From an uncultured delta proteobacterium (GTDB lineage: Bacteria > Desulfobacterota > Desulfuromonadia > Geobacterales > DSM-12255): 64,000 bases of DNA. The stretch is from assembly GCA_963787125.1 (NCBI GenBank), contig CAWBBV010000006.1:96001-160000 (forward strand), read 5' to 3'. Under the pieces are notes generated by a model. It was not told the DNA's origin. It did not search any database and was given only the letters and a program-made list of their open reading frames with translations. This document shows, in pieces, positions 1 through 64,000 of this stretch. The position numbers and the translations under genes were made by a program. Position 1 is the stretch's first letter. Every line of letters starts with the position of its first letter.

Positions 1-559
1 CCACGATTTCCGAGAGGCTGAAAGAGCGGGCCAGCATGACAACCGGCACCAGGGAGAGCCCCATGGAGAGTTCGTAGGAGATAAGTTGCGCCAACCCGCG
101 AATGCTGCCGAGAAGGGCATATTTGGAATTCGACGCCCAACCGCCCAGAGCAACGCCATAAACGGCGATTGAAGAAAGTGCCATAAAGAGGAGCAGGCCG
201 ATATTGAGATCGACCACCTGCAGGGGAATCTCTCTGCCGAACAGATTAAGCGGCGCACCGAACGGTACGATCGCAAAGGTCATGATTGCGGGAATGGCGG
301 CCATTGCCGGGGCAAGGTAAAAAAGCCACTTGTCGCCGCCAGGGGGCCTGAAATCCTCTTTGGTAAGGAGCTTTATCAGGTCTGCCAGCGGCTGCAAAAG
401 GCCGAACGGACCAACACGATTCGGTCCCTTTCGATCCTGTATCCAGGCGAGCACCCGCCGCTCGGCAAAGACCAGATATGCCGCCAGGGTCAGAATCGCG
501 ATCAGGACTGTCGTGATTTTTACAAGGGTAACAACAATGGAGAGAATGTCAGTGGCCAT
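1..559 (-). CDS. nuoH: NADH-quinone oxidoreductase subunit H (runs off the left edge of the window)
   Basis: Manual translation from ATG 559: [15 protein letters not shown]...[38 protein letters not shown] (NuoH signature); overlaps the nuoG stop. Confidence 0.95.
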
Positions 560-2366
560 GAGAACCTGCCCTGAATTGCTCTATCAGCTGAGAGATAACC
601 TTTCCCGCAGCTCTTGGCGCACCGCCGGGAACGTCAAGGCTGTGAACTCTTGGCGGATGCCCTGATTCAATCGTCACGGCTAAAGGGACACCCGGACCCA
701 TGACTTTTTTGAACTCCTGCGTCCGCCCCTCATTGTTGACGTAGGAGCCGTCCATCTCGACCCAGGCGGTTGTGGGGAGAACTATTTCGGCATCATCAAC
801 ATTTTGGGTCTTCTTCCAGTCGAGTGCGGCAATTATCGGAACCTTGCCTCGCAATTCCAACGGGACATCAGTCTCCACGGCAATTATCCCCCTGACCTTT
901 CCTGAGCTGAGCGCCATCTCCAGTGACACCCCCGCATGATCGCGTGAGAGAGCGGCCACGCCAAAACCGTTCGGGCCGGCAAAGAGCGGGGCAAATTTTG
1001 CCTCTGCATGCAGGATATTCTCAATTTCCGCGACACTGCTCCTGACAGTGCTGAAAATGACCACCGGGTGCTCGAATATCCCTATCGGGGCTTCTTCTAT
1101 AAAATCAATATCGACCGCTTCAATTGAAACCGCCGCTGTCTGACCAAGAGGCGCACCTTTACCGACCAGCAGCACCGGAGCCCCCCCACGCCAAGCCTGA
1201 CGAACGGCAAGGAGCATCATCGGTGCTTCATCAAGGAGATCACATTCATAGATGACGATGCAGTCGGCTTTAGTAACGTCCTCCAGCGAAGCCCTGTTCT
1301 CGGCGGGAATATCTGAAACGGCTCTGACTGCCGCTTGACAGCCCTTTTCCTCAACGAAAAAACAGAGATGGCTGGCAGAAGCTGCTTTTGCCAGCGGGGC
1401 GAGCAGTTGAGCCGCCTCCAGCGACAATCGGGAGGAAGCAACAACAGCAATACTCCCCTTGTCAAACTGACCGGCTCGCGTTACTACTGCATCAACAGCT
1501 TCGCTCCAGGACGCCTCCAGGCCTTTAATCAGGGGGGTCCGCGGTCTAAAGTACGCATTCACGATCTTCTCGGCAAAACGGCCTTTATCACAGATAAACC
1601 AACCGTTAACAGCATCATTTCTTCCCGCTTTTATTTTAAGCAGCTCCCGGTAGCGGGCGACCGGAACGATACTGCAACCGAGGGAACACTCCGGACAGAT
1701 CGAGGGTGCCATGTCGTAATCCCAGTAACGGGCTCGATAGCGGGCGGTTTTATCAGTAAAGACACCAGTGGGACAGATATCAATAAGATTGCCGGAAAAG
1801 GGTGACTGCAGCATTCCCTCCTCAAAGCGGCCAAAGTAAACCCGGGATGAGCTCCCCATAACACCGAAATCATCACCGCCGGCGAACTCCTGATAGAAGC
1901 GGACACAGCGGTAACACTGGATACAGCGATTCATCTCGTGCTCTATATAAGGGCCGAGATTCTGATTAAGGTGCGTCCGTTTTTTGCCGTCGTAGCGGCG
2001 CTGCGAATGGCCACCGGCAATGGTACAATCCTGCAGCAGGCATTCGCCCCCTTCATCGCAAACCGGACAGTCGTGGGGATGGTTGATCATCAGCCATTCG
2101 ATCACATGGCGCCGCATCTCTACCGCCTCAGGATCGTCAGTCGATATGACCATTCCCTCTTGCGCCGGCACCATACAGGACATCTGCAGCCCCTTCATCG
2201 GCCCGTCAAGCACCTTGACGGCGCAAGCCCGGCAAGAGCCCGCCTTGCCGAGCGCCGGATGCCAGCAGAAGTGCGGAATGAAAATGCCGATGGCTTTGGC
2301 CGCCTCCAGGATATTTGTCCCTTCTGCTACTTCCGTAGCAATGTTGTCAATTATCAGTTTCGGCAT
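549..2366 (-). CDS. nuoG: NADH-quinone oxidoreductase subunit G (short form, ~605 aa)
   Basis: [38 protein letters not shown] and CPECSLGC Fe-S motifs; ATG 2366 (MPKLIID) lies just after the nuoF stop. Confidence 0.93.
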
Positions 2367-2368
2367 AA

Positions 2369-3637
2369 TCAGCTCTTTGCAAACGGGCATTTCCCGCTGG
2401 TGACATGCTCCCGCACCTCATCTTCAAAATGGCGCAGAAGACCTTCTACCGGCCCCATAGCGCCGGGAGCAAGGGCGCAGAAAGCATAGTTAAGATATTT
2501 GATATGTTCCCGCAATATCTCCATATCGCCCAGCTCTCCCCTGCCGCTCTCTAACTTTTCCAGAAGATGAACCACAAAAGGGAGTCCTTCGCGGCAGGGG
2601 GTACACCAGCCGCACGATTCTCTGGCATAGAAGCGTACCAGATTGAGGGTGGCTGCCACCATGCAGGTATTCTGATCGAAGACGACCACTCCGCCGGTAC
2701 CGAGCCTGGAACCGGCAGCAGCAACCGTATCAAAATCCATCGGCAGGCTAAAGTGCTCAGAGGTCAGATAAGGGGTGGATGCCCCGCCCGGCAGGCACGC
2801 CTTGAAGCGGGTTCCCGGTCTCATGCCGCCGCAATGCCTGTCGATTATCTCGCCCAGTTCGACCCCCAAAGGGAGCTCGATACAGGACGGTTTGGCAACA
2901 TGACCGCTGACACAAAAAAGCTTGGTCCCGGCAGCGCCGGGACAGTTGCCAAGAGACTTGAACCACTCGGCCCCCTTCAGAACAATAGCCGGAATATTCG
3001 CCAGGCTCTCCACATTATTGACAACAGTCGGCCCGCCCCAGAGCCCCTTTATTGCAGGGAACGGCGGCTTGGCGCGGGGATTCGGCCGTCGCCCCTCCAG
3101 GGCGTTCATCAGGGCGGTCTCTTCACCGCAGATATATCTTCCGGCAGAGATATGAACATCGATATCGCAATCAAAACCGCTGCCACAGATATTTTGCCCC
3201 ATCAGTCCGGCAGCTTTCAATTCAGCAATCCCCTGGCTGAGGTTGGCGGCCGCCTGTTCGTAGCCACGGCGGATGAAGATAAAGGCGTGGCGCACGCCGA
3301 TGGCAAAACAGGCCAGGAGCATCCCTTCAAGCAGTGAATAAGGGTTGGCTTCAAGAAGTATCCGGTCTTTGTAAGTGCCCGGTTCCATTTCGTCACAATT
3401 ACAGATGAGCCAGCGCGGCCCGGGCAGGTTGCGCGGGACGAACGACCACTTCTTGCCGGTCGGAAAACCGGCGCCGCCACGGCCACGCAGATTGGAATCG
3501 ATCACAACCTGCTGGACACCATCCGGCGACATCTCCCCGAGCGCCTGCTTAAGAGCAGAGAAGCCGTCTCCAGCCAGATACTCTTGAAAAGCGACGACCC
3601 TGCCGGGACGGTTATGCCTGAAAAGCAGCTGCTCCAT
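2369..3637 (-). CDS. nuoF: NADH-quinone oxidoreductase subunit F
   Basis: LRGRGGAGFPTGKKW, DEMEPGT, YICGEETAL, ESCGWCTPCREG. Confidence 0.97.
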   Translation of the reverse strand: MEQLLFRHNRPGRVVAFQEYLAGDGFSALKQALGEMSPDGVQQVVIDSNLRGRGGAGFPTGKKWSFVPRNLPGPRWLICNCDEMEPGTYKDRILLEANPYSLLEGMLLACFAIGVRHAFIFIRRGYEQAAANLSQGIAELKAAGLMGQNICGSGFDCDIDVHISAGRYICGEETALMNALEGRRPNPRAKPPFPAIKGLWGGPTVVNNVESLANIPAIVLKGAEWFKSLGNCPGAAGTKLFCVSGHVAKPSCIELPLGVELGEIIDRHCGGMRPGTRFKACLPGGASTPYLTSEHFSLPMDFDTVAAAGSRLGTGGVVVFDQNTCMVAATLNLVRFYARESCGWCTPCREGLPFVVHLLEKLESGRGELGDMEILREHIKYLNYAFCALAPGAMGPVEGLLRHFEDEVREHVTSGKCPFAKS

Positions 3638-3640
3638 CTA

Positions 3641-4123
3641 TCAAGCACCCCCCGCTAATGCCCGCTCAGCCTCAATAGCCTTTAAAGCCGTCTCCATGGT
3701 CAGGTTTCCGTACATAGTATCACCAATCATCATGGCCGGTGACTCACCGCAGTTGCCAAGACAGCAGCACGGCAGCAGCGTAAAGATGCCATCAAGAGTG
3801 GTATTGCCGACATCAATGCCGAGATTCTTGGCAACATGGTTCATAAGAGCTTCACCCCCCAACGACCAGCAGGAGATGGAATCACAGAGATGAATGACTT
3901 TTTTCCCGACCGGGCGGCGATAAATCATTTCGTAAAAAGTAGCCAGCTCTTCCACCTGAATAGGGGAGAGCCCCAGAATTTCCGCAGCATCAAAGACAGC
4001 CTCATCAGTCAACCAGCCGTAGTGAGCCTGCAGAGTCTTCATCACATCCACAGCCGCCTCGCGATGGGTGATGGCCGCGGCAACTCTCTGTTTCAATGCA
4101 GATTTCAGTATTTCAGGAATCAT
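3641..4123 (-). CDS. nuoE: NADH-quinone oxidoreductase subunit E
   Basis: ATFYEM, CDSISC...CLGNC 2Fe-2S motif; ATG 4123 (MIPEIL) follows the nuoBCD stop. Confidence 0.93.
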   Translation of the reverse strand: MIPEILKSALKQRVAAAITHREAAVDVMKTLQAHYGWLTDEAVFDAAEILGLSPIQVEELATFYEMIYRRPVGKKVIHLCDSISCWSLGGEALMNHVAKNLGIDVGNTTLDGIFTLLPCCCLGNCGESPAMMIGDTMYGNLTMETALKAIEAERALAGGA

Positions 4124-4127
4124 AGTT

Positions 4128-6503
4128 TTACCTGTCCAAATCAGCCAACACAAAATCTATCGACCCGAGTATCGCCAGAAAATCCCCCAGCAGCCACCCT
4201 CTGCTCATGATCGGCAGCGCCTGGATATGCGGAAAGCTCGGAGTCTTTATCCGCAACCGGTACGGGCTGTTCAGTCCATCAGAGACTATGAAATAGCCGT
4301 TCTCACCCTTTGGCGCCTCGATTGCCGAATAATTCTCGCCTACAGGTGGGCTCATACCACGGGTGGTATTGACAAAGTGATGGATCAAAGACTCAATATC
4401 ATTGAGCGCAGCTCTTTTTTGCGGCAGGACGAAACGACCATCTTCGGTCATCCAGCGCCCTGCCGGCATATTATGCAGGCACTGCCTGACTATCTGCAGC
4501 GACTGGTCGATCTCGGCCATGCGCACCTGATAACGTGCCAGGCAGTCACCACCCTCTGCAGTAGGAATATCGAACTCAAAGCGCTCATAACCGCAGTAAG
4601 GGATCTTCCTTCTCAGATCCCACTCGACCCCGCAGGCGCGCAGATTAGGCCCGGAAAGCCCCCACGCAAAAGCATCCTCTTTGGAGATTATCCCGACACC
4701 CTTCAGGCGGGCAATAAGGATCGGATTTTTATCGAGCAGATCATGATACTCCTTCAGCCTTGGCGGCAGCCACTCCAGCAACGACTTGACCGATTCTTCC
4801 CACCCCTGGGGAAGATCGTCCGCCACCCCGCCAATCCTGAACCAGGCCGGGTGCATCCTGCCGCCGGTAATCAGCTCGACTATATCAAATATCTTCTCAC
4901 GATCGGTAAACGTGTAGAAAACCGGGGTCATGGCACCGATATCAGCTGTAAAGGTACCGAGCCAGACAAGATGACTGGCAATCCGGAATAGTTCGGCCAG
5001 CATGACCCTGATAACCTCTGCCCGCTCCGGCACTTTGATACTGCAGAGTTTTTCCACTGAATTGACATAGGCAAGGTTGTTCTGCACCCCGGCAAGGTAG
5101 TCGATTCTGTCCGTATAGGGGATGAACTGGTGCCAGTTCTGCCGCTCGGCAATCTTCTCCGCCCCCCGGTGATGATAGCCGATATCAAAGTCGATATCCG
5201 TTATCTCTTCGCCGGAAAGCTTGAGGATACAGCGGATTATGCCGTGGGTGCCGGGGTGTTGTGGGCCAAGATTGAGAATCAAAGTCTCGTCTGAAGAGTC
5301 TTCAAAAAATGCTTCTGCCGGGAGCGCATCGTGTTTTCTGGCATCAGCAGTCGTATATGGCGGCATCTCCGTGGCTCTGAACGGGTGCTCCTTGCGCAGC
5401 GGATGGCCTTGCCAATCATGGGGCATCAGTATCCGGCGCAGATTTTTGTGGCCGTCGAATTTTATGCCGTACATATCGTAAACTTCACGCTCATACCAGG
5501 AGGCAGCAGGGAAAACAGCGGTTATGGATGGTTGCGTCGGGAACGTTCCAGCCAAATCAATTTTCAGTCTGAGATGACCGGGCAGATCGAAATTGAGCAG
5601 ATGATAATTGAGGGTAAAATCGCTGAATTCTTCCCGCTTGAGGCGACAGGAATTATCAACCGCGACAATATCCTCTAAGCGCTTGAAGGGCGCTTTTGGG
5701 CGATTTTTCAGGTGCCTGGTCACGTCAGGCAATAGCTCTGGCGGTAATCGGTAAGTGAGCATATCTGTTGCCACCGGATCGCGGCTGATCTGTTCACCGA
5801 AAAGCTGCTCAAGTTCTCCGCCAAGGCCAAACTCTTCGTAATCGTGTCGCTTGGCAACCGGACGCCACTGCTGGTCAGAACGAGGCTGCCAGGGTGATGG
5901 ATGGCCGACAGAAACACCGCGGATCGAGGTCCCTTGCATGCCGGTACCACGGGGGTCGCAACTTTTGTCAATGCCGTCAATCAGCACCCTGGTTGTCGTC
6001 CCTTGAGAACCACCGGGAAGATGCAGGACTGGCCTTGCCGGACGTTCATTGGTGCGGATCTTCTCCTGGAGCAGCATCAGCCCCTGCATAAAAGCTTCCG
6101 GCCTGGGCGGACAGCCGGGTATATAGACATCAACCGGGATAATCTGGTTCACACCCTGGACAACGCTGTAGACATCGTACATCCCGCCGGAATTGGCGCA
6201 GCTCCCCATGGCCATGACCCATTTGGGCTCTGCCATCTGCTCATAAAGACGGAGAATCGATGGCGCCATCTTCCGGAAGACCGTGCCGGCAATGACCATC
6301 AAATCGGCTTCCCGGGGGGTGCCACGGAGCACCTCGGCACCAAACCGGGAAACATCGTAGCGGGAGGTAAATGAAGTCATCATCTCGACAAAGCAGCAGG
6401 AAAGGCCGAAGAACATCGGCCAGAGAGAGTTGGCACGCCCCCAGTTGATCAGGTCGTCAAGATTGGTGAGAAGAATATTGTCGGTGGTCTGGTCGTCAGT
6501 CAT
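4128..6503 (-). CDS. nuoBCD: Fused NADH-quinone oxidoreductase subunit B/C/D
   Basis: Nuo[10 protein letters not shown] and IPGCPPRP; Nuo[18 protein letters not shown]; Nuo[21 protein letters not shown] and C-terminal DFVLADLDR, all in one 791-aa ORF. Confidence 0.95.
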
Positions 6504-6509
6504 AGAGCC

Positions 6510-6899
6510 TCAAAAGTCACGTCTTTTAACTCTGGAAGGCCCCCATTCAAGCCCTCCTTTAAGCCATATCCAGACCAGACCGCACAAAAGAGCGACAATA
6601 AAGAACGTTATATGGACCAGTCCGGCAAAACCGAGCTCTTTCCAAACGACTGCCCAGGTGAAGATGAACGCGGACTCCACATCAAAGACGATAAAAAATA
6701 TTGCAATGAGATAAAAAGGGACCGGAGTGGCAAGTCGGGCCGAACCGCTGGGAATAATGCCTGATTCGTAGGGGAGATTCTTGTTGTTGCTTGCACCGCC
6801 ACTTCCTAAAAAAGCGGCAGCCAAAAGCAACCCGACCACAATAATAACTGTGAGAGCAGTATAAATGATGAATGGATAAAGCTGGGTGAGAATACCCAT
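6510..6899 (-). CDS. nuoA: NADH-quinone oxidoreductase subunit A
   Basis: PYESG, FYLIAIFFIVFDVE, KGGLEW; three hydrophobic segments. Confidence 0.95.
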   Translation of the reverse strand: MGILTQLYPFIIYTALTVIIVVGLLLAAAFLGSGGASNNKNLPYESGIIPSGSARLATPVPFYLIAIFFIVFDVESAFIFTWAVVWKELGFAGLVHITFFIVALLCGLVWIWLKGGLEWGPSRVKRRDF

Positions 6900-6943
6900 G
6901 CCACCTGGCTCCTTTAATGACTCTATGTGTATGACAAATTAGA

Positions 6944-6974
6944 GTAACGTTACAGCAGATACGCTGATTGTCAA
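6944..6974 (-). promoter_or_regulatory. Putative sigma70 promoter of the nuo operon with a palindrome over the -10
   Basis: Minus strand TTGACA (6974-6969), 16 nt, TAACGT (6952-6947); perfect palindrome GTAACGTTAC at 6944-6953. Confidence 0.5.
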
Positions 6975-6986
6975 TGTCATGCTGGC

Positions 6987-8621
6987 TTAACCCATCCTCA
7001 CTATCCTGTCGACGATCGTGAGCGGCGCAGGCCTGTGAGTTATCAAAAGAAGACTCTTCCCTTTGAGCCTCTGATCGAGCCGCTTGAGAATCTTCAGTTC
7101 CGTAGCCGCATCGAGTCCTTCAGTCGGTTCATCGAGGATATACAGCGGCACATCCTTCAAAAGAGCCCTCGCCAAGGCGACCCGGCGCGCCTCGCCGCCG
7201 GAGATTTCGCTTCCGCCCTCCCCTACACTGGTGTCAAGGCCATCAGGCAGTCCTGATAACCACTCATCGAGTGCGGCAGCATGAATTACAGCGGCAATCT
7301 CGGTTGGGGTCGCATTCGGATAGGCAACGGTAATATTCTCCCTGACAGTGGAGTTGAAGATGTGCGGCTCTTGGGGAAGTGCCGAGATAAGGGCACGCAG
7401 TTCGTTGGAACAGAGCTCGTTCAACTCGATCCCGCCGATTGTGATACTCCCTTCATAGTCACGAAACCGGAGCAGGAGTTCGGCAATAGTACTCTTGCCG
7501 ACGCCGCTCTTACCGGTAAGGGCGACTCTTTCGCCAGCGGAAATATCAAGATCAAACTCAGTTAAAACCGGATTATCGCCATAGTTAAATCTGACATTAC
7601 GACACGCTATGGAAAAATCGGCGGGCGCTTTAATCGGCATCAATGGCTCCGGCACAGGGAGCTCAGCAGCAGCGAGTTCGACAATTCGCCGGGCAGACTC
7701 GGCAGCCCCCGGGTACTGCAGCATGGCAGCAGCCATCCCGCCAGCGGCCTCAAAAGCAGCTGCAGAAAAAAGCAGCAACATGACCAGACTCGCTCCCTGA
7801 ATCTCACCGGAAAGAACCGAAAAGGATGCACAGAGAAGAACAGCCACAACTCCTCCTCCGGCAGACAGCAGGCTTGCGGAGGAGACAAGAGCACTTTTAT
7901 GGGCAAGACTTTTCTGCTCCATTATCAGGCTGGCAGAAAGCGCTTCAACTTTTTTAACTTGCAGCTCTACAGCTCCGAGAAGAATGAGTTCATCGCCGCC
8001 AATTATGCCGTCGGTAACGGCTCTGCGGAGCTCACCGGTCAGTGCCGCCGCATTTTTGCCATGCGGTGCTGCCAGCCGTCCTGCCAAGAGCGGCAGGAAC
8101 AATCCCGAAATTGTCAGGAAGAATAGGAGCATAGCTGCGGCTGAAGCGCTCCAAAAGCTGACAAACAGAGTTGCAGCAATAATTGCAAACGCTCCGGCAG
8201 CAAGCGGAGCGATGACTCTGATGTAGAGATTTTCAAGGGAATCAATATCGCCGCGCAGCCTTGCCGCAAGTTCACCGCTGGAGTATCTCTCCAGCAGCCC
8301 TGGAGAGAGCGGGGCGAATTTCAGAAAAAGCCAGACGCGCAGTTCCGAAAGAAGTCGCAGAGCGGCTCCATGAGTTATCAGCCTCTCCAGATAGCGCCCG
8401 ACCGTTCGGCTGATGGCAAGCAGCCTGATAGCGGCGGAAGGGATAAAATAATTAAAGGAAACCTTGGTAACTCCGGCAACAGCCATAGAGGCAATGAACC
8501 AGCCGGAAACTGCCATCAACAGGGAGTTGGCAGCAATGACAGTTACGCCGGCAATGATTCCGAGCAGCAACCAGCCCCACTGACTCCTGGCAACGGTCAA
8601 AATCAGAAGAATGTCACGCAT
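6987..8621 (-). CDS. cydC: Thiol reductant/heme ABC exporter subunit CydC
   Basis: LMAVSGWFI, AIRLLAISRTVGRYLERLITH (CydC signature), Walker A GKSGVGKS, ISGGEARR; ATG 8621 overlaps the cydD stop. Confidence 0.92.
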   Translation of the reverse strand: MRDILLILTVARSQWGWLLLGIIAGVTVIAANSLLMAVSGWFIASMAVAGVTKVSFNYFIPSAAIRLLAISRTVGRYLERLITHGAALRLLSELRVWLFLKFAPLSPGLLERYSSGELAARLRGDIDSLENLYIRVIAPLAAGAFAIIAATLFVSFWSASAAAMLLFFLTISGLFLPLLAGRLAAPHGKNAAALTGELRRAVTDGIIGGDELILLGAVELQVKKVEALSASLIMEQKSLAHKSALVSSASLLSAGGGVVAVLLCASFSVLSGEIQGASLVMLLLFSAAAFEAAGGMAAAMLQYPGAAESARRIVELAAAELPVPEPLMPIKAPADFSIACRNVRFNYGDNPVLTEFDLDISAGERVALTGKSGVGKSTIAELLLRFRDYEGSITIGGIELNELCSNELRALISALPQEPHIFNSTVRENITVAYPNATPTEIAAVIHAAALDEWLSGLPDGLDTSVGEGGSEISGGEARRVALARALLKDVPLYILDEPTEGLDAATELKILKRLDQRLKGKSLLLITHRPAPLTIVDRIVRMG

Positions 8622-10308
8622 AAGAAACTCCGGCAGTTGCAATCCTGCCGTCACTAATCGAAACGACTTTGTCTGCCCAGCTGACCGTATCCTCACGATG
8701 ACTTATGATAAGAACGGTTCGTTCCCTGGCCAGAGCCCGCAGCGCGGCACAGACAAGCCGCTCGTTCTCGCTGTCAAGACCGGCAGTCGGCTCATCAAGG
8801 ATAATCAGATCAGGGTTACGTAAAAAAACACGTGCCAGGGCAAGCCGACGGAGCTCACCGCCGGAAAGTCCGGCGCCGCAGTCACCCAGCGCTGAGTTCA
8901 GTAATTCAGGAAGCTGTTCCACAAACGCCAACGCTGAAGCAGAACGCAGCGCCGCAAAAAGTTCGTCATCACTGCAGCCGGTAAGACCAACCGCTAGATT
9001 CTCCCTGATTGTGCCGGCAAAAAAGAAAGGTGCTTGCGGAACCATGGCTATCCGGCTTTGCCAGAGCTTCGGCTCGATTTTAGATAACTCGATCCCGTTG
9101 ACGACTATCCGTCCTTCATGTGGGTGGGTTAAAGAGAGAAGCAGCCCGGCAAGAGTCGACTTACCGGCGCCGCTGGCACCGACAAGCGCTGTGATCTCCC
9201 CGGAGGCAAGGTGCAGATCAACGCCTGTCACCCCTCCCCTGGCAGAGTTATAGTGAAAAGTCACCCCTTCATAAGCAATGGATAAACTTCCTGGTGGCAA
9301 CGTCTGATATTCGGGTAAAGCCTGGAGATGCTCAGCATCTGACAGCAATGGAAATATCCGCTCGGCAGCAGCTATCCCCTGCATTCTTGCATGATAAGAG
9401 AGACCAAGCGTCCGAAGGGGCAGATAGAACTCAGGTGCAAGCAGGAGGATGAACAGACCATCTACCAACTGCAGCCTGCCGCTTAACAGACAAAATCCGG
9501 TGATCACCGCGACGACCGCCGTCCCGACGGTTGAAAAAAATTCGAGGGTAAATGCTGAGAGAAAGGCAACCCTGAGAACTGCCATAGTCGAATGGCGATA
9601 CTCTTCCGACACGAAAGCGACGGCATCAGCCTCCCGCTTCACTGCCGAGCAGATTCTAAGATCCGGAAGGCCTTTGACAAGGTCAAGCAGATGTCCGGAC
9701 ATTCTTGACAGCTTAACCCATTGGCGCCGGTTAAGGCTCTGGGTACCTTTACCGACCAGAATCATGAGAAGGGGAATGAAGGGCGCTGAAAAAAGGAGTA
9801 CCAGCGAGACTCTCCACTCGACTGGAATTACGAAAAAAAGAATCAGTGGCGGCAGGCTGGCTGCCAGGGCAAGATGAGGTAGAAATCTGGTGAAGTAGGA
9901 TTCCAGCGAATCCACGCCTAAAGTAACAGCTTCAACAAGAGAGGGAGTATCCGCACCACGTCCGGCAGTCCCGGCGGCAAGAATCCGGCGACAGAGTCTG
10001 CTTCTGACATCCTGCTTCAGAGTTGCCGCAGCAGCGGCGACATTCTTTTCAGAAACATAGAAGAGCGCGCTTCTTGAGAGCGCCAGGAGGATCAAAGTTG
10101 CAGCGAGAGGGATAAGCGGTTCCATTGCTGATTTTTCGATGACAATCAGCTGACAGGCTGCTGCAAGGGCTCGTGCCTGTAAGACTGTCAGCAGACCGGC
10201 CAAAGCTGCCAGCAGAAAGGAAAAAAGCAGGGGGCCCTTCAGAGCTGCGGCTTGTTTGACCAGCCATCGCTCTAAAGTTCGGTCATCAACAGGCTGAGCG
10301 CTATTCAT
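8614..10308 (-). CDS. cydD: Thiol reductant/heme ABC exporter subunit CydD
   Basis: TMAVLRVAFLSAFTLEFF and LLLAPEFYLPLRTLGLSYHAR (CydD signatures); GASGAGKS; LSGGE. Confidence 0.92.
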   Translation of the reverse strand: MNSAQPVDDRTLERWLVKQAAALKGPLLFSFLLAALAGLLTVLQARALAAACQLIVIEKSAMEPLIPLAATLILLALSRSALFYVSEKNVAAAAATLKQDVRSRLCRRILAAGTAGRGADTPSLVEAVTLGVDSLESYFTRFLPHLALAASLPPLILFFVIPVEWRVSLVLLFSAPFIPLLMILVGKGTQSLNRRQWVKLSRMSGHLLDLVKGLPDLRICSAVKREADAVAFVSEEYRHSTMAVLRVAFLSAFTLEFFSTVGTAVVAVITGFCLLSGRLQLVDGLFILLLAPEFYLPLRTLGLSYHARMQGIAAAERIFPLLSDAEHLQALPEYQTLPPGSLSIAYEGVTFHYNSARGGVTGVDLHLASGEITALVGASGAGKSTLAGLLLSLTHPHEGRIVVNGIELSKIEPKLWQSRIAMVPQAPFFFAGTIRENLAVGLTGCSDDELFAALRSASALAFVEQLPELLNSALGDCGAGLSGGELRRLALARVFLRNPDLIILDEPTAGLDSENERLVCAALRALARERTVLIISHREDTVSWADKVVSISDGRIATAGVSYA

Positions 10309-10320
10309 AATAGCTACTAT

Positions 10321-12252
10321 TTAAGCGCGTTTAGGGAGAGGTATCACTTTTCTGTTGTCTTCACTTGGAAAAAGATCGGGTCTTACACGCTGAAAGGTTA
10401 AGGGAACATCACCGTTAAAATGATAGGAAGGCTTGAACTCAGGGACAATGCGTTTCAGTGACTTGATCAGCGCGGCCACATCATCGGTCCGGGCAGCCTG
10501 ATACAGAATCTCTAACTCGGCTTTAACCGCCTCTCTATCAATCTGCACCGGAGCAAGAACTCTGATCTTTTCATGGGTTGTAGGAATGATTCCCTCACCG
10601 TCAATCAAGAGCTCTTCAAAAAGTTTCTCTCCCGGTCTGAGTCCGGAGAAAACAATATCAATATCCTCATACGGGACAAGACCGGAAAGTCTGATAAGCT
10701 CTTCGGCGAGATCAACAATTCTGACCGGCTCTCCCATATCAAGCACGAGAATTTCGCTGTCAGCCCCGATTCCACCTGCCTGAAGGACAAGTTGAGAAGC
10801 TTCAGGAATTGTCATGAAATAACGGATAACCCGTTTATCTGTGACCGTTACCGGACCGCCATTCGCAATCTGCTCCTTGAACAGCGGAATGACACTGCCG
10901 TTACTCCCGAGTACATTACCAAAACGGACAGTTGTACATTTAGTTCTATGCGTTAAAGCAATCGATTGGACATAAATCTCCGCCGCCCGCTTGGTCGCGC
11001 CCATGACATTAGTCGGATTAACAGCCTTGTCAGTGGAGATCATCACAAAATTTTCAGCTTTGCAGTGGCAGGCGGCATCAACAACATTTTTTGAGCCGAA
11101 GACATTATTAAGAACGGCCTGAATAGGATTGTATTCCATCATCGGCACATGCTTATAGGCAGCAGCATGAAACACAACCTGGGGGAGAAACTCGTCGAAA
11201 GCCGTAAGAATTTTTTCCCTGTCACGTACATCAGCCATCAAAGGCATGATCCTGACATCAGGATGTCTTGCTGCAAGCTCCTTCTCGATCTCATAAAGAG
11301 GCGTTTCAGCCTGGTCAAGAAGAATCAGCTTTTCGGGATAAAATTGTGCGACCTGCCGGCAGATTTCACTGCCGATGCTGCCACCCGCGCCGGTAACAAG
11401 CACCCGTTTGCCGGCAAGATAGCTGCCGATAAGCACTCTGTCCAGAACAACCTGGTCACGACCGAGAAGATCCTCAATATCCACCTTTTTAATTTGAGAG
11501 AAAGTAATCTTGCCGTTGATCAGATTGCTGATACTAGGCAGGGTACTGAAAGTTACATTCTCATTTTTACAGGAGTCGACAACTTCACGCAGAGCCTTAC
11601 CATCAGCCGAGGGCATGGCAATGATGACATCGGCTATCTCGTTGGAGCGAATAATAGAACTCAGCTGCTTTGAAGTCCCAAGGATAGGCACGCCGTGCAA
11701 CTTGAGCCCTTTTTTCTCAGCATCATCATCAATAAAACCAATGACATTGTAGGCAGAAGCCGGTTGACGCCTGATCTCTTTAAGAAGCATACTGCCGGCC
11801 TCTCCAGCTCCGACAATCAGGGCTCTGGTTCCATCCACGCGACTGCCGACCCGGTAACTTTCCCGATAAATCCGCCAAATCAGACGACTTGCAGCAAGGA
11901 AAGAGAAGAGGAGCATGGCATCAATCAGGAATATTGAGCGAGGAATCGGTGTAAATTGCCTCATAAAGAGAACCGCAAAAACCGCAAGAATTGAGGAAAA
12001 AACAACCCCCTTAAACATCTCGATCGCATCCTGCAGGGAAGCATAACGCCAGATATTCAGGTAGAACCCGGTGGCAATAAAGACCAGTGGCTTTACAACC
12101 AGCACTACAACCAGACATTCCCAGAAAAGTTGCATTTCAGCGGGAGGGATATAAAAATCGAAGCGTAACAGGAAAGAGAGACAAAGAGCAGCACTGATAA
12201 GAAGGAGATCAAACAGAAACACCAAAATTCGACGTCTTGTGAGCATTGACAT
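10321..12252 (-). CDS. Membrane-bound nucleoside-diphosphate sugar 4,6-dehydratase (CapD/WbpM/PglF family)
   Basis: N-terminal TM helices, GAGEAG, TGAGGSIGSE, HAAAYKHVP, STDKAVNPTNVMGATK, RFGNVLGSNGSV, GLRPGEKLFEEL. Confidence 0.93.
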   Translation of the reverse strand: MSMLTRRRILVFLFDLLLISAALCLSFLLRFDFYIPPAEMQLFWECLVVVLVVKPLVFIATGFYLNIWRYASLQDAIEMFKGVVFSSILAVFAVLFMRQFTPIPRSIFLIDAMLLFSFLAASRLIWRIYRESYRVGSRVDGTRALIVGAGEAGSMLLKEIRRQPASAYNVIGFIDDDAEKKGLKLHGVPILGTSKQLSSIIRSNEIADVIIAMPSADGKALREVVDSCKNENVTFSTLPSISNLINGKITFSQIKKVDIEDLLGRDQVVLDRVLIGSYLAGKRVLVTGAGGSIGSEICRQVAQFYPEKLILLDQAETPLYEIEKELAARHPDVRIMPLMADVRDREKILTAFDEFLPQVVFHAAAYKHVPMMEYNPIQAVLNNVFGSKNVVDAACHCKAENFVMISTDKAVNPTNVMGATKRAAEIYVQSIALTHRTKCTTVRFGNVLGSNGSVIPLFKEQIANGGPVTVTDKRVIRYFMTIPEASQLVLQAGGIGADSEILVLDMGEPVRIVDLAEELIRLSGLVPYEDIDIVFSGLRPGEKLFEELLIDGEGIIPTTHEKIRVLAPVQIDREAVKAELEILYQAARTDDVAALIKSLKRIVPEFKPSYHFNGDVPLTFQRVRPDLFPSEDNRKVIPLPKRA

Positions 12253-14273
12253 AACACCTCTATAGTCTGATAATGTTTAGTATTTTTAAAACAAAATTGC
12301 AATTTTAGCAAGGAGATAACTGACTTAGTCTAGTCATCATCTGTAAATAATAATTTTTTGTAGTGAGATTTATTTGACAACCTTAACTTATTTCAGCCAA
12401 CGTAAAAGAAGATTATTTGATTAGACACTTTAACCCACTTAACTGCCTTACATTACGATAATAGCGCTCACTTCGGTATCCATTAGGTGCCTTATGCAAC
12501 AAAAGACCTGTTTTTTCCCAGTAGTGGGTTAATAAATCTCCGTCATCTTTGGTCTTAAACAGATCGCTACCGATATAGCCTTAATGTTAAATTATCAAGG
12601 CTAATCCTAGTCGTTGTTGAGTTCGCCCCTCCCAGGACTACATCGCCTGTATTCGGATTAACTGACAGCCAGATTAAACCATTACCAGTGCTGGAATTAT
12701 AAGCAAAGACCGGCAAGTCAACATAGAGCTGCGGTATAAATCCAGCTGGCAACGTAAAAATCACCGTTCCGTCTGTCTTCGTACCACCTGTAATACTGCC
12801 GAAAATTGACAACAGGTCATTTGATATTTTCTTAAAGGACACTGGGGTATGGTCTGATACCTGAGTCCACGAATTCAATAAAGTAGGAACTTTATAGAGT
12901 CCTACCGTTCCAACACCCGAATCCTTGAAAAGCTGAGTATTCCTCATTGCAGTTCGCCAGTTGTTCCAAGTCTCTTGTGCTGTTGCTCCTGGCTGTAAAA
13001 AGAAGTTATCTCCAGCCAAATCGGCGCCCCAACAATTTGCGGTTGTTGTTAAAACTGATTGAGTTGTAGAATTACCTACATTAAAGCGGTTCTTGCTTAA
13101 AGATGCACCTATCACATAATCAAGATAGATGTTTGAAGCACCTGAGTCATAATTACCCAGATTAAAAGTATTTTTAGCAATGGTCGGCTGCATAATAGGA
13201 GCGCCGTTTGTTTGTGCTGCTCCGTTCAAATCAGTGTAATTAGTTGCCCCTGAAAGGACTATCTGCGCCTTTACCCCCGCCATACCAACCTGCTGTTGCT
13301 CAAACTGGTTGTTCTCAATAACCATATTCCCGGCATTCTGCACAAAAATACCACCTGAAACATTGACTGAGAGGTTACCAGTGTAATTGAGCTGATTCGC
13401 GCCGGAAACTAAATTGACATAAAGACCGTAGTTATTACCGCGTAACTCGTTATTTTCAATCCTGTTCGTATCCCCTGCACGATTAAAAGCAATCCCGTTA
13501 AAAATAACGTTATCACGGATAATCGAATTAAAGAATGTTTCCAGTGTGCCGGTGTTGCTGTCCTGAAAAATCCCGTATTTACCAAGTGGGTCGATTCTGA
13601 TTCTCTGAATTATCAGGTTATTAATCTGCTGCGACGTATTAACAGTCGTATCGAGGAAAATACCGTTTCTTGCCGGTGTGCCGCTTAGTGCTGAAATTGT
13701 GAAGTCAGAAATAACCCCGTTGTTATAGGGATATGGACCTGAATTTAAAAAACTTACCCGTAAGACGTCGATAGTCGCTGCAACAGCAGAATCAACCTGT
13801 AAAATAGTTGAGTTACGGCCTGCACCTATAAGGTCAATCGGGCGGTTATACAAAATACACTCACTTGCATTTGTTGCTTTAATAGGGAGTGTCCCTGCTG
13901 GCAGCTTTACCCTCTGTCCGTATTCCGCTGATACAATCGCTTTATTGATCGCAGTAGCCCAATTCCCACCGTCATCGTAAAACCAAGCAGGGGATATTTC
14001 GGCAACATTCGCGCCGAATACTACTGACCCTGTACCGGCGAAAGCACGATACAACCCTGCATCGAAGGGAGAATCTATCTTGAATTTAGTTGTATTGCCG
14101 ATGCTGCCGCCCATTTCTACTTTTAAGACTCTATCTGCAGGCCACGAATGAAGTGTAGTTGACGAAATGTTACTAAAGGTTGATGAGAGTGCTGAGGTTA
14201 TTATAATCGTCTTCCCTGCACAATCGGCTCTTGTTGCGGCTGATGCAAGCGTTGGTACGGTACTAGTGTTTAG

Positions 14274-14326
14274 TTGCAATAGTTAATATAAGTATTATAC
14301 TGTCTCCATCCCACTAGAGATGGAGG
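14274..14326 (+). promoter_or_regulatory. Putative transposase promoter and RBS-occluding hairpin
   Basis: TTGCAA (14274-79), 16 nt, TATACT (14296-301); CTCCATC (14304-10) pairs with GATGGAG (14319-25), which covers the GGAGG SD. Confidence 0.55.
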
Positions 14327-14332
14327 TGTCAT

Positions 14333-15403
14333 ATGCCCAGGGTTGCAATAGCGCTAACTTGTGAGCCCAAGGTCGTGCAAGAGCTAGAGCGCATAAGCAG
14401 AAGCCGGACCGAAGAAATACGCATTGTGGAGCGAGTTAAAATCATACTTTACTGTCTGTCCGGTAAGCGCAATGATGAGGTCGCAGCCGAGCTTGATACG
14501 CAAGCGCTGACTGTGGGCATCTGGCGTAAACGCTTTGCGGCTCATGGTCTTTCGGGTTTATACGACAAACCCCGTTCCGGCAAGCCAGCTAAATATCCAG
14601 CATTAGAGTTAAGGCAGCGCATACTCGCCAAGCTGGAAGAGTCTCCGCCAGCAGGTCTGGCGGCATGGGATGGCGGTGCACTGGCTAAAGCATTGGCGGT
14701 CTCAGATGATGTTGTCTGGCGCATACTGCGTAAAAACGGCATTCAGTTGCGGCGACACCGTTCGTGGTGTGTCAGCACTGATCCTGAATTCTCGGTAAAG
14801 TCAGCCGACATAATCGGCTTATACCTGGCACCGCCACAGAAAGCATTGGTACTCTGTATTGACGAGAAACCATCTATACAGGCCTTGGAGCGGTCAACCG
14901 GTTATGTGCAGACAAGCAGCGGTAAAATTGTTCGCGGCCTGAAGAGCACCTATAAGCGGCATGGCGTCATCAATCTATTTGCAGCACTAGATGTTGCCGC
15001 CGGAACTATCCAGTCGAAAACAACTGTAACTAAAAAACGACCGGACTTTCAGGCGTTTCTCGATGATATAGTGTCAACGGTTCCAGATGGTGAAGATATT
15101 CATGTAATTCTCGACAACTACTGTACACACAAGAAAAATGAAGATTGGCTGGCCTTACATCCCAATGTCCACTTCCACTTTACGCCGACCTCGGCCAGTT
15201 GGCTCAATCAGGTAGAAATATGGTTTGGGATACTTAGCCGTAAAACCTTATCTGGAGCCAGTTTCTCAAGCACGGAACAGTTGACGAATTCAATCGAAGC
15301 ATTTATTGCCAGCTACAACGAAACCGCTTCTCCTTTTGTTTGGCGCAAACGAGAAGTCAGAGGCGCTCAGCTTAGAAATACAATAGCTAACTTATGCAAT
15401 TAA
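14333..15403 (+). CDS. IS630-family transposase
   Basis: N-terminal HTH (WRKRF..GLSGLYDKPRSGKP); DDE triad LCIDEK / VILDNY / SWLNQVEIWF; YKRHG; intact ORF. Confidence 0.95.
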   Translation: MPRVAIALTCEPKVVQELERISRSRTEEIRIVERVKIILYCLSGKRNDEVAAELDTQALTVGIWRKRFAAHGLSGLYDKPRSGKPAKYPALELRQRILAKLEESPPAGLAAWDGGALAKALAVSDDVVWRILRKNGIQLRRHRSWCVSTDPEFSVKSADIIGLYLAPPQKALVLCIDEKPSIQALERSTGYVQTSSGKIVRGLKSTYKRHGVINLFAALDVAAGTIQSKTTVTKKRPDFQAFLDDIVSTVPDGEDIHVILDNYCTHKKNEDWLALHPNVHFHFTPTSASWLNQVEIWFGILSRKTLSGASFSSTEQLTNSIEAFIASYNETASPFVWRKREVRGAQLRNTIANLCN

Positions 15404-15583
15404 ACACTAGTTGTTCCGTCAGGGAACTTGACAAGAATAGACGCATGAGCTGATCCATACAATATCAATGATATGAAAATGCTGAAACATAACCTTTTCA
15501 AAAGTAGCTCCAATCTATATAGGAAGGCTCATAGCTTCTCCAACCGCCTCAGAAAGTTTAATCACCTCTCTGATAGTATTAAG

Positions 15584-16819
15584 TTACTTTTTGCGACAAT
15601 GGCGCTTGAACCATAAAAACGGTCGCAACGGAAGGTATAGCCAAAAAAATGTGTCCGGTAGAGGAATTTCAACAAAATCAGCTGGAATTATCACTAAGTT
15701 GCTGATTAGAGTGGAAATAGGCGTTGCCGGCTTCATCTGTTTTATTCTTAGCGACTGCATTATTCCGGCTAAAACTTTAAATTGCTGAGAAATTTCTACA
15801 GCTGACAAAGTCATCCGAGTCGCTGCATGCAAAGACAGTTTTCTAACTACAGCATCAGAGTAGAATAGTTCCCTGAACTTTTCAGGCGGCTCTATGCCAT
15901 AAATCCATTCGAGAAGCATAGCCGTCTGACCAACTACTTTCTGGAGATCGAAGAAACCGGCTTTTTTTAGCAACGACAACCAATCGTCTGCGGAGAGGTC
16001 CTGCATTAGCATGGCGAGGTCGGAGAGCCATTTAAGACACAACCAGTCATGGCGGGCACCATGATCAGCAAGAAACAGAATATTCGCATCTCTGGTTAAG
16101 TGGCTTAAACTTGCATCAAGCCAGGTTGAGGAGCGGCTTGACTCCCAAAGAGAAGCTACCTGCTCATCAGTCCAGAGGTAACTCCTCCAGTGAAGTTCAA
16201 TATGAACGCACCTGATGTCATTAATGTACTCATGGTGGTGTAGTGTCTTTAGTATGTGGCATTTCTGCCTTTCACCCATCTCATTAAATCCGAGCGCATG
16301 ACGATAACCAGCTTTGGACAAGAGTTCTTCAGCTTTTTCAACATCTTCAGGGTGAACCAGAATGTCCAAATCGCCTGCACTTCTTATGCAATGATCACCA
16401 TATAGCTCCTGTGAAAGAGCCACACCTTTAAGTGGAATCAAAGATATTTCTGCCTCGGCAAAGAGATTTGCTATCTTTTTTAACTCGGCGACCTGGCTTA
16501 AAGCTGATACTACCTGCCGAGTTCTGTGACTTTTCAGAAGTTCCTTTGTTTTAGGAGGGACATTATGCCACCCACGCTGCCCCATAACCGTACAGAATTG
16601 CCCTACCACGCCGTGTCTCATGACCAGTGAAGCAACTTCATCCCAATCCAGAGAGCTATTGGCCAGAGTCGCAACAACTTGTTTCTGTCGCATTGCATGG
16701 ATTTCTCCTGGTACCCACGAACAGGCGGCAACAAACAAAAACTCTGGCGTCAGCTTTAGTTTTTCCGAAACAGGAGGCGAAAAAGAATGAGGTGACTTGG
16801 CAGGTTTCAAAATATTCAT
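15584..16819 (-). CDS. Uncharacterised nucleotidyltransferase family protein (NTP_transf_5-like)
   Basis: IPLKGVALSQELYGD..IRSAGDLDILV, IELHW and LKWLSDL motifs. Confidence 0.8.
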   Translation of the reverse strand: MNILKPAKSPHSFSPPVSEKLKLTPEFLFVAACSWVPGEIHAMRQKQVVATLANSSLDWDEVASLVMRHGVVGQFCTVMGQRGWHNVPPKTKELLKSHRTRQVVSALSQVAELKKIANLFAEAEISLIPLKGVALSQELYGDHCIRSAGDLDILVHPEDVEKAEELLSKAGYRHALGFNEMGERQKCHILKTLHHHEYINDIRCVHIELHWRSYLWTDEQVASLWESSRSSTWLDASLSHLTRDANILFLADHGARHDWLCLKWLSDLAMLMQDLSADDWLSLLKKAGFFDLQKVVGQTAMLLEWIYGIEPPEKFRELFYSDAVVRKLSLHAATRMTLSAVEISQQFKVLAGIMQSLRIKQMKPATPISTLISNLVIIPADFVEIPLPDTFFWLYLPLRPFLWFKRHCRKK

Positions 16820-17928
16820 GAGAAGTTTAGTGGTTTTAACTCAATGCCGCTTATTGGGTCATTATTTTTAGTAGCGGCTCTGGTGTCGTTCTTGATATAG
16901 CATTGCACGAAAGACCAGAGGGGACTGTTCGTGTAAAATTGCTGTATTTTGAGATACCCCTCATTAGAAAGCAATAGTTGCAGAATAATAGTTGTGACTC
17001 GAAACAGTCGGTGTTTCTGTGATAAATTATCCAGAAAAACCTTTTTATCCCAGAGCATCTTGATTGCCACTAAGAATCCGTCACGAGCTTTAGTCTCGAG
17101 CAAACCGTCCCTAAAACAGTTTATTGTGAGTTCCTGTATCATGCCAATGCCTTGGCAATCAAATTTAATAGCCAAAGCCACTAAGTGTTGTAAAAACAAG
17201 CGGTTATAATGAGTGGATATCGACTGCGATTTAACCTGGGTTAAACCTTCAATTGAACCAAAATCGGAGAACCCGTTTTCACCATGGATGCGGTAAAAAC
17301 CCAGAGGCTTATCTATCAGCCCAAACTCACGGGCAACAAGCGGCGCTGCAATCATCAGATAGCCATCTGCACAAATTATGTACTCAAGTGGAATTGGATA
17401 AAGCTTTCTCAGCACCGACGTGCGCCATGCAATTCCAGAAGTAGCCGAACCTATCACGGTTAACCAATGCTTATAATTTTCGATTGGTTTTTTTGCAACT
17501 ACCTGATCAAACCACTGCGGGAAAATGCCCCTTTTCTGTTTCGAGTTGTCGACCAGACACAGGGTATGATAAACCACGTCAACAGACTGTTCATTTCTGA
17601 ACTTTTCCAGAACAACGCTTAACTTCTCCGGTTCCCAGTAATCGTCGGCATCAAGAAAAGCAATGAACTCCCCACGGACAATGTCAAGGCCGACGTTGAA
17701 AGCAGATGCCTGCCCACCGTTTTCTTTATAGTGATAGATAACATCAGGAAGGTACTTTTCAACTCGTTGCCGAGTATCATCGGTTGAACCATCGTCTATG
17801 ACTAATATCTCATAAGAATTTCGGGGAAGAGTCTGCTGAAGAACACTGAGAATGGCGTCTTCAATATAAATGCCATAGTTATAAGAATCGATGATAACTG
17901 AAATTATTGGATTATTCTCAACTGTCAT
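16816..17928 (-). CDS. Glycosyltransferase family 2
   Basis: ISVIIDSYNY, VIDDGSTD, ENGGQASAFN, FLDADDYW. Confidence 0.9.
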   Translation of the reverse strand: MTVENNPIISVIIDSYNYGIYIEDAILSVLQQTLPRNSYEILVIDDGSTDDTRQRVEKYLPDVIYHYKENGGQASAFNVGLDIVRGEFIAFLDADDYWEPEKLSVVLEKFRNEQSVDVVYHTLCLVDNSKQKRGIFPQWFDQVVAKKPIENYKHWLTVIGSATSGIAWRTSVLRKLYPIPLEYIICADGYLMIAAPLVAREFGLIDKPLGFYRIHGENGFSDFGSIEGLTQVKSQSISTHYNRLFLQHLVALAIKFDCQGIGMIQELTINCFRDGLLETKARDGFLVAIKMLWDKKVFLDNLSQKHRLFRVTTIILQLLLSNEGYLKIQQFYTNSPLWSFVQCYIKNDTRAATKNNDPISGIELKPLNFS

Positions 17929-17988
17929 TTCTATCCTAAGATTAAGACTTTTTTTGATACTGGAACAGAACCAACTCTCGAGAACAGA

Positions 17989-18951
17989 TTAAAATTTAGA
18001 CTTGAGCAGGCGCAAAGGCTCTGTAATCCGCCAGCTACTTGAAGCGTATACTGCGGCCAAAGTCCGTTGGCTTTCTGCCAACAGCTTATCGTAGAATAAC
18101 AGTTTACTCTTCATATCTGCAAATGCCGCTGCGTTTATTGTCACGCAATTGCGTTCATTGTTATCTTGCGGATACAAGAGACTCTGAACAGAATGTCGGA
18201 GTATAAAATGAACTATTTCTGAACAGTTATCCATCTCGTTCGCTTCCAGAGCGCCCAAGAGTCGATCCGATAAGAGTAGCGCCGAAGGGTTCTCCAGTAA
18301 AAGGCCTTTAAGGCTCCCGATAAACCTGGCACCAAACAGTTCCAGATGCTGTTCCCAGCTGGAATAATGTTTTACATGGTATGCAACAGAGGATATCAGG
18401 CGTTTTACAATCACTCCTTTCGATAGAAGTACCATTGGCAGCCAGTAATCCCAATATGGCAAGCCGAGATAAAAGTCAGTCTGTGGGAATAAAGTAATCA
18501 GTTGCCGGTCGAAAAAGAAATAATCAAATCCAAGGCAGTATTCATATCTTTTTTCATCGTAATCACTCTCTACGTCGATACGTGAACCGAATACCATTCC
18601 ATGCTCAGCACTTTCAGCTATGAAGGAACTAAAATCACTCCCCACACGGAAACATATATCAGAATTAACAATTCCGCAGACGCGACTGGAAGACTCAGTT
18701 AGGAGCGAAAGCATAAAATTGATTGAAACATTCGGACACTCACGTTGTTCAGTTTCCGGCAGCACAACCGGCGCAAAACGCACTCCCGGAAATTCTGCCT
18801 GGAGATGGTCCACTTCTCCGATAACATTTACTGATACTACTTCAAAACCAAGTTTAAGCCAACTATCGATAGCCGCCCGCTGCGCCTCAATACGCATAGG
18901 CATTATGCTTGTCGCAATAGTGATTTTATCGATGACCACCTTTTCAGTCAT
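17989..18951 (-). CDS. Hypothetical GT-A-like protein with C-terminal SSSWRITEPLR tail (start may be TTG 18957)
   Basis: ~320-aa ORF in the operon; GIVNSDI, GFDYFFF, LGLPYWDYW; short coiled coil plus SWRIT.PLR motif seen in surface-glycan enzymes. Confidence 0.55.
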   Translation of the reverse strand: MTEKVVIDKITIATSIMPMRIEAQRAAIDSWLKLGFEVVSVNVIGEVDHLQAEFPGVRFAPVVLPETEQRECPNVSINFMLSLLTESSSRVCGIVNSDICFRVGSDFSSFIAESAEHGMVFGSRIDVESDYDEKRYEYCLGFDYFFFDRQLITLFPQTDFYLGLPYWDYWLPMVLLSKGVIVKRLISSVAYHVKHYSSWEQHLELFGARFIGSLKGLLLENPSALLLSDRLLGALEANEMDNCSEIVHFILRHSVQSLLYPQDNNERNCVTINAAAFADMKSKLLFYDKLLAESQRTLAAVYASSSWRITEPLRLLKSKF

Positions 18952-19000
18952 CAACAAGCCGCCACTCTAAAAAGTTCATCAACCACCTCAATCAATCTCA

Positions 19001-19159
19001 TTATTTTACAATCACCTTCAATGTTTTCATGATCAGCTTGAAATCAACCCACAAGGAACGCTCACCCACATAGCGCTGGTAATAGCGGAGCTTGAAGCGT
19101 TTTCATCCTTGTATTCAATGGAAGCATAATCAGTAATACATTGGAGGAACCGACAATAT
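19001..19159 (-). pseudogene. Degenerate 3' relic of a bacterial sugar transferase (priming phosphoglycosyltransferase)
   Basis: Across frameshifts the minus strand reads ILSVPP / ITDYASIEYKDEN / KLRYYQRYVGERSLWVDFKLIMKTLKVIVK*, which is the Bac_transf C-terminus. Confidence 0.75.
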
Positions 19160-19214
19160 TGATTCTGGAGTCAACCATCAGGGACTGGAAGTGCAAATCC
19201 AATCATTAAAGACT

Positions 19215-19775
19215 TTAATGCTGAACACCCTCTTTTTTTACTACCTTAATAAAGGTCCTTAAGATGATGCGCAAATCCATAATAAAAGATCGATTATTGA
19301 GATAATATTCATCAAACTCTACCTTAACTGGAATCGGCAGTTCATCACGTCCGTTGATCTGCGCCCATCCAGTCAAACCTGGGGTTATACGATGGACACC
19401 TTTTACGGTCCGAAGTGCTATCAAATCATCCTGATTGAATAATGCCGGACGAGGACCTACTATGCTCATGTCGCCTGTAAGAATACTGATGAGTTGAGGG
19501 AGTTCATCAAGGCTGGACTTTCGCAAAAACTTACCAATTGGCGTCAGCCAGCGATCAGGATCACCAAGCAGGTGCGTTGCTACAGCAGGAGTGTCAATCC
19601 GCATGGTACGAAATTTGGGCATTCTAAAAATAGCGTTATTACGACCAACCCTGTCAGACCAATAAAAGATTGGCCCTGTTGAAGTTAACTTGACGAGTAG
19701 CGCAACAATCAACATCGGAATGGTGAGAGCAATAAAAGCAAGACCCGAACAGCCGATATCAAACAAACGCTTCAT
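19215..19775 (-). CDS. Undecaprenyl-phosphate sugar phosphotransferase (small PglC/WcaJ-C-terminal type priming enzyme)
   Basis: MKRLFD, KFRTM, LRKSSLDELPQL, GDMSIVGPRP, PGLTGWAQINGR. Confidence 0.93.
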   Translation of the reverse strand: MKRLFDIGCSGLAFIALTIPMLIVALLVKLTSTGPIFYWSDRVGRNNAIFRMPKFRTMRIDTPAVATHLLGDPDRWLTPIGKFLRKSSLDELPQLISILTGDMSIVGPRPALFNQDDLIALRTVKGVHRITPGLTGWAQINGRDELPIPVKVEFDEYYLNNRSFIMDLRIILRTFIKVVKKEGVQH

Positions 19776-19854
19776 AATTGTCTAATAACTCCATAATTAT
19801 AACTATCAATAAAATTTTCTTATTACAGATGAGCTAACATGAATAGCTAAAATA

Positions 19855-20850
19855 TCAGAAGTTTATGATGTCCTTGATCCATCCTCGTAATGAATAGTGA
19901 GCGATGAAATTATCTGATAATTTCGGAACTGGCACTGCTAGGAACTCTTTAGGTATCGTCGGACTATTCCGATCTATTACACAAATCCTAGCTGTATCAT
20001 AAAAATCGTGAGAAGCAATTTGCTTATTAGTGGTTATTAACTTTTTCCCTGAAGCAATAACTTCAAAAGTCCTCATGGTCAATCCAGACTGTTTTGGATG
20101 TTCGATGTCTAGAACTGCAACGCTGTTATTAAAATCGTGAGCAATTGCCTCTGCAGACATTGGCTGGAAAATTAAATGAGTCTCTCCTATTTGTTTCAAA
20201 GACGGATCAAATATTTTTCGCAGAATAAGCTCCAAACGACTTCTAACAAACAACGAATACTTAAACTCTGAAGGTGACTTCCAGGATTTCACTAAACTAT
20301 TGATTACTTTTGGGCGATCTCCATTCAATGTGCCAACAAAGAATACGCCTTGACCGATACTAATCTGGCCATGATTTAGATATTTATCCAAAAAGAACAA
20401 AGGACGGTACTTAAACTGAGGAACTTTTTTACAATCTTCGGGATCAAAACTGGATAAACTATCAAAGTATGGAAATTTAAGTTGAATATACTTGCAATTA
20501 ATGAGGCTGTCCCAGAGATGGAGAATCATGCGAGCATTAGGATAGCGATTTTTCAGGTGTTGAAGGAAATTCGGAGAAAACCCCTCTCCCTTGACGACAA
20601 AAATAAAATCACACGTTGCTGGACCTTTCTCGTTAAGCCATGAGATGAAATAACGGTCTGCAAATTTCCATGCCAACTTCGGGAAGAGTCTGAAAATAGC
20701 CTTAACCCAAGGGTGTTCTGACGGCAATTGTCCGTGGAATGTTACTTCTGCTCCAAGCAGCTCCAATTCACTAACAATTGCATTCTCATATCCAAATGTT
20801 TTAGGACAGATAAAGATGACTCTTTTCCCTGCTAAAAAAACGTCCTTCAT
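19855..20850 (-). CDS. Polysaccharide biosynthesis protein, putative GT-B glycosyltransferase
   Basis: LHLWDS, SFDPEDC, YRPLFF, LDIEHPKQSGLTMRTFEVIASGKKLITTN; position in the operon. Confidence 0.6.
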   Translation of the reverse strand: MKDVFLAGKRVIFICPKTFGYENAIVSELELLGAEVTFHGQLPSEHPWVKAIFRLFPKLAWKFADRYFISWLNEKGPATCDFIFVVKGEGFSPNFLQHLKNRYPNARMILHLWDSLINCKYIQLKFPYFDSLSSFDPEDCKKVPQFKYRPLFFLDKYLNHGQISIGQGVFFVGTLNGDRPKVINSLVKSWKSPSEFKYSLFVRSRLELILRKIFDPSLKQIGETHLIFQPMSAEAIAHDFNNSVAVLDIEHPKQSGLTMRTFEVIASGKKLITTNKQIASHDFYDTARICVIDRNSPTIPKEFLAVPVPKLSDNFIAHYSLRGWIKDIINF

Positions 20851-21374
20851 TCACGCACCTTAACAACTGCCGGGACTCCTATTGCAAACCCATTCGCTGG
20901 AACCGATACAGTTAGCAGTGAATTAGAGGCCACCACTCCCTTCTTTCCAATACGAATTCCACCTAACACCTTTGCTCCAGATCCAATAACCACATCATCT
21001 TCAAGGACAGGTCTTGTTTCAGGAGTAAACCCCAGATCAGCAAACTTAGCACCAAGAGTTACACCTTGAAATATTGTGACATTACTTCCCAACTCGGCAG
21101 CACCAATGACCGTTCCTGAGGTGTGCGGAATCAAAAGCCCAGGGCCGATCTTGCAGCGCGGAGTTACTTCCAGCCCAAACAACATTACATTTGCAAGTGA
21201 AAATACCATACTTAATGGGCGAAACAGTCTGGAACCATGGCTCAACCGCGAAAGGCGGAGGAGCAAAACCGGCACAAATCTCGGATGGATTAGTTTGATC
21301 CACAATCGAAGCCCAGTAGATTGGCCAAGTCGCAACAAATCCGCCTTAACAAGTGATACAAATGTTTCTTCCAT
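20847..21374 (-). CDS. Hexapeptide-repeat O-acetyltransferase (CysE/WcaB-like)
   Basis: IGPGLLIPH, GSNVTIFQGVTLG, DDVVIGSGAKVLG, GVPA. Confidence 0.85.
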   Translation of the reverse strand: MEETFVSLVKADLLRLGQSTGLRLWIKLIHPRFVPVLLLRLSRLSHGSRLFRPLSMVFSLANVMLFGLEVTPRCKIGPGLLIPHTSGTVIGAAELGSNVTIFQGVTLGAKFADLGFTPETRPVLEDDVVIGSGAKVLGGIRIGKKGVVASNSLLTVSVPANGFAIGVPAVVKVRE

Positions 21375-21376
21375 TG

Positions 21377-22540
21377 TTAAGCTCCCTTTCCCTGCCCCAT
21401 GAGACCACGTTCTTGAAGTTCTGACACAGATTTCTGATAAGCACCTTTCTCCTCAAGTGGCTGAGTTTCAGCCCACGCAAGAAACTTATGTAAGCCTTCG
21501 CGAAATGAAACGGATGGCTTTAAGTTCAGCACCGATTCCAGTCGACTGGTTGCTGCCTTATTGTGCCTTATATCACCAAGTCTGAAAGCACCAGAAACTC
21601 TGATGTCTGACTTGTTGCCAAAATAGCTGTTTATCTCCCTGGCAACAGTAATAACTGGTACAGCTTCGCCGGTACCGACATTCAATGCACCTACAAAAGG
21701 ACCATCGTGCATTACCGCCCGCATGGTCGCTTCAACAACATCATCAATATATACAAAGTCTCGCGACTCCAAGCCGTCTTCATAAACGTCAATCGGTTGA
21801 CCTTGACGTGCCAGGTTGGAAAACACTGCCAAGATACCGGTATAGGGATTTTTCAGAGATTGCCCAGGGCCAAAGACATTTTGATAGCGCAATGCAAAAG
21901 CATTTAGACCATTTGTGCGGGCATGCATTAGAATAACCTGCTCCTGCACCTGTTTTGTCAGGCCGTATACCGACATTGGGCGGAAAGGAGCCGTTTCTTC
22001 TGTATCAGCCAGTGAAACAACCTGGCTACAGTACGGACAATAGACTTCGAAATCGCCGGAAGAAAGTTGTACGTTTGAACGTGAATCAGGAAAAACAAGA
22101 CCATGCTCGGAGCAGGTATAACTCCCTTCACCATAAATGGCACGACTGGAAGCAACAACTAAAGAACGAACAGAACTCCCTGACTGGTTGTTTTGCAAAA
22201 CATCTAGGAGGTTAGCCGTACCTTGAACATTTACGTCAAAATAGCGAGATATTTCATACATTGATTGGCCGGTGCCAGTTTCAGCCGCAAGATGAACCAC
22301 AGTATCTACACCATCCAAAGCGAGTTCGAGGCTTTTTATGGATGTCACGCTATCACGAATAAATTCGACATCAACATTATTAAGCCATTCGAGACTTTGA
22401 GGGACTTGCCCATGAATCTGAGGTGACAAACTGTCCAGAATACGAATACTACAATTTGTTTTAAGGAGTCGCTTGATTAAATAGGTGCCAATAAACCCGG
22501 CGCCCCCAGTTATAAGTATTCTTCTTACAGATAAATCCAT
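21377..22540 (-). CDS. NAD-dependent epimerase/dehydratase with Cys-rich insertion (WbiB-like)
   Basis: [24 protein letters not shown], YxxxK (YGLTK), CSEHG...CPYC insertion, FRLGDIRH. Confidence 0.8.
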   Translation of the reverse strand: MDLSVRRILITGGAGFIGTYLIKRLLKTNCSIRILDSLSPQIHGQVPQSLEWLNNVDVEFIRDSVTSIKSLELALDGVDTVVHLAAETGTGQSMYEISRYFDVNVQGTANLLDVLQNNQSGSSVRSLVVASSRAIYGEGSYTCSEHGLVFPDSRSNVQLSSGDFEVYCPYCSQVVSLADTEETAPFRPMSVYGLTKQVQEQVILMHARTNGLNAFALRYQNVFGPGQSLKNPYTGILAVFSNLARQGQPIDVYEDGLESRDFVYIDDVVEATMRAVMHDGPFVGALNVGTGEAVPVITVAREINSYFGNKSDIRVSGAFRLGDIRHNKAATSRLESVLNLKPSVSFREGLHKFLAWAETQPLEEKGAYQKSVSELQERGLMGQGKGA

Positions 22541-22565
22541 ATTTGGCTCCTAAAATAAAGATGTA

Positions 22566-23570
22566 CTATAAACCTGACACTTCTTTATATACTCTCAAAT
22601 GCTCCTCAGCTGCCCTATCCCATGTAAACAGCTGTGACCGCTTCAAACCTTTGTCAATAATCTCGTTTCTGAAACTATAGTTTTCTAAAAGCAATATGGC
22701 GTTAGAAATACTATCAAAATTAAATGGATTTATTAGAATGCCTGCATTTCCGACCACTTCATGAACAGACGGGATATTAGAAGCTATCACAGGACATCCT
22801 GCACTCATTGCTTCAATAGGGGGAAGACCAAATCCCTCATATGAGGACGTATAAAGCAGGCAATAGGCATTTCTATAAAGTTCATACATACGTTCGGTAC
22901 TGACATGCTCTTCACATACAATAGCTTCTTCAATACCCATACTTTTAAACAGTTCTAGTTCACACTCATTAAATTTTTTGCCTGTACATATTAGTTTTAC
23001 ACCCTCGCGCCAGAGTCCCGACAACAAATAACCTTCTATAGCTCCAGAAAAGTTTTTATAATCATCTCGTCCACCTACATACAGCAAGTAAGGATTACAA
23101 GGTTTAAATTTATTATTCTCTGAAGCGTGCCATGGCGTGCTTAAATTTATACCATGATGTATAACATATATTGGGCATCTGGAACTGAGCTTAGGGTATA
23201 CATCAAGCAAATCATTTTTAGTGCTCTCCGAAATACATATTATGGCATCTGCAGTGAGATAACATAATTTTCTTTCATATAGATTTAGCTTTGAGCCAAT
23301 ACCTTTAGTTACAAACCCCTTTTCATAAATCATATCATATGCCGTAGTTATATTTTTAGCCTTACCTGTTATTGAAGTTCTGAAATGGGAAGAATGAAAC
23401 ACATCGGCGTTAGAAATAACAGGGATTCCCCTTAGTAGCTTACTATATCTCGTCCTACTAACTTCCAGGCCATCAATTTGACATATTCTGGATGTCATTT
23501 CCCTCCAATAAACAGAAGCTCCACCTGTTTTTTGAAGGCTAAAAATGATATCATCAAATTCGATTTTAAT
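22566..23570 (-). CDS. Glycosyltransferase family 4 (probable ATT start at 23570)
   Basis: YVGGRDDYKNF, SSYEGFGLPPIEAM; the N-terminus IKIEFDDIIFSLQKTGGASVYW lies in frame upstream of ATG 23498. Confidence 0.85.
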   Translation of the reverse strand: MKIEFDDIIFSLQKTGGASVYWREMTSRICQIDGLEVSRTRYSKLLRGIPVISNADVFHSSHFRTSITGKAKNITTAYDMIYEKGFVTKGIGSKLNLYERKLCYLTADAIICISESTKNDLLDVYPKLSSRCPIYVIHHGINLSTPWHASENNKFKPCNPYLLYVGGRDDYKNFSGAIEGYLLSGLWREGVKLICTGKKFNECELELFKSMGIEEAIVCEEHVSTERMYELYRNAYCLLYTSSYEGFGLPPIEAMSAGCPVIASNIPSVHEVVGNAGILINPFNFDSISNAILLLENYSFRNEIIDKGLKRSQLFTWDRAAEEHLRVYKEVSGL

Positions 23571-23658
23571 ACTCTACCTCTCTTCAGCCATGTCTGTTAT
23601 AAGTTTAAAGAGCTCAATCTCGGCTTACACGAAAAACAACGAGCAGCAAAATAAATAA

Positions 23659-24372
23659 TTATTTAGTTATCCTTGAAAGAGCCATAAGCAATGAATACCC
23701 ACGGAAGAAAATCTTTTTAAAGAGGCTATTTCCGCTGCTATTTCCACCACTAGAAACATTTTTGTCATGTCTTCTGTAGAGTATTAGTGGCTCTTGGATT
23801 GTTTTAACTTTAAAGTACAGTTCACCTATGAGTGTTATCCATAAATCATGCGGGCAAAGGTCTCTATTTTTAGGAAAAGGTAGCAACTTTGAAAAAATTT
23901 CACGTCTAAAAGCCATACACGCTCCTAGATACCTTGATTTGTACAAGTTGTTCCAAAGCCCCTGCTTCCCCCCCCTCAAGGAAAAGAATGTTTCATATAA
24001 CACATTCAAGTTTTTGTCCACAAATTGAGCGTTACTGACTACAAGCTCAGCTCTATCCAAGAAGCTGAGCATTTTTTCAAGCTTTCCATCAAGCCAAACA
24101 TCGTCTTGATCAGAAAGAAATATTAAATCACCAGAGGCAAAACTTATAGCATTCTCAAAATTCCCGCTGTAGCCTTTTGCCTGCTTGTTTATTACAATTT
24201 TTATACGCTGATCATTTAACCCTTTGACAATTTCAAGCGTCTTATCCGATGAATAATCATCCGAAACAATCAGCTCATCATTTTGTGATAGCTGTTTAAG
24301 TATTGAAGCAATTTGTGCCTCAATATAGTCTTCTCCGTTATACGTCGCCATGCACACACTTATTTTTTGCAC
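23659..24372 (-). CDS. Glycosyltransferase family 2 (rhamnosyltransferase-like)
   Basis: SVCMATYNGE, VSDDYSSD, FLSDQDDVW, GACMAF, HDLWI, YRRH. Confidence 0.9.
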   Translation of the reverse strand: MQKISVCMATYNGEDYIEAQIASILKQLSQNDELIVSDDYSSDKTLEIVKGLNDQRIKIVINKQAKGYSGNFENAISFASGDLIFLSDQDDVWLDGKLEKMLSFLDRAELVVSNAQFVDKNLNVLYETFFSLRGGKQGLWNNLYKSRYLGACMAFRREIFSKLLPFPKNRDLCPHDLWITLIGELYFKVKTIQEPLILYRRHDKNVSSGGNSSGNSLFKKIFFRGYSLLMALSRITK

Positions 24373-24399
24373 TGAATATCCTCTGATGGTGAGCAGTTA

Positions 24400-25305
24400 T
24401 TATTTTATTAGTGGCCCCAATCGACCAATCAAGCCATGATAAAAACCCTTGATGCAATACACCATGTTTTTTGCTTTTTGAGGGCCTAAAAGGGTGAAGC
24501 CGATCATGTACCTTATAGATTTTAAAAAAATATTCCATCTCATACGAAATTCCAGATATTTTTTTGTTATGGCAATAAATATACCGTTTCTAACAATATA
24601 GTAATTTCTTTCAGGAGAATGGAGTGAGTACTTTTTACCGTTAACTTCTACAGCAGAATCACCCAACGTGTGAGTTATTATAACGTTATTACAACCAATA
24701 ATTCTATAACCTCTTGATTTTGCCCGCCAGCACCATTCAAAATCTACCCAGTCTATAAAGAGCTCTTCGTCCATCATCCCGATATCTGACAACAGACTAT
24801 TATTAATAATCATTCCAGACGCAATGACTTGTGAAACATCCTCAAACATTAACTTCGACACAGTTTTCGTCGAGTCAATCCCATCAAGGGAAAAAAAGCC
24901 CTCACTTTCTCCTCCTTTATTTGTTTCTTTAAAAACAGGTGCAATAGCTGCGATTTTCAATGTATCCACTATTGCATCATAGTTAGAAAGCATCTGTTTT
25001 ATATAGTCTTGAGGGTAAATAGTATCCTGATCACTCAGGAGGGTAAAATCTGCTTTATTTTCCGTTGCATTTCGTATCCCAATATTTTGCGCTTTCCCTA
25101 TGCCAGAATTCTTATAGAGTCGTACAAGTCTATATTTTTGAGCTTCGCCTGTTATATCGACTAAGAAATTATCAATGTCATCGTCCTCAGAATTATCAAT
25201 GACATATAACGTTCTAACCTGATCTTTGACGCTGGAAATTGCTTTTGTAAGCATTTCTCTATCTGGTTTGTATGTTACAAAAACAGCATCTATTTTGTAA
25301 TACAT
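24400..25305 (-). CDS. Glycosyltransferase family 2, RfbF-type rhamnosyltransferase
   Basis: NSGIGKAQNIG, DQDT, IASGM, DEELFIDWVDFEWCWR, RNYYIVRN. Confidence 0.85.
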   Translation of the reverse strand: MYYKIDAVFVTYKPDREMLTKAISSVKDQVRTLYVIDNSEDDDIDNFLVDITGEAQKYRLVRLYKNSGIGKAQNIGIRNATENKADFTLLSDQDTIYPQDYIKQMLSNYDAIVDTLKIAAIAPVFKETNKGGESEGFFSLDGIDSTKTVSKLMFEDVSQVIASGMIINNSLLSDIGMMDEELFIDWVDFEWCWRAKSRGYRIIGCNNVIITHTLGDSAVEVNGKKYSLHSPERNYYIVRNGIFIAITKKYLEFRMRWNIFLKSIRYMIGFTLLGPQKAKNMVYCIKGFYHGLIGRLGPLIK

Positions 25306-25316
25306 TTATATTGGCC

Positions 25317-26330
25317 TCAAAAATTAAAAAGACGATGTACAAATACGTTATTTAAAAAAAGCATGAGAACGTATGTAGAAATAGCTGCCATAATGAATAG
25401 CTTCTGTTTAAAGCAGCGTACTAGGGACGGAAATATAAAAATAATAATTACACTTAAAATTTCTGATACTCTGACGGCAATAGCAGGTAGAAATGACATA
25501 AAATAATATACAAATAAGACCCATCCAAGGAGCTTTATAAAAATTATGTCATATTTTGATTTATATTTATAAATGTTAAAAACAGAAAAGTAATAAATTA
25601 TAAGTAATCCCGTATAATAAATGCTGAATAAATTAATTCGATTACCAATATCCATCTCAAGTAATGCGATATATATTTGCACTTTATGACCTAAAAACTC
25701 TGGAAGAAATACAACCATGAAATTCAATGCTGAAAAAAGAGACTCTCTAAAAAACGCAAAAAAAAGACCGATTATTGGTAATGACAAATACAATCTATTG
25801 CTTATAGATTTGTGGTTTAGAAGATACGTAACAAAGATTACAATCACAGAATAATGAAACATCATGGCGAATACAGCTTTAAATAAAAAGGACTTACAGT
25901 TTCTTTCAACTATATCTGGTATAGCTAACAAGAAAATGGCACAAGCAACTCCTACTCGTATTTGCGTCATCGTATGTAGAGGAAAAAATAGGAACGTGAA
26001 ACAAAATACTGCGGTCAGGGGGTAAGACGTTAGTTTTTTGATGGCATAGACATTTATTGAAACGTTAAGGAGTGCGTAAATGACAAGAAGGGGTCGAACA
26101 CTGACATCGGATAATAATTTACTCAGATATGCAATTACCCAAAAGCTCGGTTCTCTAGCTAAAAAATCTGATCCAACAATATTAGTAAAACCGATATAAT
26201 CTTCCAAGTACTGTTGTGAATCCCTGTCAAAACCGATCGGTCTTAATCCAGCCATCAATACTAAGCAAAATGCACTCATCAGTAATACTGAGTATAGCGC
26301 TGTGTTATTCAATGATCGGATGTTATTCAT
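25317..26330 (-). CDS. wzy: EpsG-family polysaccharide polymerase (Wzy)
   Basis: Multi-TM, AT-rich; GLRPIGFDRD..Y, EPSF, QIRVGVA and FHYS motifs of the EpsG family. Confidence 0.8.
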   Translation of the reverse strand: MNNIRSLNNTALYSVLLMSAFCLVLMAGLRPIGFDRDSQQYLEDYIGFTNIVGSDFLAREPSFWVIAYLSKLLSDVSVRPLLVIYALLNVSINVYAIKKLTSYPLTAVFCFTFLFFPLHTMTQIRVGVACAIFLLAIPDIVERNCKSFLFKAVFAMMFHYSVIVIFVTYLLNHKSISNRLYLSLPIIGLFFAFFRESLFSALNFMVVFLPEFLGHKVQIYIALLEMDIGNRINLFSIYYTGLLIIYYFSVFNIYKYKSKYDIIFIKLLGWVLFVYYFMSFLPAIAVRVSEILSVIIIFIFPSLVRCFKQKLFIMAAISTYVLMLFLNNVFVHRLFNF

Positions 26331-27426
26331 TCTTATAAGTCTGGCTTAGCACTGTTCTATTCATTATTTGCATCATTTTATTAGCCACTGTATACCACGA
26401 GAATTCTTGAACAATCTTCAATCCTAATGCCATTTTATTACGGCACACAGTCGGATCACTCAGTATTTGGAGTACACTATCTACTATTGATTGAACGTCT
26501 TTATTCTTTACAATCCATGCGGTCTCGTCTGTAGCACCCATGTAGCCAGTTGTAACAACTGCTGCACCAGTTGCTAAACCTTCTAAAACTGGGTAGTGTG
26601 GCGCACCATGTTGCACTGTACCAGCTGCTATCAGTATATCTACACTGCGATAATAATCTGCAAGTTCTTGATCGTTGTTAGGGACTATGATCTCACATCG
26701 TTCGTGGTGCCACCCCTCCGGTAAATTCCCGTAGGCAACACGTAAAAGATATCTCTTGTCCAGTTTGTATAGTTCCTCAAACGCACGTAAAGCATAGATT
26801 GTACCTTTCTCGGGCTCGTGCCGACCGATACAACCTATTACAATATTTGCCTCATTCGGAATATCTCTTTTAATTTCAAGAGGTTTAAAAATATTTAGAT
26901 TTAAACCAGGAGGAACAAAATCTGATGCTCGCAGATTCTTGTATCGAAAATAAATAGGAGCATTAACTATTTTCTTAATTGGCAATTGATATGAGAGGGC
27001 GGATAATATTGATAACAAATAATCCTTTATATTCCGCATATTTATATAATATTCCGGCTCATAGGCCTGTACATAATATGCTTTTCTTGCCTTTCCACAT
27101 GAGACCAGAGCCACTGGCCAAGCAGTAAGAGAATGATTTGCTAAAATCAGGTCATACTGATAACCAACAGACGTTAGGCCCAAAAAAAGAGTTTGCAGAT
27201 GGTAGCGCCCACTTGGGGTTGCCTTACTGGTACGCGTCTCAAACACTCTGCCTTTACCGTTAACCCATAATATTTTTGCTGTGGTTGGAAAGTATGGTTC
27301 GTCGCTACTATCTGGACATAGGAACACAACCTCGTGATCTCGCTTAGTCCACTCATTTGCAAGCTCTGAAAGCACTCGGCAACCACCAGCACGCGCAAAG
27401 TTGAGAATAGGAATTAATATCTTCAT
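26323..27426 (-). CDS. Glycosyltransferase family 4
   Basis: AGGCRVL, YYVQAYE, EKGT, LADYYRSVDI, PVLEGLATG. Confidence 0.85.
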   Translation of the reverse strand: MKILIPILNFARAGGCRVLSELANEWTKRDHEVVFLCPDSSDEPYFPTTAKILWVNGKGRVFETRTSKATPSGRYHLQTLFLGLTSVGYQYDLILANHSLTAWPVALVSCGKARKAYYVQAYEPEYYINMRNIKDYLLSILSALSYQLPIKKIVNAPIYFRYKNLRASDFVPPGLNLNIFKPLEIKRDIPNEANIVIGCIGRHEPEKGTIYALRAFEELYKLDKRYLLRVAYGNLPEGWHHERCEIIVPNNDQELADYYRSVDILIAAGTVQHGAPHYPVLEGLATGAAVVTTGYMGATDETAWIVKNKDVQSIVDSVLQILSDPTVCRNKMALGLKIVQEFSWYTVANKMMQIMNRTVLSQTYKNE

Positions 27427-27430
27427 TTAT

Positions 27431-28687
27431 TCATCTCCTACCGTCACGGCACTGTCTCCGTATTAAAAAAATCATTACTATCCAATAAATCAAATAATTA
27501 GCGAAATAAGCCATCAGTGCACCCTGAACTGCAAACTTATCTGTCAAAACAAATACCATAACGATCCAAGTTACTGAAAATAAAATCTCAGTAGCAATAA
27601 ATGTCCTCATCATTGCACGGCCAAGCATTACATAAGCTAATAACCAACTGCCGATTTTAACAACGTCACCTGCCAACTGCCAAGCAAACATTTTTTTCAT
27701 AGGGGCAAAATCAGCGGTAAACAGGGTAACAACAACCCAGTCACGAAACAGGTAAATAGTCCCTGCACCCAATACTGCTAGTGGTAATATAAATTTGTAA
27801 CCGTTAACTATTTCTAACTTTAGTTCACTGTTATCACGGATTTCAGAAAGTCGTGGCAGATAATAAATGCCCAGCGTTGAGGTAACCAACATTAAATACA
27901 TTTCGCTTATCTTTGTTACTGCCTGCCAGTGCCCTGCAGTAGTCCAGCCTAAAGTCGTAGCAATATGATTACGTACAATTATCTGGCTTGTCGGCCCAAC
28001 AGCAGCCGTTGTTAGAGCCATTAATACAAATTTCCCTAAATTGCGTGCAACAGCACGATCGAAACTTCCGATGAAATTTCGTAAGCGGAACCATTCTGAC
28101 TTCGAACATATAGCAAGTGTAACAATAAATACTAACGACTGGTTTATTGTGAGAGCGACCAGCGCCCCGTACAACCCCCAAAAACGCGCCAAAATTCCGG
28201 TGACAATGAGAGAAACCAAACTCCCGGTAATATTCACCGTCACATAACGGCGAATATCTTTTTTGCCGTTCATAATCGCTAATAACAGCGCATTGAATAC
28301 CAAGATCGAAAGTGTTGCTGCAAGCCAGATAAAGACTGATCCGTACGCTTCATCTTTGAGGAAAAGCACTGCTAGTGATTTGTGAAATAATGCAATAACT
28401 AATGCCGCAAGTAATGAACCGGCAGCAACAATTACTACAGCTGTACGCCAAACAGAATGCTGGCGTTCATCATCATCAAAATATTCAGCCGTATACTTCG
28501 TAACTCCCGTGTTAATACCGGCACTAGCAAATGTTGTAATCATACCAATTGCATTTTGAAACTGGCCAATAACCGCGTAACCAGCCGGACCAACATATAT
28601 TGCCAAGAGCTTGTTTAGGCCAAGGGCCGTGACAAGTTTGATAACAACAGCAATTCCGTTGAGCAGGCTTGTCTTAACAAGATTCAA
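27431..28687 (-). CDS. wzx: O-unit flippase Wzx (WzxE/WzxB-like)
   Basis: NKLLAIYVGPAGYAVIGQFQN, GVTKYTAE, YYLPRLS, GDVVKIGSW; ~12 TM. Confidence 0.9.
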   Translation of the reverse strand: MNLVKTSLLNGIAVVIKLVTALGLNKLLAIYVGPAGYAVIGQFQNAIGMITTFASAGINTGVTKYTAEYFDDDERQHSVWRTAVVIVAAGSLLAALVIALFHKSLAVLFLKDEAYGSVFIWLAATLSILVFNALLLAIMNGKKDIRRYVTVNITGSLVSLIVTGILARFWGLYGALVALTINQSLVFIVTLAICSKSEWFRLRNFIGSFDRAVARNLGKFVLMALTTAAVGPTSQIIVRNHIATTLGWTTAGHWQAVTKISEMYLMLVTSTLGIYYLPRLSEIRDNSELKLEIVNGYKFILPLAVLGAGTIYLFRDWVVVTLFTADFAPMKKMFAWQLAGDVVKIGSWLLAYVMLGRAMMRTFIATEILFSVTWIVMVFVLTDKFAVQGALMAYFANYLIYWIVMIFLIRRQCRDGRR

Positions 28688-28689
28688 AG

Positions 28690-29790
28690 CTAAACCATCC
28701 GGCTTGCGGCTTCGATAACGATAGATACGTGGGCGGGAGACATTGATGGCCCCATCGGCAGGCTTAACACTTCGTTATGTACCTTTTCAGATATTGGGAA
28801 ACATCCTTCCCCATAATTAAGTTCAGAATAGGCCTCTTGCAGATGTGGAGGAATCGGATAATGAATCATTGTCCCTATCCCGGCATCAGCAAACTGCTTT
28901 TGCAGATCATTACGTTTTTTGGATCTGACAACAAACAGGTGCCAAACCGGATCAGCCCACTCCGGAACGAATGGTAGCACAAGGTTCGTATTTGACTTTA
29001 ATTGGTCAAGATACTGTGTTGCGATCTGCTTGCGCCGTTCGTTCCACTCATCCAGTTTTCTGAGCTTGACACTTAATATGGCTGCCTGAAGCTCGTCCAA
29101 GCGGGAGTTAAAGCCGACGACTTCGTTATGGTACTTTATCTGTGAACCGTAGTTGCGAAGCACTTTGAGACGCTCCGCTAATTCATCGTCATTGGTTGTA
29201 ACGGCACCGCCATCACCAATTGCTCCGAGATTCTTGCCTGGATAAAAGCTGAACCCGGCGGCATCGCCGAGACTTCCCGCTCTACGGCCTTTATACCGTG
29301 CCCCGTGGGACTGGGCACAATCCTCAATAACTTTAAGACCATGCTCCCTGGCAATCGTGTTGATCGGATCCATATCCGCTGTTTGCCCGTAAAGATGGAC
29401 AACCATGATCGCTTTTGTTTTTGGCGTGATGGCTTGTTCAATTCTCGCCGGATCAATATTGTAAGTTCGCTCATCCGGTTCTACAGGCACGGGTGTTGCA
29501 CCGGCATGCGTCACTGCCAGCCACGTGGCAATATAGGTATTGGAAGGGACAATAACTTCATCTCCCGGACCTATCCCGTATGCCCTGACAATCAGGTGGA
29601 GGGCGTCGAGTCCATTGGCAACTCCGATGCAGTGATTTGCTTCGCAATAAACAGCGAACTCATCTTCGAACGTTTCGACTTCCTTCCCGAGAATATACCA
29701 ACCAGACTCCATAACGCGGTGATAAGCAGCATCAAGTTCGTCTTTTAATTCTATATACGGTGACTTGAGATCAAGAAATGGTATTATCAT
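28690..29790 (-). CDS. fdtB: DegT/DnrJ-family sugar aminotransferase, FdtB/QdtB-like
   Basis: [42 protein letters not shown]; adjacent to the 3,4-ketoisomerase. Confidence 0.85.
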
Positions 29791-30725
29791 CTGGCAGTTA
29801 CCTGCGCGAGAAATTCATCGTAATTGCGAATATAATCATCGGCATTGTAAACGTCTGACGCAAGCACCATGAGGACAGCGTCAGCAGAATATTTGTATTG
29901 AACTCCCCATACCATCGGTGGAATATGCAGAGCAATTCCAGGCGAATTGAGAACGTACTCTTCACGGCAATTTCCATCGTCAACCATCACTGCACATGAT
30001 CCTTTAACACAAACTAAAAACTGGTTTAAATTCTTGTGAGCATGCTCGCCACGAACTTCTCGACTGGGGACGTCAAAGACTAGAAAAAACCGTTTTGGTT
30101 CAAAGGGAAGGTATTGACCGTATTCAGCAAAAGAAAGGCTACCACGCATATCTGGGATAAACGGTAATCGTATTAATTGTACACCCTTAATAGCCGATTG
30201 ACCTTCTGCGCCAAGTTTTTGTATTGATGACATTTCAGGTTGTTTCTGCATCGCTGCAGTTGTAGACACATAACCAGTTATACGCGCAGGGTTTCCAACA
30301 ACAATGGCATTTGGTGGAACATCTTTCGTAACAACAGCTCCTGCCCCAATCATCGCGTTTCTACCGATGATATTTCCTGCAAGAACGGTTGCGTTTGCAC
30401 CGATAGACGCTCCCTGCTGGATAACAGTTTGAGAAAATTTCTCAGGGTATTGCCTACTTCGTGGGAAAAGATCATTGGTAAACGTTGCATTAGGCCCGAT
30501 GAATACATCATCATCAATGCGCAAACCATCCCAAATTTGGACACCACATTTGATAGTCACTCTGTTACCAATGACTACATCATTTTCGATAAAAACATGA
30601 TCACAAATATTGCAATCTGCCCCAATAACGGCTCCAGGTAAAACATGTGAAAATGCCCAAACCCTTGTGCCGTCACCAATATTAAAAGTTTCTACGAGAG
30701 ATTGAGGATGCTTATAAAACGACAT
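29787..30725 (-). CDS. Bifunctional N-acetyltransferase / dTDP-sugar 3,4-ketoisomerase (WxcM-like)
   Basis: N-terminal hexapeptide repeats ([16 protein letters not shown]); C-terminal cupin DMRGSL..RGEHAHK..YIRNY. Confidence 0.88.
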
Positions 30726-30762
30726 GGCTGCTCCTTACAAATAACGTGCTTGACTGTTAAGA

Positions 30763-31305
30763 TTAAAAGCACTCAGCTTCAAACAATAATTTTCCAGCGA
30801 TATCCTTGGCTGCGAGAATTGGCATATTTTCTAATGGCCATTGTATCCGAATCGTCGGATCATTCCAAACTATGCTGCGTTCATACTCCGCGTACCAATA
30901 ATCAGTTGTTTTATAGAGAAATTCCGCACTATCTGATACCACGAGGAAACCATGGGCAAACCCTTCCGGCACCCACATCATTCGTTTATTCTCTGCAGAT
31001 AGCATCTCTCCTACCCACTTGCCAAACGTGGGGGACGATTTACGAATATCCACGGCAACATCGAACACCTCTCCGGAAACAACCCGCACCAACTTCCCCT
31101 GAGGATGCTGAATCTGGTAGTGCAGACCGCGCAGAACATTCTTGGCTGAGCGAGAGTGATTGTCCTGAACAAAGGTGCGTTTCAGTCCCGTAGCCTCTTC
31201 AAAGACGCGGTTGTTGAAACTCTCAAAAAAGAACCCGCGCTCATCGCCAAACACCTTAGGTTCAAAGAGAACCACATCTGGAATACTTAATTTTGTTGCC
31301 TTCAT
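30763..31305 (-). CDS. rmlC: dTDP-4-dehydrorhamnose 3,5-epimerase
   Basis: FGDERGFFFE, QDNHSRS, LRGLHYQ, QGKLVR, GFAHGF. Confidence 0.96.
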   Translation of the reverse strand: MKATKLSIPDVVLFEPKVFGDERGFFFESFNNRVFEEATGLKRTFVQDNHSRSAKNVLRGLHYQIQHPQGKLVRVVSGEVFDVAVDIRKSSPTFGKWVGEMLSAENKRMMWVPEGFAHGFLVVSDSAEFLYKTTDYWYAEYERSIVWNDPTIRIQWPLENMPILAAKDIAGKLLFEAECF

Positions 31306-31446
31306 AACAGTAAACCTCTTGTAAATTTGACCAGCTTAATTTTTTTGAACAATGGGCGGCATTGATACTCGCCCGCACCCACCTTGATAATAAACACCTA
31401 ACCCTTTTCTGCACGTAACCAAATACATCCCGTACGAGCTCCGGAC

Positions 31447-32145
31447 CTAATACTCGCCCTGTTTTTCCTCAAGTCGTTGCAAAAGCCTGTCAAATGCAGC
31501 CTTGTAATCATCCAGCCTCATTAGAATACCTGACACCTCATCTTGGCTATAAATGTGGCTGGAAAGGTTTCGGCTCTCTATCATCTCAAGCCATATCTGC
31601 TCATCTGCAAGCAATCCCTGACTGAAAGCCTCTTTAAAGCATGCGCGAGGAGACGACGCGCTGATACCAATATAATCGAGATAACGCTTTATGGCTTTCC
31701 ATGACATTTCATAGGTGAACTCGAAACGCTTTACGGCAAGGTCAAGAAAAACATCCCCGAATCCCTGATCTTCAAGTGCGCATTTTGAGGAAATAGCCGC
31801 TAAGTAGCGTTCATAAGCTCGGCTGAAATTATAAAGTCCGTCTTCAAAACGAAGCTGCTTGCTAGAGCTATATAATACCCTGCCTGTAGTAATGACTCGT
31901 TGACGAAAACGCTCTTCTGCAAAAGCAATATTTTTCACATCAATCTTGATAAGGGTTGGCAGTTTTTCTACAGCCTCTTCCACCAACCAGATTTCCTTGA
32001 AATCCTTATCATCGTAAGCAATATCGATGTCGCTTGCCGTATTAGCCTCGCCAGTCAGTTGTGAGCCGTAAAGCCAGATGCGCTGAGGCTTGGCATGAAG
32101 TAGTATTATAGATTTAACTTCAGTTATTATCTGTTCAATGTTCAT
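31447..32145 (-). CDS. Fused minimal nucleotidyltransferase (MNT) + HEPN (HI0074-like) protein
   Basis: N-terminal LYGSQLTG...SDIDIA..IDV; C-terminal KRFEFTYEMSWK, SPRACFKEA, WLEMIESRNLSSHIY (R-X4-H). Confidence 0.85.
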   Translation of the reverse strand: MNIEQIITEVKSIILLHAKPQRIWLYGSQLTGEANTASDIDIAYDDKDFKEIWLVEEAVEKLPTLIKIDVKNIAFAEERFRQRVITTGRVLYSSSKQLRFEDGLYNFSRAYERYLAAISSKCALEDQGFGDVFLDLAVKRFEFTYEMSWKAIKRYLDYIGISASSPRACFKEAFSQGLLADEQIWLEMIESRNLSSHIYSQDEVSGILMRLDDYKAAFDRLLQRLEEKQGEY

Positions 32146-32184
32146 TTATTCCTCGTAGAAAAGCTGGAAAAAGGCAGAACAGGA

Positions 32185-33066
32185 TCAAAATACATTTTGC
32201 TTCAGCAGTCCCAGCATATATTTACCATAACCATTCTTTGCTAAAGGAGTGGCAAGCTGATTGAGCTGCTCATCGTTGATCCATCCATGTCGCCAGGCTA
32301 TCTCCTCCGGGCAGGCTACTTTCAGACCCTGACGATTTTCCAGTGTGGAAACAAACTGACTGGCTTCCAACAGGCTTTCATGGGTGCCGGTGTCGAGCCA
32401 GGCGTAGCCGCGACCCATAATCTCTACAGAAAGCTGCCCCTTTTCCAGATAAAGCCTGTTCAGATCGGTAATTTCAAGCTCTCCCCGTGGCGAAGGCTTC
32501 AGGTTTTTAGCCAGTTCAACAACTTGGCTGTCGTAAAAATACAAGCCGGTAACGGCATAGTTGGACTTAGGGCTTTCAGGCTTTTCTTCAAGGGAAAGAA
32601 CCTTGCCTGAGGCATCAAACTCGGCCACACCATAGCGCTCCGGGTCTTGTACGTGATAAGCAAAGACACTGGCACCTTGCTCACGCTGACAAGCGTTACC
32701 CAGTAAGTGATGAAAATCATGGCCGTAAAAAATGTTATCCCCTAAAACCAGCGCCGAGCGATCCTGACCGATAAACTGCTCACCAATGATAAATGCTTGT
32801 GCCAAACCATCCGGACTTGGCTGAACAGCATACTGCAGGTTAAGACCCCATTGACTGCCATCGCCAAGGAGCTGTTCAAAGCGCGGCGTGTCCTGCGGGG
32901 TTGAGATAACCAGTATGTCTCGTATACCCGCGAGCATGAGGGTACTGAGCGGGTAGTAGATCATCGGCTTATCGAACACCGGTAGCAGTTGCTTGGATAC
33001 AGCCAGTGTCGCCGGGTGCAGCCGTGAACCGGTTCCACCGGCAAGAATGATGCCTTTAATAGTCAT
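32185..33066 (-). CDS. rmlA: Glucose-1-phosphate thymidylyltransferase
   Basis: [49 protein letters not shown] 33066 follows the rmlB stop. Confidence 0.97.
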
Positions 33067-33067
33067 A

Positions 33068-34132
33068 TTAGTGTCCAATCCTTTCGAGTTTGTATGCTCC
33101 ACTGAGTACCCGCTGCCACCACGATTCATTATCAAGATACCACTGCACCGTTTTACGCATGCCGCTTTCAAAAGTCTCTTGCGGACGCCAGCCAAGCTCG
33201 CGCTCAATCTTGGCTGCATCAATGGCGTAGCGAGCATCGTGGCCAGGTCGATCCTTGACAAAAGTAATCAGGTCGCGGTAGGAGCTAACTCCCGGTTGCT
33301 TGCGATGCGGAGCCAGCTCTTCCAGCAGATCACAGATAGTATGAACAACGTGCAGATTCGTCTGTTCATTATGTCCGCCGATATTGTAGGTCTCACCTAC
33401 CAGCCCGTTCGTAACGACCTCAACTAAAGCTCTGGCATGATCTTCCACATACAGCCAGTCACGAATCTGTTGACCGTCACCATAAACAGGCAGTGGTTTC
33501 CCGTGGAGCGCATTCAGAATAACGTGAGGAATTAGTTTTTCAGGAAAATGAAAGGGCCCGTAATTATTGGAACAGTTGGTGACCAGAGTGGGCAGACCGT
33601 AAGTACGCTGCCACGCCCGAACAAGATGGTCGCTGGCAGCCTTACTGGCCGAATATGGCGAACTGGGTGCATACGGTGTTGTCTCAGTGAAAAGATCATC
33701 AGTTCCATGCAGGTCACCATATACCTCGTCAGTACTGATGTGGTGAAAGCGAAATGCTTGCTTATCAGCTTCGTTCAGGCTGCTCCAATAGGCACGGGTG
33801 GCCTCCAGCAGGGTGTATGTTCCGACCATATTGGTTTGAATGAACTCGCCAGGGCCATCGATTGAGCGATCCACATGACTTTCTGCAGCCAGGTGCATAA
33901 CTGCGTCCGGCTTATGCTTGGCAAGGATGCTGTCAAGCGCAGATCGGTCAGAAATATCAGCTTGTTCAAAACTGTACCGGTGATTAGCCGATACTGCAGA
34001 CAACGACTCGAGATTTCCGGCATAAGTGAGTTTATCAAGATTCACTACGAACTTATCGGTATTCCGGATAATGTGACGAATAACTGCTGAGCCGATAAAA
34101 CCGGCGCCACCTGTAACTAAAATCTTTTTCAT
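33068..34132 (-). CDS. rmlB: dTDP-glucose 4,6-dehydratase
   Basis: [48 protein letters not shown]. Confidence 0.97.
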
Positions 34133-34154
34133 ATAAAATATCTACCTCGAAATA

Positions 34155-35357
34155 TTATTTTTTAAGCCCGGAAAAATTCAGCAACTGGCGCTTCATGCTT
34201 ATCAGAATCTCTCTGTCACTTTCCGGTAGTTTTTGCAGATATTCAAGAATAAATGCCAGAAAAACAGCACAGAAAAAAGCGGTGACAGACGCTAACATGA
34301 CCATCAGTGCTCGCTTAGGCTTGCTCTTTTGAAAAGGGACGACTGCTGAGTCGAGTACCTGTATTGTTGAGGAATCTTTCGCTTCATTAAGTTTTGCCAC
34401 CTCGTACTGCTTCGTTAGTTGCTCGTAAACAGCCTCCTGCACTTTCATGTCCCGCATTCGACGGGCGTACTCCAGTCCCACTCCCGGAACATTGCCGATT
34501 GATGGAATCCCCTCGCCTCCCGTGCCTGAACCGGAGATTTTTCCTGTTTCCTGCTGAAGCTTTTTGATTCCAGCCTGAAGCGCTTTTACTTCTTGGCTCT
34601 CATCAGTCTGGTAAGTACGCAGAACTGAAAGCTGCACCTCCCTGCTGGCAATCTCGGCCTTGAGTTTTGCAATCCCTTCTATGGAGGCTTTTGCCTGCGA
34701 ATCAACCTGGACAACCTTATTCTGCTGGGCAAAGGTTTTAAGTTCATCTTCGGCTTTTTTGAGATCGACTTTCACTATCTCCAGTCGTTTCTCAAGAAAG
34801 ACCCTTTCAGTACCGACTTTGGAAAGATTCAACCGCACAGTTGTCCGGCCAAGCTCTTCCACAAAAGTATTGGCAAGATCTGCTGCCTGCTTAGGATCTT
34901 TGTCATCTGCAGTTATGTTGATGATGCCGTTCTTTTCCGCATTGATCTTGACCTTGCCTGCTAATTTCATGCGGGCGATATCGGCGTTTTTTGCTTTCAG
35001 CTTGACTGCTAGATCCAGTTTTTTAATGACGTCATCAGCAACGGAGCGACTTTTGAGTATGCCTATGTAAAGGTCACTGCCACCACCCAGACCTCCAGCA
35101 GCAAGTGCGGCCAGACCGCCGGCCTGGCCAAGCAGAGCGGAGAGCCCTCCGCCAGTATCTTTCTGCGGTGGTAAAATTCTGGCGGTAGCAGTGTAGATAT
35201 TCTTAAGTGTCAGACTGTACCCAATTGACAACAAGATTGCAGCCAACGTCACGTAAATTATCAACATCTTGCGCTTCACCAGAACTTGCAGCAGTTCCAG
35301 CAGATTTATCTCCTGTTCTTCAGGTGTAGCGACCTGAGCATCCTGTATTTCAGTCAT
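34155..35357 (-). CDS. Wzz/GumC-type chain-length regulator
   Basis: EINLLEL + TM, coiled coil, VLDSAVVP..KSKPKR + TM; no kinase domain; ATG 35357 with AGAGGA SD. Confidence 0.85.
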   Translation of the reverse strand: MTEIQDAQVATPEEQEINLLELLQVLVKRKMLIIYVTLAAILLSIGYSLTLKNIYTATARILPPQKDTGGGLSALLGQAGGLAALAAGGLGGGSDLYIGILKSRSVADDVIKKLDLAVKLKAKNADIARMKLAGKVKINAEKNGIINITADDKDPKQAADLANTFVEELGRTTVRLNLSKVGTERVFLEKRLEIVKVDLKKAEDELKTFAQQNKVVQVDSQAKASIEGIAKLKAEIASREVQLSVLRTYQTDESQEVKALQAGIKKLQQETGKISGSGTGGEGIPSIGNVPGVGLEYARRMRDMKVQEAVYEQLTKQYEVAKLNEAKDSSTIQVLDSAVVPFQKSKPKRALMVMLASVTAFFCAVFLAFILEYLQKLPESDREILISMKRQLLNFSGLKK

Positions 35358-35374
35358 ATCCGATCCTCTATACA

Positions 35375-37996
35375 TCAATGAATACTGATTAATACGCCGG
35401 CAGCAAGAGCAAGTTGCCCAAGGATTGTCGCAACGTCCTTAAACTCACGCATCCAGGCCACTCTCTCCAGTTTCTGTGGTGCTACAAGCGTGTCGCCGGA
35501 TTCAAGCTCCTTTGACATGAAGCCGCCAAAACCGAAGAAACTAGAAGTCATCTGCTTACTGACAACACTGCCGTCAGCCTTGATAAAGTACGCATCTGCA
35601 GTCTCTGCGTCCCGAGTATATCCACCCGACTTTGACAGATAATAAGCTACGTCAGCGCCAGCATAGTATAAAAAGCTGTTCGGATTATAAACCTGACCAA
35701 ATACTGTCACCACTTTTGGATCGGTATAAACCTCAAGCAAATCGCCGCCCATGACTTCAAAATTATAGTCACTATCCTTGAGCTTTTCTAAAGGCGGCAG
35801 ATAGATAACCATTCGCCCTTCCGCCTTCTGAGTTTTAAGCATTGCTATCGACTTCAGCATCCCTTCAAGGGCTGCCTTAGTGGCTTCAGTCTCTTCTTTT
35901 GACGCCGAAATTGAGGAGAGTTCCCCCTGCTTTCTCATGAGAGTCAGCTCTTCTCTCGCCAGCACCTCATCCATCCGCTTTTGCTGAGTCTCCCTGATAT
36001 ATTCGCGTCTTAATTTAGCCCCGGGAAGGAAAGCCTTGTCTGTAAATCCGCCAGCTCGCCTGATGATGCTGTCAAGTTTTTCCCCTTTGTAAACAGGGTA
36101 GACACCAGGGAAGACAAATTCACCCTTCAGAGTTATATATTTTTCAGTCTGCTCAGACCAGTTCGGAATTCTTCTCACTACCATCTCGTCAAAAGGGTGC
36201 AATTGAATATTATTTTTCAAATCACCTTTCATTGCCTGGTCAAGATCAATATTAATCGAATATGATGATACCGCTGTCCCGGTATTATTAATTCTTGTTA
36301 TTTCGGCACTTTTAAGGTAAGCGGTTCTCTTCGGATTACCGGCCATCACCAACAGATCCCGGACTGTCATATTCTGGTATAAACGATATTCACCCGGATT
36401 CTGAACGTCTCCATTGATTTTTACTCTGGGCATCTCCTCCATTTCCCAACGGGAGAAGATCCGGACATTATCAAACTCCTTGAGGGTCAGATTGTAGTCC
36501 TGATCGCCACTCAGCGCTTTTTCCGGATTAAAGAGTATCTTTTCAGGGTGAAGATCAGGAGGAAACAGTCGCGTAATTTCGCCGATATTCCGGTTATATT
36601 CGGGCAGGATATTATCCTGTTGCAGAATATCCCTGATCGTCATTCCCGGAGTCAGTGAATAGCTGCCAGGCCTGAGGACGTAACCTTCAAGATTGACATA
36701 GCCGCGCAAGGTAGCATCTATGGGAAAGATTTTGACCATATCCAGATCCTGGATCTTGAGGTTATCAACCAGTTCAGCTGAACTCTGTCCGGTTTTAGTT
36801 GGATCAAGATTAAAATCTGAAACAATTTTTTTCTCATGGGCTATAACCCGAGAGATCTGAATCCTCTGCAGATAACCACCCGAATTTATCCCATCAGCAA
36901 GGGTCAGCAGGTCACCTAGTGTTTTTTCACCTTTCAGTTCATAGATAGCCGGGCGACGGACATTACCGGCAACACCGACAATCGCTCCGATTGTCGGCAC
37001 AAAGATTGTGTCGCCTGATTGCAGTCGAATATCCCGGCTTTTATCACCTTTCAGAAAAAAATCATAAAGATCAACTGTATCCACCAGTTTCCCGCCCCGT
37101 TTGATCTGGATTGTGCGGAGACTGCCGTTTTTTGTCGGTCCTCCGGCAGCAGCCAGAGCGTTCAAAAGGGTTGACATGGAGGAGATATTATAATCACCTG
37201 GACTGGCTACATCACCGACCAGATACACTTTGATCAGATGAAGCTTGCCAATGTTGACATTCAGCTGAAAATCCTTGAACACTTTTGACATATGCGACTT
37301 GATGAGAGGCTGAAGCTGACCGTAGCTGATTCCGGCTATTTTCACAGTGCCGACTTTGGGGAGGATAATTTCCCCCGAACGGTTGACTTCCAGTTCATAG
37401 ATGCCATCAATACTGCCCCAGACTGTAAGGACAATGTGGTCACCAACGCCTATTACATAATCGGCGCCGACCGGCACATCTATCAACGGAGAAAACCCTC
37501 CGGCATCAGGCCTGAAAAAATTATACCCGAACTGAACTATCCGGCCGACAGCAAACGATTGCGGTTCAAAAGACTTCGTCATCGAAAGCTCGCCATCGAA
37601 AGACTTCTCTATGGCTGAAGCTTCAACGACATTAAGAGTATTGGGCAGTGCCCCTTTCCCCGCGGCAAGTTCGGCTTTAGCGCCTTCGGTTTTAGAAGTG
37701 GCACTGTTCTTATCGAGATTGGCGCCACTCTGTAAATTAGTGTTCATATTCTGCGACGTCTGCCCAGGCAAGGTACCCACCGGATTACTACCGGCAGGCA
37801 CTCCCGAAACAACGACTCCGGCAGTTTTGCCTGAGAGCGACGGCATCCCGCCAGGCGCGGCCTTTCCACCACTGCTGACAACAGTTGCGCCAGCGGGTGC
37901 TGCAGCGACATCGGCAATTGCAGGCGCTGCAGCCAGAATAGTAATTATCATGAGGGTCAAAAATCTGGATAGATTTTTTGGGCAGAGTAATTTCAT
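35375..37996 (-). CDS. Polysaccharide export protein with multiple SLBB domains (Wza/KpsD/OtnA-like)
   Basis: Signal peptide, FGYNFF, DYVIGVGD..VWG, repeated V.G.V..PG.Y SLBB motifs. Confidence 0.88.
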   Translation of the reverse strand: MKLLCPKNLSRFLTLMIITILAAAPAIADVAAAPAGATVVSSGGKAAPGGMPSLSGKTAGVVVSGVPAGSNPVGTLPGQTSQNMNTNLQSGANLDKNSATSKTEGAKAELAAGKGALPNTLNVVEASAIEKSFDGELSMTKSFEPQSFAVGRIVQFGYNFFRPDAGGFSPLIDVPVGADYVIGVGDHIVLTVWGSIDGIYELEVNRSGEIILPKVGTVKIAGISYGQLQPLIKSHMSKVFKDFQLNVNIGKLHLIKVYLVGDVASPGDYNISSMSTLLNALAAAGGPTKNGSLRTIQIKRGGKLVDTVDLYDFFLKGDKSRDIRLQSGDTIFVPTIGAIVGVAGNVRRPAIYELKGEKTLGDLLTLADGINSGGYLQRIQISRVIAHEKKIVSDFNLDPTKTGQSSAELVDNLKIQDLDMVKIFPIDATLRGYVNLEGYVLRPGSYSLTPGMTIRDILQQDNILPEYNRNIGEITRLFPPDLHPEKILFNPEKALSGDQDYNLTLKEFDNVRIFSRWEMEEMPRVKINGDVQNPGEYRLYQNMTVRDLLVMAGNPKRTAYLKSAEITRINNTGTAVSSYSINIDLDQAMKGDLKNNIQLHPFDEMVVRRIPNWSEQTEKYITLKGEFVFPGVYPVYKGEKLDSIIRRAGGFTDKAFLPGAKLRREYIRETQQKRMDEVLAREELTLMRKQGELSSISASKEETEATKAALEGMLKSIAMLKTQKAEGRMVIYLPPLEKLKDSDYNFEVMGGDLLEVYTDPKVVTVFGQVYNPNSFLYYAGADVAYYLSKSGGYTRDAETADAYFIKADGSVVSKQMTSSFFGFGGFMSKELESGDTLVAPQKLERVAWMREFKDVATILGQLALAAGVLISIH

Positions 37997-38028
37997 TTGA
38001 CACTGTCTCCGTATAACTTTTTTGCTAA

Positions 38029-39060
38029 CTACTTTTGCACATCCTGCATATCTGAGTCGGTCATCATATTCACCAACTGCTCGAAACTTGTATTCAAAAT
38101 CCAGCCAAGCTCGCGCTTCGCTTTGGATGGGTCACCAAGAAGCAGGTCAACCTCAGCCGGTCGAAAATATTTAGCGTCGATCCTGATAACAGTTTTTCCA
38201 GTGACTGAATCAATCCCTGTCTCATCCAGACCTGAACCTTGCCACTGAAGGGGCATACCGAGACGAGCAAACACCATTTCGGCAAAAGTACGTACCATAT
38301 AGGTCTCGCCGGTGGCAATAACATAATCATCCGCCCTCTCCTGTTGCAGCATCAGCCACATTGCTTCAACGTAGTCGCCGGCAAAGCCCCAGTCACGTTT
38401 AGCATCGAGGTTCCCGAGATAAAGACACTCTTGAATCCCGAGTTTAATTCTGGCGGCAGCACGAGTAATTTTTCTGGTGACAAAGGTCTCGCCACGTCGC
38501 GGCGATTCATGATTAAAGAGAATCCCGTTGCAGGCGTACATGCCGTAACTTTCGCGATAATTCTGGGTAATGTAAAAGGCATACGCTTTGGCGCAAGCAT
38601 AGGGTGAGCGCGGATAAAAGGGGGTTGTTTCGGTTTGTGGCGTCTCAACGACTTTCCCATAAAGCTCTGATGAAGACGCCTGATAGAATTTAGTATCGAG
38701 GCCTGTTTCCCGGATGCCTTCAAGGATACGCACAACACCTAGCGCATCCACTTCACCGGTATATTCGGGCACATCGAATGAGACCCGGACATGACTCTGG
38801 GCACCAAGGTTGTATATCTCGTCAGGTTTGATATTCCTGAGAAGCATGTTTATGGAACTGGCATCGTTTAAATCGCCGTAATGAAGGAACATACGGACAT
38901 TTTTTTCATGGGGATCGCGATAGATGTGATCAATACGGCCGGTATTGAATGATGATGACCTGCGGATCATGCCGTGGACTTCATACCCTTTTTTGAGCAG
39001 CAACTCTGCAAGGTAGGAACCATCCTGTCCTGTGATGCCGGTAATCAGCGCCTTTTTCAT
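38029..39060 (-). CDS. gmd: GDP-mannose 4,6-dehydratase
   Basis: [41 protein letters not shown]. Confidence 0.97.
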
Positions 39061-39078
39061 CTTGAATCTCCCTGTCCC

Positions 39079-40053
39079 TTATTTCCGGAAATTATCACTG
39101 TTTTCAAGAAACCATCGGTAAGTTTTTTCAATGCCTTCATGCAAAGAGACTTTAGCGCGCCAACCGAGTGAAGTCATCCGCGCTATATCCTGAAGCTTCT
39201 GGGGAGTTCCGTCAGGCTTTGTGCTGTCAAAGCGAATCTCGCCGCAAAAACCGGTCACATCTCGCACGAGAGTGGCAATTTCTTTTATGGATGCATCAAC
39301 ACCAGTGCCAAGATTAACGAAACATGGCTTGGGATAATTGAGAAGCTCCGGCTTGAGCTCTGCTGAAGGAAGTTGCAGCAGATGTAAAGATCCGGCAGCC
39401 ATATCATCGACGAAGAGAAGTTCACGGCGTGGAGTCCCGGTTCCCCAGACCACAACTTCCGCGGCGCCACAAACTTTTGCTTCGTGAAACCTTCGGATGA
39501 GGGCGGGAAGAACATGGCTGTTTTCTGGATGAAAATTATCTCCGGGGCCGTAAAGGTTTGTCGGCATAACCGCGATGAATTCGGTGCCATACTGCCTGTT
39601 GTAGGCTTCACACATTTTTATGCCGGCTATTTTGGCAATGGCGTACGGCTCGTTGGTCGGCTCAAGGAGACCGGTAAGGAGATATTCTTCTTTCATCGGC
39701 TGGGGCGCCAAACGTGGGTAGATGCAGGACGAACCCAGGAAGAGCAGGCGCTTCACCCCACCCTTCCAGGCGTTGTGAATCACATTATTCTGAATCATGA
39801 GATTATCGTGGATGAATTCAGCAGGGTAGCTGTTGTTGGCAAGAATTCCGCCGACTTTCGCAGCAGCCAGAATCACATATTCAGGATTCTCCTGAGAAAA
39901 GAAATCTGCAACCGATTGTTGACTGGTAAGGTCTAATTGATCAATCTCGGGAAGAAGCAGATTTTCGAAACCAGCGCAGCGAAGAGCACGTACCAACGCT
40001 GAACCGACCAGACCCTTCGAGCCTGCCACGAAAATTTTTGACCCTCTGTTCAT
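39079..40053 (-). CDS. fcl: GDP-L-fucose synthase
   Basis: [50 protein letters not shown] 40053 preferred. Confidence 0.95.
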
Positions 40054-40219
40054 ACCCTTATCGTCCTCTAAACATAAGCTGCATTCAGCTAATTTCAAAA
40101 GAGTTTTAATACCTTAACCCCACTCAAAGGTCAAGAAGAATCAACCGCAATTCAATAACATACTTGATTTAATTCACCAAAAATGTACTATTGCAAAAAC
40201 AACACACTAGGAGCTGAAT

Positions 40220-41335
40220 ATGAGCCAGATACCTTTTATTGACCTTGCAAAACAGCAGAGCAGAATTCTCCCGGAGATTGAGCGAAGAATGGCTGCCGTA
40301 CTTAAACATGGCCAGTATATTCTCGGACCGGAAATCACCGAACTTGAGAGCAAACTGGCAGCTTACACCGGAGCCAAGCACTGCATTACCGTCTCAAGCG
40401 GTACGGATGCCCTGCTTATTGCCCTGATGGCAATCGGCATAAAGCCGGGTGATGAGGTCATCACCACACCGTTCACCTTTATTGCAACTGGCGAAGTCAT
40501 AGCCCTTCTGGGCGCAAAGCCTGTCTTTGTCGACATTGATCCGAAAACTTACAATATCGACCCGACTCTTATCGAACAGGTTATCACGAAGGACACAAAA
40601 GCAATCATGCCTGTGAGCCTCTACGGACAGTGCGCAGATTTCGATGTTATTAACTCAATAGCCACAAAACACTCGTTGATCGTCATTGAGGATGCCTGCC
40701 AGAGTTTCGGGGCAACCTACAAGGGGCGCAAATCGTGCGCCCTCTCAGATATTGCCTGCACGAGCTTCTTCCCCTCGAAACCGCTTGGCTGCTATGGCGA
40801 CGGTGGCGCCTGCTTTACCAATGATGATGCCCTGGCCATAAAAATGAGGCAGGTCATGAATCATGGCCAGGACAGACGCTACCATCACCCAATGATAGGC
40901 CTTAACGGCAGGTGCGATACACTGCAGGCGGCAATTCTGCTTGCTAAATTTGATATTTTTGCAGAAGAAGTTGCACTGCGTTCCGAGATCGGCGCCAAAT
41001 ACAGCAAAATGTTTACTGAAGCTTCGAGCCACATAGTTACCCCTTACATTGAGCCTCATAACACAAGTGTTTATGCTCAATACACCATTCAGGTTGAAGA
41101 CCGTGATGCTCTGCAACAGACGTTGCAGGCAAAAGGTGTACCTTCTGCGGTTCACTACCCAGTGCCTCTGAACCTTCAACCGGCCTTTGCTTCGCTGAGC
41201 AAGCCGGCAGGAAGCTTTCCTGTTTCAGATGCTGTTGCCGGTAAGGTTATGAGTCTGCCGATGCACCCTTACCTTACTGAAAGCGATATGAAGAGAATAG
41301 TCGCTGCGGTATGCAATAAAGAGGAGTCTAATTAA
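40220..41335 (+). CDS. DegT/DnrJ-family aminotransferase, WbpE-like
   Basis: GTDALLIALMA, EDACQSFGA, SFFPSKPLGCYGDGGA; GGAG SD. Confidence 0.88.
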   Translation: MSQIPFIDLAKQQSRILPEIERRMAAVLKHGQYILGPEITELESKLAAYTGAKHCITVSSGTDALLIALMAIGIKPGDEVITTPFTFIATGEVIALLGAKPVFVDIDPKTYNIDPTLIEQVITKDTKAIMPVSLYGQCADFDVINSIATKHSLIVIEDACQSFGATYKGRKSCALSDIACTSFFPSKPLGCYGDGGACFTNDDALAIKMRQVMNHGQDRRYHHPMIGLNGRCDTLQAAILLAKFDIFAEEVALRSEIGAKYSKMFTEASSHIVTPYIEPHNTSVYAQYTIQVEDRDALQQTLQAKGVPSAVHYPVPLNLQPAFASLSKPAGSFPVSDAVAGKVMSLPMHPYLTESDMKRIVAAVCNKEESN

Positions 41336-41637
41336 TGCTTAGCGGTAAACAGAAAAGACATCTGCGCAGTTTGGGGCATGGGCTGAAGCCGGTTATCAGG
41401 GTGGGGAAGAACGAATTTAATGATGCTCTGGCCGAAGAGACGGGAGCAGCTCTTGCTACCCATGAACTCATCAAGGTAAAACTATTGGAAAGTTGTGAAA
41501 TGGATCGACACGAAGTGGCCGAGAAGTTGGCTAAAGCAGCGAGCGCTGAGATAGCACAGATCCTCGGGCGAACAATTCTGCTTTATCGTCAGGGAGAAGA
41601 ACCGAAAATAGAGTTGCCAAAAGACAAAAACAAGTAG
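41335..41637 (+). CDS. yhbY: Ribosome assembly RNA-binding protein YhbY (CRM domain)
   Basis: LSGKQKRHLRSLGHGLKPV, HELIKVK, QILGRTILLYR. Confidence 0.92.
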   Translation: MLSGKQKRHLRSLGHGLKPVIRVGKNEFNDALAEETGAALATHELIKVKLLESCEMDRHEVAEKLAKAASAEIAQILGRTILLYRQGEEPKIELPKDKNK

Positions 41638-41668
41638 CTAATGTGGTTCAGATGCTTAATTAATTCCG

Positions 41669-41706
41669 AGACCTCCGGGGCAGTTAAAACCCCGGGGGTC
41701 TTTTTT
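41669..41706 (+). terminator. Intrinsic terminator between yhbY and the convergent ferredoxin gene
   Basis: GACCTCCGGGG / CCCCGGGGGTC stem followed by T6. Confidence 0.8.
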
Positions 41707-41707
41707 A

Positions 41708-41896
41708 TCAATCCTTCCAGAAAATAGCTGTAACAGGACACCCGTCGACGCACTGCTGAATTTTTGCTTCTGGTGCACCCTGCGGATTGTATGCAAGGGA
41801 AGCCCCGTTTTCGAGTCTGAATACTTCGGGGGCAACCGACACACACAGCCCACAGGCAATACACGCTTCACGATCAACTTCGACAATTTTTGCCAT
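41708..41896 (-). CDS. Single-cluster ferredoxin (62 aa)
   Basis: CIACGLC...CP motif; AGGAG SD before ATG 41896. Confidence 0.9.
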   Translation of the reverse strand: MAKIVEVDREACIACGLCVSVAPEVFRLENGASLAYNPQGAPEAKIQQCVDGCPVTAIFWKD

Positions 41897-41944
41897 AAAT
41901 AACTCCTTTGTTCTTTCGCTCAAGGTCTGGCACCAGGGCCAACC

Positions 41945-43090
41945 TCAAACTCTTTCGTACGGTTCAAACAATCTTTTATACTCATCCAAAGCAAACCTGT
42001 CGGTCATACCTGCTATGTAGTCGCATATAACCCGTTCCCTGCCGTAAAACTCCATTTTTTTCACATATTTTGCCGGAAGGAGTGACGGGTACGCTGAATA
42101 TGTCTGGAAAAGATTGGCAATATAGCGCTCAGCCTTTACTCTCATTCTCTCAACTTTATAGTGACGATAAAGATTTTCAAGCAAAAAAATCTTTAATTCC
42201 CTATTTTTCCTCACCAGTTCGGGGCTAAAACCAGCGACTATTTTATTTACCTGTCGCAGATCATCAAGAGAATTAATACTGTTCTCAGAAATCATCCTCG
42301 CTGTCTCACGAGTCAAATCATCAATAAAGAGGCCAATAAGCGAACTTATTGTCTGATGCTTCAAGCGTTCCGGGTCAGCATCCGGAAATTTATTTCTGAT
42401 CTGCTCATTAACTTCTCGCCAGAGTTGCACTTCGGACAGCTGCTCTAAAGTGATGTAGCCCGACTTGAGACCATCATCTATATCATGATTGTTATATGCT
42501 ATCTCATCTGCATGATTTATCAACTGCGCCTCAATAACCGGCACCACTCCAGGGAGAAACTCTTCTATCTGCCCGGTGGGGGTATCATAGGGGGATGAGT
42601 GCTTTATCAGCCCTTCTCTCACCTCAAAGGAGAGATTAAGCCCATTGAACCCGGCGTAACGCTCTTCCAGTTCATCCACAACACGCAGCGATTGGCGGTT
42701 ATGTTCAAACCCGCCATGATCGGTCATCAAGCGGTTCAGTACCTCTTCACCTGTGTGCCCAAAGGGGGTATGACCAAGGTCATGGGCAAGGGCCAACGCT
42801 TCTGTCAGTTCTTCGTTGAGCTGAAGTCGCCTTGCCACAGCCTTGCCGATCTGGGCAACTTCCAGAGAGTGGGTAAGGCGGGTCCTATAGTAATCACCTT
42901 CATGATTTACAAAAACCTGTGTCTTATACTCAAGCCTGCGAAAGGCGGCGCAGTGGATTATCCTGTCCCGGTCACGCTCAAAAGCAGGGCGATTATCGCG
43001 AAAATCCTCTCCATAGCGCCGACCTAGCGACAGATTGCTCTTTGCAGCATACCCGGCAAGGTCCGGACGTTCGACAGACTCCAGTTTCAT
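41945..43090 (-). CDS. dgt: Deoxyguanosinetriphosphate triphosphohydrolase-like HD protein
   Basis: AFRRLEYKTQV, RTRLTHSLEV, HDLGHTPFGH, DYIAGMTD; GGAGGTG SD before ATG 43090. Confidence 0.93.
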   Translation of the reverse strand: MKLESVERPDLAGYAAKSNLSLGRRYGEDFRDNRPAFERDRDRIIHCAAFRRLEYKTQVFVNHEGDYYRTRLTHSLEVAQIGKAVARRLQLNEELTEALALAHDLGHTPFGHTGEEVLNRLMTDHGGFEHNRQSLRVVDELEERYAGFNGLNLSFEVREGLIKHSSPYDTPTGQIEEFLPGVVPVIEAQLINHADEIAYNNHDIDDGLKSGYITLEQLSEVQLWREVNEQIRNKFPDADPERLKHQTISSLIGLFIDDLTRETARMISENSINSLDDLRQVNKIVAGFSPELVRKNRELKIFLLENLYRHYKVERMRVKAERYIANLFQTYSAYPSLLPAKYVKKMEFYGRERVICDYIAGMTDRFALDEYKRLFEPYERV

Positions 43091-43108
43091 CGTCACCTCC
43101 ATCTCCAT

Positions 43109-43136
43109 AAAATACCTGTGGCTGGCATGCTGTCAA
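43109..43136 (-). promoter_or_regulatory. Putative sigma70 promoter of dgt
   Basis: Minus strand TTGACA (43136-31), 16 nt, TATTTT (43114-09). Confidence 0.45.
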
Positions 43137-43220
43137 TTGGAAATGTTTGCTTGACGCTTCACAAGCATCATGATAAAGAGTTAATTCTTTAAATAACACG
43201 GCTTTATCACGGTTAAGAAG

Positions 43221-44306
43221 ATGACTTTCGAAAGTTTTAAACATTACATCCCGGATCATGTAAAAACCCTTCTCGGCTCAGAGAGCAAAGTCTGCATTAT
43301 AAATGGCAGCTGCGCATTCCGCAGCACCGCAGCAATGCCTTTCATAATTATGGCCTGCAACCCGAGGATAAAGCATGTCATCCCCGGGATAATGCGTGCA
43401 GCTGAAGAGTTGAATGCTTTGGTTGCCTTTGAGCTCTCAGCTACCGAAGGAGGGCTCGACGGCGGCTACACCGGTCAAACGCCGCAGCAGTTTGTTGAGA
43501 CCGTCATTGACTACGCTGAAAGAACCAGGTTTTCCAAACCTTTCATCATTCATGCTGATCATATAACAGTCAAAAACACCACAGCAAATGAACTGAAAAC
43601 CGCAGAACTACTGATTGAAGCACAGCTCAATGCCGGTTTTACTTCGTTCGCAGTTGACGCATCTTACAACTCGATACAGGAAAATATCTGCATCGCTGCA
43701 AAACTGCTGCAAAAGCTTCAAGATATGGGAGCAGGTCTGGAGGTTGAGCTTGGAGAGGTCACTCCGGTAGGACGTGAATCCAATCTTACCACCATTGAAG
43801 ATGCTGAAGAGTTCCTTGGCGGCTTGGCAGCAAAAGGGATCACTCCACACCTTTTGGCGATAGATAACGGCAGTAAAAGCGGCAACTATCTGGATGGCCA
43901 ACTGGTAAATATTGACCTGCAAAGAACCGGCGAGATTTTTGAAACGGCGAGAAGGTTCGGCGTCTCTGGCCTGGTGCAGCACGGGATAACCGGGACACCG
44001 CTGAGGATAGTCGGAAAACTTGCCGAGTACGGTGTCAGAAAAGGGAATATCGGCACTCTCTGGCAAAATGTCGCTCATGCCGGTCTACCGCCTGACCTTG
44101 TTGATGAAATGCGGGATTGGGCAAGGGAAAAGAAGCGGGATATAAAATACGCTACTGCCGTTTTTAGCGACAAGATAAACTCTATTCCGGCTGAAGATTT
44201 GAAACTGATCGCTGATCTGGCCTACAGGGAAGCAAAAGAGTTTATCACTGCTTTTCATGCCAAGGGGAGCGTTTCTAAACTGGCTGAAACGTTGCAACGC
44301 ATTTGA
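43221..44306 (+). CDS. Class II fructose-bisphosphate aldolase family protein
   Basis: GYTG, HADH, GFTSFAVDAS, LEVELGE, QHGITG, KGNIGT. Confidence 0.85.
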   Translation: MTFESFKHYIPDHVKTLLGSESKVCIINGSCAFRSTAAMPFIIMACNPRIKHVIPGIMRAAEELNALVAFELSATEGGLDGGYTGQTPQQFVETVIDYAERTRFSKPFIIHADHITVKNTTANELKTAELLIEAQLNAGFTSFAVDASYNSIQENICIAAKLLQKLQDMGAGLEVELGEVTPVGRESNLTTIEDAEEFLGGLAAKGITPHLLAIDNGSKSGNYLDGQLVNIDLQRTGEIFETARRFGVSGLVQHGITGTPLRIVGKLAEYGVRKGNIGTLWQNVAHAGLPPDLVDEMRDWAREKKRDIKYATAVFSDKINSIPAEDLKLIADLAYREAKEFITAFHAKGSVSKLAETLQRI

Positions 44307-44860
44307 GAGTAATATCCGGCTCTGCCCGCGGGAGAGTCCTGTTTCCTCCAGCAGGAAGCAGGATCAGACCGACCGCCGACAGGGTAAAAGAGGCTGTTTT
44401 CAGCGCCCTGGCAAGCAGGTTTGGGTCGTTTGAAGGCCTTGGCCTGCTTGATCTGTTCGCAGGCTCCGGTAGCCTGGGGATCGAGGCGCTCAGCAGAGGG
44501 GCAAAGAATGTGGTCTTTGTTGATTCACATCCTGAATCGATCAAACTGACCAGAAAGAACCTGGAGTCAACCGGGTTTGACAAAACAGCAACCGTTTTGC
44601 TGATGGAAGCTGCCCTGGCGATTCAGACTCTTTCCTTAAAAGGATCACTTTTTGACATAATTATTGTCGATCCGCCTTATGCAGAGAAAGAGTTAACCGC
44701 GGGAGTATTAAAACTGCTTGCCGACTCAAATCTGACCGCCCCGAACGGGGTTCTTGTTTTTGAGACTGACAACAAAAGTCAACTTATGACGCCTGAAAAA
44801 CTGCAGCTTTCCAGTAGAAAAGTCTATGGTGACACAGCAATCTGGACGTTCGAACAATAA
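44303..44860 (+). CDS. rsmD: 16S rRNA (guanine966-N2)-methyltransferase
   Basis: RPTADRVKEA, LDLFAGSGSLGIEALSRGA, DPPY; adjacent to coaD. Confidence 0.95.
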   Translation: MRVISGSARGRVLFPPAGSRIRPTADRVKEAVFSALASRFGSFEGLGLLDLFAGSGSLGIEALSRGAKNVVFVDSHPESIKLTRKNLESTGFDKTATVLLMEAALAIQTLSLKGSLFDIIIVDPPYAEKELTAGVLKLLADSNLTAPNGVLVFETDNKSQLMTPEKLQLSSRKVYGDTAIWTFEQ

Positions 44861-44894
44861 TTTACCAGTCACACATTTATTCAAAGGCCTAGAG

Positions 44895-45377
44895 ATGCCC
44901 AGAAAAACAGCGGTTTACCCAGGATCATTTGACCCGATAACTTACGGACACCTCGATATTATCAACCGTGCCTTGAAGATTTTTGACACTATTGTTGTCG
45001 CCGTTGCCTGTAATAACTCTAAAAATGCGCTCTTCCAGGTAGATGAGCGAATCTCACTCATCCGCGAAGTACTCGCAGGCGATGACCGTGTCAAAGTTGA
45101 CACTTTCGACGGCCTTCTGGTAGATTATGTGCTTACGCAAAACGCTACCGTTATTATCAGAGGCCTCCGGGCAGTTTCAGATTTCGAATACGAATTTCAG
45201 CTGGCTCAGATAAATCGTGGCATAACGCTGGAAGTTGAAACTCTCTTCATGATGACCTCGGTACCCTACAGTTACCTGTCATCATCTGTAGTCAAAGAGA
45301 TCAGTTCGCTTAGAGGACCGGTAGACAACCTCGTGCCACCGGTTGTCAGAAAAGCTCTTGAAGCAAAGTTTTCGTAG
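44895..45377 (+). CDS. coaD: Phosphopantetheine adenylyltransferase
   Basis: YPGSFDPITYGHLDII, RGLRAVSDFEYE, SSSVVKE. Confidence 0.96.
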   Translation: MPRKTAVYPGSFDPITYGHLDIINRALKIFDTIVVAVACNNSKNALFQVDERISLIREVLAGDDRVKVDTFDGLLVDYVLTQNATVIIRGLRAVSDFEYEFQLAQINRGITLEVETLFMMTSVPYSYLSSSVVKEISSLRGPVDNLVPPVVRKALEAKFS

Positions 45378-45409
45378 TATCAGAAGTATAAACCCTCAAG
45401 GAGAAACTA

Positions 45410-46714
45410 ATGAATCCATTGGCTGTTGAACTTAATGACCTGCTTACCCAACACAACCCGTACGTCCTGGAAATGTTGTCGGATTTAGGCAAAAATCTCT
45501 TTTTCCCCAAAGGAATCCTTACTCAATCAGCAGAAGCCAAAGAAAAAGCGTACAAATTCAATGCGACCATCGGCATCGCCACCGAAAAAGGTGGTCCGAT
45601 GTACCTTCAGTGCATCCAGGACAAACTTTCCGGCTTCGATCCAAAAGATATCTTCCCTTACGCACCTCCAGCCGGGAAACCGGAACTTCGATCCCTCTGG
45701 AGAGAGAAAATGCTGCGGGAGAACCCAAGTCAGCAAGGTAAGCATTTCAGCAACCCGATCGTCACCAATGCCCTGACCCACGGACTCTCCATCGTTGCCG
45801 ACATGTTCATCAACAAAGGCGACCACCTTATTCTTCCCGATATGCTCTGGGGGAATTACAATCTGACTTTCGGCACTTGTAGCGGCGCCATTGTCAAGAA
45901 ACATCCGACTTTCACCGTCAACGGCGGCTACGATGTTGACGCTTTTAAAGCTGAATTGCAGAACACCGCTGAAGAAAAGGGAAAAGCCGTGGTACTGCTT
46001 AACTTTCCCAACAATCCAAGCGGCTACACGCCAACAGTTGCCGAAGGAGATGCACTCGTAGCTGCAATTCTGGAAGTGGCTGAAGCAGGTTGCAATATTG
46101 TTGCTATAACTGACGACGCCTATTTCGGTCTCTTCTATGAAGACAGTCTTAAAGAGTCATTGTTTGGCAAGCTCGCCAACATTCACCCGCGCATTCTGGC
46201 GATCAAACTGGACGGTGCCACCAAGGAAGAGTTCGTCTGGGGCTTCCGTACCGGTTTCATCACCTTTGCCGACGGCAACAGCTACGAAAACACTCCGGTT
46301 ATAACCGCTCTTGAAAAGAAGACAATGGGTATCATCCGTGCCCGCATCTCCAACTGCCCGCACCCTTCTCAGACTTTTGCAGTTGAAGCTCTCCGTTCAC
46401 CAAAATTCCTCGAACAGAAAGAGGAGAAGTTTCAGATTCTCAAGGGCCGTGCCATTAGGGCAAAGGTCGTTCTTGACAGCGGCAAGTACGACGAAGCCTG
46501 GAGCTATTATCCGTTCAACTCCGGCTATTTCATGTGCCTTAAACTCAAAAAAGTTGATGCCGAAAAATTGCGTCTGCACCTGCTCGATAAATATGGTGTT
46601 GGTGCTATCTCCATCGGCAAGACTGATCTGCGGATAGCCTTCTCCTGTATTGAGGAACCGAACATTTCAGAACTCTACGACATAATTTTCCAGGCTGTTC
46701 AGGATCTGACTTGA
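45410..46714 (+). CDS. PLP-dependent aminotransferase class I/II
   Basis: NATIG, NFPNNPSGY, DDAY, DGATKE..WGFR. Confidence 0.88.
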   Translation: MNPLAVELNDLLTQHNPYVLEMLSDLGKNLFFPKGILTQSAEAKEKAYKFNATIGIATEKGGPMYLQCIQDKLSGFDPKDIFPYAPPAGKPELRSLWREKMLRENPSQQGKHFSNPIVTNALTHGLSIVADMFINKGDHLILPDMLWGNYNLTFGTCSGAIVKKHPTFTVNGGYDVDAFKAELQNTAEEKGKAVVLLNFPNNPSGYTPTVAEGDALVAAILEVAEAGCNIVAITDDAYFGLFYEDSLKESLFGKLANIHPRILAIKLDGATKEEFVWGFRTGFITFADGNSYENTPVITALEKKTMGIIRARISNCPHPSQTFAVEALRSPKFLEQKEEKFQILKGRAIRAKVVLDSGKYDEAWSYYPFNSGYFMCLKLKKVDAEKLRLHLLDKYGVGAISIGKTDLRIAFSCIEEPNISELYDIIFQAVQDLT

Positions 46715-46786
46715 TAAATCGGGGAATGTACCGGATCGGGACAGAAACAGCAAGCTGACGGAAGCATCTAGAATATTATTATTTTC

Positions 46787-46816
46787 AAGGCGGGTGGCCA
46801 ACACCTGCCTTTTTTT
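46787..46816 (+). terminator. Intrinsic terminator
   Basis: AAGGCGGGTG-gccaa-CACCTGCCTT followed by a T run. Confidence 0.8.
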
Positions 46817-46900
46817 GCTCCCTGCCCTTCCTGAGGCAAAAGCTTCAACGCAGGCATGCTGGTAGCGCGGGTGAATTAAGCCGTACTTGACCTTGCGGCG

Positions 46901-47122
46901 CTACGCCATCATTGCCGTTGATTGACGAGACACGATCAGTGCCTTGTCTGCCCGGTTCAGACTCTTGATCTGCGCCTCTCTCTTGGCGGCGCTGCTACGG
47001 TTGTGGCCGCTCTCAAGATAGACCACCTTGAGCGGCTGCCGACCGCGGAAATACCTTGCTCCCCTCCCTGCTGCATGCTGGCGAAAGCGGCGGTCAATAT
47101 CTGTGGTTATCCCGGTATAGAG
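46901..47122 (-). pseudogene. 5'-truncated GIY-YIG nuclease (UPF0213/YhbQ-like)
   Basis: LYTGITTDIDRRFRQHAAGRGARYFRGRQPLKVVYLE...SSAAKREAQIK; in-frame TGA five codons upstream, no start codon, first (GIY) strand missing. Confidence 0.85.
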
Positions 47123-47554
47123 GTGAGAAAGAGAGATTCATTGTGGGAGTTTGAAGGTGATGTAACGCATTTGAGGCTTCTCGAACTGTTCAAGTATCGG
47201 AGCAGAATTGTTGAAGACGGTTATGTTGGATTATCCAATTTCCCCGGGGCTCGAGGGTTCATTAATCCTATGATCAAAGTTTACTTTAACCTCAATAAAA
47301 TTACCACAGAACAGGTTCTGCATGTGGGAATGACCTCTGACCCGGAGAAGTTAACAAGAGCAGAGAAAAGCTCGTTTTTTGTACTGGACGACGATTTGCG
47401 ATTACATGATCTTAGCGACCAGGTCAAAAACCTGCTTTTGCTCTGCAGACAGGCAAATCTTAATCCGTCGATGCCGGAATATATCAAGGAAATCAATAAG
47501 ATTACGATACAGACAAATCTAAAAATTGATGAGATTACCCATAAGGTCCAATAA
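47123..47554 (+). pseudogene. 3' part of an unidentified gene, probably 5'-truncated
   Basis: Protein-like half of ORF 46922-47554; the first 67 codons of that ORF are only the antisense of the GIY-YIG remnant. Confidence 0.45.
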
Positions 47555-47693
47555 AAATACTGCCGAATTTATCAACCCCGAAAATTCATCGGCACAATCC
47601 GGGTACCAGGCCCCTTCTCACCCCTCGCCAGCCGGAATTCTCGCCGGTTAGCGAGTATGGATTGCCCCAGAGCCTCTTCCCATATCCCGCTTT

Positions 47694-48098
47694 TCAGTGA
47701 TCCCGATACCCCAGCACCACCAGTATGCAGCTTCCATCGGCAATTACATTTACACCACTGTCAATGCACTGCTTAACGGCGGCAGCACTCTCTGCTCCCG
47801 GCTGCATCCAGATATTGCTAATACCTTTTGCTATCGCCTCAGCAACCACTTTCTCTGTCACATGCGGCGGTGTAATTACCGAGATACTCTTGACGTCATC
47901 CGGCAACTCAGAAACTGTAGCAACCGTTGCCAACCCTTCAATGATTTTTTCTTTCGGGTTTACCGGTACGACCTCAAGACCGTTCATCTGATAGCATCTT
48001 AAAACTTTGTTGCCGTATTTACTTCTGTCAGCAGAAGCACCAACAACAGCAAACCTCTTCTCTGCAAGGAATAAATCCAACCGCTCATCTCCGCTCAT
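47694..48098 (-). CDS. CoA-binding protein (YccU-like)
   Basis: AVVGASADRSKYG, PVNP, IWMQPGAES, CILV. Confidence 0.9.
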   Translation of the reverse strand: MSGDERLDLFLAEKRFAVVGASADRSKYGNKVLRCYQMNGLEVVPVNPKEKIIEGLATVATVSELPDDVKSISVITPPHVTEKVVAEAIAKGISNIWMQPGAESAAAVKQCIDSGVNVIADGSCILVVLGYRDH

Positions 48099-48211
48099 TT
48101 AATTCCCCCTAAATATTTTAATGAACAACCTAACTGACTGATAAACTGAAGTATTAAATAAATTTATTTTGATTTGTCCAGCTGAAACACTTATTGTAGA
48201 TTCATATCTTA

Positions 48212-48544
48212 ATGAGAGAGTGGGAAATGGCCAGATTCGTAATAAGAAAGCTTGATCGCTTCATCAACTTCCTAACCATAGCCGTTATGATCAGTGGTGG
48301 ACTGTTTATTCACATTTTGACTGCCCTGACAATAAAGAGCTACTACGGCTCACCCTGGGGGTATGTCTCTTTTTTCCTGCCCGGTATTGCCGAATTTTAC
48401 CTGGTTGCGCTCCAGTTAAGTGAGAGTATGTATAACTACATGATTCTCCTTGCCGGCTTTATCTCTGTAGTAACTGCTCTGTGTGTAATCCGGCACATCA
48501 AGAATATTTGCAAATCCAGAATGGAAACTGCTGTAGAGTTTTAA
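48212..48544 (+). CDS. Hypothetical small membrane protein
   Basis: 110-aa ORF with ~3 hydrophobic segments; TTGATT-17-TATTGT upstream. Confidence 0.55.
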   Translation: MREWEMARFVIRKLDRFINFLTIAVMISGGLFIHILTALTIKSYYGSPWGYVSFFLPGIAEFYLVALQLSESMYNYMILLAGFISVVTALCVIRHIKNICKSRMETAVEF

Positions 48545-48569
48545 TTTTGACTTTCCGCTTTTCAAACTC

Positions 48570-50189
48570 CTAACGTTCTTCCAACTGCTCCTTCTGCGGT
48601 ACATACCATTTGACGAAATTATGGCCTATCCCCGCCGGAGCAGGCTCAATGCCTCTGAATCTGGCGCTTATTACCGGCAGTGCAGCCGGTACATAAAGAA
48701 ATGTGTATGGCTGTTCATCAGCAATAATCTCCTGCATTCTGAAATAGCATTTCTTGCGTTTATCCTTGTCAAAAGTCCCTCGCCCCTCTTCCAGTAACCG
48801 GTCAACCTCCGCATTTTTATAACCGATGAAGTTCAGCTCTTTGGCGCCGGTCTTTGACGAATGCCAGATGTCGTACTGATCAGGATCCTGAGAAATACTC
48901 CACCCCATCAAAACCACGTCAAAGTTCCGTGTATCAATATAGTTAGTCAGGAGTGATGCCCACTCAAGAACCCTGATATTTACATCAATACCGATCTTTT
49001 TAAGCCGGTACTGAACTATCTGGGCGGTCTTGATGCGTTGCTCGTTCCCCTGATTGGTGAGGATGGTAAACCTGAAGGGCTTGCCTTCTTTTGAGAGCAG
49101 CCCATCTTCACCTTTGAACCAACCGGCTGAAGCAAGAAGTTTTTCTGCTCGCGCCGGATCATAAGGAAAAGGCTTCAAATCGGGGCTGTTAGCCCATGTC
49201 CCGGGCTGAAACGGTGTATGTCCAGCCAGCCCAAGCCCGAACAGTACCCCCTGAACCAACTCTTCCTTATTGATAGCGCAGGTAATGGCCTGCCTGACTC
49301 TCTTGTCGGTAAAGAGCGGGTTTTTGAGATTGTAGCCGAGATACGTATAAGACGGGACAGGATAGGTGAATTTGTTAAAACGCTCAAGAAAGTCGCGGGA
49401 ATTTGTCTGCCTTTGATACTGGACAGGAGTCAGACTCATCATGTCGAGACCGCCGGCCTTCAGCTCCATGTACATGGTAGATGTATCCGGGATTATTCTG
49501 AAGATCCGCCGCTCTATGTATGGTCGCCCCTCAAAATAGTTATGATTGGCTTCGAGAACAACACGCTGCCCCGCAGTCCACTCACCGAACTTATAGGGAC
49601 CTGTTCCGACTGGATTTCTGGCAAGGTCACTCTTGGTGATATCTTTGCCTTCAAGGAGATGTGCAGGCAGGATGTTTAGCCCCCAGGAAGCAAGTGCCGG
49701 CGCAAAGGGTTTGGCATAGACAACTCTGAAAGTGTAGCGATCAAGCTCCTCGGCTTTTTTAACCTGGAGGAAATCCTCTGCATAGGCGGTAGGGGTTTTG
49801 GGGTTGATAATGGTTTTGTAGGTATAAAGAACGTCATGAGCCGTGAATTCATGGCCATCATGCCACTTGACACCTTTCCTCAGGAAAAAGGTGATGGTCA
49901 AGCCATCGCGCGAGACTTCCCAGCGCTCGGCAAGATCGCCGATCAGATTAAGGTTTTTATCGTACTTGAGTAAACCGTTATATATGAGTGAAGCGACTGA
50001 GTGTGAGGCGGAATCGGAAGCCAGTATCGGGATAAGGGTTGAAGGTTCGCCAATAGAGCCTTCAACCAGAGAGTCACCATAGGCAGGGGTGCCCGGCTCC
50101 CTGGGAACAGCTTTGAAGGATTCGTCGCTGACTGTACAGGAAATCAGCAAGAGCAGCAGCAAGGGTAAGAGGGCAAAAAGCCGACTCAT
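48570..50189 (-). CDS. Peptide ABC transporter substrate-binding lipoprotein (family 5)
   Basis: Lipobox LISC, DLAERW, LRKGVKWHDG, PVGTGPY, DKRVRQA. Confidence 0.9.
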   Translation of the reverse strand: MSRLFALLPLLLLLLISCTVSDESFKAVPREPGTPAYGDSLVEGSIGEPSTLIPILASDSASHSVASLIYNGLLKYDKNLNLIGDLAERWEVSRDGLTITFFLRKGVKWHDGHEFTAHDVLYTYKTIINPKTPTAYAEDFLQVKKAEELDRYTFRVVYAKPFAPALASWGLNILPAHLLEGKDITKSDLARNPVGTGPYKFGEWTAGQRVVLEANHNYFEGRPYIERRIFRIIPDTSTMYMELKAGGLDMMSLTPVQYQRQTNSRDFLERFNKFTYPVPSYTYLGYNLKNPLFTDKRVRQAITCAINKEELVQGVLFGLGLAGHTPFQPGTWANSPDLKPFPYDPARAEKLLASAGWFKGEDGLLSKEGKPFRFTILTNQGNEQRIKTAQIVQYRLKKIGIDVNIRVLEWASLLTNYIDTRNFDVVLMGWSISQDPDQYDIWHSSKTGAKELNFIGYKNAEVDRLLEEGRGTFDKDKRKKCYFRMQEIIADEQPYTFLYVPAALPVISARFRGIEPAPAGIGHNFVKWYVPQKEQLEER

Positions 50190-51907
50190 TTTTCTCCACT
50201 CTCACCCTTGATTTTCTTGATTTTGTCGGCAATGTCCTTACGCTCAGGTTCTACAAGAAGAATCTGCTTGTAGACCTTGACTGCATTCTTATTGTCATGA
50301 ACCGCAAGATACGCATCGGCCAGATGACTTTTGATGGTCATATCGTCATCAACTATTTCAGCGGCTCGCTCAAGCTCTGAGACAGCATCTCTGTAGCGTT
50401 TCAGCTTGTAATACACCCAGCCAAGACTATCAAGAATGAAACCGTCATTGGGGCGAAGTGCTGTCGCCCGCTGAAGTAGCAACAGAGCTTCTTCAAGATT
50501 GGTTCCTGTCTCGGCATAAGTGTAGCCCAGATAATTAAGAGCCTGGGGGTCATCAGGAGTTATGCTGAGAGTTTTTCTCATCCGTTCAACAAGTTTATCC
50601 CTCTCGCCAAGCTTGTCGTGAAGTAGTCCGATTCTGAAATGAATTCTGGCGTCATTGGGGAATTCGCCTTCAACGGCAAGAAGAGTATCAAGAGCCTCTC
50701 TGTAGCGCTTCTGCCCCTCGTAGACTCCGGTAAGATGAAGATAAAGATCAAATTTGCTCTTGTCGGCGGCAATAGCGTCTTTAAGCAAAGCAATACCTTT
50801 GTCGCCGTTACCTGTTTCCAGATAAAGATAAGCCATATGCCCAAGTGCATCAGTGTAGTTAAAGGCGCTCGACGGGATCTTGGCAAACTCATCAATCGCC
50901 AGTTGCAGATCACCCTTATCTTCAAGTGCCGAGGCAAGATAAAATCTCACCTGACTCGCCTTTGGTTCCTGAGCAAGGATAAATTCGAACTCCCTGATGG
51001 CGTCAGCATACTGCTCCATTTCGAGATATACCAGACCGGCCTTGCGGCGGGTATCAAGCCCCCCGACACCTCTGGAAATAAGAGTTTTGAGTATCTTAAG
51101 AGCATCATCCAGGCGCTTTTCCTGAATATAAAGCTGCACAAGGTGCTGCATGACAGAAAAGTTGTGTGGATTTACCTGCAGTAGCGCTTCAAAAGAACGG
51201 ATCGCCTCACTTCTTTCCCCTTGTGCCTCAAGAGAGAGACCAATATCAAGATAGACGGGCTCAAAATCCGGCTTAAGCTCCAACACGCGCCGGTAGTAGA
51301 CCAGAGCCTCTTTGGGAAGCTTCATCTGTTCATAACTCTTGCCGAGGTAATAATATGCCAGAGGGGCGTCCGGAGTCTTCTCAAGGAGCGCCTTCAAGGT
51401 TTTAACAGCCTCTTCGTATTCAAAAATCCGCAGGTAGGTAATGGCAAGCTGCAGATAAGCCTCTTCCTTGTCAGGCAGAAGCTCGATCCCGCGTTTATAA
51501 TGTTCGATGGATCCTCTCTCCTGTTTAAGCCCGGAAAGTATATTGGCAAGAAGAAGCTCTGCTTCACCCAGTTTGGGATTAAGGGCAATAGCAGTACGGC
51601 AGGCGTTTATCGCTTCCGGTATCCGGTTTAGTTTCAGATAAAGATCGGCAACCGAGGCGTGCAGAAAGGCACTCTGGGGGTCAGCTTCAACAGAAGCCTG
51701 GAGGAGGGTGACAGCACCATCATAATCACCTTCAAGAGCGTGAAGCCTGGCTAGCGAGAAGAGGTACATCGAGCGGGACTCAATAATATTGAACACCGGC
51801 GGAGCATCGACAGGCCTCTCAAACGTATCCGGCATGACGTAACGCTCAGTCGCACAGCCGACCAGCAGAAAGAGGAGCAAACTCAAATTGAAAATTAATC
51901 TTGACAT
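50186..51907 (-). CDS. TPR-repeat lipoprotein (start may be GTG 51925)
   Basis: Lipobox LVGC; many TPR repeats; ALNYLGY and DSLGWVYY motifs. Confidence 0.85.
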   Translation of the reverse strand: MSRLIFNLSLLLFLLVGCATERYVMPDTFERPVDAPPVFNIIESRSMYLFSLARLHALEGDYDGAVTLLQASVEADPQSAFLHASVADLYLKLNRIPEAINACRTAIALNPKLGEAELLLANILSGLKQERGSIEHYKRGIELLPDKEEAYLQLAITYLRIFEYEEAVKTLKALLEKTPDAPLAYYYLGKSYEQMKLPKEALVYYRRVLELKPDFEPVYLDIGLSLEAQGERSEAIRSFEALLQVNPHNFSVMQHLVQLYIQEKRLDDALKILKTLISRGVGGLDTRRKAGLVYLEMEQYADAIREFEFILAQEPKASQVRFYLASALEDKGDLQLAIDEFAKIPSSAFNYTDALGHMAYLYLETGNGDKGIALLKDAIAADKSKFDLYLHLTGVYEGQKRYREALDTLLAVEGEFPNDARIHFRIGLLHDKLGERDKLVERMRKTLSITPDDPQALNYLGYTYAETGTNLEEALLLLQRATALRPNDGFILDSLGWVYYKLKRYRDAVSELERAAEIVDDDMTIKSHLADAYLAVHDNKNAVKVYKQILLVEPERKDIADKIKKIKGESGEK

Positions 51908-51946
51908 TAAATCCTGCCCTTTCACGATAGCCTTGTAAGTTCTCAG

Positions 51947-51975
51947 AAATTAACACAAGTATGCAGAGTCGTCAA
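51947..51975 (-). promoter_or_regulatory. Putative sigma70 promoter of the TPR gene
   Basis: TTGACG, 17 nt, TAATTT with TGn extension. Confidence 0.55.
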
Positions 51976-52019
51976 ACGAGTTTGTTGCGATTATTGATAA
52001 CTACTGAATAAACATCCTA

Positions 52020-52048
52020 TTGCTTTTGAGATGAAAATATCCTATTAT
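52020..52048 (+). promoter_or_regulatory. Putative sigma70 promoter of ppiD-purC
   Basis: TTGCTT, 17 nt, TATTAT. Confidence 0.5.
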
Positions 52049-52111
52049 TTCAAACTTCCTTAAAGACGGATTATGCCGTCAAAATAACTGGAAAAGGAGT
52101 AATACCGGAAA

Positions 52112-53698
52112 ATGCTCGGCATAATGAGGAAATATAAAGAGTCGATTGTAATCAAGATTGTATTTGTCGTAATTGTTCTCTCTTTCATCGGAACAATATT
52201 TCTGGTCTGGGGGAAAGGTGGCGACGGTGCTGGCGGTGCAACGGGCTACGCTGCCAAGGTTGACTCAACTAAAATCGGTCTGGATGATTTCCAGCAGTCC
52301 TACTATCGCCTCAGAGGCATCTATGAGCAGATTTATCAAAAGTCACTCCCGCCTGAAGTCGAAAAACAGCTCGGCATAAAGAAAATGGCACTGGACAATC
52401 TGATTGAATCGCTTCTAGTCCGCAAAGCTGCCAAGAAAATGGGGATATCCGTCAGCAAGGATGAAGTTACTGCAGCAATTGCAGCTGTACCTGCTTTCCA
52501 GAAAAACGGAGCTTTTGACTTTCAGCAGTACCAACAGACCCTTAAAGGAAACAGGATGACCCCTGGCGATTTTGAGGAATCACAAAAGAATGAATTGATG
52601 ATAAAGAAGGCTCGTAAAACCATTCAGGACAAGGCAACTGTATCAGATACAGATGCAGAGAGTTATTTCCATAAGAAAAACGACAAGATTGAACTGCAGT
52701 ACACAATTATTTCGCCTGAATCGGTTATTTCTGACGTCAAGCTTTCTGAACAGGATCTCACCGGCTACCTGCAAACTCACCAGGAGCAGTTCAAGACAGC
52801 AGAACAGATCAGCATCCAGTACATCCTCATAGATCCGTCAGCTCTTGCTACCAACGTGTCTGTTTCTGATGAAGAGATAAACAGTTACTATCAGAAAAAT
52901 ATTGACCGCTATCAGGGCAAAGGTGGCATCCTTCCTCTTGCCGAAGTTAAAGATAAGGTAAAGGTCGATGCCGTAAAACAAAAAGCCGGCAAAGAGGCTT
53001 ACGAAAAGGCTGCTGACACTATCAACAAAAACATAGCCGCTGCAAACCTTCAGGGGACCGCGTCGGCTCTCGGCGGAAAAATCGTGGAATCGCCGCTCTT
53101 TACAGCAAAAAACCCACCGGCAAATCTGGCCACCGAAACAGCTCTCCTCAAGAAAGCTTTTCTCCTCAAAGCAGGGGAGATGGCTGGCCCGATAGAGACG
53201 GCAAAAGGTATTTACGCAGTCAAACTGAAAGAGCGCAAAGCAGCTGAAGTACCCCCTCTTGCTCAGATCAAGACAGCTGTTGAAGCTGTTGCAAGGATGG
53301 ATAAGGCCAAGGAACTTGCTGCCAAGCGGGCTGAAGAGACTCTGGCCAACCTTGCCAAGAGTCCGACTGCCGTAAAGATGCTGGAGACCGGCAGTTTTTC
53401 CTTTAACGACCAGAACAATCTTCCTGGCATCGGCGTTTCCAGGGATCTGCTGGAAGCGGCTTTCACCCTCACCACTGCGGCACCACTACCTAAGACCGCC
53501 ACAAAAATTGACCAGAAATGGGTTATTGTTAGGCTCAAGAACAGGACTGCAGCAAGTAGTGATGCTTTCCAGAAGAGCAAAGAAGATATCAAAAAAGAGA
53601 TGCTCCCTAAAAAGCAGCAAGAAGCGCTTGATGCCTGGATCAAAGAGTTAAAGGCTGCTGCAAAGATTGAAATCAATAAACAACTTATCGCCGATTAA
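52112..53698 (+). CDS. PpiD/SurA-N-domain periplasmic chaperone
   Basis: MLGIMRK + N-terminal anchor, [17 protein letters not shown]-terminal [10 protein letters not shown]. Confidence 0.85.
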
Positions 53699-53714
53699 CC
53701 TGAAGGAGCGCTAC

Positions 53715-54605
53715 ATGTCAATACTTGTTCTAAATACCGAATTTAACGATCTCAAACTGGCAGCCCGCGGCAAGGTTCGAGATATCTATGACCTTGGCGA
53801 TACGCTTCTACTGGTTACTACTGACCGGATTTCAGCCTTCGACGTTATCATGAATGAAGGCATTCCTGACAAGGGGTATGTTCTCAATCAAATATCAAGC
53901 TTCTGGTTCAAAATGATGGAAGATATAATCCCTAATCACATTATCTCTACTGATGTTAATGACTATCCGGAAGTTTGCAAAAAATACTCTGCAGAGCTTG
54001 AAGGACGCTCGATGCTGGTTAAAAAAGCGAAACCCCTCGCTGCAGAGTGCATCGTCCGTGGCTATCTGTCAGGTTCCGGCTGGAAAGATTATTCAGCAAA
54101 CGGCTCGGTGTGCGGCATAAAGCTCCCTGCCGGCCTTGTCGAGTCAGACAAGCTCCCTGAACCGATCTTTACCCCCTCAACAAAAGCTGAACTGGGTACT
54201 CATGACGAAAACATCTCCTTTGATGAGATGGTGAAGCTCTGCGGTAAAGACCTTGCCGAACAGGTTCGTGATGTCACCATCAAGATTTATGGCAAGGCAA
54301 GGGATTACGCTGAAACAAAAGGGATTATCATTGCTGATACTAAATTTGAGTACGGCATTTTTGAGGGTAAGCTTATCATAATCGATGAATGTCTCACCCC
54401 TGACTCCAGCCGCTTCTGGCAGCAAGATCTTTATAAACCGGGCGGCGCCCAGCCAAGCTTCGACAAGCAGTTCCTCAGAGACTACCTTGAAACACTCGAC
54501 TGGGGGAAAACAGCTCCTGCCCCGCCGCTCCCTGACGAGATTGTCAGAAAGACCGGAGAGAAGTACATGGAAGCTCTGGTCAAGCTGACAGGCAAAGGCA
54601 GATAG
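53715..54605 (+). CDS. purC: Phosphoribosylaminoimidazolesuccinocarboxamide synthase
   Basis: [54 protein letters not shown]. Confidence 0.97.
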
Positions 54606-54613
54606 ATTAAACA

Positions 54614-54640
54614 GGCCCCGGAAGCGATTCCGGGGTTTTT
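54614..54640 (+). terminator. Intrinsic terminator after purC
   Basis: GGCCCCGGAA-GCGA-TTCCGGGGTT followed by Ts. Confidence 0.8.
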
Positions 54641-54735
54641 ACTTTTAGTAGGTTAGAAGTATTTTTTTGCGCATTACCAGCAGATAATTACTTCATTAGC
54701 GCACTTACCCTGTTTAACGGGTTCAGGAGTCATTG

Positions 54736-56124
54736 ATGCAAGATAAAATAAGACTGATCGATTCCCATGCTCACATTTACGGCAAAGAGTTCGCTGCTGA
54801 TTTCGACCTAATGATGCAACGGGCAGTTGATGCGGGGATAGAGACAATAATAGTCGTCGGGGCAGATCTTGAGTCAAGTATTCAGGCAGTGACGTTGGCG
54901 CAGAAATTTACGAATCTTTATGCTGCAGTAGGTATTCACCCTCATGACGCCAATCGTGTTACCGAAGAGTGTTACAAAAAGATTATAGCTCTTGCCGAAA
55001 ACAACGATAAAGTTGTGGCCATCGGTGAGATCGGCCTTGATTTTTATCGTGACCGTTCACCACGGCCCGATCAAGAGCAGGTTTTCCGCAGGTTCATTCA
55101 GATTGCCAGAAAGCTTTCCCTGCCGGTCATCATCCATGATCGTGATGCTCACGAACGAGTCATGAGCATCCTTCGCGAAGAGTGTGCCGCTGAAGTTGGC
55201 GGGGTACTGCACTGCTTCTCCGGTGATCTGCAGATGGCACAGGAGTGCATTGATCTTGGCTTTTACATTTCCATTCCAGGGACCGTTACTTACCCCGGCA
55301 ACCTCGCCCTCCACGAGATAGTCAGAAGTATCAAGACTGAGCATCTCCTGGTAGAAACCGACTGTCCCTATCTCTCGCCGGTCCCTTATCGCGGCAAACG
55401 GAATGAACCTGCCTATGTGAGACTTGCCGCTGAAAAAGTTGCCGAGCTGAAGGGGCTCACCCTTGCTGATGTTGCGAGGATCACAAAACTCAACAGTGAA
55501 AGGCTTTTCCGGCTGGGAAATATATCAGGCAACGAAACTATCGCCTATAAAATACGCAACTCTCTTTATCTGAACATCACCAATCGCTGCTCCAACAGCT
55601 GCACTTTCTGTGCAAAGTTCGAGGATTTTACTGTTAAAGGTCATCATCTTCAGCTGCAGCACGAACCCTCGGCACAAGAAGTACTTGAGGCTATCGGGGC
55701 GAGAGTCGATTTTGACGAAGTAGTTTTCTGCGGTTATGGTGAGCCGCTTATCAGGCTGGATGTTGTCAAAGAGGTGGCAGCAGAACTCAAGCGAAGGGGA
55801 AGCAGGGTCAGGATCAACACTGACGGCCAGGCAAATCTCGTTCACGGTAGAGACATTCTCCCTGAACTTGCAGGAATAGTTGACACCATCTCGGTCAGCC
55901 TGAATACAGCTGACCCGGCACAATATCAAAAACTCTGCCGGACACCGTTCAAGGATGCCGGATTCAGGGGGGTCTGCGATTTCCTTAAAGGCGCCACCCA
56001 GTATATTCCGGAAGTTGTCGCAACGGCGGTGACAGTCCCCGGGGTAGATATCAGCGCAGTTAAAAAGCTGGCGGAAGCACTCGGGGTAAGTTTCCGCGAG
56101 CGGGAGTATGCTGAGGTAGGCTAG
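54736..56124 (+). CDS. TatD-family hydrolase fused to a C-terminal radical SAM domain
   Basis: DSHAH, GIHPH, GEIGLD, HCFSG, ETDCPY; then LYLNITNRCSNSCTFC (CX3CX2C) and VFCGYGEP. Confidence 0.92.
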   Translation: MQDKIRLIDSHAHIYGKEFAADFDLMMQRAVDAGIETIIVVGADLESSIQAVTLAQKFTNLYAAVGIHPHDANRVTEECYKKIIALAENNDKVVAIGEIGLDFYRDRSPRPDQEQVFRRFIQIARKLSLPVIIHDRDAHERVMSILREECAAEVGGVLHCFSGDLQMAQECIDLGFYISIPGTVTYPGNLALHEIVRSIKTEHLLVETDCPYLSPVPYRGKRNEPAYVRLAAEKVAELKGLTLADVARITKLNSERLFRLGNISGNETIAYKIRNSLYLNITNRCSNSCTFCAKFEDFTVKGHHLQLQHEPSAQEVLEAIGARVDFDEVVFCGYGEPLIRLDVVKEVAAELKRRGSRVRINTDGQANLVHGRDILPELAGIVDTISVSLNTADPAQYQKLCRTPFKDAGFRGVCDFLKGATQYIPEVVATAVTVPGVDISAVKKLAEALGVSFREREYAEVG

Positions 56125-57428
56125 GAAGACACGGAGAGTTCCAGAAGCTTCTGGTAAAACCCTTCTGGTGAAGCATTAAAAACATTCGGTTCACACTGAA
56201 GTTCTTTTGCAATATCATCAAGGGTCACTTCATCCAGAAACAACCCTTCACCCTCCTTGAGCATCACATCAGGGATGAGCAGTAAAGAACCCGTTTCCAG
56301 CCCTTGCAACTCTTTGAGAATATCTGCACCTGTGACAAGTCCGGAAACGGTAACCTCTTCACCGAAAAAACGGTTCCTTATCGGAATAAGATTGATACTT
56401 ATGCCGGTCACAACAGCCAGTTTCCCTATGAACTCGGCAATGAAACGATAGGGAGAAAGCCCGGTGACAACCGTTACCGGCGGCAGTGATATTGCCATTG
56501 CAGATTCCAGAACGTCGCCACTCTCTACAATAAAAAGCGGAATCATCCCCACACCATTCTCAAACTGGGGCAGCTCCCCGTAACTTGCAAGGTGCGGGAA
56601 GCTGCGTCCACCCTTTATAAAAAATTCGTCGGCGAGATAGAGAAAACCCCTTCCAAGCCTCTCTTCAAGCTGATACTGCTTAGGTAGCCACTCATCGACG
56701 AAAGCAGCAGCATACACCTCGCTAACGGGCAGAAGAATCTCAAGTCCACTTCTATGCTGAGTCAGACCAAGCGGCACAATTGCCACAGACTCAACCATTG
56801 GATAAAATGCAGCAAGATCTTCCACCGTATTTGCCAGAATTTCGCCATCATTTATACCAGGGCAGAGAACTATTTGCGTATGCATGACAATACCTGCATC
56901 TGCCAGGGTTTTTATTGTTGCCAGAATCGGGACAAGGTTATTGCGACCGAGCAGCCGCTCCCTTAAAGCATTATCAGTGGCATGTACCGAAACGTACAGG
57001 GGAGAGAGGCGCTGCTCTTTGATTCTTTCGATCTCTTCAGGAAGGATATTGGAAAGAGTTACATAATTGCCATAAAGAAACGACAGTCGATAATCTTCAT
57101 CTTTGACGTAAAGAGGGCTCCTGAGACCTCTCGGGAGTTGATGAACAAAGCAGAAAATACAGTTATTGCCACATGAAGCCGGCAAAGGCGGCGGAAACGA
57201 TATCCCCAGACCTGAATCAGGTCGGTCGAACTCGATCTCCCAAAGCTCATCATCAGGTTTTTTTATGAGAAAAACCAGTTCATCATCACCAGCGTAGAAA
57301 TTATAATCGATGATATCTCTGACAATGGCACCATTAATCATCAGCAGCCGGTCACCCGCCTCAATTTCCAACTCTTCAGCGATACTGCCTTTTACAACTT
57401 CTTCAATAAGCAGACCATCGGCAAGCAT
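56121..57428 (-). CDS. PDZ + radical SAM-like DUF512 protein
   Basis: N-terminal PDZ-like segment, CGNNCIFCFVHQLP, KDEDYRLSF, PGINDG, QFENGVG. Confidence 0.88.
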   Translation of the reverse strand: MLADGLLIEEVVKGSIAEELEIEAGDRLLMINGAIVRDIIDYNFYAGDDELVFLIKKPDDELWEIEFDRPDSGLGISFPPPLPASCGNNCIFCFVHQLPRGLRSPLYVKDEDYRLSFLYGNYVTLSNILPEEIERIKEQRLSPLYVSVHATDNALRERLLGRNNLVPILATIKTLADAGIVMHTQIVLCPGINDGEILANTVEDLAAFYPMVESVAIVPLGLTQHRSGLEILLPVSEVYAAAFVDEWLPKQYQLEERLGRGFLYLADEFFIKGGRSFPHLASYGELPQFENGVGMIPLFIVESGDVLESAMAISLPPVTVVTGLSPYRFIAEFIGKLAVVTGISINLIPIRNRFFGEEVTVSGLVTGADILKELQGLETGSLLLIPDVMLKEGEGLFLDEVTLDDIAKELQCEPNVFNASPEGFYQKLLELSVSS

Positions 57429-57455
57429 TAACTCTCCTGACTCCGGAACAGAGTA

Positions 57456-57579
57456 ATTCCATTTCTAAATCAAAGCGCCATCTTCGTTGGCTCGTCTTCA
57501 GCTCCTCAGCGTACTGATGTACTGCTCCGTCGCTTCAATCCTCGCCGCCTTGATTTCAGCTTCGATTTAGAATTGGAAT
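57456..57579. repeat. 124-bp palindromic MITE/REP-like element
   Basis: 21-bp terminal IR with 2 mismatches (ATTCCATTTCTAAATCAAAGC / GCTTCGATTTAGAATTGGAAT); central GTAC-tgat-GTAC. Confidence 0.7.
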
Positions 57580-57599
57580 AAGTTTTACCTTAATAAACA

Positions 57600-57626
57600 G
57601 AAAAGGGCTCCCGAGGAAGCCCTTTC
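57600..57626 (-). terminator. Intrinsic terminator of hfq
   Basis: Minus strand GAAAGGGCTTCC-tcg-GGAGCCCTTTTC followed by TGTTT. Confidence 0.75.
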
Positions 57627-57649
57627 AATCGAATTATCAAGTACAAAGA

Positions 57650-57874
57650 TTACTGATGCAGTCTGAACTGGCCGTCAGTCGAGGTCAATGAGGCCACCGA
57701 ATGTTTATATATGAGGATATCGCCTTGAACTTCAAGTAGAATTGAGAAATTATCAAAAGACTTAATATAACCCTCTATAACATCACCTGACATCAGTTTA
57801 ATGGAGATCTTTACGCGCTCCTTACGGGATTGGTTCAGAAATTGATCCTGAATATTGAACGGCGCCTTTGTCAT
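57650..57874 (-). CDS. hfq: RNA chaperone Hfq
   Basis: NIQDQFLN, G.IKSFDNFSILL, LIYKHSV. Confidence 0.95.
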   Translation of the reverse strand: MTKAPFNIQDQFLNQSRKERVKISIKLMSGDVIEGYIKSFDNFSILLEVQGDILIYKHSVASLTSTDGQFRLHQ

Positions 57875-57913
57875 AACATCTCCTCTAAGATAATAACGTT
57901 CTCAAGCTTCGTA

Positions 57914-57941
57914 ATAATAGCAGAAGTTTTGAGATAATCAA
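57914..57941 (-). promoter_or_regulatory. Putative hfq promoter
   Basis: TTGATT, 16 nt, TATTAT with TGn extension. Confidence 0.5.
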
Positions 57942-57954
57942 GAACATTGAAGCG

Positions 57955-59169
57955 TCAGGCAGCAGGTCCGTAGCCACCCATCTTGAAACTGAATACCCCT
58001 TTAACCAGGTATTTAGGCGCTGGAGACACCGAAGAGTCGTAATCAGTCAGAACTACATCGAAAGTTCCGCTGACACTATCAGACATAACGGAATCCTGAG
58101 TAAAGATAATTGTCCCTTTTTCAACCTTTTTGGCAGTAGATTGGAGGCCATCAAGGACAGAGAAGGTGCCTGGAAACTGTTCATGGAGGCCGCCCGCTTC
58201 AATGGAAAAAGGCTTGTTCAGGTCTGGTAAATGAACAGAATCTGTTTTAGGGATATCTATTCGAAGGACAGTCCGGGAATTAATGTCTGTCAGGGAGGTA
58301 GCTACATTGGCCTGAATCGACCAGAAACTCTGATTGTCCGTTGAGTAGTAGAAGTTCGGGGCAACCGAAAATTTATAGTCGCTCTCCGAAATCTGCAGAT
58401 AATTTGTTTTGATGAGATTGGAAACAGCTTGATGAACCGGAGTGGAAGTTGACACTGCCACTGAAATGGAAGGAGCAGCAATCTGTGGGCTACCACCACC
58501 GCCGCCACAACCCTCAAAAGAGAGCGCTGAAAGTGATACAACCGTCACAAGAACAGCTCTTAAAAGTTTTCGCTGAAGATTGATCCCGCGGTTTACCTGA
58601 TGAGGATGCGCATACCCCTCCTCAACCAGCACTTCGCCAAGTTTCTTACGTGATTGTTGTTGTTTCTGCAGAGCGTCTGATAATTGTACCCGGGTGATAT
58701 ACCCTGAAGATATAAGAATTTCGCCAAGCCTCAGAGGTGATGGCTGAGTCTGACCAAGCTCCTGATTCTGCTGAAATCTTAAAACCGAATCAACCTGAGG
58801 CTCAGACAACAGCCCCATTTTTACAAGAATGTCCCCCAGCCTTTCTCCGGTAATTTTCTGTTCTTCAAGAGCGAAATCAAGCTGCTCAGGCGTCACCTTA
58901 CCAGTCATAAGGAGAAGAGAACCCAGCATCTTTCTGATACCGGCTGCCGACCTGACCGCATCTTCCAGACTCGAGAGATGATCCTGAATCGACAGGGCTG
59001 CATCAAGATCAGTCTTGTCAAGAACACCCATATTGACAAGCACCTGGCCGAGTAGCTCATTAGAGTGCTTCTGCACTTCAAGTGCAAGCTCAAGATGATC
59101 GCTTTCTATAAAGCCGCCATCTATGAGTATCTGGCCTAGCGGTCGCCTTGATTTAGCTGTATTTAACAT
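57955..59169 (-). CDS. Triple MshEN-like domain protein with internal lipoprotein-like signal and extracytoplasmic C-terminal domain
   Basis: Six 24-aa xLGxxLxxxGxxxxxxLxxxLxxQ motifs in three pairs; then RKLLRAVLVTVVSLSALSFEG-C-GGGGGS. Confidence 0.8.
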   Translation of the reverse strand: MLNTAKSRRPLGQILIDGGFIESDHLELALEVQKHSNELLGQVLVNMGVLDKTDLDAALSIQDHLSSLEDAVRSAAGIRKMLGSLLLMTGKVTPEQLDFALEEQKITGERLGDILVKMGLLSEPQVDSVLRFQQNQELGQTQPSPLRLGEILISSGYITRVQLSDALQKQQQSRKKLGEVLVEEGYAHPHQVNRGINLQRKLLRAVLVTVVSLSALSFEGCGGGGGSPQIAAPSISVAVSTSTPVHQAVSNLIKTNYLQISESDYKFSVAPNFYYSTDNQSFWSIQANVATSLTDINSRTVLRIDIPKTDSVHLPDLNKPFSIEAGGLHEQFPGTFSVLDGLQSTAKKVEKGTIIFTQDSVMSDSVSGTFDVVLTDYDSSVSPAPKYLVKGVFSFKMGGYGPAA

Positions 59170-59195
59170 GGCCGTTTCCTTATGAAAGGTGGAGC

Positions 59196-59224
59196 ATTAT
59201 GGATATCATAACGCTTCTGTTCAA
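59196..59224 (-). promoter_or_regulatory. Putative promoter of the MshEN-like gene
   Basis: TTGAAC, 17 nt, CATAAT. Confidence 0.4.
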
Positions 59225-59242
59225 AAAAAGTACACTAAAAAA

Positions 59243-60202
59243 TTACCAATCAATTCCGCTGCTCAAAAACTTGGTCACACAAGCTGAGACGTCTTCACGA
59301 ATTAATGGAAATTTAAACCACTTCACTTCTTGATCGCTATTAAACCAGGTAAGTTGCCTTTTGGCATAATGCCTGCTCTTCTGCTTTATAAGCTCTATTG
59401 CGGCAGAAAGACTGTATTTGCCGGCAAGATATTCGCAAATCTCCCTGTAGCCAATGGACGCCAGTGACTTGGTTTCAGGAGAATACCCCTTTGCAAGGAG
59501 CAACTCGACTTCTGCAACAAGACCGGCGGCGATCATCAGGTCAACCCTGGCATTAATCCGCCGATAAAGTTCTGCCCTTTCAACATTTATTCCAATTTTC
59601 AATGAGTTATACCATTCTAACGTGAATCGGTGCTCACTCTGGAGCGCAGAGATTGGCTGTCCGGTCTGCCTGAACACCTCCAGTGCCCTGATAACCCTCA
59701 CCCGGTTGTTAGGGTGGATCTTTGCTGCGGAAGCCGGATCAACCGCCCGGAGAGATTCAAGCAGTTGCTCATTACCGAGCTGATCCGCAAGATTATTGTA
59801 CTCGGCTCTGGCGGCATCATCCGCACCTGGAACCTCTGCAAGCCCGTGCAGAAGTGCTTTTATATAGAGACCGGTGCCACCAACAATTATCGCAGTTCTA
59901 TCTCTGGCGCAGATCTCATTAACTACGTTTCTGCCAAGTTCGCAATAATCAGCAGCAGTAAACTCCTCGTCTGGATCAACAATGTCGAAGAGGTGATGGG
60001 GAATATGCTGCATAATCTCAGATGAGGACTTTGCCGTTCCGATATCCATCCCCCGGTAAACCTGCATGGAATCGGCGTTGACAATTTCACCGGCAAACTT
60101 TTCAGCCAGATTTACAGCCAGATCACTTTTACCGGAAGCGGTCGGGCCGACAATTATAATAATTTTCTGTTTTTTGGTTTTGGGAAATTCGCTAACGGTC
60201 AC
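59243..60202 (-). CDS. miaA: tRNA dimethylallyltransferase
   Basis: GPTASGKS, DSMQVYRGMDIGTAK, VGGTGLY, YAKRQLTW. Confidence 0.97.
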   Translation of the reverse strand: MTVSEFPKTKKQKIIIIVGPTASGKSDLAVNLAEKFAGEIVNADSMQVYRGMDIGTAKSSSEIMQHIPHHLFDIVDPDEEFTAADYCELGRNVVNEICARDRTAIIVGGTGLYIKALLHGLAEVPGADDAARAEYNNLADQLGNEQLLESLRAVDPASAAKIHPNNRVRVIRALEVFRQTGQPISALQSEHRFTLEWYNSLKIGINVERAELYRRINARVDLMIAAGLVAEVELLLAKGYSPETKSLASIGYREICEYLAGKYSLSAAIELIKQKSRHYAKRQLTWFNSDQEVKWFKFPLIREDVSACVTKFLSSGIDW

Positions 60203-60331
60203 AAAGTCTCTCCGTCTGAGCCTGATAACAGGATAAATGCTATAAAAAAGTAATTTTCTAAAACTGAGTAGAATAAATCGAACTTACTAAAAAATTACTA
60301 CAGATTCATTCTTGTCGCAATTTCTTAAAAA

Positions 60332-62572
60332 ATGAATATCATACAAAATATGTATTTTAACTTAACCCCCTACATAATTTTGCCACTCCTCTCAGCCTTG
60401 ATAAATGCCATACTGGCAGGGATTGCACTTCGTGAGAGGAAAGTTGCCGCTGCTACCCCAATCTTCTGGATGACACTCAGCCTTTGTATCTGGTCTTTGG
60501 CATTTTCCATCGAAACCGCATCCAACGTTTTAGAACTTAAAATTATCTGCCGTAAAATCGTGGCAACATCCAACTGCCTCATTGCCCCTGCCCTGATCGC
60601 ACTTGCCCTGGAAGTAACCAGCCTCAAAAATTTACTAACCAGACGTCTTATTCTACTCCTCAGCGTAATCCCGCTACTGTCAACACTGCTTTTGTGGACG
60701 AGTGACCTGCACAACCTGCAACTCTACAGCTTCCATACTCACCGTAGCGGGGCACTACAACTGCTTGACTATGCCCAGGGAAATTTTTTCACCCTGGGGC
60801 ACTATTATTACATTCTGGCCCTCTATTTCATAGCCATCGCCATCTTCTTTTCCGGCTACTGGCGCTCGCCCCGCAGTGAATGGATTCGCTTTACCTACCT
60901 TATCAGCGCAGCACTTATTCCCCTTTTGATTGAAGTTTTCAAGATAACTCCGCTTGAGGGTTTTAACTTCACCTCCTCAACTTTTTTTATCTCGGGAGCT
61001 TTATACTTTACCGCAATATTCCGTTACCGATTGCTTGACCTCGTCCCGATTGCCCGCGAAACGCTCATTGAGCTAATGGCTGATCCGGTTATCGTTGTTG
61101 ATCGCTATGGCCAGGTTGCTCTGGCCAATCAGGCCGCGCGGACAATGTTCATGCTCCCCAAAGACCCGACCGGCGTTTCATTCGCGTTATTGGAAAATCA
61201 CTACCCGCTCATCGCGGAATTTATTTCTGATCTTGCTGATCATGGTGAAGAATGCATCTTAAAGGATGGGCCGGAGCAACGTTCCTGGCAATTCATCAAG
61301 AGCCCCATAGCGCCGCAGGGCGTTCATCAAGGCTGGATAATCACCCTGAAAGACATCACCACGCTCCGAAGCGCCAACGAAGCTCTCCAGAAAAGTAATG
61401 AGCTTCTCACCACACTGTCGCTGGCAGTGGAGCAGAGTCCAATTTCCATAGTCATCACCGACTTGAATGGCAATATTGAGTTTGTTAACCCGACATTTAC
61501 CCAGGTAACCGGCTATAGTCAGGAAGAAGCATTCGGACTTAATCCACGCATTCTCAAGACTGAGCTAACCTCGCCGGAACTGCACAAGAACCTCTGGGAA
61601 ACCATAATTGTCGGCAGGATTTGGGAAGGCGAACTCATTAACAAAAAGAAAAACGGAGAAGTTTTTACCGAGCAGGCAAAAATAGCACCTATTAAGGACA
61701 GAAAAGGAAACATCCGACATTATATCGCCTTCAAAGAAGATATAACGGCGCGAAAACTGGTTGAAAAAGAACTTAATCAACTCAACACATCCCTGTTGGG
61801 ACGGATAGACGAAGAGTCAAGGCGGCGGATGGAGCAGGAACGCTTACTGGCAAATCAGGCCCGGCTGGTAGCCATGGGCGAGATGATCGGTGCTATTGCC
61901 CATCAGTGGCGGCAACCTCTTGCCACCCTGGCGATGATTGTCCAGCGGATGCATGCTGTCGGTACCATGCAGAAGTTGACTGTTGAACAGCTCACTGAGT
62001 TCAAAGATAATGCCATGCGACAGATAAAATATATGTCTGACACAATTGAAGAATTTCGCAGCTTTTACAGTAAAGACAAACATACTGAAAAATTCTCTCC
62101 CTACACCTGCATAACTAATGCAGTGCGGCTCTTTGAGCCTCAGTTTTCCGGCAGCAACATCAAGGTAGAGATAAATGCGGCAAACACTTTCGATCTGCAA
62201 GTCATGGGCTTTCCCAACGAATTCAAACAGGTTGTTCTCAATCTGCTCGGCAACTCTCGTGATGCAATTGCCGAGTCCCGCACAACTGCGGGAAGGCCAC
62301 AGAATGGGCGCATCGTCATAGACATCTCCATACCGGCTGATAATCTGATGCAAATTGACGTTAGAGACAACGGCGGCGGCATTCCGGATACGATCGCCAA
62401 TCGAATATTCGACCCCTATTTTACCACCAAGGAAGACCGTGGCGGTACCGGCATCGGCCTCTACATGTCGCGCATGATCATGCAGGAAAGCCTTGGCGGT
62501 TCGCTCAGGCTCATTAAAACAAAAGAGGGCGCCGTCTTCAGGATAAAACTGCCGCTGGGAGAATTAACATGA
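60332..62572 (+). CDS. Sensor histidine kinase (7TM N-terminus, two PAS domains)
   Basis: ~7 TM ending in FRYRLLDLVPIARE; PAS (AVEQSPISIVITD..WEGELINKKKNG); H-box AHQWRQPL; DNGGGI, FTTK, GTGIGL. Confidence 0.92.
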   Translation: MNIIQNMYFNLTPYIILPLLSALINAILAGIALRERKVAAATPIFWMTLSLCIWSLAFSIETASNVLELKIICRKIVATSNCLIAPALIALALEVTSLKNLLTRRLILLLSVIPLLSTLLLWTSDLHNLQLYSFHTHRSGALQLLDYAQGNFFTLGHYYYILALYFIAIAIFFSGYWRSPRSEWIRFTYLISAALIPLLIEVFKITPLEGFNFTSSTFFISGALYFTAIFRYRLLDLVPIARETLIELMADPVIVVDRYGQVALANQAARTMFMLPKDPTGVSFALLENHYPLIAEFISDLADHGEECILKDGPEQRSWQFIKSPIAPQGVHQGWIITLKDITTLRSANEALQKSNELLTTLSLAVEQSPISIVITDLNGNIEFVNPTFTQVTGYSQEEAFGLNPRILKTELTSPELHKNLWETIIVGRIWEGELINKKKNGEVFTEQAKIAPIKDRKGNIRHYIAFKEDITARKLVEKELNQLNTSLLGRIDEESRRRMEQERLLANQARLVAMGEMIGAIAHQWRQPLATLAMIVQRMHAVGTMQKLTVEQLTEFKDNAMRQIKYMSDTIEEFRSFYSKDKHTEKFSPYTCITNAVRLFEPQFSGSNIKVEINAANTFDLQVMGFPNEFKQVVLNLLGNSRDAIAESRTTAGRPQNGRIVIDISIPADNLMQIDVRDNGGGIPDTIANRIFDPYFTTKEDRGGTGIGLYMSRMIMQESLGGSLRLIKTKEGAVFRIKLPLGELT

Positions 62573-63950
62573 ACGATCTGAAACAACTGAGCATACTGCT
62601 GGCTGAAGATGAGGACGAACTGCGTCGGGAGACCGCCGCCTTTTTAGAACTCTACTGCGGTAAAGTCTATCAGGCGGCAAATGGTCGTGAAGCGCTGCAA
62701 CTCTTTGAGCAGAACAGGCCGGATCTGGTTATCAGTGACATCAGAATGCCGGTCATGGATGGACTTGAACTTGCTACCAAACTGAAAAACCTTGCGCCGG
62801 AAACACCTTTCATCTTCTGTACCGCCTTCTCCGAAACTGTTTACCTGCTGAAAGCCATTGAGCTTGGTGTAGCGGCCTTTATCCGCAAGCCGGTAGATAC
62901 TGATCAGCTCCTGGACATAATCTCCAAAGCGGCGCTACCGACACTCCAACGCCGGGAAATCAGGGAGCTTTCCGAAGAATTGATAACGTCAATAGCCGCT
63001 CAGCTTGGCGGTGGTACCGCGCAGGAAGCTGTTGCCACACAGGCTGCCAGGGTAGCGCAAAGCCCGTTTTCCATTCTTCTCCAGGGTGAAACCGGCACCG
63101 GCAAATCCCGCCTGGCAGGTATCATTCACTCTCTTAGTCAAAGACGTAAGGGCCCGTTTGTCACGGTACAACTGGGCGCAACTCCTGAACAGCTGGTGGA
63201 AAGCGAGCTTTTCGGTCATATCAAAGGATCATTTACCGGCGCTGATCGCACCAGAACCGGCTTGATCGAAACAGCCGCCGGTGGCACCCTTTTTCTCGAC
63301 GACATCGAAACCACTCCAGCCGCAGTACAAGCTAAACTTCTCCGGTGCGTCGAGGAAAAACGCTTTACCCCGGTTGGCAGCAGTAGTGAAAAAATTGCTG
63401 ATGTCCGCATCATTGCCTCCAGCAATCGGAACCTCAAAGAGTTGGCCCTTAACAGGCTGTTTCGCGAAGACCTGTACTACCGCCTGGCAGACTTTACCCT
63501 CCGACTCCCGCCGTTACGGGAGATGCCCGAGAGTGTTCTGCCGATGGCTCTTACTTTTCTGCGTGATACCTGTGGCGAACTGGAAAGAGATGTCCCTCTC
63601 ATTGACGACGCCGCAGCCTTTCTCCTTACAACCATGCCGTGGCCCGGCAACATTCGCCAACTCAAAAGCGTCATCCGGCAAGCCGCCCTCTCAGCCGGAG
63701 ATATCCTGACTTCAGCTGATATTGCCGTTGATATTGATTTCCATGCCGCGCTCAATACTTCTCCCCCCCCTCCGACCTCGCCACCCCGCCACCCTTTCCC
63801 TGTGAAATGGACGTCCTTGAAAAATGGTCACTGGAGCAGGCGCTGCTTTTCTGTGGCGGCAAAAGAATGAAAACTGCCACCATGCTCGGGATGAATTACT
63901 ACACCTTCCGCAGACGCCTGGAAAAACATGGCATTGCTGAGAGTGAGTGA
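62569..63950 (+). pseudogene. Sigma54-dependent response regulator (REC-AAA+-Fis HTH), frameshifted near the C8 tract 63763-63770
   Basis: REC (AEDE, SDIRMP), GETGTGKS, ESELFGH.KGSFTGA, FREDLYYRL, WPGNIRQL; the HTH EKWSLEQALLFCGGKRMKTATMLGMNYYTFRRRLEKHG is in the -1 frame and ends at TGA 63950. Confidence 0.85.
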
Positions 63951-64000
63951 AAAAACCTCACCAATCTGCTGAGTCAATGAAATGGGGACTTGAGACGAAC

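Follow-up and report, generated by a model that had tools for sequence, protein, structure and literature searches.

MshEN is one of two widespread c-di-GMP receptor modules, and to our knowledge its known outputs are all cytoplasmic: secretion and pilus ATPases, and glycosyltransferases. What does the module do when it stands in front of an export signal? The question is raised by one gene in the window (the whole stretch of 64,000 nucleotides that we analysed, from an uncultured bacterium of the Geobacterales). We think it somewhat probable that the product of this gene is a lipoprotein precursor, with a signal peptide extended by a cytoplasmic triple-MshEN N-terminus of about 200 residues, and that its export or maturation tracks c-di-GMP.

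The gene and its three MshEN domains

The gene encodes a 404-amino-acid product and is flanked by miaA and hfq, as follows.

57955..59169, minus strand: coding sequence (P0001) from the ORF call, 404 amino acids plus stop
59177..59181, minus strand: RBS-like AAGGA read from the sequence, 7 nt 5' of the ATG
59243..60202, minus strand: miaA (IPP transferase), on the same strand and upstream, 73 nt from the fusion gene, synteny compared
57650..57874, minus strand: hfq, on the same strand and downstream, 80 nt from the fusion gene, synteny compared
57601..57626, minus strand: terminator-like hairpin 3' of hfq, from a consensus scan only

The same type of consensus scan gave no terminator-like hairpin between miaA, the fusion gene and hfq. 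A promoter scan returned 5 sites against a shuffle mean of 4.6, which is no excess.

The original prediction had allowed for two separate genes joined here by chance or by an assembly error. Relatives keep the fusion. We found 430 homologues from independent assemblies; among the 120 listed, nearly all are about 400 aa long and cover 96-100% of the query, and full-length matches occur in 7 of the 151 genomes searched within the order. The frame of the ORF is free of stops. An assembly error or a recent chance fusion has nothing in its favour here and is refuted by the homologues and these full-length matches; we give it practically no weight. The fusion is real and conserved, and is neither chance nor artefact.

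Three pairs of MshEN half-motifs with a 24+5+24 layout had been read from the letters, and the profile search bore this out. NCBIfam model NF053729 (c-di-GMP_motif, MshE-related) matched the protein in three stretches with an E-value of 5.1e-49 and 163.9 bits, and each of the three domains alone exceeds the curated cut-off of 38 bits.

58984..59142, minus strand: MshEN domain 1, residues 10-62; NF053729 55.0 bits; position 1 non-basic in both halves (P10, L39)
58771..58929, minus strand: MshEN domain 2, residues 81-133; NF053729 68.3 bits (residues 82-133); halves start at M81 and R110
58573..58731, minus strand: MshEN domain 3, residues 147-199; NF053729 63.1 bits (residues 147-194); R147 and K176 both kept

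The six 24-residue half-motifs start at residues 10, 39, 81, 110, 147 and 176, with exact 5-residue spacing within each pair. The relaxed motif of Wang et al. 2016 fits four of the six, or five when position 1 is left free; the half-motif at 81 deviates also at position 11 (K). None of the six fits the strict MshEN consensus. When the protein was shuffled, 75 of 20,000 shuffles produced such a motif. In 53 to 55 of the 55 aligned homologues, every one of the six half-motifs retains the Gly, Gly, Leu and Gln of the motif. Position 1 is basic in halves 4, 5 and 6 (R110, R147, K176) and not in halves 1 to 3 (P10, L39, M81), the latter consistently across the 55 homologues. Domain 3 alone has a basic residue there in both half-motifs, and the third pair is the nearest to consensus, as originally proposed. 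M81 aligns with R9 of Vibrio cholerae MshE (alignment to 5HTL), which is called pivotal in PMC12943098. Judged from these residues, possibly only one or two of the three predicted sites bind c-di-GMP.

The AF2 model agrees with a four-helix MshEN_N fold. Foldseek superimposed it on c-di-GMP-bound MshE (5htl_B) with an rmsd of 0.6 Å over 55 columns and probability 1.00, and on PilF-GSPIIB (8pkz) with an rmsd of 1.0 Å over 54 columns. The E-values of these matches are poor because the domain is short; with the full model, Foldseek returned nothing at E <= 0.001, the MshEN matches being short. Pfam reported DUF4388 alone for the whole protein (residues 149-216). Sub-threshold rows for FumaraseC_C and DUF2949 were discarded as noise tracking the MshEN helices.

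Like V. cholerae MshE (5HTL), the protein carries the 24+5+24 motif, and its domain 2 aligns to MshE residues 6-59 with an E-value of 6.5e-8. The MshE domain regulates a C-terminal cytoplasmic T2SS/T4P ATPase, whereas here an export signal follows. That no ATPase is present had been stated from the letters, and none appears among the Pfam or NCBIfam matches of the protein. We therefore rejected identity as a T2SS/T4P assembly ATPase: TIGR02538 (PilB) covers residues 148-197 only, at 18.4 bits against a cut-off of 675. The best PDB sequence match was Thermus thermophilus PilF (6F8L, 8PDK, 8PKZ), with an E-value of 2.9e-16 over query residues 10-196. It is the sole solved protein matched that also has three tandem MshEN-type (GSPII) domains, but in PilF these are separated by other subdomains and lead to a hexameric ATPase, and they are not membrane-linked.

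The signal-like segment and the domain behind it

Domain 3 runs without a linker into a basic and hydrophobic segment, since the last half-motif ends at Q199. The remainder of the protein is arranged as follows.

58507..58572, minus strand: signal-peptide-like segment, residues 200-221 (R200, K201, R204, 14 uncharged residues, F-E-G-C221)
58507..58509, minus strand: codon tgt of Cys221, the putative lipidated +1 Cys; Cys in 55 of 55 homologues, aligned with the +1 Cys of N-terminal lipoprotein homologues
58411..58506, minus strand: Gly/Ser/Pro-rich linker, residues 222-253, disordered, variable in length and sequence among homologues
57958..58410, minus strand: predicted exported beta domain, residues 254-404, from the AF2 model; no Pfam family

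Residues 200-221 had been read as a complete type II signal. The basic n-region, the short uncharged h-region and the Cys are present, and Cys221 and Gly222 are invariant in the 55 aligned homologues, which bears out the conservation of Cys221 proposed as a check. The box itself is less regular: F-E-G-C is no canonical lipobox ([LVI][ASTVI][GAS]C) because of the Glu at -2, and it falls outside a PROSITE-like lipobox pattern that 45 of the 55 homologues match. Variants among the 55 include LAAC (15), LTAC (7), LSGC (6) and MQGC (5), and a stand-alone protein of a congener (S-M-Q-G-C) has Gln where the window has Glu at -2. A match of residues 198-230 to NCBIfam NF058595 ('lipo-invert tail'; E 0.018, 15.4 bits against a cut-off of 37) was too weak to be used.

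We infer lipidation and cleavage at Cys221 from homology only. The gene for the cleaving enzyme, lspA, was found in the host genome. A search with two models did not find lgt in the host assembly; it is present in 7 of 7 congeners, and its absence is probably an assembly gap.

Like ordinary lipoprotein precursors handled by Lgt and LspA, the fusion has an n-region, h-region, lipobox, Cys and Gly-rich tether in that order, and this layout is shared by the stand-alone relatives (L029, L031-L037). Unlike the N-terminal onset of such precursors, the signal here begins at residue 200. The beta-domain homologues without MshEN (L029, L031-L036) are N-terminal lipoproteins with the same Cys-GGGGG junction. 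L037, a congener paralogue without MshEN, is 72% identical over residues 199-403 and keeps the same hydrophobic segment and the S-M-Q-G-C box behind a short, normal N-terminus.

If an internal start produced a normal lipoprotein, the long form could be minor or non-functional, and one frame would give two products. It had been stated that no start codon lies just before the signal. This needs qualifying, since in the window in-frame GTG codons lie at V180 and V208. Neither is conserved. V208 is inside the h-region and would leave no n-region, and four congeners have GTC, GTT or GTA in place of the GTG of V180. Two orthologous loci (L010, L013) have no ATG, GTG or TTG between residue 176 and residue 218. 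Many distant homologues have Met at position 201, which would suit such a start, but the window has Lys there. No internal start codon is conserved across the loci compared, and we rejected internal initiation as a conserved mechanism; two products from this frame are very improbable.

Another alternative is an uncleaved bitopic inner-membrane protein, in which the segment would be a permanent N-in anchor and c-di-GMP would govern clustering, location or binding of a cytoplasmic partner. The cassette would then hold the periplasmic domain at the inner membrane, with Cys221 lipidated or not. AF2 draws a single continuous helix over residues 189-219, the last MshEN helix extended through the signal segment, as such an anchor would have it. 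The hydrophobic core is also kept across cargo classes (L202 in 72, A205 in 58 and L207 in 63 of 77 sequences), with a mean pairwise identity of 0.39 in the core against 0.10 immediately downstream. Disposable signal peptides show no such conservation. Kept together with the cassette across cargos, and with a small-residue face A205-x3-A209 as in a lasting, partnered helix, the core may persist in the membrane and have a partner.

The spacing points the other way. The distance from the last half-motif to the Cys is 14 residues in 20 of the 55 homologues and 18-21 in the other 35; these distances are usual in a signal h-region and on the short side for an anchor that stays in the membrane, and 14 residues are too few for a stable one. 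The invariant Cys and the +1 Cys of true lipoproteins are homologous, and AxA-like sites in other members coincide with the signal cleavage sites of stand-alone homologues. Weighing both sides, we regard the bitopic protein as somewhat unlikely, and the membrane-holding role of its cassette equally so.

The proposed Ser/Pro linker followed by a beta-rich domain agrees with the model. Residues 220-253 have pLDDT below 50 and are disordered, while residues 245-404 have a mean pLDDT of 90.9 and form 9 strands. With the beta domain as query, Foldseek returned nothing from the PDB at E <= 0.001, the best rows being hoefavidin and LpqH-like proteins. In a structural search the best match was the LpqH orthologue 4xin_B (Z 6.6, rmsd 4.0, 106 residues), a weak and commonly reached level. 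The ESM Atlas gave only unnamed clusters and DUF6252/DUF5025, at 0.90. As modelled, the domain has a fold of the small lipoprotein-type beta barrel or sandwich, from which no function follows.

The original prediction had left two functional alternatives, a transmembrane c-di-GMP signalling protein or a lipoprotein with c-di-GMP-gated export or processing. The sequence evidence agrees better with the second. We disfavour allosteric transmembrane signalling because a single helix and a disordered linker of about 30 residues make a poor transmitter, and because the cargos carried by the same cassette are mutually unrelated. The linker speaks against conformational signalling to the beta domain in the bitopic protein as well.

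The cassette in front of other cargos

By sequence comparison, the triple-MshEN cassette and the conserved hydrophobic core are a portable N-terminal module, in Geobacterales and elsewhere. The cassette, 45-70% identical across cargo classes, precedes lipobox or AxA-type sites of unrelated cargos: CxxCH cytochromes, FN3/Big_7/DUF4082 proteins, CAP, Sel1, Peptidase_C39_2, beta-helix and Big_5. As was expected, families with this cassette in common differ widely in the region after the signal. The first reading had missed that the gene belongs to a much larger modular class.

We infer the topology of the fusion protein from the nature of these cargos; they must be extracytoplasmic and count in favour of the extended-signal precursor. 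A second cargo class repeats the relationship seen for the beta domain, its stand-alone homologues (L058, L059) having N-terminal type I signals at the same junction. The pilin-like cargo class adjoins Csu-type pilus operons. For the cargo of about 126 aa of another class, the Atlas gave SCPU, DUF4402 and CS1 fimbrial families at 0.87-0.88, which are leads only; its operon context is better evidence than the Atlas scores.

Among the 150 representatives listed, 79 have the full N-terminal cassette and at least 40 residues after it. Of these, 8 have a strict lipobox; in nearly all of the remaining 71, small residues follow a hydrophobic stretch. Many of the members without Cys have uncharged runs of 16-28 residues, for which spanning the membrane is possible; these could equally be uncleaved signal anchors, in line with a bitopic protein.

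The conserved part could also be the real product. Cleavage would then yield a membrane-tethered triple c-di-GMP binder, perhaps released later, made one-for-one with an unregulated cargo and serving to buffer c-di-GMP or to report on export flux. Cassette and core are indeed far more conserved than the cargos, with the above identity spanning unrelated classes, and short forms of 214-235 aa that end just past the hydrophobic core occur among the representatives (P0121, P0135, P0166, P0209). These short forms may be fragments, and are indistinguishable from truncated metagenome genes. The stability of cleaved signal remnants is without support, and this explanation leaves the consistent envelope- and biofilm-type cargos and the adjacency to pilus operons unexplained. 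We consider it improbable.

A possible route from c-di-GMP to the envelope

For a lipoprotein precursor with an extended signal peptide, the following steps can be envisaged. The cytoplasmic cassette would fold and bind c-di-GMP, most securely at domain 3. Segment 200-220 would insert N-in/C-out via Sec in signal-peptide fashion, Lgt would diacylglycerylate Cys221, and LspA would cleave before it. A mature lipoprotein of about 184 residues, made of the disordered tether and the beta domain, would be released, and the cassette would stay at the cytoplasmic face on the conserved hydrophobic core. Ligand occupancy would alter the availability of the signal for targeting or the accessibility of the cleavage site, and export or maturation of the cargo would then track the c-di-GMP level. 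Since the last half-motif ends at Q199 and abuts the n-region of the signal, the ligand would be well placed to affect it. The arrangement of the domains suggests that c-di-GMP may influence how envelope proteins are exported or matured.

Parts of this scheme have parallels. LapD and LapG are a case in which a periplasmic or surface protein has its fate set by cytoplasmic c-di-GMP sensing, as predicted here. LapD consists of a degenerate GGDEF-EAL pair, HAMP and a folded periplasmic output domain; in our protein no GGDEF, EAL or HAMP domain was found among Pfam and NCBIfam matches up to E 1, and the linker is disordered. The Bacillus subtilis anti-sigma factor RsiV is an N-in membrane protein, and the cleavage of its anchor by signal peptidase is regulated. 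It resembles the fusion in having a cytoplasmic N-terminal domain and a signal-peptidase-cut anchor (putative here), and differs in its extracytoplasmic ligand lysozyme, its anti-sigma N-terminal part and its use of SPase I, not LspA.

In Escherichia coli NfrB, a glycosyltransferase with a C-terminal MshEN domain, the module is likewise part of a membrane protein, one that controls the production of an envelope or matrix component, but there, according to PMC10118264, it activates a cytoplasmic catalytic domain allosterically, whereas here the attached part would be across the membrane. NCBIfam NF008411 (NfrB) gave a partial match (E 2.8e-14) within the MshEN region only. Wang et al. 2016 (PMC5013675) name REC, HD-GYP, CheA, CheX, cyclases and kinases as MshEN partner domains in their main text, which has 0 mentions of 'signal peptide' or 'transmembrane'. 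Our literature search found no paper on an MshEN domain preceding a signal peptide.

Extended to the whole class, cassette and core, standing before a type I or type II signal, might form a pre-signal switch by which c-di-GMP directly and post-translationally controls Sec targeting or signal-peptidase maturation of any cargo that follows; we put this forward as a tentative possibility. The cargos concerned would be lipoproteins, multihaem cytochromes, adhesin-like FN3/Ig proteins, matrix enzymes and Csu-type pilus parts. If true, it would be a general coupling of a cytoplasmic nucleotide signal to the composition of the envelope that needs neither transcription nor proteolysis cascades nor a dedicated secretion ATPase.

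The architecture also bears on annotation. Standard signal predictors presuppose an N-terminal signal, and because of this assumption they may overlook or mislabel proteins of this kind.

If the extended-signal lipoprotein precursor is the correct reading, a receptor module placed on a Sec signal peptide would give MshEN a new class of output, in which individual envelope proteins are controlled at export or maturation. In Geobacterales the cargos are parts of electroactive biofilms: cytochromes, adhesin-like repeat proteins, polysaccharide-active enzymes and pilus parts. Since such cargos build these biofilms, the architecture would offer a testable link from c-di-GMP to envelope remodelling.

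Gene setting and the three MshEN domains

The ORF predicted at 57955..59169 was confirmed, with a product of 404 residues. It has an AAGGA 7 nt upstream of its ATG and lies between miaA and hfq, all on one strand.

59243..60202, minus strand, miaA, 73-nt gap to the ORF
57955..59169, minus strand, triple-MshEN lipoprotein-like ORF, 404 residues
58509-58507, minus strand, Cys221 codon (tgt)
57650..57874, minus strand, hfq, 80-nt gap to the ORF

By consensus scan only, a terminator-like hairpin was seen 3' of hfq and none within the miaA-ORF-hfq trio. A DUF512/radical-SAM/PDZ gene is located downstream of hfq. The miaA-X-hfq order is kept in four congener loci, including the contig-cut L016, and is absent at three other orthologous loci. 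Elsewhere in the window, a 463-aa frame (54733..56124, plus strand) carries the unusual pairing of TatD_DNase (residues 9-260) and Radical_SAM (residues 280-449), and a HisKA_7TM 7TM-PAS histidine kinase with a sigma-54 response regulator (60332..63870, plus strand) is divergent from miaA.

The protein matched NF053729 ('cyclic di-GMP-binding domain-containing protein, MshE-related', NCBIfam) in three stretches with an E value of 5.1e-49. Scored singly on the genome, each stretch exceeded the cut-off of 38 bits, which confirms the three MshEN domains of the original prediction.

MshEN stretches and their NF053729 scores
Stretch 1, residues 10-62, 55.0 bits
Stretch 2, residues 82-133, 68.3 bits
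Stretch 3, residues 147-194, 63.1 bits

The predicted pairing was also exact, with half-motifs starting at residues 10 and 39, 81 and 110, and 147 and 176 (24+5+24 in each pair). None of the six half-motifs matched the strict MshEN consensus; four matched the relaxed motif given in the Methods of Wang et al. 2016 (PMC5013675), and five did so once position 1, the first half-motif residue, was left unconstrained. Such a motif arose in 75 of 20000 protein shuffles. A PDB sequence search matched Thermus PilF (E 2.9e-16), which by its PDB titles has a triple tandem MshEN like the window protein, and V. cholerae MshE (5HTL, E 6.5e-8), where M81 faces R9 and R110 faces R38. The whole-protein AF2 model had a mean pLDDT of 83.8; superposed over 55 columns, it deviated from c-di-GMP-bound 5htl_B by 0.6 A.

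Homologous proteins numbered 430 at E <= 0.001. The 120 listed were almost all 380-445 aa long with 96-100% query coverage and came from many independent assemblies, ruling out a chance fusion or assembly error; the few source names given were Geobacteraceae, Desulfuromonadales, Geomonas and one Nitrospirota MAG. We aligned 55 of these 120, picked across the identity range. The Gly, Gly, Leu and Gln motif positions were maintained in all six halves, while a basic position 1 was maintained only in halves 4-6, being P/L, L and M throughout in halves 1-3. By this measure domain 3 seems fully competent and domain 2 half-canonical, with domain 1 in doubt, and the third pair had rightly been remarked as nearest to consensus.

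The internal signal segment and Cys221

Directly after Q199, the final residue of the last half-motif, come R200 K201 L L R204, then 14 uncharged residues and E219 G220 C221. AF2 draws residues 189-219 as a single helix, so the signal is predicted to extend the last MshEN helix without a break. C221 is followed by GGGGGS, a Ser/Pro/Ala-rich stretch and the beta domain, which modelled alone reached a pLDDT of 90.9; residues 220-253 were modelled as disordered (pLDDT < 50). The basic start, uncharged run and C221 are thus as first described, but the type II signal is less complete than claimed, since F-E-G-C, with Glu at -2, is not a textbook lipobox. The absence of a start codon just before the signal also needed rewording: from residue 150 to the Cys, in-frame GTG occurs at V180 and V208, the only ATG/GTG/TTG codons there, and neither is conserved. 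A hidden second start was rejected as a conserved mechanism, as V180 is GTC, GTT or GTA in four congeners and the orthologous loci L010 and L013 have no ATG/GTG/TTG candidate across residues 176-218.

The conservation of Cys221 was borne out, C221 and G222 being invariant in the 55 aligned homologues. A PROSITE-like lipobox pattern was passed by 45 of the 55. Over all 55 the box was LAAC (15), LTAC (7), LSGC (6) or MQGC (5), among others; the Cys stood just 14 residues beyond the last half-motif in 20. We regard the comparison with cassette-less relatives as the decisive one for C221 as the putative lipoprotein Cys. In other Geobacterales genomes the beta domain occurs without the cassette, behind ordinary N-terminal lipoprotein signals and with an identical Cys-GGGGG junction (L029, L031-L036). 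One congener has a second beta-domain copy, L037, with 72% identity across residues 199-403; there the hydrophobic segment is retained and leads to an S-M-Q-G-C box, after a short ordinary N-terminus. The segment that is internal here would therefore be a normal lipoprotein signal where the cassette is absent.

The window's own genome contains lspA. We did not find lgt in its assembly, rated 99.96% complete, with PF01790 or TIGR00544; this is probably an assembly gap, because 19 of 21 relatives and 7 of 7 congeners have the gene.

One cassette with many exported cargos

The whole protein was searched against 151 genomes of the same order. Full-length matches were found in only seven (that of the window, those of four congeners, and two more), with a split one in an eighth. 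Residues ~5-217 were matched in many more genomes, at 41-70% identity in open frames of 356-1150 aa. Reading these frames, with a Pfam scan of representatives, showed unrelated cargos behind the same cassette; the variability of the C-terminal part, put up for testing in the original description, was thus seen.

Cargos behind the cassette and the site that follows the hydrophobic core
Beta domain of the window gene: lipobox
Big_5 and glycoside-hydrolase-like part, in a congener: canonical L-A-G-C
FN3, Big_7 and DUF4082 repeat proteins: A-x-A-like (AMA, ASA, VFA)
CAP domains: A-x-A-like
Three-CxxCH cytochromes (Paired_CXXCH_1, cytochrome c7): A-x-A-like
Sel1 repeats: A-x-A-like
Peptidase_C39_2: T-G-C or A-G-C lipoboxes
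Right-handed beta-helix: lipobox (M-T-G-C)
~130-aa beta domain without a Pfam family: A-x-A-like

Because cytochromes c, lipoproteins and FN3/Ig proteins all reside outside the cytoplasm, the topology of the cassette proteins should be N-in/C-out. The cargos share no common output domain. Together with the disordered linker after the Cys, this makes transmembrane allostery of the LapD kind unlikely; it was one of the two original interpretations. As a whole, the original interpretation is partly supported: its anatomy of MshEN cassette, internal signal and exported domain holds, the function being putative.

The ~130-aa class has stand-alone homologues (L058, L059) with ordinary N-terminal type I signals, whose ends coincide exactly with the A-x-A site of the cassette-linked forms. 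This class adjoined SCPU-PapD-usher (Csu-type) pilus operons in both widened loci, where SCPU-PapD-usher-SCPU operons (L060 882..7693, L061 2019..7599) neighbor the genes for cassette proteins of 353/364 aa that carry a small beta domain. In L060 the gene precedes the operon on one strand, and in L061 it is convergent. Pilin-like cargo homologues in 211- and 292-aa frames (L056, L057; 353-366 aa in triple-cassette forms) seem, as read by eye in frames that may be incomplete, to have fewer MshEN-like stretches ahead of the hydrophobic segment. The 658-aa cassette-FN3/Ig protein L023 has a C-terminus rich in G-D-x-N-G-D, which looks dockerin-like.

An exhaustive HMMER search of residues 1-199 against 1.84 billion representatives gave 3965 proteins with E <= 0.001; of these, 500 reached <= 1e-10 and 91 reached <= 1e-30. 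Among the 150 listed, 79 had the full N-terminal cassette and at least 40 residues after it, 40 matched the cassette partly, 19 had internal MshEN repeats and 12 were fragments. A strict lipobox was present in 8 of the 79; in nearly all of the other 71 small residues came after a hydrophobic run, and in three no clear run was seen. Four proteins of 214-235 aa (P0121, P0135, P0166, P0209) end just beyond the hydrophobic core and, if complete, would be tail-anchored triple-MshEN proteins; truncated metagenome genes would look the same. Outside the order the cassette was sparse (8 of 401 sampled phylum genomes at E <= 1e-25, own genome counted), all non-own matches lying in 365-386-aa frames. Two equal-score matches in another genome (G104:C3:63040-63522 and G104:C16:59658-60140; 206-aa frames, cassette residues 6-168 only) may be a duplicated truncated copy.

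The conserved core and a proposed mode of action

Across cargo classes, the first ~14 residues after the cassette were conserved in 77 representative proteins (L202 in 72, A205 in 58, L207 in 63, A209 in 52 and L211 in 55), with a mean pairwise identity of 0.39 versus 0.10 in the next 14. The segment (58507..58572, minus strand) shows an AxxxA-like face. Ordinary signal peptides show no such sequence conservation, so the hydrophobic core belongs with the cassette module and the cleavage-site region with the cargo. Such conservation is also what favors the main rival, an uncleaved signal anchor, against which stand the short spacing of 14 residues, a lipobox Cys that never varies in the alignment and a junction homologous to that of cassette-less lipoproteins.

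The best-supported reading of the sequence is an N-terminally extended lipoprotein precursor. The cassette would stay cytoplasmic, Sec would insert the hydrophobic segment, C221 would be lipidated, and LspA would cleave, parting the cassette from the mature lipoprotein. Since the last binding motif is contiguous with the n-region, and since the cassette serves unrelated cargos via either signal peptidase type, we suggest that c-di-GMP may act on targeting or peptidase access.

MshEN is known on T2SS/T4P ATPases and several cytoplasmic signalling domains (PMC5013675), and on NfrB-type glycosyltransferases (PMC10118264). In the literature searched we found no description of an MshEN module ahead of a signal peptide; such proteins might be listed in the supplementary tables of domain architectures from Wang et al. 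An LpqH-like lipoprotein domain would be a new cargo. The window adds a housekeeping context (miaA-X-hfq) for the cassette gene, a cassette-less natural paralogue, cargo breadth within one order and the conserved hydrophobic core. Judged from sequence, the protein would be a c-di-GMP receptor of known kind with a plausible, testable new output.
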